Positions 1 to 32,000 of a stretch of 32,000 nucleotides of DNA are shown here, in pieces. Position numbers and translations under genes: made by a program. The stretch is taken from the NCBI GenBank assembly GCA_963704755.1, contig OY969938.1, forward strand, positions 2,310,001 through 2,342,000, read 5' to 3'. Origin of the DNA: an uncultured Chloroflexia bacterium (GTDB lineage: Bacteria > Chloroflexota > Anaerolineae > Anaerolineales > Anaerolineaceae). The notes beneath the pieces were generated by a model that saw only the letters and a list, made by a program, of their open reading frames with translations, was not told the origin of the DNA and did no database searches. How positions within the stretch are numbered: position 1 is the stretch's first letter; the number at the start of each line of letters is the position of its first letter.

Positions 1-1823
1 GATGATTCCAACCAGGTCACTTCGATTTGAGTGCCACAGCCCGGCTTGGTTTTCAGCTTCATTGTCGCATGAATGGCGGCCGCCCGCTCATGCATAATCT
101 TCAAGCCCAGATGCTCCGGCGAGACACAATCCGGCTCGAACCCGCAGCCATCGTCGCAAATCGTTATTTCTACCCGCTCAGGCAGGAAACGCAGGTTCAC
201 CGCCGTCTGGCTGGGGTTGGCGTATTTCGCCACGTTATTCAAAGCTTCCTGGGTGATGCGGTACAAGGCGACCTGTACGTCCGGCGGGAGCATGCGGTCC
301 CCCTCTACCGTCAGCGTGATGGGAATGCGTGTCCGGCTGGCAATGGCCTGGGTCAAGTGCTTGAAAAGGTCGCCCAGTTTGGCTTCTTTCAATGCGGAGG
401 GGCGCAGCTCGAACAACAGCGTGCGCATTTCGGCCAAGGCCCCGCGGGTCAACTGGCGCAATTCCTCCAGGCGCCGGCGGCCTTCGGCCTGGTCCCGGTC
501 CCACAGTCGCGGGATGACCTCGGCCATCAAGCTGGTTGAAAAGAGAGTCTGGCTGACGGCGTCGTGCAGCTCGCGGGCCAGGCGGTTGCGTTCGGCCATC
601 ACCGCCGCTTGCTCGGCTTGCATACGCAGGCGGGCGTTTTCAATCGCCAGGGCGACCTGATCGCTGAAGGCCAGGGCCATGCCGATCTCTTCCTCAGAAA
701 AAGCCTGCGGCTGCTGATAATACATCGAAATACCGCCGTAAACCTGGCCCTTAATGATCAGGGGCACGGCCAGCCAGGCCTGGTAAAGCGCGGTCATCTG
801 GTTGACCAGGCTCCATTCGGTGGGGGTCATGGTCAGGTCTGACTCGTCATCCAAAGTGTCGGCCGCATTGGCCACCGCCACCGGCTGGCGGGTCAAGATG
901 GCCTGGCGTACAGCTTCGCGCCCGGCCGACATCGCTTCGGTGTTCATAAATTCAGCCGGCAGCCCGTGAGCCGCTTGAACGGCAAGGTTGATGCCATTAG
1001 GCTGTAAGGAATAAATGGCCATCGCCTGGCAGTCCAGCAAGCGGCTGCTGACATGTTCGACGATATACCCCAAAATGTCATCCAGCGAGCGATTCGAGTT
1101 CAAAATGGCCATCATCACCCGCAGACCCTCGGCCATCTGGTGGCGTCCTTCGGCCTCGAGCCGCCGTTCTTGCTGCTCCTGGTAAAGGCGCGCGTTTTGC
1201 AGGCCAATCACCGCGCTGGGGGCCAACATACTCACCACCCGCAGGCTGTCGGCGCCTAATACCGCCTTGTCGTGGTCCGCCATCGCGATGACCCCGATCG
1301 GCCGGATCCCCGAAATGAGCGGCACCGTCATATAACTGTGGATATTGCCAAAGCGCTTGATGGCTTCGCGGTAAAGCCGGGTGTCGTCGCTTTGTACATC
1401 TGCGATCATGATCGGCTGGCTGGTTTGAATGGATAAACCGGCCACCGATTGCGCCACCGGGATACGATAGCCGATCAATTCTTCGGGGTGCTTGTGCCCA
1501 GACACCGCAGCGATCTGCAAGTCATTTCCTTCCAGCACGTACAACAAACTCAATTGGGCTGAAGTGAGGCGTTGGGCCGCATCGGCAATCAACTGCAATA
1601 CATCGCTCAAATCAAGCTGGCTGGTAATAGCCTGCTGGATGGTCAGCAGGGTCACTAACTCGTCGGCATGTTGTTTGGTCGAACAAGGGGTATTCGTATA
1701 ATGGCAAGAAGGCCAATCCACCGAGGGGGTGATCGTTTCCAGGTTTGGTTTTTTAGAGATGCTATTTTCTTTGACCATTCTCGCGTTTTTGGGGGAGTGA
1801 GCCAGGGATTTACTTTCAGGCAT
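1..1823 (-). CDS. Sensor histidine kinase, GAF-GAF-HisKA_3-HATPase_c (NarX/DegS type); C-terminus runs off the left edge of the window
   Basis: Missing from the ORF track because no stop codon lies inside the window. My reverse-strand translation is open from ATG 1823 (alternative ATG 1778) to base 1. It reads two GAF-like blocks (...VSGHKHPEELIGYRIP..., ...IKGQVYGGISMYY...), then ERNRLARELHDAVSQTLFS (H-box), QEALNNVAKYA (N-box) and DDGCGF (G1). The + strand ORFs 27..539, 73..660 and 564..842 are its antisense shadows. ATG 1823 overlaps the upstream stop (ATGCCTGA). Confidence 0.85.
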   Translation of the reverse strand, partial: MPESKSLAHSPKNARMVKENSISKKPNLETITPSVDWPSCHYTNTPCSTKQHADELVTLLTIQQAITSQLDLSDVLQLIADAAQRLTSAQLSLLYVLEGNDLQIAAVSGHKHPEELIGYRIPVAQSVAGLSIQTSQPIMIADVQSDDTRLYREAIKRFGNIHSYMTVPLISGIRPIGVIAMADHDKAVLGADSLRVVSMLAPSAVIGLQNARLYQEQQERRLEAEGRHQMAEGLRVMMAILNSNRSLDDILGYIVEHVSSRLLDCQAMAIYSLQPNGINLAVQAAHGLPAEFMNTEAMSAGREAVRQAILTRQPVAVANAADTLDDESDLTMTPTEWSLVNQMTALYQAWLAVPLIIKGQVYGGISMYYQQPQAFSEEEIGMALAFSDQVALAIENARLRMQAEQAAVMAERNRLARELHDAVSQTLFSTSLMAEVIPRLWDRDQAEGRRRLEELRQLTRGALAEMRTLLFELRPSALKEAKLGDLFKHLTQAIASRTRIPITLTVEGDRMLPPDVQVALYRITQEALNNVAKYANPSQTAVNLRFLPERVEITICDDGCGFEPDCVSPEHLGLKIMHERAAAIHATMKLKTKPGCGTQIEVTWLES

Positions 1824-2802
1824 CTTCGATGGTCAGGTAAGCCATCGTCTGGTTCAACAACTGGTAGGCGATCTCGCCAAAGGTGATCGGGCCGGTAAAA
1901 TCGGTCGCTTTTCTTCCTTCCAGGCCGGCATAAAGATAGTTCAAAATACAATTACAGGCAAAGAAAAGTTTATCACCAATGCCGGCGGGCACTTGAGCCA
2001 GGAATAAGTCCTCATAATCGCCGACCGGTTTGGCAATTTTATAGCGGAAACCTGCAAAAACAGGGGCATAAAAATTTACCCGCTGGTTGACAAAATCCAG
2101 GCCCTTGAAACTGGTATTGATCATGGCACCGTGCAGGTCGGCCACCAGGGGCAGCTTGGTATCGATGGAATTTTCGCACAGATAATCGGCAAAGTTCTTT
2201 TCCTGGCCATTGACCAAGGCTTTGGTAGCGCTAAACCCGTCCTCGAAAAAGGTGATCGTATCGCCTTTTCCCTGCTCGAAGATGTTGACGATATCGATCT
2301 CTACCAGCTTGCTGGCCGGAAGTTCCACGTGTAAAACCACTGCCCCATTTTCCAGGGTCTGGCCTAGAGACCCATAGAATACTTTAGCCGTAGTTCCGCG
2401 TTGATCCAGGACCGACCCGGCGATCCAGCCGATCAATGGGCTGGTGGCAAAACCCGGAAAGTTGGGAGCATTCAGCGCAAAGGCAAAATGGGTTGGGCAG
2501 GTGGCCGGGATGATTATGACGCTAAAACCATGGCGGGGCGCATCCTTATAAACCAGGTGAATGTTATTTTCGTCGTAAATTTTAACTTCAGTATGGAGGA
2601 CATACTCTGGTAGTTCGGTCACATAAATCTGGTCTTGGGGAAACAGTTCCCCCTGTTCATTTGTAACATAGGGCATGGTACCCGCGATCCAATTTCCCGG
2701 CGGAAGGTCGCGAAGGGATGTTTCGTTGCCAGCCAGGAGCAATTTCTTCCCGGCTGTAATCATGGCTATGACAGCGTCTTTCTCGAATAGAACTGGTTTC
2801 AA
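1816..2802 (-). CDS. Hypothetical protein, possibly a FIST-type sensory domain protein, translationally coupled to the downstream kinase
   Basis: 328-codon ORF in the track. The start is TTG 2802, overlapping the upstream stop as TTGA; the first ATG is at 2763. The C-terminal ...LFFACNCILNYLY...GPITFGEIAYQLLNQTMAYL resembles the end of FIST_C domains (C..., GEI, NxT). Its stop overlaps the kinase ATG. The family call is from motif memory only. Confidence 0.6.
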   Translation of the reverse strand: MKPVLFEKDAVIAMITAGKKLLLAGNETSLRDLPPGNWIAGTMPYVTNEQGELFPQDQIYVTELPEYVLHTEVKIYDENNIHLVYKDAPRHGFSVIIIPATCPTHFAFALNAPNFPGFATSPLIGWIAGSVLDQRGTTAKVFYGSLGQTLENGAVVLHVELPASKLVEIDIVNIFEQGKGDTITFFEDGFSATKALVNGQEKNFADYLCENSIDTKLPLVADLHGAMINTSFKGLDFVNQRVNFYAPVFAGFRYKIAKPVGDYEDLFLAQVPAGIGDKLFFACNCILNYLYAGLEGRKATDFTGPITFGEIAYQLLNQTMAYLTIEDA

Positions 2803-3104
2803 TTCTTCACCACCTTGCTAAAAATTTTCTGCAAATCAGCCTGGGCTTTAGGCAAGTCTTTATTCCTGACGAAATATTCCCGTAATTCCTGGATACTTTT
2901 TTGGATGGTTTCAGGGCTGGGATTCATCTCATAAATTATTGTAAGTCGCCCCAGAAGGATCTTGGTCGCCAGTAATTCGTAATGTGGGGATTCCTGGCCG
3001 GTAATCGCCTTGACCCAGCCGGGGTCGGACTCATCAGGAATTATCATCAGCAGCAGTCCTTGTATTGAGTGATCCGATATGCATCGATCCAGTGAAAGAT
3101 CCAA
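2799..3104 (-). CDS. Small hypothetical protein, first gene of the FIST-like/kinase operon
   Basis: ORF in the track with a TTG start at 3104. A more conventional ATG lies at 3047 (MIIPDESDPGW...). There is a 4-nt stop/start overlap with the next gene. No recognisable motif. Confidence 0.4.
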   Translation of the reverse strand: MDLSLDRCISDHSIQGLLLMIIPDESDPGWVKAITGQESPHYELLATKILLGRLTIIYEMNPSPETIQKSIQELREYFVRNKDLPKAQADLQKIFSKVVKN

Positions 3105-3166
3105 TAAGCCTTGTTTACTTTACTCCACTTGTGACAAGATTTACTAATGGAAAAAATCCGGGCTTA

Positions 3167-3195
3167 TTGACAAAAAGTCACAAAAATCATACAAA
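3167..3195 (+). promoter_or_regulatory. Candidate sigma70-type promoter reading into the left repeat array
   Basis: TTGACA (3167-3172), a 17-nt spacer, then TACAAA (3190-3195). It lies about 35 nt upstream of the first A repeat unit. Pattern match only. Confidence 0.25.
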
Positions 3196-3229
3196 AGCAG
3201 TCTTTTTCTGGAGTTTTTGGGGCCTGCCC

Positions 3230-3416
3230 GTAGCCCGGCTTTCAAAGCCGGGGGGGGGTAGCAAGACTGGCGTCTCTGACCGAGCCCGTGGCAGCTAAAG
3301 CTGCACCTACAAGTACACAAAGACCCACCTGCGTGGGTCTCTCTTTTGGCAGGGCCTGACCCCATGGCCGGGATTCTGCCGGGCCGGCGCTCTCTCGGGT
3401 TTGAAACCCGAGCTAC
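3230..3416 (+). repeat. A unit copy A1 (187 nt)
   Basis: Starts GTAGCCCGGCTTTCAAAGCCGGG and ends CTCGGGTTTGAAACCCGAGCTAC. Internal hairpins are CAGCTAAAGCTG and AGACCCACCTGCGTGGGTCT followed by CTCTTTTGG. Confidence 0.9.
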
Positions 3417-3463
3417 CTACTTAAAACCCGAGCTACCTGCTGGAGTTTTAGGAAGTGAGAGTC

Positions 3464-3628
3464 GTAGCCCGGCTTTCAAAGCCGAGAGGTAGCAAGACCG
3501 GCGTCTCTGACCGAGCCGGTGGCAGCTAAAGCTGCACCTACAAGTACACAAAGACCCACCTGCGTGGGTCTCTCTTTTGGCATAAGCCCGATTCTATAGT
3601 CGAGATTCTGCCCGGCAAGCCGGCGAAG
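3464..3628 (+). repeat. A unit copy A2, 3' part replaced by a variant tail leading into B1
   Basis: Near-identical to A1 from 3464 to about 3582. It then has the same variant tail as copy A6 (7007-7170). Confidence 0.8.
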
Positions 3629-3757
3629 TGCCCTCACCCCGGCCCTCTCCCAGCGGACAGGGCCGGTTCGGATGAGCGTTTTACGCTGGGAGAGGGTGAG
3701 AAAACTTCAAAAGAGAGGGGCCGGAGGCCCCTCTCTTTTGAATGCCACCTTACCCGA
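3629..3757 (+). repeat. B unit copy B1 (about 129 nt, two long hairpins)
   Basis: TGCCCTCACCCCGGCCCTCTCCCAGCG...CGCTGGGAGAGGG forms a 13-bp stem. AAAAGAGAGGGGCC-GGA-GGCCCCTCTCTTTT forms a 14-bp stem. A second copy lies at 7171-7298. Confidence 0.85.
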
Positions 3758-3788
3758 GGCTAACACCTCAGACCTGGCTTCGGGCATG

Positions 3789-3873
3789 CTCAAGCTGCAC
3801 CTACAGGCACACAAAGGTGGGTCTTCGTGTTTTTGTTGCCGCGACCTCGGTCGCCCACGGGCGTAGCCCGTCT
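3789..3873 (+). repeat. Chimeric segment: middle of an A unit fused to the 3' part of a C unit
   Basis: CTCAAGCTGCACCTACAGGCACACAAAG is A-like. It is joined directly to GTGGGTCTTCGTGTTTTTGTTGCCGCGACCTCGGTCGCC, which is C-like. The junction falls inside the shared AGACCCAC/GTGGGTCT hairpin module. Confidence 0.7.
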
Positions 3874-4057
3874 GTAGCCCGGCTTTCTAAGCCGGGGGGT
3901 AGCAGGACCGGTGTGTTTAACCGAGCCCGTAGCAGCTAAAGCTGCACCAACAAGTACACAAAGACCCACCTGCGTGGGTCTCTCTTTTGGCAGGGCCTGA
4001 CCCCATGGCCGGGATTCTGCCGGGCCGGCGTTTTCTCGGGTTTGAAACCCGAGCTAC
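3874..4057 (+). repeat. A unit copy A3 (184 nt)
   Basis: Full-length copy with the same termini as A1. Confidence 0.9.
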
Positions 4058-4108
4058 CTACAAGCCCGTCCCACTGATTGCGCCGCCGCGAAGCTTTCTC
4101 TTTAGGTT

Positions 4109-4114
4109 TATAAT
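4109..4114 (+). promoter_or_regulatory. Perfect TATAAT hexamer about 90 nt upstream of the DUF364-like gene
   Basis: TATAAT at 4109-4114. No convincing -35 at the correct spacing. Confidence 0.2.
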
Positions 4115-4202
4115 AGGACCCGGTGGATCCGCTTTGTTTTTCCGCCGGTGCCCCTAAATTTAAAATCGAAATACTTCCCATAAAAATCACAACAGGACTC
4201 TC

Positions 4203-4952
4203 ATGAATGTATTGGATGATTTAATCGCGTCCACCAGGATGGCCGCCCCGCGCGATCCGGTCGCAGAGGTGCGGGTTGGACTGTATTACACGGCCGTGCA
4301 GAGCCGCGAAACCGGCCTGGCCGCTACCATGAACAGCACCCCGTGCTGCAAGACGGAAAAACTGGAGTGGATGGGCCACCTGCACGAGCGTCCCGCCAGT
4401 GAGATGCTGCCGTTCCTGCGTTCCGAAAACCCCCTGGAAGTGAGCATCGGCCTGGCTGCGCTCAATTCGCTGATCCCCATCCAGCGCGGAAACGGGGTAG
4501 AAATCAACGCCCGTGACTTCATCCTCGAGCGCGGCCGCGATAAGAATATCGTCACCATCGGGCATTTCCCCTTTACCGATGCGCTCAGGAAGGTGGCCAA
4601 AAACGCCTGGGTGCTGGAATTGGACCCCTGCCCGGGTGATGAGCCTTCCGGCGCCGCCCCAGAGCTGCTCCCGCAGGCGGATATTATCGGCGTGACCGCC
4701 ACTACCTTGTTGAACGATACCTATGACGACCTGGCGCGGCTGTTTCCCAGACAGGCGTTGGTAGTCATGATCGGCCCATCCACCCCGTTCAGCCCGGTGC
4801 TGTTCGATTACGGCGTGGACGTCCTGGCCGGCTCGGTCGTGTGCGACCCGGCCGCCCTGTTCCACAGCGTCAGTCAGGGCGCAGCCCAACGCCAACTGGC
4901 CGGTCTGCAGCGCTATATCATGATGCGCGAATCGTTCGCCAAAGCAGCATGA
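4203..4952 (+). CDS. DUF4213/DUF364-family protein (Rossmann-like, 'putative heavy-metal chelation' family)
   Basis: 249-aa ORF. The layout resembles DUF4213 followed by DUF364: [12 protein letters not shown]...GLAAT, then IVTIGHFPF...VLELDP...[19 protein letters not shown]...[28 protein letters not shown] overlap with the next gene. Confidence 0.75.
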
Positions 4953-6253
4953 CCATTCGCATCACTCCGCTGGATGGCTGGACCAGCCGGAAAATTGCCT
5001 GCGAATCAAACCTGACCGCTGAAGCTCTCGCGGCCTATCAACTCGAAAAACTACGTCAGACGCTCGACCTGGCCCGCCGAAAAAGCCCGTTTTACCAAAA
5101 GCACCTGCAAGACGCGCCTAGCCGGATCACCAGCCTGGGGGACGTGGCCCAATTCCCCTTTACTACGGCCGAGGATATCCGCGCACACGCGCTGCAATTC
5201 CTGTGCGTCTCGCAGGATGAGATTCAGCGCGTGGTCACCCTGGATACGTCCGGCACCACCGGCCAACCCAAACGACTCTATTTCACCCGGGAAGACCAGG
5301 AACTGACCATCGACTTTTTCCAGGTCGGCATGTCCACTTTCACCGCGCCGGGGGACAAAGTCTTGATCCTGCTGCCGGGTGAACGGACCGGAAGCGTGGG
5401 CGACCTGCTGGCCATCGCCCTGCAGCGCCTGGGGGGCCACCCAATAAAACATGGCATTGTGGGGGATATTGCCGAGACGCTGGCCGTGATCCAGGCCGAA
5501 AAGGTGGATGGCCTGGTGGGTATACCAGCGCAGGTGCTCGCGCTGGCCCGCTACAGCCCGGATGTACGCCTCAAAAGCGTCCTGTTGAGCACCGACCATG
5601 TGCCGGGCGCGGTTGTCCGGGCGCTGGAGCATACCTGGAGCTGCCAGGTATACAACCACTACGGCATGACAGAAATGGGCCTGGGCGGCGGGGTCGATTG
5701 CCAGGCGCGGCGCGGGTATCACCTGCGCGAAGCCGATCTGTTCTTCGAGATCGTCGAGCCGTTGAGCGGCCGGCCGGTCGCGGAAGGCGAGGCCGGCGAG
5801 GTGGTCTTTACCACGCTCACCCGCCAGGGCATGCCGCTGATTCGCTATCGTACCGGCGACCTCAGCCGGTTCATCCCCGGCGTGTGCTCATGCGGGACCC
5901 GCCTGAAAACCCTGGAATGGATACGCCAACGGGTTGGCGGGGCCATTTCTATTGCGGGCCAGGGTCAATTAACCCTGGCCGATCTGGACGAAGCGCTCTT
6001 CGCGCTGGATGGCATCTATGACTTCAGCGCGACTTTTTCGCATGGCACCGGGGGAGATCGGCTCGACGTGCAGGCCCGTGCTATGCTGGACACTGGGCCT
6101 GCCCTGATTGGCGCTGTGGAAGCCGCCCTGGAGACCATCCCGGCAGTCCGCCTTGCCCGCGCCGCTGACCGGCTGGATGTGCAGATCGAAATCCTGGCCG
6201 GCCCGCCGGTGCCGCCCCCCGCGGGCAAGCGGGTGCTGCATATTTCTCAGTAG
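4949..6253 (+). CDS. Phenylacetate-CoA ligase / coenzyme F390 synthetase-like adenylate-forming enzyme (PaaK family)
   Basis: Motifs [20 protein letters not shown] and YRTGD; about 434 aa as in PaaK-like enzymes. The start is moved from the track's 4841 to ATG 4949, which overlaps the upstream stop (ATGA). The TAG stop lies inside a repeat module. Confidence 0.85.
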
Positions 6254-6279
6254 CCCGGCTTTGAAAGCCGGGGGGTAGC
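6250..6279 (+). repeat. Solo 5'-terminal module of the A unit, overlapping the ligase stop codon
   Basis: GTAGCCCGGCTTTGAAAGCCGGGGGGTAGC. The TAG at 6251-6253 is the stop codon of the ligase. Confidence 0.8.
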
Positions 6280-6383
6280 TTTATGTGTCAGGTGCCAAGT
6301 GTCAGGTGTCAGGGGCCTGGACCAGCCGAGGTCTACGACGATGGAGCTCCGTGCTGTTGGACGCCAACGGGCACAGCCCGTCC

Positions 6384-6571
6384 GTAGCCCGGCTTTCAAA
6401 GCCGGGGGGTAGCAAGGCTAGCGCCTCTGACCGGGCTCGGAGCAAGCAGCTAAAGCTGCACCTACAGCCACACGAAGCCCCACCTGCGTGGGGCTCCTTT
6501 TCGGCAAAGGTCGATTCTTTGGCCGGGATTCTGTCCGGCCGGCGCTCTCTCGGGTTCGAAACCCGAGCTAC
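6384..6571 (+). repeat. A unit copy A4 (188 nt)
   Basis: Full-length copy. Subtype with GACCGGGCTCGGAGCAAGCAGCTAAAGC, shared with A7. Confidence 0.9.
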
Positions 6572-6696
6572 TTAATAAGACCCGCCTTCGAAAGCCGGGC
6601 CGCGCCATACCCCCGTAGGGGTTGAGACCCACGCAGGTGGGTCTTCGTGTTTTTGTTGCCGCGACCTCGGTCGCCAACGTGCGTAGCCCGTCTATC
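6572..6696 (+). repeat. C unit copy C1 (125 nt) with a + strand intrinsic-terminator-like hairpin at 6625-6658
   Basis: AGACCCAC-GCAG-GTGGGTCT followed by TCGTGTTTTTGTTG, plus hairpins ACCCCCGTAGGGGT and GCGACCTCGGTCGC. Confidence 0.85.
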
Positions 6697-6880
6697 GTAG
6701 CCCGGCTTTCAAAGCCGGGGGGTAGCGAGACCGGCGCCTCTGACCAGGTCTGGAGCAGTTCAAGCTGCACCTACAGCCACACGAAGCCCCACCTGCGTAG
6801 GGCTCCATTTCGGCAAAACTCGATTCCATAGACAGGATGCTTTTTGGCCGACGCTCTCTCGGGTTCGAAACCCGAGCTAC
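6697..6880 (+). repeat. A unit copy A5 (184 nt)
   Basis: Subtype with GACCAGGTCTGGAGCAG. The central hairpin carries one mismatch (GTAGGGCT). Confidence 0.9.
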
Positions 6881-7006
6881 GCTAATAAGACCCGCCTTCA
6901 AAAGCTGGGCCGCGCCATACCCCCGTAGGGGTTGAGACCCACGCAGGTGGGTCTTCGTGTTTTTGTTGCTGCGACCTCGGTCGCCAACGTGCGTAGCCCG
7001 TCTATC
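6881..7006 (+). repeat. C unit copy C2 with terminator-like hairpin at 6935-6968
   Basis: Near-identical to C1. Confidence 0.85.
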
Positions 7007-7170
7007 GTAGCCCGGCTTTCAAAGCCGGGGGGTAGCGAGACCGGCGCCTCTGACCAGGTCTGGAGCAGCTAAAGCTGCACCTACAGCCACACGAAGCCCC
7101 ACCTGCGTGGGGCTCTCTTTTGACGTATGCCGATCCAATAGCCGGGGATTTGCCTGCCAAACCGACGAAA
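7007..7170 (+). repeat. A unit copy A6, 3' part replaced by a variant tail leading into B2
   Basis: Same A(trunc)+B architecture as 3464-3757. Confidence 0.8.
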
Positions 7171-7298
7171 TGCCCTCACCCCGACCCTCTCCCAGCGGAC
7201 AGGGCCGGTTCAGATCAACATAATACGCTGGGAGAGGGAGAAAAACCTCAGAGGAGAGGGGCCAAAGGCCCCTCTCCTCTGAATGCCACCTTACCCGA
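7171..7298 (+). repeat. B unit copy B2
   Basis: TGCCCTCACCCCGACCCTCTCCCAGCG...CGCTGGGAGAGGG and GAGGAGAGGGGCC-AAA-GGCCCCTCTCCTC. Relative to B1, the second stem has changes on both arms that keep pairing. Confidence 0.85.
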
Positions 7299-7305
7299 TC
7301 CAATC

Positions 7306-7493
7306 GTAGCCCGGCTTTCAAAGCCGGGGGGTAGCGAGACTGGCGCCTCTGACCGGGCTCGGAGCAAGCAGCTAAAGCTGCACCTACAGCCACACGAAGC
7401 CCCACCTGCGTGGGGCTCCTTTTCCGCAAAGCTCGATTCCATAGACAGGATGCTTTTTGGCCGGCGCTCTCTCGGGTTCGAAACCCGAGCTAC
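7306..7493 (+). repeat. A unit copy A7 (188 nt)
   Basis: Same subtype as A4. Confidence 0.9.
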
Positions 7494-7615
7494 TTAATAA
7501 GACCCGCCTTCGAAAGCCGGGCCGCGCCATACCCCCGTAGGGGTCGAGACCCACGCAGGTGGGTCTTCGTGTTTTTGTTGCCGCGACCTCGGTCGCCAAC
7601 GTGCGTAGCCCGCCT
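7494..7615 (+). repeat. C unit copy C3 with terminator-like hairpin at 7547-7580
   Basis: Near-identical to C1 and C2. Confidence 0.85.
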
Positions 7616-7799
7616 GTAGCCCGGCTTTCAAAGCCAGGGGGTAGCGAGACCGGCGCCTCTAACCAGGCCCGGAGCAGCTCAAGCTGTACCTACAGCCACA
7701 CGAAGACCCACCTGCGTGTGGCTCCTTTTCGGCAAAGGTCGATTCCATAGACAGGATGCTTTTTGGCCGGCGATCTCTCGGGTTCGAAACCCGAGCTAC
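7616..7799 (+). repeat. A unit copy A8 (184 nt), the most diverged copy
   Basis: The central hairpin has two mismatches (AGACCCAC / GTGTGGCT). The termini are intact. Confidence 0.85.
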
Positions 7800-7866
7800 C
7801 CCACCCAAACCTCAGCCCGGCGCAGGCCGGGCTTCGTGTTTTTGTTGCCGCGACCTCGGTCACCGG
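7800..7866 (+). repeat. Partial C unit C4 with a re-built terminator-like hairpin at 7814-7847
   Basis: AGCCCGGC-GCAG-GCCGGGCT followed by TCGTGTTTTTGTTGCCGCGACCTCGGTC. It has the same loop and tail as C1-C3 but a different, fully paired stem. Confidence 0.8.
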
Positions 7867-8084
7867 GGAGCGCCAATCAACTGAAACGCTGGAATTCAAA
7901 TCCCCACTTTCCAATCAGGATTATGCTTAACGCAATTCAATAAGCGATGAGGCTCGTTGCCCACGTCATTTTGAAGGATGGCTCCCTGAAAAAATACATC
8001 CGTAGAGGGTTTTTAGGGTTTTGGGTATTTAAGGTTGAGCGGCGTCGTCCCGCAAACAATCCAGGGGGGCCTTTCAGCCCTTAA

Positions 8085-8121
8085 AAGTTGAGTTGGCAAA
8101 CCGTATGCGGGTTTGCCAACT
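8085..8121 (-). terminator. Hairpin terminator downstream of glpK (possibly bidirectional)
   Basis: 12-bp stem AGTTGGCAAACC / GGTTTGCCAACT (8091-8102 pairs with 8110-8121). On the minus strand it is followed by CAACTTTTAA. It lies about 70 nt after the glpK stop. Confidence 0.55.
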
Positions 8122-8189
8122 CTTCGTGATTTTACCCCCCGGGCAGCAGGCTCGGGGGACCGCTAACTTAATCTCGAAATAAACCAGGG

Positions 8190-9698
8190 TTATCTAACCC
8201 ATTCAAAAGTACGCGTAATAGCGCGCTTCCAGTCCGAGTACTGGCGCTCACGAGTGTCCTGGTCCATCTTGGGCTCCCATTCCTTATCCTTACCCCAGTT
8301 GGAGCGCAGTTCATCGAAGTTGCTCCAGAACCCTACCGCCAGACCCGCTGCGTAGGCGGCGCCCAGCGCGGTAGTCTCGGCCACTTTCGGCCGGATGACC
8401 GGTACGTTGAGGATATCCGCCTGGAACTGCATCAGGAGCTCGTTGAATACCATCCCACCATCTACTTTGAGCGCGGTCAGATGCACCCCCGAGTCCTTCT
8501 CCATCGCATCCAATACCTCGCGAGTCTGGAAGGCGGTCGCCTCGAGCACGGCGCGCGCCAGGTGGCCCTTGTTGACGTAGCGGGTCAGCCCGACGATCAC
8601 GCCGCGGGCATCAGACCGCCAATACGGTGCAAACAACCCGGAGAAGGCCGGCACAAAGTAAATCCCGCCGTTGTCCTCGACCGTACGCGCCAGCAGTTCG
8701 ATTTCCGAGGATTTCTGGATCATGCCCATGTTGTCACGTATCCACTGGACTAGTGCACCGGTGATGGCGATCGAACCTTCCAGCGCGTACACCGCCGGCT
8801 CCTTGCCCACTTTGTAACCCATAGTGGTCAGAAGGCCACTCTTGGAGGGCACGGGCTTGGTGCCGGTATTGAGCAGCATGAAACAGCCGGTGCCGTAGGT
8901 GTTCTTGGCCTCTCCAGGGGTGTAGCAGGCCTGTCCAAACAGCGCTGCCTGCTGGTCGCCCAGGTCGCCGGCTACCGGCAGACCGGCCAACGGCCCGGAA
9001 GCCACCTTGCCGTAGACCTCCGACGAGGCGCAGATCCGGGGCAGCATAGAACGCGGGATATCCATAACCTCAAGAATCTCATCATCCCAGTCGAGGGTAT
9101 TAAGGTCCATTAGCATGGTGCGTGACGCGTTGGAAACATCGGTGACGTGCACCCCACCATTAGGCCCACCGGTCAGGTTCCAGATCAGCCAGGTATCGAT
9201 GTTGCCAAAGAGAAGCTCACCTCGCTCGGCACGCGTTCGTGCATCCTGCACATTATCCAGAATCCACTTAATCTTGGGGCCGGAGAAATAGGTGGCCAGC
9301 GGAAGGCCGACTTTTTCTCGAAAGCGGTCTTGCCCGCCCTGCCTGGCGAACTCGTTGATAATCTGGTCGGTGCGCGTGTCTTGCCATACGATGGCATTAT
9401 AGACTGGGAACCCGGTGGCTTTATCCCACACCACAGTTGTCTCGCGCTGATTGGTAATGCCGACCGCGGCGACGTCTTGCGGATTGATGGCCGGTTTGCC
9501 AATTGGATCCATGGCTTCCTGAATGACTTCTTGTGTACGCGCCCAGATCTCCATGGGGTGGTGCTCGACCCAGCCGGGCTTCGGGAAGATCTGCTCATGT
9601 TCTTTTTGGGCTATGCCCTGGACTGTGCCACTGTGGTCAAAGATCATGCAGCGGGTGCTGGTAGTACCCTGATCGATTGCTACAGCATACTTTGTCAT
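8190..9698 (-). CDS. glpK: Glycerol kinase
   Basis: 502 aa. Contains [52 protein letters not shown] and other GlpK signature blocks. Strong SD (GAGGAGGAGAA) before ATG 9698. Confidence 0.97.
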
Positions 9699-9804
9699 TT
9701 CTCCTCCTCAAAAATATCGACTTCCTTTGGATTGGAATTGAGGTGTTCCTGACACAAACCACCATTTCGTTCTAAAGTTCACCCAGATAATTACCCAATC
9801 GAAT

Positions 9805-9838
9805 GAGAGGCCGGTGGGCAGCCGCCCACCGGCCTCTC
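9805..9838 (-). terminator. 15-bp GC-rich hairpin immediately after the hydrolase-1 stop
   Basis: GAGAGGCCGGTGGGC-AGCC-GCCCACCGGCCTCTC. The U-tract is weak, so terminator function is inferred only from its position between the hydrolase stop (9850) and the glpK start (9698). Confidence 0.5.
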
Positions 9839-9849
9839 CCCCCAATCCT

Positions 9850-11661
9850 TTAAATTGCTGCCGCAAAAACACCAAACGCAGCCAGCAACCAGACTATAAA
9901 CAGCGTCACCAACGAAACGCCTACATATACACGCCCAGTCTTGCGGAAGAAATAAGTGTACAAACAGGCGGCCAGCGGGAAGAGGATCAGCATCGGGAGG
10001 TAGTAAATCCCGCCCATACCGGCAAACGTCCCGCCCATCGGTCCCGTTGCTGCGGAAGCAATGATCTGCGTACCGCCCGCCATCAAAGGTATGTACAGCA
10101 TCAAAATCCAAACCAGTGCGCCCAGAGTCAGCACCACTGCATTGGTCACCATCTCGCGAGCCAGACTGGCCTTGCCGCTATTGACCCGTAAGAAGCCCGC
10201 GAACAAGATTCCTTGCGGAACGTAGAAGAGGGCAAAGGGGATCAGGTACCCCAGGAAAGCCTGGAAACGGTTGGGCGACATCGGCATCAGGGCCACAACC
10301 CAGGCTCGGAAGTCGACAAAAAACACGCCATGGATGAATGCAAGCAACAGATAAAGCGGGGCGAGGATGCTCAAAGATAGCAAAATGGATTTTCCAACTT
10401 TGCCCCAGTCCACGCCTTTTCCTTCCCAGGCCAGGCCATAGTTTACCGCCGTTGCACCCTGCTTCTTGGTGAAGACATAGTGATTGAAGAAAATCAGGAT
10501 AATCGCAATGACGCCGACGGCGATCGTCCAGAGCATGTAAACATTGGTGAAGCTCTGCGGCCATATGCTATTGGCCGGGATGAGCGGTGCTGCAAATTCA
10601 TGCGCCCATGCCCAAAAATAAACCAATGGCCCTACAGCAGTGGTGATTAAAGCCCCTATCCACCAGCCAATCCCGGTAAAGCCCTTGAAAGCTGGGACCT
10701 TCTCAACCAATGGCTGGAAAAAGGAGGTTTGCAGCAGCAAAGCTCCCATCGGGAAAAAGAATAGCAAGGCACCGAGGAGAGCTGCTGCCGTTCCAAACAA
10801 CTTCCATCCCCAAATCTGATTCGTGCCCGGAAGGCCCGTACCACCTTTGAGGGTGGTTTCCATCCAGGTTATGGCATTGCCAATGGCAGCCGGTGAATTG
10901 GTTGACCCGGCATGTTCTTCAAATGGCTGGTAAAGAATCCGCGCCGTTCCATCGGCTACCGAACCATACATCTTCCCTGGCACGATTGGATCAGTTGTAT
11001 TGAAAACAGGCTGGATAACGGGCGAGACAACCGCATCCGCCCCTCTGCCGACCATAACCATCCCGGACAACTCGGTAAATGAGCCGATATTGAACGCCAC
11101 GTTTTTCAAACCGTTACAGGGAGTGATGTCCATGCTGCCCGGAGGGGTGCATTCCGATTCCATGTAAAAGATGGATGTATAGCCGTCCGGTATGGCATTC
11201 GCCGCCGCGGTGACCGGCCCAAATCCACCTTGCGACATCCCCACCAGGCCGATGTTGTCCTTGTCCACAATGGGAAGCGAACGTAAATAATTCAAAGTGT
11301 CCGGGCCACCATAGCCATCCTCACCGTTGAGACCGGAAGAATAACCATGCCCGGTCATATCTGCAGAGAGGACAACATACCCCCGCCGCGCAAACTCCAG
11401 GGCCGTATTATCCATATAATCTTTTTGGTTATTTAGCCCATGAAACAGCATGATGGCGGGCGCGGGGTTCATTGCACTCACGCCTTTAGGGGTATACAAG
11501 TAGGCACTAAAGGTATACCCATTCGACCCGTGAAACTTGATATCCTGAACTGTGGCTGCTCCTGCTCCAGTGTTGACCCAGGAAGCAAGTAAACTGCCCC
11601 CCAGCATCAACACCAAAGTAATGATCAGAAAACGCCAATAAGTCCGATTCTTTCCGTTCAT
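9850..11661 (-). CDS. Membrane-embedded alpha/beta-hydrolase: N-terminal signal anchor, serine-hydrolase domain, about 8-TM C-terminal domain (paralogue 1)
   Basis: MLFHGLNN (HG oxyanion motif), nucleophile elbow GMSQGG and candidate catalytic His in FEEHAGS, followed by about 300 aa of hydrophobic helices. The start is moved from 11685 to ATG 11661, which has GAGGAG 6 nt upstream and aligns with the paralogue N-terminus MNGHHNKYW. Confidence 0.8.
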   Translation of the reverse strand: MNGKNRTYWRFLIITLVLMLGGSLLASWVNTGAGAATVQDIKFHGSNGYTFSAYLYTPKGVSAMNPAPAIMLFHGLNNQKDYMDNTALEFARRGYVVLSADMTGHGYSSGLNGEDGYGGPDTLNYLRSLPIVDKDNIGLVGMSQGGFGPVTAAANAIPDGYTSIFYMESECTPPGSMDITPCNGLKNVAFNIGSFTELSGMVMVGRGADAVVSPVIQPVFNTTDPIVPGKMYGSVADGTARILYQPFEEHAGSTNSPAAIGNAITWMETTLKGGTGLPGTNQIWGWKLFGTAAALLGALLFFFPMGALLLQTSFFQPLVEKVPAFKGFTGIGWWIGALITTAVGPLVYFWAWAHEFAAPLIPANSIWPQSFTNVYMLWTIAVGVIAIILIFFNHYVFTKKQGATAVNYGLAWEGKGVDWGKVGKSILLSLSILAPLYLLLAFIHGVFFVDFRAWVVALMPMSPNRFQAFLGYLIPFALFYVPQGILFAGFLRVNSGKASLAREMVTNAVVLTLGALVWILMLYIPLMAGGTQIIASAATGPMGGTFAGMGGIYYLPMLILFPLAACLYTYFFRKTGRVYVGVSLVTLFIVWLLAAFGVFAAAI

Positions 11662-11913
11662 ATTATTCTCCTCTATAAAATACATGATTAGTTACCAACG
11701 AAGTATTTCACCTCAGGATTGCCTTAAGTCGAATTCTCCTTTCAGCGTAGTAAAATTTCGGATCACGCAGGTTTTACCGTCGTTCCGGGACTGGAGAATT
11801 GCGCCTTTCGATCAAAGCGTTCATCTCCAGTCCTTCCATTCCCTCGCTAGATGCATTTCTGCGGGACAGAATGAGGCCGGTTTTGGCAAAAGTTAAAGGC
11901 TACAAATTACACC

Positions 11914-13677
11914 CTAACCGCCAAAAGCGAAAACGGCATTGGCTGCCACCAGATACCAGACGATAAAGAACGTGTTGATCAATGCGCCAACGTACACATG
12001 GCCCGTTTTGCGGTAGAAGAAAGTAGAAATGCAAGCAATCACCGGCAGAAGCCCAATCATCGCAATAGCATTGATCAGGCCCAACCCGCCAGGACCAAAG
12101 TTCGCTGGAGCGCCGAAGAATTCCAGCGGGATATAGAAGTAAGCCAATACGACACCGAGTCCGATCAACAGGATTGCGGTATTGATAAGCATTTCCTGTC
12201 CCAGGGTGGCTTTGCCGTTTTTCGGCCGTAGCGTCCCATGTAATACAACGGATATGGGGATGAAATAAATCGCGGCAGGGATAATATAGGCCAGCAGCAT
12301 ATAAAAATGCTGGTAATCTGTGACTTTGAGGGTGAGAATCCAGAAACGGAAATCAACCATCAACAAGGAATTGATGAGGAAGAGCAAGATGTATCCAGAG
12401 ACTACGACGGCCAATGCTAACAACACTGACTTTCCGATCTTGCCCCAATCCAATCCCTTTTCAGGCCACTTCAAGCCATAGCTAACGCCTGTCGCACCAT
12501 CTTTGCGACCGAGGAGAAAATAGCTTCCCACCAGGATGACGATTGTGATTAGCCCAACAACCATCATCCAACCGAGAAAGCCGGTCGTGATGCCTTCCAT
12601 ATGGAAATAATTAGCATTGAAGAAATACAAGAAGAGCTTATAGAGGGTCAGGGGACCCAGCAGAGCCGTGACAACGACGAAAACCCACCAGGTGACGCCG
12701 GTCGAACCTTTGTAAACGGGCAGAGGGTCGATCAGCGATTGGAAATACGGTACCCCGAGCAGTAGAGCCCCCACTGCAATCAAAAACAAAACCAGTCCAA
12801 TGAACGCCAGAAGAGTACCCAGGTCCTTAACCGGCCAGATTTGGCTCACCGACTCCAGGCTGGCGTTCTGGGCCCCCTGGAGCGTCATCCCGAACCAGCT
12901 TATTGCATTGCCAATCGAAACCGGGTCATCGGTCGAATAAGGGTGGTCGCCAAAATGGTTGTAGAAGACCTTACCGGTCCCATCTGCAATCGAGCCGTAC
13001 ACCTGGCCCGGAACGATAGGTTGGTCAGTGCCGTAGGTTTTCATCGCGTCAGGCATGAGCGGTACCTGTCCACCATTAGCAGCTCCAAACGGTTGTGGTA
13101 CTTCGCTGCCTTTTCCCCAACTAATGGCAAAGTTTTTATCCTTATCGCACTGCGAACAGCTCGAGTCCATGAAGAACATGCTTTCATAACCGTCAGGCAT
13201 CAACTGTGCAGCAGCTTCGATTGCCATTCCCCCCATAGACATACCGATTAAACCAACGTTATCTGGATCGACGATATCCAGGCTGCGTAAATATTTAAGC
13301 CCATCGTAAGTGCCATAAGCATTCGCATTAGGGGAAGGCGCGGAAGAAGACCCGGAAAGCCCATGTTTATCCAGGTCCATTGTCAGAACCACGTAACCAC
13401 GGCGCGCCAACTCCAGGGCCGTGTTGTTCATGTACTCCTTGCTGTTATTGTAGCCGTGCGCCACCAGGATACCGGGAGCCGGGTGGCCGGTGGTCACACC
13501 TTTTGGAACGAATAAATTTGCATCGTATATGCCGTTATAAGTGCCATAAAACTTGACCTCCGTCACGGTGGCCGTGCCAGCGCCTGTCTGAATCCAACTT
13601 GCCAGCGTGCTTCCTCCAAGAACAAGAACCAGTGCAACGATTAACAATGTCCAATACTTATTATGATGACCGTTCAT
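11914..13677 (-). CDS. Membrane-embedded alpha/beta-hydrolase with about 8-TM C-terminal domain (paralogue 2)
   Basis: Same architecture as paralogue 1: LVAHGYNN, GMSMGG, FGDHPYS and a polytopic C-terminal half. SD AGAGGAAG before ATG 13677. Confidence 0.8.
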   Translation of the reverse strand: MNGHHNKYWTLLIVALVLVLGGSTLASWIQTGAGTATVTEVKFYGTYNGIYDANLFVPKGVTTGHPAPGILVAHGYNNSKEYMNNTALELARRGYVVLTMDLDKHGLSGSSSAPSPNANAYGTYDGLKYLRSLDIVDPDNVGLIGMSMGGMAIEAAAQLMPDGYESMFFMDSSCSQCDKDKNFAISWGKGSEVPQPFGAANGGQVPLMPDAMKTYGTDQPIVPGQVYGSIADGTGKVFYNHFGDHPYSTDDPVSIGNAISWFGMTLQGAQNASLESVSQIWPVKDLGTLLAFIGLVLFLIAVGALLLGVPYFQSLIDPLPVYKGSTGVTWWVFVVVTALLGPLTLYKLFLYFFNANYFHMEGITTGFLGWMMVVGLITIVILVGSYFLLGRKDGATGVSYGLKWPEKGLDWGKIGKSVLLALAVVVSGYILLFLINSLLMVDFRFWILTLKVTDYQHFYMLLAYIIPAAIYFIPISVVLHGTLRPKNGKATLGQEMLINTAILLIGLGVVLAYFYIPLEFFGAPANFGPGGLGLINAIAMIGLLPVIACISTFFYRKTGHVYVGALINTFFIVWYLVAANAVFAFGG

Positions 13678-14289
13678 CTTCCTCTTTCCTCTCCTATGGC
13701 TGGATATTCTTCTCCAGGATCGATCCTGTCTGATCTTGTCTTGCTGCTCGCTCCCTGTTCATTCAGACTGGCTGCAACGGAAATAGGGTTGTTTGTGTGG
13801 CCGGTAGGCTGTATGGGATTTTGTGAATGGTTTACAGGCGACTCGTATTTTTCCTCCTTTCTTGTTTTGCTTACGTCGTTTTAACATCCTGCAATTATGT
13901 CAACTTACATGGTCTCAACAAATTGAAAACATCCGGCCACTGTTCAGCACATAGATGAGGGAGCCAACAAAACGGTATGGTCTGTAAAACATCTATCTGG
14001 CAAACCAATTCTCCGTTAACGGCCATCAAGATAAATGACGTGTACAGACGAGTCCACTGAGAAAAGCACCCCTTGCAGAAAAAGAACGTTATGTGCGCTA
14101 TATGTGGGAAAAACGGTTTAGCCGCTTTCCAACAGATAGTGCCCTTTAGCAACTTTTTCCCGCTTATGGAGTATTTACAGGAGACTTTCAGGGTATTCGG
14201 ACTCGCTAATCACTTGGTTGTAGAAAAAAAACTGGGCTTTACGCCATTATGTCAAATTTGAATGGGATTGGGAATCAGGAAACAAGCCC

Positions 14290-14322
14290 AATAAAAATAG
14301 AAAATCCCCTACTACAGGGGAT
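14290..14322 (-). terminator. Rho-independent terminator after the FGGY-kinase paralogue
   Basis: On the minus strand, ATCCCCT-GTAGT-AGGGGAT is followed by TTTCTATTTTTAT. It lies about 50 nt after the stop at 14372. Confidence 0.65.
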
Positions 14323-14371
14323 CTATTGGATTAATATCTATACTCCAATGGAGAATATCAAGCTTATCGGG

Positions 14372-15863
14372 TCAATCCTTTAGCCAACCACAAGTACGTT
14401 CAATCGCTTTTTTCCACCCATGATACAACTCGTTGCGACGTTCTAAGGATAAATTGGGTTCCCAATGCCGCTCTACCCGGACCAGGGACTGCGTTTCATC
14501 AGCCGATTCCCAATATCCAGTGGCCAGGCCGGCTAAAAATATGGCCCCCAGAACACTGCTTTCGATGATCATTGGTCGCTCGACCACAATTCCAAGGATA
14601 TCCGCCATAAATTGCATCAAAAAATCATTTTTCGCACTACCGCCGCCGACCCGAATATGGTCGAATTTTTTGCCTGAGCGCAGTTGCATCACATCAAACA
14701 AATCCCTTATTTGATAAGCCATCCCCTCCAAGGCAGCGCGTACGAGATGATATTTCGATGTCCCCTGCGTGATTCCGAAGAAGCTTCCCCGGGAATATGG
14801 GTCATTATAGGGGCCACCTAACCCAGCGAAAGCCGGTACGAAATAGACCCCGGAGGTATCGGAGACGCGGGCCGCAAATATTTCTGCCTCGGCAGCGTCT
14901 TGGATGATACCCAATTCATCCCGAAGCCACTGGAGGGCGGCTCCGGAGACATTTGCCCAACTTCCCATTCCCCGCGTAACGTAACCATCAATTCCCCATA
15001 GCACCGGAGACCCTACTCCACCTCCTGCCGAGAATAGTTGTTTGCCGGTATTGAGGATTAGCGAGGATCCTGTCCCCATATTACAGGAAAGCATACCAGG
15101 CTGATGACCGCCCAAGCCGAACACCGCCGCGAATTGATCTCCGGCAACTCCAGCAATGGGCAGACTGGCATCAAAGAAGACTTCCGGCTTGGTATACGCG
15201 TAGATCTCACTGGAGCTGTGTAATTCTGGGAGGATCTCGATAGGGATACCCATTTCATTCAATATCCACTCATCATAATGAAGGGAATTGATGTTGAATA
15301 ATAAACCCGGGCTTGCATTCGACATATCCGTAACAAAGACGCCACCAGAAAGCTTCCAAATCAGCCAGGCATCCACCGTGCCAAAGAGGAGCTCACTACG
15401 TGCCAATCCGCGTTGAATTGAACGATCGTGCTCAATCAGCCAGCGGATTTTTACAGCAGAACAATTGGGATTTATTTGAGCCCCCGTTCGTGCTTTAAAA
15501 TTCATCCTGGCTTTTCATATTCAAACGTTCACTAATGGGAAGCGAGCGGATATCCTGCCACCCGATTGCCCGGCCTACAGCTTCACCTGTGAATTTGTTC
15601 CAGAAGATCGTCGTCAGTAATTGATTGGTTATCCCGATTGCCTCGATGTCTTCTGGCAAGATCCGGCCGTTCTTAAAGGCCTCGCCAGTCACTTTCAACA
15701 CAGCAGCAAAGATCTCATCTGGATCCTGCTCAACCCACCCCGGCTGTGGAAAATACAGTTTATTCTCGATTACTGCGCTTGATATAACCCTTGCATAGTG
15801 ATCCAAAATAACCGCTTTTGTAAACGTTGTTCCCTGATCTATCCCCAAGATGTATCTTCCCAT
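14372..15863 (-). pseudogene. FGGY-family / glycerol-kinase paralogue interrupted by a +1 frameshift in a T4/A4 run near 15497-15500
   Basis: Track ORFs 15495..15938 (N-terminal part: GIDQGTTFTKAVILD, ITNQLLTTIFWN) and 14372..15505 (C-terminal part: GDQFAAVFG, VYFVPAFAGLGGPY) overlap by 11 nt. On the minus strand GAT GAA TTTT AAA GCA reads through as QDEFKARTG if one T is removed, colinear with Glp[10 protein letters not shown]. The likely true start is ATG 15863 (MGRYILGIDQGTT, SD GGAGAAAAGG). Confidence 0.8.
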
Positions 15864-15889
15864 CACCTTTTCTCCATATACGATTTGTT

Positions 15890-16544
15890 CTAAGTCTTGG
15901 AGGTCCTGTTTTCGATTGTTATCCCGGATTCGAGGCAAACACGTACGAGGCTGGCGACGTTTTCTACATCAAGTTTCCGCATGGCATCACGTCTTCTGTT
16001 TCTCAACCGTTTTCACGCTCGTATGCAGATCTTCGGCAATTTCTTTGGTTGACCGCCCGGCAACAATTCGGCTGGCAACTTCCCGCTCTCGGGGAGATAA
16101 ACGGTCCATGGGATTCTGGGGCCTCGAAGACAAGGTATGATAGGTCAGGATATGTGAAACACCTGAACTCAAATAACCACTCCCTCGATTTGCCGCGCGA
16201 ATTGCATCGATCAACTCTTCACTGACGGATTGCTTCAGAACATACCCCAGTGCCCCCAGCTCGAGCGCCTCCTGAACCAGCGCCAGGTCTGCGTGGATCG
16301 AGAGGATTACCACTCTTGATTTTAAGTTATTTTCTCGCATTAATTTGAGGACATTCAGGCCATCCATTTGTGGCATCGAAATATCCAAAACCATCACATC
16401 TGGCTGGAGATCACGGGCCAACTGGAAAGCATCTTCACCGTTACCCGCTTCACCAATAACCTGAAATTCATCCATGTCTTCCAACAGTCTGCAAATCCCC
16501 TGCCGGATAATGTGGAAATCTTCTGCAACTACTACTCGGATCAT
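15890..16544 (-). pseudogene. NarL/LuxR-family response regulator with an apparent +1 frameshift inside the HTH (track ORF ends prematurely at 15987)
   Basis: The receiver starts at ATG 16544 (MIRVVVAEDF..., D in VMVLDISMP, K in GYVLKQS). The HTH stops at ...SVKTVEKQKT*. The adjacent frame continues RRDAMRKLDVENVASLVRVCLESGI... to a TAG at 15890-15892, which is the expected rest of a LuxR-type HTH. Confidence 0.75.
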
Positions 16545-16551
16545 TTTTCCC

Positions 16552-17619
16552 TCAGTTATTCCCAACATTGAATGGAATCGCTCCAAAGAGCCGCGTTCCC
16601 TTGCCCGGTGCGGATTCGATATCAATGCTACCCCCTAACATCAGAAAACGTTCCCGGATTCCATGCAGCCCAAACCCTTCGTGGAGGTCCATCAAATCAA
16701 AACCCTGGCCGTTATCTTCCAGGGATATACTCAAATCACCATCTTCATAATCCAGGTTGATCCAAACCGACGATGCCCGAGCATGTTTGGCGACATTGGT
16801 TAATCCTTCCTGTACAAACCGATAGAAAACAGTGGCGATATTATCAGGCAGTTCAGGAAAATCTTCCTGGAAACCAAAGTCAACGTGCAGGTTATTGGAT
16901 TCATTAAATGTGGAGCAAAATGCAGCTAAGACCTTAGGAAGGGGCATTTTGCTCAAAGATGGGGGATACAATTGATAAAAAATTTGCCGGACGTGTTTTA
17001 TGGTAGTTTCCGTATTTCGAATGACACTGTCAATGTCTTGAAGAGAAATTGGCTGTTTCTTTTCGACCGTCTCTCGGATCAAGCGAAGCTCGAAAAGCAA
17101 GGCCGTCATTTTCTGACCGACATCATCGTGTAAGTCCTGCGAGATTCGCCGGCGTTCGTCTTCTTGCACGGTGATCAACTCCAGAAGAACCTGCTTTAAA
17201 CGCTCTTCTGTCTCGACTTGCTGGCTAATATCCACGATGCAGATTGCATAGCAATCTGGTAAATGTTCATCTCCTTTAAATGGAGAAATCACGACTTGTT
17301 TCCAATGTCCCTGGTCCTGATATCGGGCTGTGATCGGTTGCCCGATTTCCACCACTTGATTGAATAGAATTTTGTGATGATCCTTAATCGCTTTCGAGTC
17401 GATGCTCCAAATGCATGTACCCGGCATCTCACCTGGTGATTTTCTCCAATCCCGAGCGACCGTTTCATTGCCAAATAGAATTATCCCGTTCGGGTCAACG
17501 AGAACCACGCCGATGGCCTGTGCATCCAATAATGGCCAGACAATCTTATCGAGAGAGGATATATCCATAGGATTATTTTTCGTTCTGAAACGAGTAAGAA
17601 GAGACCTTATAAAAACCAT
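16552..17619 (-). CDS. PAS-HisKA_3-HATPase_c sensor histidine kinase
   Basis: 355 aa. Contains a PAS-like N-terminus, H-box ERRRISQDLHDDVGQKMTAL, N-box QEGLTNVAKHA, G1 DNGQGF and G2 GFGLHGIRER. It ends 7 nt before the regulator start. Confidence 0.9.
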   Translation of the reverse strand: MVFIRSLLTRFRTKNNPMDISSLDKIVWPLLDAQAIGVVLVDPNGIILFGNETVARDWRKSPGEMPGTCIWSIDSKAIKDHHKILFNQVVEIGQPITARYQDQGHWKQVVISPFKGDEHLPDCYAICIVDISQQVETEERLKQVLLELITVQEDERRRISQDLHDDVGQKMTALLFELRLIRETVEKKQPISLQDIDSVIRNTETTIKHVRQIFYQLYPPSLSKMPLPKVLAAFCSTFNESNNLHVDFGFQEDFPELPDNIATVFYRFVQEGLTNVAKHARASSVWINLDYEDGDLSISLEDNGQGFDLMDLHEGFGLHGIRERFLMLGGSIDIESAPGKGTRLFGAIPFNVGNN

Positions 17620-17673
17620 ACTTATCTATGAAAAAGATGGTTTTGCTCAACCCTATGGGTAAGAACCCCGAAT

Positions 17674-17697
17674 TCCTTAACAAAAGCCTGAGTAGTT
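17674..17697 (+). repeat. Solo end-fragment of the long-hairpin element seen at 18760-18870
   Basis: TCCTTAACAAAAGCCTGAGTAGTT compared with TCCTTAATCCGTGCTTGAGTAGTT (18846-18869). GCCTGAGTAGTT is the exact reverse complement of the element's left end. Confidence 0.35.
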
Positions 17698-18024
17698 TCA
17701 AAAAGTCAATCCTTGCGGCTCGATCTTAACTGTACATATTGTACTTTGAAATTTTCTGGCAGCCTGACACTGCCTTGTTGTCGCAGGCAGGTAAAACGAT
17801 TGTCACTATTATTTTCGCTGGTTTCAAAACACAATCTTAAAATCACCTTCCTTACAAGTTCAATGGTTTCAAATCAAAATTATCCCCGGAAGGTACGCCT
17901 GCAAGAGCTTTTCCCGCAGTTTATTTTCGATTGGCTCCATCAAAACCAGACCTGCCTATTTTGTTTGAGGCACAATTTGTCACATATCTTTCCCCTCCAG
18001 CGACTTTAATAATGTGGCTACAAT

Positions 18025-18282
18025 TTGATGAACGGATCCCGCAAAGGAATATCAATGGATGAAAACAAGACCCTCACGAAAGAAGCATCTGCCTTTATGG
18101 TGAGCAAATCCGAAGAGGCAGGCCAGGCAGAAGGGGTAAATTTTAGCGAACGTTGCCGCAAAAATGCGACCCCGGTCTTGTATTACCTCTACAGATGGGT
18201 ACACAACGTGGCGGATGCCGAAGGCCTGACCTCACAGACTTTTGTGACCGCGCTCGAGAATTTGTCCAGATTGGTCGAGTAA
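18025..18282 (+). pseudogene. Remnant of an ECF-type sigma-70 factor (region 2 only)
   Basis: ...PVLYYLYRWVHNVADAEGLTSQTFVTALENLSRL resembles sigma70 region 2.1-2.2. It then stops, with no region 4 in any frame downstream. Motif memory only. Confidence 0.3.
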
Positions 18283-18407
18283 CAAAGTATACATTCCTTA
18301 TGCTTTTTACGATTTTTAGACATTATGTAGATATTTTGGGGGACGTGGATAGCCCAATTCGGATAAGATAATATTTACAAACGAACTATCAATAAAAGGA
18401 GACAAAA

Positions 18408-18683
18408 ATGCTCAACAATAAAATTCCCGAAAATGAAAAACTCGAGACACAAGAAGAAATTGGCGTAGTGAACAACGAACCGGAAAACCGCGATAGCGCC
18501 GGATCGACTCCGATCGAGGAAGAAGTTGGCGTAGTGAACAACGAGCCGGAAAACCGCGATAAAACCGAATCGACCCCGGTCGAGGAAGAGATTGGGGTGG
18601 TGAACAATGAAACACCTGGCAAAGGGGAGCCCGGAGAACCCATTGTTGGAAGAATTTATAACGAAAAAGTCGATCAGAAATAA
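18408..18683 (+). CDS. Small, highly acidic protein made of three 22-aa tandem repeats (EE[IV]GVVNNEPENRD..STP[IV]E)
   Basis: Strong SD AAGGAG 8 nt before the ATG. It has 66-nt DNA repeats starting at 18453, 18519 and 18585. The differences in the conserved peptide core are mostly synonymous (GGCGTAGTG vs GGGGTGGTG, GAA vs GAG). A 22-bp hairpin follows the stop. Confidence 0.65.
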   Translation: MLNNKIPENEKLETQEEIGVVNNEPENRDSAGSTPIEEEVGVVNNEPENRDKTESTPVEEEIGVVNNETPGKGEPGEPIVGRIYNEKVDQK

Positions 18684-18703
18684 TTCTGATCTCCGCCAAA
18701 GAA

Positions 18704-18759
18704 CTATAAATGATCTGTTGTTTTTGAAGTATGTAGAAAAAACAACAGATCATTTATAG
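18704..18759 (+). terminator. 22-bp perfect hairpin right after the repeat-protein gene
   Basis: CTATAAATGATCTGTTGTTTTT (18704-18725) pairs with AAAAACAACAGATCATTTATAG (18738-18759), with a 12-nt loop. A/T runs on both sides suggest a bidirectional terminator. Confidence 0.6.
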
Positions 18760-18870
18760 TAACTACTCAGGCTCCTGTTAAACAGTTCCCAAATTCGAGG
18801 TGTTCGCGGGGGCTTCGTCCCCGCGAACACCTCGAATTTGGGAACTCCTTAATCCGTGCTTGAGTAGTTA
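18760..18870. repeat. 111-nt long-hairpin (MITE-like) element with a 28-bp perfect inner stem
   Basis: Inner stem AGTTCCCAAATTCGAGGTGTTCGCGGGG (18784-18811) pairs with 18819-18846. Outer inverted ends are TAACTACTCAGGC (18760-18772) and GCTTGAGTAGTTA (18858-18870). Confidence 0.75.
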
Positions 18871-19161
18871 CCGGTTTTTTATGATCAAGACAAGGAATAT
18901 TGCCATGAGCGATTCTCAACTACCACCTTGGAAGTTCACCTGTAAAACATGCGGCGGCCATAGTTTGACCGTCGCTCATATTTACACCATCCTGGCCGGG
19001 CCGGATACAGAAAATTGGATTTACAAGAGTAAATCCTCAGCCATCTTGTAAAAATTAGCTCAAAGTCGGGAACTGGGTCCGGCAGTCAAAAAGTAACAAA
19101 TTTACCTGTTGCAGTAAAATAATAATGAGGTTATTTAAGAAAGCGTAGGGGTGTTGATCTT

Positions 19162-20727
19162 ATGCAGCAGTACGATCCAAGTTGGAAAGAAAAAGAATGG
19201 CAGTATCGAAACATTTTTGATACTGCCAACGATGGATTGATCATCGACGATTTGGAAACCGGCCGGGTAATCGAAGCGAATCCTGCGGCATGTTTGATGC
19301 ACGGCTATCCACGTGAAGAATTTATTGGTCTGCAACTTGCGGCCTTTATCCACCCCAATAGCCAAAGTGAATTCAGTGAGTACATTCGTACCTTCCAATC
19401 AGATGGCGTGTTCGATGCGCGCATTCTGCATGTGCGCAAAGATGGTTCAACGTTTTATGGCGAGTGGCGCGGGTCGGCATTTACATATCAAGGCCGGCCG
19501 TGTTTGCTGGGTATCGTTCGCGATGTGAGTAAACGGATTCAAGCCGAACAGTTGCTCCACCAGCACGTAGAAACACGCACTCATGAGCAGGCCAAATTGT
19601 TGGAGATCTCACATACCCTGGCATCCACGTTGGAATTTCAGCCGGGGTTGATCCTCGACCAATTACGCGAGATCATCGACTACACACGTGGGGGAATCTT
19701 TGCATTAGAAGACTCGACACTGGTCACCCTGGCCATGCTCGGGACGACGCAGTTGGAACAATCCGCACCTTTTCGCATTCACCTTAAAGGCCCAGAAACC
19801 CTGGCCGTGCTTTTCAACGGGCACCAGCCCATTTGTATCGCCGATATTTGGGGTGACACCCCACAGGCACAGTTTCTACGGTCGCTTCTCGATGATGGCG
19901 CGGCTGCTTTGCTCGAAGGGATGCAGTCGTGGATGTGGGTACCGCTGGCCGTGAGAGGCCGGATCATTGGCGGCGTAGGCGTCGCTGCCACCCCAAAAAA
20001 TTATTTCACATCTCACCACGCCAACCTGGCTCTCAGTGTAGCCAACCAGGCCGCTATTACGATGATCAATGCCGAACTCAATAAACGTGCCCAGTCCGTT
20101 GCGGTATTGGAAGAACGACAGCGCCTGGCGCGCGAACTGCATGATGCGGTCAATCAATCACTCTTCTCCGCCGGTCTGATTGCCGAGGTCTTGCCGCGTT
20201 TATGGGAAAGAGATCAGGAGGAGGCGCGGAGGTCCATCGAGGACTTACGCCGCTTGACGCGCGGTGCGCAGGCCGAAATGCGTGCCCTTCTGGCGGAACT
20301 GCGGCCTTCCACATTGACCGATGCGAACCTGGACGACCTGTTGTACCTTTTGGGAAATGCACTTACGGGTCGAACCAATATACCGGTCACTATTACCTCA
20401 GCAGGGAAGTTTACTCTCCCTTCCGAAGTACAGGTGGCTTTTTACCGCGTGTGCCAGGAAGCGCTGAATAACGTGGCCAAACACACCAAGGCCAGCCGGG
20501 TCGAGATAAACCTGAAACAAGAAGGAGCCGAAATCGCCTTGACCGTTCAGGATGATGGTCAGGGCTTTGACCTGAAACAAAATCTCTCAGGCCACTATGG
20601 GTTGAGCATGATGCGCGAACGCGCCGAAGCCGTGGGGGCCACATTGTGCATCACGAGCCAGCCTGGCAGTGGCACGGAGCTCACACTCCGCTGGATAAAA
20701 ACCTCACCGAATAAGGAGGCCCAATGA
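19162..20727 (+). CDS. PAS-GAF-HisKA_3-HATPase_c sensor histidine kinase
   Basis: 521 aa. Contains a PAS block (NIFDTANDGLIIDD...), a GAF-like block, H-box ERQRLARELHDAVNQSLFS, N-box QEALNNVAKHT, DDGQGF and GHYGLSMMRER. The H-box region is close to that of the kinase at 1-1823. Confidence 0.92.
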   Translation: MQQYDPSWKEKEWQYRNIFDTANDGLIIDDLETGRVIEANPAACLMHGYPREEFIGLQLAAFIHPNSQSEFSEYIRTFQSDGVFDARILHVRKDGSTFYGEWRGSAFTYQGRPCLLGIVRDVSKRIQAEQLLHQHVETRTHEQAKLLEISHTLASTLEFQPGLILDQLREIIDYTRGGIFALEDSTLVTLAMLGTTQLEQSAPFRIHLKGPETLAVLFNGHQPICIADIWGDTPQAQFLRSLLDDGAAALLEGMQSWMWVPLAVRGRIIGGVGVAATPKNYFTSHHANLALSVANQAAITMINAELNKRAQSVAVLEERQRLARELHDAVNQSLFSAGLIAEVLPRLWERDQEEARRSIEDLRRLTRGAQAEMRALLAELRPSTLTDANLDDLLYLLGNALTGRTNIPVTITSAGKFTLPSEVQVAFYRVCQEALNNVAKHTKASRVEINLKQEGAEIALTVQDDGQGFDLKQNLSGHYGLSMMRERAEAVGATLCITSQPGSGTELTLRWIKTSPNKEAQ

Positions 20728-21371
20728 CAATCTCCCCCTCCCAACCTATCCGGGTGATGCTCGTCGACGACCATACGATGGTGCGCCGGGGACTGGCAAC
20801 TTTCTTGAAGGTTTTTGATGACCTGCAATTGGCAGGCGAAGCCGAAAGCGGCGAAGCTGCCATCCAACTCTGCGCCGAGGTCAAGCCAGACGTGATTCTC
20901 ATGGACATGGTTCTGCCGGTGATGGACGGTGCGACCGCCACCCGCGTAATTCGCCAGCAATTTCCACACGTGCAAGTCATTGCGCTGACCAGCTTCAAAG
21001 AGGGAGATCTGATCAAGAACGCGCTGGAATCCGGAGCGATTGGCTACCTGCTTGAAGATGTCTCGGCCGACGAACTTGCCGGGGCTATCCGCGCTGCGCA
21101 CTCCGGCCATACCACACTCTCTCCAGAGGTCGCCCAAGCCCTCGTTCAAACCGTCCAACAGCCGTCGATGCCTGATTTTGATCTTACAGAGCGTGAGTGT
21201 GAAGTTCTAGACTTGATGGTTGAGGGGCTGAACAACACGCAGATTGCCAGAAAGCTGGGCATCAGTCCTTCTACAATTAAATCCCACGTCAGCAACATCC
21301 TGTCTAAATTAGGGGCTGCCAGCCGCACCGAGGCAGTCTCGCTTGCTTTGCGACATAAACTCGTCTCCTGA
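20724..21371 (+). CDS. NarL/LuxR-family response regulator
   Basis: ATGA overlap with the kinase. Contains receiver motifs (VMLVDDH, VILMDMVLP) and a LuxR HTH (LTERECEVLDLMVEGLNNTQIARKLGISPSTIKSHVSNILSKLG). Confidence 0.92.
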   Translation: MTISPSQPIRVMLVDDHTMVRRGLATFLKVFDDLQLAGEAESGEAAIQLCAEVKPDVILMDMVLPVMDGATATRVIRQQFPHVQVIALTSFKEGDLIKNALESGAIGYLLEDVSADELAGAIRAAHSGHTTLSPEVAQALVQTVQQPSMPDFDLTERECEVLDLMVEGLNNTQIARKLGISPSTIKSHVSNILSKLGAASRTEAVSLALRHKLVS

Positions 21372-21473
21372 CCCTTTTTCGCAAGTAGTGCCTGCAATCT
21401 CCCCCAACTGGCGGAGAAGAACACTCCCCAGTAGGTGGATGCAGCCGGGATGTGTTTGTTGTAGTATGAATTC

Positions 21474-21845
21474 ATGACCCGTGTATTCCTGGCCGATGCT
21501 AAAGCTGAAGAGCGCTCTGCTCTTCGCCTGCTGCTTCTTGATCTGCAATTGGAAGTGGTTGGCGAAGCTACCGATTGGCCGGCTGCGTTAGCCCAGGCGC
21601 CAATCAGTAACACAGAAATGCTTTTGATCGAATGGGGTTTACTCCCTAAAGCCCCAACTGCTGCTCTTGAAGATCTGCGAAAGGCTTGCCCAGCCGCGCT
21701 GGTCATCGTCCTCATCAGCCCCCTGGACGCCCTTCAGCAAGCTGCGCTTTCGGCCGGCGCCGATGCGTTTATTAGCAAAAGCGAAATGCCTGAGCGAATT
21801 GCCGAGCGATTGCGAAGTATTGCTGCTGCCGTTCCATTAAAATGA
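21474..21845 (+). CDS. Stand-alone receiver-like (pseudo-receiver) protein with Glu at the phospho-acceptor position
   Basis: 123 aa with a REC-like beta/alpha periodicity: RVFLADA, LEVVGEA, EMLLIEWGLLP, ALVIVLIS, GADAFISKS. E replaces the usual D in the LLIE motif. Confidence 0.6.
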   Translation: MTRVFLADAKAEERSALRLLLLDLQLEVVGEATDWPAALAQAPISNTEMLLIEWGLLPKAPTAALEDLRKACPAALVIVLISPLDALQQAALSAGADAFISKSEMPERIAERLRSIAAAVPLK

Positions 21846-22211
21846 AGCCGTCTGGCTGACGAGATGGACGTGAATAACCGGCGCACTAAGCTGCCCTAAG
21901 CGCCGGGGTAAACTGGGACAGCTTTTCGAAAAAATCAGGAAGATCAACATGGCGGTCATGGGTGCGGTCCAGGCCGGCTGTTGCCTTAATTCCCTATCCC
22001 AAGGTGGGGCGAGGGATGATGCGATCCCCCTGGTTGAGATGGCCGTGTTCCGCCATTCCGCGAGGGATCACCTGTCAGATCTACTGCTGGCAATAATGCA
22101 GTTGATTTTCTTCCCCCTAAAAATAACGGGCTGCATAATTGTGAAATGCTCCGGTCCCTTATATCAATGGGCCTATCGCATTTAAGCATGGTCCTGGTTT
22201 AGGAGGCCTAA

Positions 22212-22595
22212 ATGGCAAGCCCAACAATGTTAGCAGAAAGAGCGACTCAAAAGGAACCGAAAAGAGGGCAGCGGGTTAACTCTTTTAAGGTTACGCAATT
22301 TGTCTGGCTGTTCCTGGGTCTGCTCGAAACCCTGATTGGACTGCGTATCTGGTTCAAACTGATCGTGGCCGACCCAAAAAGCCTGATTATCCAATTTGTG
22401 TATCGTTTCACCAGTCCTTTCGTAAATCCCTTAGCAGGTTTAAGGGGAACGCCGGCTGTGAATGGCTTAGGAGTGGAAAGTTGGTCCATAATTGCTATGT
22501 TCGTTTATGCCTTACTCGCCTGGGAGCTCGAAAGAATAATCTGGGTGGCTTTTTATCGTCCACGGGAGAATGTGGAAGGCGTGACTAAACAATGA
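22212..22595 (+). CDS. YggT-family membrane protein
   Basis: SD AGGAGG before the ATG. The pattern QFVWLFLGLLETLIGLRIWFKLIVADPKS...FVYRFTSPFVNPLAGL...VESWSIIAMFVYALLAW matches the actinobacterial/chloroflexal YggT-like layout I remember. Confidence 0.7.
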   Translation: MASPTMLAERATQKEPKRGQRVNSFKVTQFVWLFLGLLETLIGLRIWFKLIVADPKSLIIQFVYRFTSPFVNPLAGLRGTPAVNGLGVESWSIIAMFVYALLAWELERIIWVAFYRPRENVEGVTKQ

Positions 22596-22730
22596 CCGGC
22601 CATCCATAGTGAAGAAGGGAAAATGAGCATTTTAACCGAGAAATACAAGCCGGATATCAGACGACCAGGTCCCTTATGGGCCATATCTTGTCAGCATTTA
22701 ACTTTTGAGCCAGGCGGACAAGAACCCAAT

Positions 22731-22775
22731 ATTTGAGGTGTTGGCGAGTACAAAGTACTCGCCAACACCTCAAAT
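22731..22775. repeat. 21-bp perfect hairpin of the GAGGTGTT family, about 65 nt upstream of the radical SAM gene
   Basis: ATTTGAGGTGTTGGCGAGTAC-AAA-GTACTCGCCAACACCTCAAAT. It shares the core AATT(C)GAGGTGTT(C/G)GCG with 18784-18846. Confidence 0.75.
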
Positions 22776-22840
22776 TCGAATTATTTACCTGTTGGGCTTA
22801 ACAATTGCAGCAAAAATGTTCTAGATGGAAGGAGGCAGAG

Positions 22841-24319
22841 GTGAAAATTTTGCTTGTTTATCCGGAATTTCCGGATACCTTTTGGAGTTTTAAACACGCC
22901 CTCAAATTTGTGCATAAGCAGGCCGGTGCACCTCCCTTGGGTCTGTTGACGGTTGCAGCCATGCTGCCCGCAGATTGGGAAAAACGATTGGTCGACCTCA
23001 ACGCAACCAGCCTGACGGATGGCGACTTAGCCTGGGCCGATTACGTCTTCGTCAGCGCCATGATTGTGCAGCGTGAATCGGCGCGCGCCGTTATCCGGCG
23101 CTGCAAATTGGCCGGCGCAAAAGTAGTCGCAGGCGGCCCGCTTTTTACAATGGAATACGAGCAATTCCCAGAGGTGGACTATTTTGTTTTAAATGAAGCC
23201 GAGGAGACCCTGGCACCGTTCTTACACGACCTGGAACAGGGCCAGGCTCAGCATGTCTATACCTCGACGGAATACCCGGATATCCACCTGACCCCGACCC
23301 CTCTCTGGCGGTTGGTGAACCTCAAGCAATACGACACGGTCAGTATTCAATTCTCGCGCGGCTGCCCCTTCAATTGTGATTTTTGCAATGTAACCGCACT
23401 GTTGGGCCATATTCCGCGCACCAAGACCGCCGCGCAAATCATCACCGAGCTGGACAGTCTTTACACGTTGGGTTGGCGCAAGAGCATCTTCTTTGTGGAC
23501 GACAACTTTATCGGCAACAAAAAGCATATCAAAGGGGAAGTTTTGCCAGCCTTGATTGAATGGCGAAAAGGCAAAACCGGCATGCCCTTCAGCACAGAAG
23601 TTTCGATTAACCTGGCCGATGACCCGGTATTGCTCCAGCTTATGGTCCAGGCCGGATTCGACACGGTGTTTGTCGGCATCGAGACACCCAATGAAGACAG
23701 CCTGACCGAATGCAGCAAGAATCAAAACAAGGGTCGCGATCTGGTGGAGAGCGTCAAACTCCTCCAGCGAGCTGGCCTCCAGGTTCAAGGCGGATTTATC
23801 GTCGGGTTCGACAATGATTCCCCTTCGATCTTCCAGCAGCAAATCGATTTTATTCAAAAGAGCGGTATCGTAACCGCGATGGTCGGATTACTTCAGGCCC
23901 CTCTCGGAACGCGATTGTACTCGCGCATGGAGCAGGAAGGCCGCCTGCTCCATGACTTTTCCGGCGACAATGTGGATGGCTCGACCAACATCATCCCCAA
24001 AATGGGCATCGAACCGCTGCGGAACGGTTACCGTGAAATTCTGGATCAAATCTACTCGCCGAAGTTTTATTACGAGCGTGTTTTGACGTTCCTTCGCGAA
24101 TACCAGCCGCCAAAAATCAGAATTCACATGGAAACGCAGTATTTCCTGGCCTTATGGCGGTCTATTTACCAACTGGGTATTCGCGGTGTCGAACGCGTCC
24201 AATACTGGCGGCTCTTTTTCTGGACCCTCTTTCGCCGCCCGCGCCTGTTTCCCCTGGCGATCACATTCGCTATTTACGGCTTCCATTTTCGCCAGGTTGC
24301 CGAATTACATGTCAATTGA
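22841..24319 (+). CDS. B12-binding-domain radical SAM protein (class B, DUF4070-type C-terminus)
   Basis: KILLVYPEFPDTFWSFKHALKFV...PPLGLLTVAAMLP (B12-binding-like N-terminus) and the radical SAM cluster motif CPFNCDFC. The start is placed at GTG 22841 (GGAGG 6 nt upstream) rather than the track's TTG 22805. Confidence 0.85.
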   Translation: MKILLVYPEFPDTFWSFKHALKFVHKQAGAPPLGLLTVAAMLPADWEKRLVDLNATSLTDGDLAWADYVFVSAMIVQRESARAVIRRCKLAGAKVVAGGPLFTMEYEQFPEVDYFVLNEAEETLAPFLHDLEQGQAQHVYTSTEYPDIHLTPTPLWRLVNLKQYDTVSIQFSRGCPFNCDFCNVTALLGHIPRTKTAAQIITELDSLYTLGWRKSIFFVDDNFIGNKKHIKGEVLPALIEWRKGKTGMPFSTEVSINLADDPVLLQLMVQAGFDTVFVGIETPNEDSLTECSKNQNKGRDLVESVKLLQRAGLQVQGGFIVGFDNDSPSIFQQQIDFIQKSGIVTAMVGLLQAPLGTRLYSRMEQEGRLLHDFSGDNVDGSTNIIPKMGIEPLRNGYREILDQIYSPKFYYERVLTFLREYQPPKIRIHMETQYFLALWRSIYQLGIRGVERVQYWRLFFWTLFRRPRLFPLAITFAIYGFHFRQVAELHVN

Positions 24320-24484
24320 GCCAGGCCCAGGCCGCTGTATATGGAATTTGAAGGTAACTGCTCCGGCAGGTCCAGAAGGAGTGGGTGTTCTTCTGGGATG
24401 TTTGAGCAGTTACGATTGAAGAACAGAATAGACACAGCGCAGTAAATTGGCAAGGTAATTCAGTTCGAATTGGAGGATTTTAAA

Positions 24485-25084
24485 ATGAATACGAATATTC
24501 CCAACCCCCCCGCTAAAACAATGATCACTATGGAAGACCCACCGGTAGCCCGATTCTTGTTCGGAGATGTCCGGCTTTCATGGCTGTGGTTGATCATACG
24601 CGTGTTCGCGGGTTACGAATGGCTGACGGCCGGATGGGATAAAGTCATCAATCCGGCCTGGGTAGGTGCTCAAGCCGGTACGGGCCTGACCGGCTTCATA
24701 AATAATGCCCTGCAACAGACCACCGGCGCCCATCCCAGCGTTCAAGTGTGGTACGCCTGGTTTTTGCAGACCTTTGTCTTGCCGGCAGCGCCGGTATGGG
24801 GCTGGATTGTCGCTTTCGGCGAATTGTTCGTCGGGATCGCACTGATCCTGGGAATTTTCACCGGCATCGCGGCTTTCTTCGGCGGCTTCATGAATGTGAA
24901 CTACCTGCTGGCCGGATCGTTGAGCACCAACCCGTTCTTATTCGTGTTTGCGACCTGGCTTGTGCTGGCCTGGAAGACAGCCGGTTGGATCGGTTTGGAT
25001 CGTTGGATTCTGCCGGCATTAGGCACGCCCTGGCGTCCGGGCAAGGTGTTTCATTCGGGAGGAAAAGAGACCAAACCAAATTAA
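24485..25084 (+). CDS. DoxX-family membrane protein
   Basis: Four hydrophobic helices with a DoxX-like start (RVFAGYEWLTAGWDKV). The start is placed at ATG 24485 (GGAGG 8 nt upstream) rather than TTG 24470. Confidence 0.6.
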   Translation: MNTNIPNPPAKTMITMEDPPVARFLFGDVRLSWLWLIIRVFAGYEWLTAGWDKVINPAWVGAQAGTGLTGFINNALQQTTGAHPSVQVWYAWFLQTFVLPAAPVWGWIVAFGELFVGIALILGIFTGIAAFFGGFMNVNYLLAGSLSTNPFLFVFATWLVLAWKTAGWIGLDRWILPALGTPWRPGKVFHSGGKETKPN

Positions 25085-25211
25085 TTTGTGACCAGGCGGG
25101 CAACGTCATCTGCCGCAGCGCCGAAACATCGCGGGGGCTCTTTTTCATCGCCCCAGCGATATCCTGGTGTTGGGAATCTCCACTGTGCCGGGTGTGATCT
25201 TATGCAGTAGA

Positions 25212-28200
25212 TCACTTTTCGCCCCGATCTCCCATAGTTAGCTCCACCCGGTGTTCCTGCTGGTCATCGACCAGAGGAATAAAATCATCCCGCAGCGGCT
25301 GTCCGTCCAGCACGATTTTCCTGACGTGACTGGCGACGTGGTCGGGGTTGTGCACCTGGATAAGGTATACCGATTTCCCGAATTGGTAGCGAATTTCAAA
25401 TCCATCCCAGGCTGGCGGAATAACCGGGGCCACCTGCAAGGTATCCCCAATTTTCTGGAAGCCGAGAATAGCCTCCAGGCCCAGGCGGTACATCCAGGCG
25501 GCTGAACCCGTATACCAGGTCCAGCCACCGCGGCGCACGTAGGGCGGTTGGCTGTAAATGTCTGCGCAAATCACATACGGTTCTACACGATACACAGCGG
25601 CCTTTTCGGCGGTATCCGACTGAAACACCGGGTTGAGCAGGTCAAAAAGCGCTCCCGCCTGTTTTCCGTCACCCAGGCTGGCAAAAGCCCAGGCAGTCCA
25701 GGCAGCGGCATGGGTATATTGGCCGCCGTTCTCGCGAGTACCGGGCAGGTAACCCTTGATATAGCCCGGGTCGCGGGTAGTTTTATCGAACGGAGGCGCA
25801 AAAAGCAGCGCCAACCGGTCCTGCGGCCGCACCAGTTGTTCCGACAAAGACTGCATCGCCTGGCGATTATGGCTTGGGTCGCCCGCCCCGCTCAGCACGG
25901 CCCAGGATTGGGCAATTGCATCGATCTTGCATTCCTTATTTTCAATAGAACCAAGCGGCGTCCCATCGTCGTAATAGGCCCTCCGGTACCAGGCCCCATC
26001 CCAGGCAGAACGCTCCACCGCGGCGGCGTATTCTTCTGCCTGCGAGCGATAACGCTGCGCGGTCCGGTTGTTGCCGGCCTGGTCGCAGATTGCGGCAAAG
26101 CGTTCGAGTACGTCGTAAAGGAACCAGGCTAACCAGACACTCTCTCCCTGGCCATTCACACCGACGCGATTCAGTCCGTCGTTCCAGTCACCTGCGCCAA
26201 TTAAAGGCAGGCCATGCGGTCCAGCGGTGGCGCCTTTTTCGATTGCGCGCAGGCAGTGTTCCATCAACGAAAAGGATTGGTCCGTCTGTGCATATTCGCC
26301 GTAGCGCTCGTCTTCTCCTTCGGCGAGCGGCAGAGCCCGCCGGAAGGGAATTTTTTCATCCAAAAAGCTGGTATCGCCGGTTGCCTCGATGTACCGGGCT
26401 GTAACATACGGAAGCCACAACAAGTCATCCGAGAAACGGGTTCTCACCCCGCGCCCTGATGGTGGATGCCACCAATGCATGACGTCCCCTTCCTCGAACT
26501 GGCGTTGGGCGGCATTGACAATCTGGCTGCGGGTAATGCCCGGGTCAATGGCCAGCAAAGCCAACACATCTTGGAGCTGGTCCCGAAAGCCAAAAGCGCC
26601 GCTGGGTTGGTAAAAACCCGTGCGACCCCAGATACGGCTGGAAAGGGTCTGGTAGAGCATCCAGCGGTTGAGGATCAAATCGGTGGCCGGTTCAGGCGTA
26701 TGTACCTGAACCGCGTCCAATAAATGGTTCCAGAACAGATGCGTACGTTCATAGGCCGCTCCCACAAAGGCGGCGTCATGATATTTTTTGGCTAATGCCA
26801 GGGCTTGCTCTTTATCTTTACCCTGGCCAATGACAAAATAAATTTCTTCGCTTGCGCCAGGTTGCAAGTCCAAATGTAATTGCAAGACGGCGCAGGGATC
26901 TTCGCCAGGGGTAATGCGGGTTTCTAACCCCAGGCGATGTAAGGCAACCGGAAAGGCCGCTGTTCCGCCGCGCCCGAGAAATTCGGTCCGGTCGGCCGTC
27001 AAACTATGGACGGCTTTACTGGCAATCAAAAACGCGACTCGCTCGCCGAATTCAGCGTTGTATGGATTGGTGGCCAGGAGACATTCCAGGTCCGAGTTGT
27101 ACTCAGGAATGATGTAAGCCATATTGGCCGCATGGGTGGTCCCTAACACCCATTCGACGTATTGCGTGGCGGTGATCCGCCGGGTGTGATCCAGGGTGTT
27201 CTTGACCTTGAGTTGAACGATTTTTACCGGGTCTTCCGGGCTGGCAAAAAGTGTCAGGCATTGGTGCAGGCCATGGGAATTGTGCTCGAAAATGGTATAA
27301 CCGGCGCCATGGGTGACGCGGTAAGGCAGGTCTGCCCCCGCGGGAAGGGGGGTAGGGGTCCACACCTCGCCGGTTTCCTCATCGCGCAGGTAAAGCGCTT
27401 CGCCGGTCGGGTCGCAGACCGGGTCGTTATACCAGGGCGTAAGGCGGTTTTCGCCGCTGTTCAGGGCCCAGGTAGACTGGCTGCCCAACTCGCTGACCAT
27501 AAATCCAAACCCCGGATAGCCAATTACGTTGACCCAGGGGGCCGGGGTAGATTTTCCAGGAGCCAGTTGGATGACGTACTCGCGTCCATCGGCGCTGAAC
27601 CCACCATAGCCGTTGTAGAATTTCAGTTTGGACATTTCGTCCAGAGGAAAGGTTTGTGGGGCAAGCTCCGCGTTCGCGGTCGATTCGGCCTGCCGGGTTG
27701 GCGTCAAAGCAGGCAAATGCTGTACCGGGATCGAATAGCCCGGCATCTGACTGCTCATGGACCCATTTGCCCCGTTGAGGAGAACCCGCGCGGCTGTCTT
27801 CAGTAAAGTGCGTTCTTCGAACCCCATCTGATCGCCATAAAGAATGTAAATTCCACCCCGCTGGTTCAATCGTTCTTCACCGTTCATCCGGCTGACCAAA
27901 CGATAAAGCATGCCGTTCAGCTCTGCGCCGTAATCGGTCTGCTGTTGATTGAGGATCACGAGATCCATCATCACGCGGCGGCTGCTCAGGAATTTGTGCA
28001 CCTGCAGAGCTTCGCGGACCAAATCGACCTGTTTGGGATTGTCCAACTCCACCAGCAGGATGGGGTAGTCGCCGGAAATGCCAAAACGCCACAGTCCGGG
28101 CTGGCCCAAATGGTTAGCGGCAATCGTTTTCGGTTCAGCGCGAACCGACTTGAATGAATAGATTAGGGCCGAGAAGATCTGCAGCGCATCTTTAAATACC

Positions 28201-31200
28201 TGGGTAGAAATATCCTGTTTGCCCAACCAGGTCTGGGCGGCGATATTCGCCTGGTGGAAAGAACGCTCGATCAGCGGCCAACTGCGATAGCGCCTGGCCA
28301 GGCTGGTAATCGCTTCACGACTTTCTTCGGCGAAGGTAAGGAAAGCTAAATTCACACTTTCGTGCGGACCCAGCTCGATTTCTTGTCCAAGGGCAAAGAT
28401 TGGGTCAAGGGTTGCGCCGGTGGTACCCGTGAGATATTGCACTGAACCCAGAGCCGCGGGGTTTTGCAAGGTATGGCCCCGGCCAATAAAGCGATAACGG
28501 TCGGCTTCATGCTGTGCGATTTCCTGGCTGCCTTCCACCACCAGCATGTGGCCCATGAAGGCGGCCTTCTCCTGGTTGGAGCGGGGCCGGCGCAAGAAAA
28601 TTTGCAAATTCAACTCCGGAATAAATTCGCTGTCGATAAACAGCTTGTTGAAAGCGGGATGACGGGTATCGGCGGCCTGCGGAGCCAGGATCACTTCACC
28701 ATAGGAGGTCAGGCGAATTTTGCGGTTGGAATCGTTGTTATTCTGCAAGTGAATCCGGCGGATTTCCAGCGGGTCGTCGGGCGCCACGGTTACTTCCATA
28801 GTGGATATGAACCCATTTTCTGATCGGCGGAAGACGGCCATATGAGAGAAGTAAGTGACCTGCATATCCGCGGCGTTACCGGGAATAGGTTGGCGCCCGG
28901 CCGACCACAGCCTGGCCCCTCCATGAGACACGGTTCCCAGTTCCTGGATGTAGATCCAGGTTCCCCAGGGATCCAACACACCATCCGGCTGCCAGCGGGT
29001 CAGGTCGATATCACGCCAGGAGCTGTACCCTGCGCCCATATTGGAAAGGAGCACGTTATAGCTGCCGTTCGAGAGAAGATGTACTTCGGGAATAGGGGTT
29101 TGTACGGGCACTCTCCAGGGATCGATCTCTACCGGGGCTGCCGTCAATCGCTGTACGCCCTTGGCGTCTTCTGCGTAAGGATCTTGTACCGGAACGGCCT
29201 GGGGAACCTGTTCCTGCAAGAGCAGCTCCACGCTTTGAATGCGCGGGTCGCTGTGCATGCGCCGGACCATCACGTCGTTTTGGAAGAAATTGTCCATGGC
29301 CATCATGATCATGCCTTGATGGTGGGCCATGTATTCGCTTACCACGGCTGAGGTTGTATCCAGCAGCAACCTTTCAGCGGTGAAGTCGATCAATTCATAT
29401 ACGCCGTATAGCCCAATCATGTGATGCTCGGTCAGGTTGGACAGGTTGTGAACCACCGCCGGGGGAGCATAGCCAATTGCCAGGAGGGAGGCATAAGGGG
29501 CAATCACCAGGTCGTCCGCTAAACCGCGCTTGAAGCCCAGCCCGGGTACGCCAAAGGCGCGGTATTGATAATTTTGATTGGCATCAAAATGATAAAAACC
29601 GGATTCGGAAATCCCCCAGGGAACCCCTTTTTCTCTTCCGTAGGCGATTTGACGGAGAACCGCTCCCCGCGTACTTTCTGCCAAAAGGGTGCCCGGGTAG
29701 GAACGCAAAAACAGGGGGGGCATCAGATATTCGAACATCGTCCCGCTCCAGGAGAGCAGGACATAGGAACCTTCAACCCGGGTGACCGGCCTACCCAGGT
29801 GCAGCCAATGGGATTGGGGCACCTCTCCTTTTGCGATAGCAACAATCGAGGCAATCCGCGCCTCAGAGGCGAGCAGGTCATAATAGTTCTGGTCAAGTTG
29901 GCCGGCGTCGAGGTTGAACCCGATGTGAAAGACACGCCGCTGGGTATGGTAGAGAAAGCGAAAATCCATTTCATTCACAAACTGCTCGGATTGCAGCACA
30001 ATTTGTGCAAATCGGTCAATTAACACCCGCGAGTTTGTTCCGGCGTTCGCCAGGGATTTCGCCAGCTCATCCAGCCAGGCCAGCAATTCTGGCGCCTGTC
30101 CGCTACCCGCCAGCAAAACGGGTACCTTGCCAGGCAAGTTTCCTTCGCTTATCAATTTGCGCAGGGTCGTGATCTGGCGTAAGGCCGCCGCGACATGCGT
30201 TTGAATTTGGCCAAGCTTCGGATTGGCAGGTAAATCAGCGGCCAGAGCGGTAATTCCAGAAGAAAATTGAGACTCGCGGAACCCCGCGGGGAGATTCGCG
30301 AACAGGGGGATCCAGGGTACCAGTTCGCCGATCGTGCGTTGGATGGCGATGTGATGCCTTTCGACCTGGGCGGTGACTTCTTGCAACTTACCAAGTGTCT
30401 TCAGATCAAAAGCGGATTGGCCTACTTCCACGAGGTCCATCAAACGGCGGGATAAATCTTGCCAGAACGGCCCACTGACTTTCAAAAAGAATGGGTACCA
30501 GCGATCGGTTTGGTAATGCATGGACACAATTTCGGCGCGGATCGCGGCGATACTCTGGTTTATTTCCTTGACCTGTTGGTCGAACTCGGCTTTACGCATC
30601 TCCGTCAAAGCCTCGGTCAGGTTGGAAAGCGTATCGAGGTAACCTTGCCAAAGGTCCCAGCGGAATATCGGCTCACCCGGCATGTTCTTACAGCCCTGGG
30701 CAATGACAATAAAACTGGCAGCCAGGTTGCCGCTATCCACGGTGGAAATATAGCACGGGTGGAGCGACTGAAGCGTGAGGGTATCGTACCAATTCAGAAA
30801 ATGCCCGCGGTAACGTTCCAGCCGGCTTAACGTGTCGAGGGTTGTAGCCAGGCGCGTCGCCAGCCCAAGCTGATCCAGGTAACCCAGGTCGTAAGCGGCC
30901 AGGGTTGAGGTGAGCAGCAGGCCAATATTGGTCGGTGAGGTGCGATGGGCAATCGTTTCTACCGGCAACTCCTGGTAATGATCGGGCGGAAGCCAGTGAT
31001 CTTCCGGGCCGACAAACCTTTCGAAAAAGCCCCAGGTTCGCCGGGTGATCTGACGCAAATGGATCACCTGCTCGTCATTCAACGGCAGCGTACGTTCGAC
31101 AATCGGTCGATTGATCCACCATACGATTAACGGAGAAACCACCCATAACAGCAGCACCGGTGAGGCGTCGCTCAACGCGGATATCACTGCACTCCTGGAC

Positions 31201-32000
31201 AGACCCGGAGCAAGCCATAATCCTGCGGCAAGAATCACTGCCAGCAGAGTCGATATAGCCATTTTTTGCCAGGCATTATTCCGGCGCTTTTGTAAGTTAA
31301 AAACCTGGGTAGTCTGGGCCGCAGTGGTCCACTGTAAAAGGTTCCGGTGGCTGATAAACAAGCGATAAAGTGTGGTCAGACCGGCGTCTATGGAGATATA
31401 GGCGTCATAGGGCAGAAAAGCAATCATCATCAGCCAGCGCAGCAGGTTCCAGCCCAAGGGATGAAAAGCAAGACCGGGAAATTCGCCGGCCAGGATTTGT
31501 TGTGCGCTGCGTGCCATACCGGTGAGCACGGGAATTCCGAGGGAGATCAGAACAACTGCCGCCCACAGCCCGGAACGGCTGGGCAAAAAAATCAACCCAA
31601 AAACGAAGGCCAGCAAAAGCGCGGGCGCGAGCATTGCCCGGCGCAGGTTGTCGAAAATCTTCCAACGGTCGATTGCCGTAAACACCGCCCCTTGCTTTTT
31701 GGATTGGAACAACCAGGGCAAAAGCTGCCAATCTCCGCGGATCCAACGCCGCTGGCGTTGGCCCTGGATGAAATAATTCTGCGGATACTCTTCGATCATG
31801 GTGATATCGGTCACCAACCCGGCACGGCCCATCAGACCTTCCAGAAGGTCATGGCTGAGAACGGTATTTTCCGGGATGCGCTTATCTACACTGCGCTCGA
31901 AGGCGTCCACGTCGTAAATCCCTTTGCCAACGTAGCTTCCTTCACCAAATAAGTCCTGGTATGCATCCGAGACGGCAAGCGTGTAAAGGTCCAGCCCGGC
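25212..32000 (-). CDS. Cyclic beta-1,2-glucan synthase-like giant protein (GT84 glycosyltransferase end, TM region, GH94 phosphorylase-like domain); N-terminus beyond the right edge
   Basis: The track ORF is 2232 aa from GTG 31910. My translation stays open upstream to base 32000 (AGLDLYTLAVSDAYQDLFGEGSYVGKGIYDVDAFERSV...). Motifs are QRRWIRGDWQLLPW, several TM helices, and a GH94-type C-terminal region (GGWTWYTGSAAWMYR). Confidence 0.85.
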   Translation of the reverse strand, partial: AGLDLYTLAVSDAYQDLFGEGSYVGKGIYDVDAFERSVDKRIPENTVLSHDLLEGLMGRAGLVTDITMIEEYPQNYFIQGQRQRRWIRGDWQLLPWLFQSKKQGAVFTAIDRWKIFDNLRRAMLAPALLLAFVFGLIFLPSRSGLWAAVVLISLGIPVLTGMARSAQQILAGEFPGLAFHPLGWNLLRWLMMIAFLPYDAYISIDAGLTTLYRLFISHRNLLQWTTAAQTTQVFNLQKRRNNAWQKMAISTLLAVILAAGLWLAPGLSRSAVISALSDASPVLLLWVVSPLIVWWINRPIVERTLPLNDEQVIHLRQITRRTWGFFERFVGPEDHWLPPDHYQELPVETIAHRTSPTNIGLLLTSTLAAYDLGYLDQLGLATRLATTLDTLSRLERYRGHFLNWYDTLTLQSLHPCYISTVDSGNLAASFIVIAQGCKNMPGEPIFRWDLWQGYLDTLSNLTEALTEMRKAEFDQQVKEINQSIAAIRAEIVSMHYQTDRWYPFFLKVSGPFWQDLSRRLMDLVEVGQSAFDLKTLGKLQEVTAQVERHHIAIQRTIGELVPWIPLFANLPAGFRESQFSSGITALAADLPANPKLGQIQTHVAAALRQITTLRKLISEGNLPGKVPVLLAGSGQAPELLAWLDELAKSLANAGTNSRVLIDRFAQIVLQSEQFVNEMDFRFLYHTQRRVFHIGFNLDAGQLDQNYYDLLASEARIASIVAIAKGEVPQSHWLHLGRPVTRVEGSYVLLSWSGTMFEYLMPPLFLRSYPGTLLAESTRGAVLRQIAYGREKGVPWGISESGFYHFDANQNYQYRAFGVPGLGFKRGLADDLVIAPYASLLAIGYAPPAVVHNLSNLTEHHMIGLYGVYELIDFTAERLLLDTTSAVVSEYMAHHQGMIMMAMDNFFQNDVMVRRMHSDPRIQSVELLLQEQVPQAVPVQDPYAEDAKGVQRLTAAPVEIDPWRVPVQTPIPEVHLLSNGSYNVLLSNMGAGYSSWRDIDLTRWQPDGVLDPWGTWIYIQELGTVSHGGARLWSAGRQPIPGNAADMQVTYFSHMAVFRRSENGFISTMEVTVAPDDPLEIRRIHLQNNNDSNRKIRLTSYGEVILAPQAADTRHPAFNKLFIDSEFIPELNLQIFLRRPRSNQEKAAFMGHMLVVEGSQEIAQHEADRYRFIGRGHTLQNPAALGSVQYLTGTTGATLDPIFALGQEIELGPHESVNLAFLTFAEESREAITSLARRYRSWPLIERSFHQANIAAQTWLGKQDISTQVFKDALQIFSALIYSFKSVRAEPKTIAANHLGQPGLWRFGISGDYPILLVELDNPKQVDLVREALQVHKFLSSRRVMMDLVILNQQQTDYGAELNGMLYRLVSRMNGEERLNQRGGIYILYGDQMGFEERTLLKTAARVLLNGANGSMSSQMPGYSIPVQHLPALTPTRQAESTANAELAPQTFPLDEMSKLKFYNGYGGFSADGREYVIQLAPGKSTPAPWVNVIGYPGFGFMVSELGSQSTWALNSGENRLTPWYNDPVCDPTGEALYLRDEETGEVWTPTPLPAGADLPYRVTHGAGYTIFEHNSHGLHQCLTLFASPEDPVKIVQLKVKNTLDHTRRITATQYVEWVLGTTHAANMAYIIPEYNSDLECLLATNPYNAEFGERVAFLIASKAVHSLTADRTEFLGRGGTAAFPVALHRLGLETRITPGEDPCAVLQLHLDLQPGASEEIYFVIGQGKDKEQALALAKKYHDAAFVGAAYERTHLFWNHLLDAVQVHTPEPATDLILNRWMLYQTLSSRIWGRTGFYQPSGAFGFRDQLQDVLALLAIDPGITRSQIVNAAQRQFEEGDVMHWWHPPSGRGVRTRFSDDLLWLPYVTARYIEATGDTSFLDEKIPFRRALPLAEGEDERYGEYAQTDQSFSLMEHCLRAIEKGATAGPHGLPLIGAGDWNDGLNRVGVNGQGESVWLAWFLYDVLERFAAICDQAGNNRTAQRYRSQAEEYAAAVERSAWDGAWYRRAYYDDGTPLGSIENKECKIDAIAQSWAVLSGAGDPSHNRQAMQSLSEQLVRPQDRLALLFAPPFDKTTRDPGYIKGYLPGTRENGGQYTHAAAWTAWAFASLGDGKQAGALFDLLNPVFQSDTAEKAAVYRVEPYVICADIYSQPPYVRRGGWTWYTGSAAWMYRLGLEAILGFQKIGDTLQVAPVIPPAWDGFEIRYQFGKSVYLIQVHNPDHVASHVRKIVLDGQPLRDDFIPLVDDQQEHRVELTMGDRGEK

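Follow-up and report, generated by a model that had tools for sequence, protein, structure and literature searches.

Two intergenic arrays with features of a GTAG-tagged REP/BIME cluster bracket a DUF364–ligase gene pair in an Anaerolineae-type genome

The 1.6-kb gap 3' of a ligase gene in an Anaerolineae-type genome is a genuine noncoding tandem array with a period of 310 bp, and the family to which it belongs is present at two distinct intergenic locations flanking conserved genes. Together, the two arrays probably represent a mosaic, BIME-like cluster formed by GTAG-tagged repetitive extragenic palindromes (REPs) of a family not recorded before, an assignment made by the format and arrangement of the hairpins within the window (the whole 32-kb stretch of DNA analysed), whereas classical REP families comprise tens to hundreds of dispersed copies together with a REP-flanked RAYT. 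This reading is favoured because of the inverted GTAG palindromes in the A units, the folding of both strands, the mosaic nature of the units and the absence of the arrays from syntenic relatives. Clusters of the REP/BIME type are a known and fairly ordinary form of bacterial intergenic DNA. Of the three roles between which an earlier note on this DNA had not decided, REP/BIME is now preferred, tandem small-RNA genes found no support and a terminator stack is accurate as a description only.

Organization of the two arrays

Tandem Repeats Finder places the downstream array (array 2) at 6362–7800, with a period of 310 bp, 4.7 copies, 75% matches and a score of 1682. The A-unit starts on which the ~310-bp period had been based (6384, 6697, 7007, 7306 and 7616) are all five exact, as judged from this program and from the positions of GTAGCCCGGCTTT, which also begins at 6250, 3230, 3464 and 3874. 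Alignment and pairwise identities bear out the composition proposed for the period, namely an A unit of ~185 nt and a C unit of ~125 nt, with one period (7007–7305) consisting of a truncated A followed by B. The noncoding character of array 2 likewise holds, the periods of 313, 310, 299 and 310 bp not being multiples of 3 and the open reading frames having no Pfam match; no proteins related to the array reading frames were found in 5.8 billion clusters. The region delimited in the earlier note, 6250–7866, does contain an array, but its sister at 3230–4057 had been left out. The features are as follows.

3230–4057, + strand: array 1, 5' of the DUF364 gene in a divergent intergenic region, identified from direct-repeat families D1–D8, motif positions and alignment
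4203–4952, + strand: DUF364/DUF4213 gene (Pfam PF04016, 2.3e-36; PF13938, 1.5e-15)
4949–6253, + strand: DVU_1553-type AMP-dependent ligase gene, annotated in the public record with 434 aa (P0001 100% identical)
6250–6272, + strand: lone REPa hairpin, GTAG CCCGGCTT TGA AAGCCGGG, which includes the ligase stop codon
6285–6383, + strand: junk spacer, with a (GTGTCAG)x4 microsatellite at 6285–6313 (Tandem Repeats Finder) followed by a degenerate C-unit 3' end, GACGCCAACGGGCACAGCCCGTCC
6384–6571, + strand: A4, a REP–linker–inverted REP, with REPa at 6384–6406 (+) and REPb at 6549–6571 (GTAG on −)
6572–6696, + strand: C1, with a degenerate inverted REP at 6581–6603 (−) and an intrinsic terminator at 6624–6645, its tail extending to ~6658
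6697–6880, + strand: A5, with REPa at 6697–6719 (+) and REPb at 6858–6880 (−)
6881–7006, + strand: C2, with a terminator at 6934–6955 plus tail
7007–7129, + strand: A6, cut off after the internal hairpin, with REPa at 7007–7029
7130–7305, no strand given: B2, with the BoxC/triplex-type motif CCCTCACCCCGACCCTCTCCCAGCG...CGCTGGGAGAGGG at ~7173–7238
7306–7493, + strand: A7, mosaic, with segments of both the A4 and the A5/A8 types
7494–7615, + strand: C3, with a terminator at 7546–7567 plus tail
7616–7799, + strand: A8, with REPa at 7616–7638 (one mismatch) and REPb at 7777–7799 (−)
7800–7866, + strand: C4, a short variant, with the terminator AGCCCGGC-GCAG-GCCGGGCT at 7814–7833 and the tail TCGTGTTTTTGTTGCCGCGACCTCGGTC, as in other C units
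8098–8133, + strand: solitary hairpin GAGTTGGCAAACC-GTATGC-GGGTTTGCCAACTC, followed by a tail of the C-unit type, CTTCGTGATTTT

Array 1, which includes three A units, runs from A1 (3230–3416) through a truncated A2 (3464–3587), B1 (3588–3760) and a hybrid C0 (3761–3873, with its terminator tail at 3823–3838) to A3 (3874–4057). In array 2, A4 carries an internal hairpin with a weak U-tract (6476–6495), C1 additionally holds a small hairpin CCCCCGTAGGGG, a hairpin GCGACCTCGGTCGC and a partial GTAGCCCG, and the spacer at 6285–6383 is 70–74% identical to C units. The hairpin at 8098–8133 is of uncertain family membership and may be a native terminator ancestral to the C-unit tail; CTTCGTGWTTTT has seven matches, against 0.28 expected, six of which lie in the arrays or at this hairpin.

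The DUF364 gene is the first of the gene pair flanked by both arrays and is syntenic with its counterpart in the relative L035 (75% DNA identity). Homologues of the second gene are named DVU_1553 family or phenylacetate-CoA ligase, and the C-terminus of the ligase aligns to the end of these homologues. Its TAG stop codon (6251–6253) is part of the GTAG that tags the first REP, where the junction reads TCAGTAGCCCGG.

The GTAG-tagged hairpins

The REP is 23 nt long and consists of GTAG and, directly 3' of it, a GC-rich hairpin with eight perfectly matched stem pairs and a 3-nt loop. Every A unit opens with GTAG and CCCGGCTT-TCA-AAGCCGGG (REPa, stem CCCGGCTT) and closes with a similar hairpin in inverted orientation (REPb, stem CTCGGGTT) followed by CTAC. 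In the six complete A units REPa lies on the + strand and REPb on the − strand, so oriented that the GTAG tags face outward, with a hairpin-bearing linker of 142 nt between them. A search of the 32-kb window for GTAGCYCGGSTTTCRAASCCGRG at up to three mismatches returned 17 matches (17–18 copies) against 0.01 expected, all in the two arrays: nine on the + strand and, on the − strand, six perfect and two degenerate. Perfect hairpins composed of GTAG, an 8-bp stem and a 3-nt loop number 13, compared with 0.24 in shuffled sequences, and four more have one to three mismatches; no perfect GTAG hairpin was found elsewhere in the window or in the relatives.

The hairpins are maintained, with compensated stem substitutions. 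In the REP stems, 93% of the cells are paired, and the a and b stem types are compensated at two of the eight pairs (CG to UA at pair 2 and CG to GC at pair 6). All 15 copies of the a and b types have GTAG abutting the 5' side of the stem, and the bases that precede it vary; because of the homology between REPa and REPb, the tag counts in effect as a single independent observation, with a chance probability of ~1–3%. In the REP copies of C units the tag is degenerate, reading GCGG in two and CGG, with loss of the first base, in the third.

These elements thus share with the GTAG-tagged REP superfamily a short palindrome (20–50 nt, with a stem of 6–13 bp), a terminal GTAG and compensated stem subfamilies, and with BIMEs both an inverse REP pair with a linker and consecutive tandem copies. 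Published GTAG REPs have stems of 6–13 bp and loops mostly of 2–3 nt, and their GTAG termini often supply the stop codon TAG (PMC3733652; PMC8266576); one group of REPs consists of short, perfect palindromes (PMC8266576).

Mosaic units

The earlier note had divided the A units into two subtypes. Two types can be told apart, but not as clean classes: A7 matches A4 over alignment columns 21–100 and from 161 onwards, and A5/A8 over columns 101–160. The A units are therefore mosaics, pointing to recombination or gene conversion between units. Similarly, the proposed duplication of A4-C1-A5-C2 as A7-C3-A8-C4 at a distance of 922 bp is evident between 6383–6682 and 7305–7604, which are 95% identical, but does not extend cleanly to A8-C4.

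C units contain inverted A modules, as had been suggested: ACACGAAGCCCCACCTGCGTGGGGCTC and GAGACCCACGCAGGTGGGTCTTCGTGT are 93% complementary over 27 nt, and the 5' hairpin is also found inverted in C. The particular A-unit string put forward for this relationship, AGACCCAC-CTGC-GTGGGTCT, belongs in its exact form to the A hairpin of the upstream array (3321, 3552 and 3962), while A4–A7 carry AGCCCCAC-CTGC-GTGGGGCT, a compensated variant of it.

Folding and terminators

The A consensus is predicted to fold with −63.1 kcal/mol on the + strand and −69.1 on the − strand, where the terminal GTAG pairs with CTAC, and a full period has predicted minimum free energies of −160 (+) and −164.6 (−), with z-scores of −7.1 and −8.1, respectively. 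By these models the units fold equally well on either strand, with no strand asymmetry. Among the stem disruptions, the three single mismatches inspected are all C.A on the + strand, which is G.U-compatible on the − strand. No structure is conserved across copies in the 3' third of the A unit, and stems have decayed in recent units, through a G-to-A change in A5 and two mismatches in A8.

Terminator-like sites in 3000–8300 number 17, compared with 6.2 ± 2.8 in shuffled sequences. Each 310-bp period has two + strand terminator-like hairpins, C forming a strong + strand intrinsic terminator, and the observation that the clearest U-tracts all lie on the + strand stands, with TTCGTGTTTTTGTTG occurring four times in array 2 (6644, 6954, 7566 and 7833), each time 3' of a GC-rich hairpin. 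The terminator stem of C4 bears three changes, all fully compensated (three of the eight pairs). B2 contributes a perfect 16-bp hairpin (7248–7282) that reads as a − strand terminator.

Four strong + strand terminators between convergent genes, together with a − strand terminator in B that faces glpK, might be taken for a selected stack insulating the ligase operon from the convergent glpK. Such a role is very improbable: a single terminator, or a pair, would suffice, the relatives do without any such stack, and the recent units A5 and A8 retain decayed stems. Moreover, array 1 has the same + strand terminators but its upstream genes lie on the − strand and leave nothing to end, which argues against placement as an insulator.

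Tandem small-RNA arrays exist in other bacteria, and the strong folding (z about −7), the paired terminator-like hairpins of each period, the compensated terminator stem and a TTGACA-17-TACAAA element at 3167–3195, directed into array 1, would be compatible with tandem structured small-RNA genes or a processed 3'-UTR array, yielding from each unit a discrete RNA of ~150–300 nt that stops at the terminator of the unit and acts in trans or as a protein sponge. We see little likelihood in this proposal, against which stand the − strand, folding as well or better, the mismatches tolerated on that strand, the unstructured 3' third of A and the absence of the arrays from syntenic relatives. No sigma-70-like promoter or other promoter is conserved across units, and neither of the two promoter-like sites in 3000–8300 is repeated. 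The Rfam comparison proposed in the earlier note was negative, with 0 matches at gathering score in the window and sub-threshold chance matches, none of them sensible, at E<=10 in 3100–8200; the array units thus belong to no curated Rfam covariance model.

Two other candidates were rejected. A tRNA-like element, to which a TTCGAAA 'T-loop' had pointed, is contradicted by ARAGORN, which finds no tRNA or tmRNA, by the loop of array 1, which reads TTTGAAA, and by the hairpin itself, which is an inverted REP. An integron attC array is contradicted by the lack of a proper R''/R' pair (RYYYAAC ... GTTRRRY) in the units and of a tyrosine recombinase in the window, and by repeats that consist of whole units and not of sites alone.

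The B unit

A B element is embedded once per array, each time in a truncated A unit, and B2 is bounded by a 10-bp direct repeat, CCGATCCAAT, at 7130 and 7293. B alone among the units has the BoxC/TMECO motif, with the pyrimidine blocks CCCTCACCC and CCCTCTCCC and the purine block GGGAGAGGG; in B1 it extends from CCCTCACCCCGGCCCTCTCCC to GGGAGAGGG at 3632–3695, and B2 is equivalent. The arm GTGCCCTCACCCCGGCCCTCTCCCA is identical at 25 of 25 positions to E. coli intergenic copies of BoxC/TMECO type B. Compared with the published motif table for TMECO type B (Holder et al. 2015, PMC4666352), B has the blocks CCCTCACCCC / CCCTCTCCC / GGGAGAGGG of the BoxC/PIT/TMECO elements, any triplex being putative here, and its location at a locus of broken synteny recalls their reported link to variable loci. 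In contrast to the E. coli elements, in which 3–5 nt separate blocks 2 and 3, the loop is ~36 nt long here (including a 4-bp stem extension), and the motif occurs once per array within a truncated A unit.

Distribution and syntenic relatives

The family is lineage-specific. No copies occur in the rest of the 32-kb window, the 5' hairpin gave only chance-level single matches in GTDB species representatives and JGI metagenomes, and the stem sequence had no match in these collections or among plasmids, phages and viral contigs. Were the source genome itself part of the species collection, with just the window masked, the exact hairpin would not be a dispersed one in that genome. In L035 the ligase gene is followed by xdhC and preceded by DUF364, from which a 363-bp gap separates a small ORF and a DUF6976 gene in divergent orientation (69–75% DNA identity). 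No array was found in L035, L039, L040, L015 or L017, and in the syntenic relatives xdhC stands where array 2 lies here. The genes between the arrays are ancestral and the family therefore reached the two sites independently.

One rival is a locus-restricted tandem duplication, in which slippage or unequal crossing-over amplified a terminator-rich intergenic segment and a single copying event carried it to the intergenic region next door; no RAYT would be involved, the repeats would not form a dispersed family and the GTAG beside the hairpin would be a coincidence. In its favour, the copies within the window are confined to two arrays separated by 2 kb, no public collection searched contains another and, as expected of local expansion, units are more similar within an array (88–97% identity) than between arrays (76–88%). 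In addition, Pfam scans of the 32-kb window, part of a source contig of 4,871,623 bp, revealed no transposase, including the tnpA-REP (Y1 HuH) gene that characterizes a REPtron. Nevertheless, we consider this explanation unlikely, given the exact REP format in both orientations, with outward tags and compensated stem variants, the use of the TAG of GTAG as the ligase stop and, within the phylum, a precedent for GTAG REPs grouped at a small number of loci; to carry a copy past 2 kb of conserved genes would, regardless, require an ectopic mechanism.

Comparison with known systems

GTAG-tagged REPs and BIMEs are found in E. coli, Pseudomonas and Stenotrophomonas (Di Nocera et al. 2013, PMC3733652; Corneloup et al. 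2021, PMC8266576). The closest case is GTAG-23 of the Chloroflexi Thermomicrobium roseum and Roseiflexus castenholzii, and in T. roseum its blocks at few loci, a clustering resembling that described here, show that such an arrangement also occurs in the superfamily (PMC3733652; PMC8266576). The present elements resemble this group in the GTAG that directly precedes a perfect GC-rich palindrome of small size (stem of 8 bp, loop of 3 nt), in the head-to-head pairing of REP and inverted REP with outward tags, in stem subtypes with complementary changes, in tandem reiteration with flanking DNA, and in their extragenic position, mostly 3' of a gene and between convergent genes, with TAG as a stop. 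They differ in the linker, which has three or four hairpins of its own and exceeds the 20–100 bp usual for the spacers of REP dimers, and in the 310-bp period, whose reiterated flank carries a full intrinsic terminator.

The A unit also recalls other mobile elements of small size. As in MITEs, it is a noncoding unit of ~185 bp that is found at more than one site and has terminal inverted repeats of 23 bp, matching at 18 of 23 positions, but no target-site duplication is visible at the unit ends, which are self-folding GTAG hairpins and not plain inverted repeats, and it has no known cognate IS element. REPINs, which Bertels and Rainey reportedly described in 2011 in Pseudomonas fluorescens, are said to be REP doublets in which two inverted REPs form one replicative unit of ~100 nt with a single long hairpin. 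The A unit likewise consists of two inverted REPs, with a terminal GTAG and CTAC able to pair, whereas here the REPs fold separately and the unit is ~185 nt long with a structured and unrelated middle.

Origin and possible function

In a BIME-like cluster of this kind, the A unit would have been reiterated head-to-tail with a piece of neighbouring DNA (C), giving the 310-bp period. The REPs presumably serve, or once served, as single-stranded-DNA substrates for a HuH tyrosine transposase (RAYT/TnpA-REP) whose gene lies elsewhere in the genome, mobilization by which would account for seeding at two sites. Each array may then have been expanded and homogenized by replication slippage together with unequal crossing-over and gene conversion among its units. 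Judging from position and sequence, the first hairpin and terminator modules probably end and 3'-stabilize the DUF364–ligase transcript and block antisense read-through into glpK, and the later units would be redundant passengers.

A more novel reading, in which the 310-bp module is a new mobile 'portable terminator', a long-linker REP doublet with its own terminator copied between intergenic regions, or in which the A unit is transcribed into a structured RNA that the GTAG/CTAC helix closes, either of them serving the bracketed DUF364–ligase pair, appears improbable to us. Such a service could, for example, consist in making up for the loss of xdhC from the end of the operon, or in amplification or excision of the bracketed genes via the directly repeated arrays.

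Conclusions

The arrays provide a clear example of the GTAG-tagged REP/BIME type in Anaerolineae, within the Chloroflexota, a phylum in which REPs have barely been described. As in Thermomicrobium, the present repeats seem to form large blocks and not dispersed singletons. The arrays also show a REP block seated exactly on a stop codon, replacing the distal end (xdhC) of a conserved operon, and its co-assembly with a BoxC/triplex motif that shares an identical 25-nt arm with E. coli. For annotation purposes, the gap should not be called genes or novel small RNAs without expression data. If the genome were found to encode a REP-flanked RAYT, the two would constitute a useful substrate–enzyme pair from a distant phylum for the perfect-palindrome type of REP.

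Layout of the two arrays

The repeat array downstream of the ligase gene is half of a larger picture, since a second array of the same family lies at 3230-4057 and the two flank a pair of genes:

3230-4057, array 1, A units on the + strand
4203-4952, DUF364/DUF4213 gene
4949-6253, DVU_1553-type AMP-dependent ligase gene
6250-7866, array 2, A units on the + strand

The period of 310 bp proposed for array 2 in an earlier note was recovered by Tandem Repeats Finder as a single large array (6362-7800, 4.7 copies, 75% matches, 7% indels), and the A-unit starts given there are exact: GTAGCCCGGCTTT begins at 6384, 6697, 7007, 7306 and 7616. Further starts lie at 6250, 3230, 3464 and 3874, and in all cases, those of array 2 included, the sequence is on the + strand. 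As had been described, the periods comprise an A unit (~185 nt) and then a C unit (~125 nt); the substitution of B for C, also correctly noted, takes the form of a truncated A and then a B unit (~170 nt) in one period per array. Units are 88-97% identical within arrays and 76-88% identical between them, A7 combines segments of the A4 type with others of the A5/A8 type, and the block formed by a truncated A and then B is common to both arrays. Taken together, these features are the signature of expansion and homogenization by unequal recombination and gene conversion, with mosaic exchange between units.

GTAG-tagged hairpins bound the A units

The 5′ end of the A unit consists of GTAG followed by CCCGGCTT-TCA-AAGCCGGG, and its 3′ end of CTCGGGTT-CGA-AACCCGAG followed by CTAC, which on the opposite strand reads GTAG CTCGGGTT-TCG-AACCCGAG; both ends being so built, two inverted copies of one kind of element bound every A unit. 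This element, a GTAG tag with a perfect 8-bp GC-rich stem and a 3-nt loop (for example, GTAG-CCCGGCTTTCAAAGCCGGG), is reiterated in tandem together with its flanking DNA, and its two stem variants differ at two of the eight pairs, both compensated. A degenerate search pattern (GTAGCYCGGSTTTCRAASCCGRG, up to 3 mismatches) detected 17 copies against 0.01 expected, all within the two arrays (nine on the + strand, six on the - strand and two decayed on the - strand inside C units). Perfect GTAG hairpins number 13, versus 0.24 in shuffled sequence; outside the arrays the window has no others, nor do 61 kb of related loci.

REPs have stems of 6-13 bp and loops of mostly 2-3 nt (Di Nocera et al., PMC3733652), and one group of them is 'short and generally perfectly palindromic' (PMC8266576). 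The hairpins at the A-unit ends match the published definitions of GTAG REPs (PMC3733652, PMC8266576), and their arrangement is that of a BIME, in which a REP and an inverted REP are joined by a linker. Among the three candidates of the earlier note (tandem small-RNA genes, a REP/BIME- or MITE-like family or a terminator/insulator stack), REP/BIME elements are the best supported as judged within this 32-kb window, REP families being defined by genome-wide abundance and a cognate RAYT (the TnpA-REP Y1 HuH transposase linked to REPs).

The TAG of the first GTAG in array 2 is also the stop codon of the ligase gene (6251-6253), and the C-termini of the ligase and its homologues lie only a few residues apart. 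The stretch separating this stop-codon REP from the first full unit contains a (GTGTCAG)x4 microsatellite (6285-6313).

Collections were scanned for further copies with the 5′ hairpin GTAGCCCGGCTTTNNAAGCC as the query. The GTDB species representatives yielded 14 single matches (about 17 being expected by chance by our estimate) and the JGI metagenomes 17, all of which were rejected; none extended past the hairpin except for one unrelated 33-nt chance match (L027). Viral contigs gave 0 matches with two patterns, and plasmids and phages gave no blastn match. The main rival reading, which appears unlikely, is a tandem duplication restricted to this locus, with hairpins that merely resemble REPs.

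Terminators of the C unit and the composite B unit

Inverted A-unit modules had been noted in the C unit, and two were found: a decayed REP (e.g. 6581-6603) and a 27-39-nt block, the core of which is the A-unit internal hairpin and which, with a T-run, makes up the strong terminator of the C unit. Compensated changes at three of its eight pairs have preserved this hairpin, the stem variants being AGACCCAC/GTGGGTCT, AGCCCCAC/GTGGGGCT and AGCCCGGC/GCCGGGCT. The four + strand terminators previously attributed to array 2 are indeed present, four C units ending with a GC-rich hairpin and then TCGTGTTTTTGTTG, and one C unit of array 1 ends likewise on the + strand. Terminator-like sites are enriched in 3000-8300 (17 versus 6.2 ± 2.8 in shuffles), with no enrichment in the rest of the window (28 versus 23 ± 5). 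Terminator function cannot, nevertheless, explain the placement of array 1, since its + strand terminators lie between divergent genes, those next to it on the upstream side being on the - strand.

A solitary + strand hairpin at 8098-8133 has a 13-bp stem followed by CTTCGTGATTTT, the tail of the C-unit terminators, and like them is preceded by GTTGAG; it may be a native terminator and the source of the C-unit tail. The stretch before it (7867-8097) is AT-richer and holds only a doubtful 45-aa ORF (7947-8084).

The B unit combines a hairpin with a 13-bp stem and a perfect 16-bp hairpin, which reads as a terminator on the - strand and in which two compensated pairs differ between B1 (array 1) and B2 (array 2). 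The arm of the first hairpin, GTGCCCTCACCCCGGCCCTCTCCCA (3628-3652 in B1, 7170-7194 in B2), is identical at 25/25 positions to an unannotated intergenic hairpin element of E. coli, a match that is striking across phyla for a non-coding motif. The E. coli element occurs in 1-4 copies in ~3,900 of 5,426 complete genomes, for example downstream of argF, and is built of three blocks in the manner of the BoxC/PIT/TMECO 'type B' intrastrand-triplex motif (Holder et al., PMC4666352). Every element type in this mosaic locus, whether GTAG REP, BoxC-type motif or intrinsic terminator, was known before.

B2 is bracketed by a perfect 10-bp direct repeat, CCGATCCAAT (7130-7139 and 7293-7302), which may have arisen as a scar of recombination or through duplication of a target; the equivalent sites around B1, CCGATTCTAT and CCGAGGCTAA, are only partly alike.

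Coding potential and RNA genes

The feature is real and non-coding, as originally described. The periods are not divisible by three and the ORFs of the array have no Pfam match, while the single frame that is open through the A unit has no words in common with 5.8 billion protein clusters. The sole match of a - strand ORF was P0243, a 1745-aa ORF on a 153-bp AT-rich satellite (L038), which was dismissed as repeat-inflated, the DNA being unrelated. To the extent that it can be, coding is thus ruled out.

The suggestion of tandem small-RNA genes fared less well, as several results, from Rfam, folding and promoters, point away from a dedicated RNA. Rfam gave nothing meaningful, either at the gathering score over the whole window or at E<=10 over 3100-8200, the sub-threshold matches being due to chance. 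Folding energies of the A-unit consensus are -63.1 kcal/mol for the + strand and -69.1 kcal/mol for the - strand, where the terminal GTAG and CTAC pair with each other, and those of the whole period are -160 and -164.6, respectively; in the 3′ third of the A-unit linker the copies have no common structure. All three single-mismatch stem disruptions inspected are C.A on the + strand, which with n = 3 is only a hint. No sigma-70-like promoter recurs in the units, and the unit-internal candidates TCGCCA-16-TATCGT (at the C/A junction) and TTCGAA-12/13-TAATAA were rejected as weak and unconserved among units. An expressed structured RNA or, equally, a mobile module carrying terminators seems improbable.

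A tRNA/tmRNA search found none; the interpretation of CTCGGGTTCGAAACCCGAG as a T-arm and of TTTCAAA, in the 5′ loop, as an anticodon loop was discarded, the hairpin being an inverted REP and the array 1 copies carrying TTTGAAA. Integron attC, CRISPR, retron and T-box readings were likewise set aside, there being no core sites, spacers, integrase, cas genes, reverse transcriptase or Rfam match.

Immediately upstream of array 1, TTGACA-17-TACAAA lies on the + strand at 3167-3195; transcripts from it, if it is active, must cross four terminator-like hairpins to reach DUF364. A lone TATAAT at 4099-4104 is nearer to the DUF364 gene.

History of the locus

The ligase is 100% identical to P0001, and its next-best homologues (66-69% identical) belong to Anaerolineae-type organisms such as Longilinea. 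In a related locus, L035 (JGI Ga0248167_1000988), the kinase, DUF6976, the small ORF and DUF364-ligase are arranged collinearly with those of the window and have 69-75% DNA identity to them; the divergent intergenic region is 363 bp long there, versus 1,098 bp in the window. In L035 the ligase gene is directly followed by xdhC, which also comes after it in L015, L017 and the contig encoding P0130, whereas array 2 stands in its place in the window (region 6254-8189, compared with 3816-4889 of L035), where tblastn found no xdhC remnant. Downstream synteny is broken, with glpK in the window versus an acetyltransferase in L035.

No repeats were found in the relatives' loci L015, L016, L017, L035, L036, L039 and L040, and a scan for GTAG-tagged hairpins in L015, L017, L035 and the window outside the arrays found none. 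The relatives' gene order and absence of repeats indicate that the genes between the arrays are ancestral, that the arrays are lineage-specific additions and that the repeat family reached two separate intergenic sites. Insertion of DUF364-ligase into a pre-existing array was rejected, since DUF364-ligase beside the small ORF and DUF6976 is the ancestral arrangement. No insertion point was found for array 1, its intergenic flanks aligning with the 363-bp region of the relative below the shuffle level.

Other features of the window

An FGGY-family sugar kinase on the - strand (14372-15938) falls into two ORFs that overlap, one for the N-terminal domain (15495-15938) and one for the remainder (14372-15505), which points to a pseudogene with a frameshift or to an indel from long-read assembly; glpK at 8190-9698 is intact. 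Two tandem paralogous alpha/beta-hydrolase genes lie on the - strand (9850-11685, 611 aa; 11914-13677, 587 aa) and share a 100-nt stretch of 70% identity (11369-11468 and 13385-13484). A + strand ORF of 91 aa without a Pfam match (18408-18683) contains a 66-bp tandem repeat (18453-18611; 2.4 copies, 84-88% identity); as the period of the repeat is divisible by three, it may encode a repeat peptide.

Implications

The repeats are a new family of a known kind of element, with an unusually long, composite unit in which a BoxC-type motif is embedded. By analogy with REP/RAYT systems (PMC8266576, PMC2817692), the sites may have been seeded by a RAYT whose gene lies elsewhere and which processed the GTAG hairpins as single-stranded DNA. 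Judging by the sequence, the DUF364-ligase transcript would be ended, and stabilized at its 3′ end, by the first REP and the first terminators, which would also keep transcription from running antisense into glpK; read-through from glpK could be stopped by the B hairpin, and the remaining units would probably be redundant. In E. coli, a REP lying no more than ~15 nt from a stop codon can stall ribosomes and so reduce translation of the upstream gene. If stalling of this type at a stop-codon REP applies here, the ligase would be affected.
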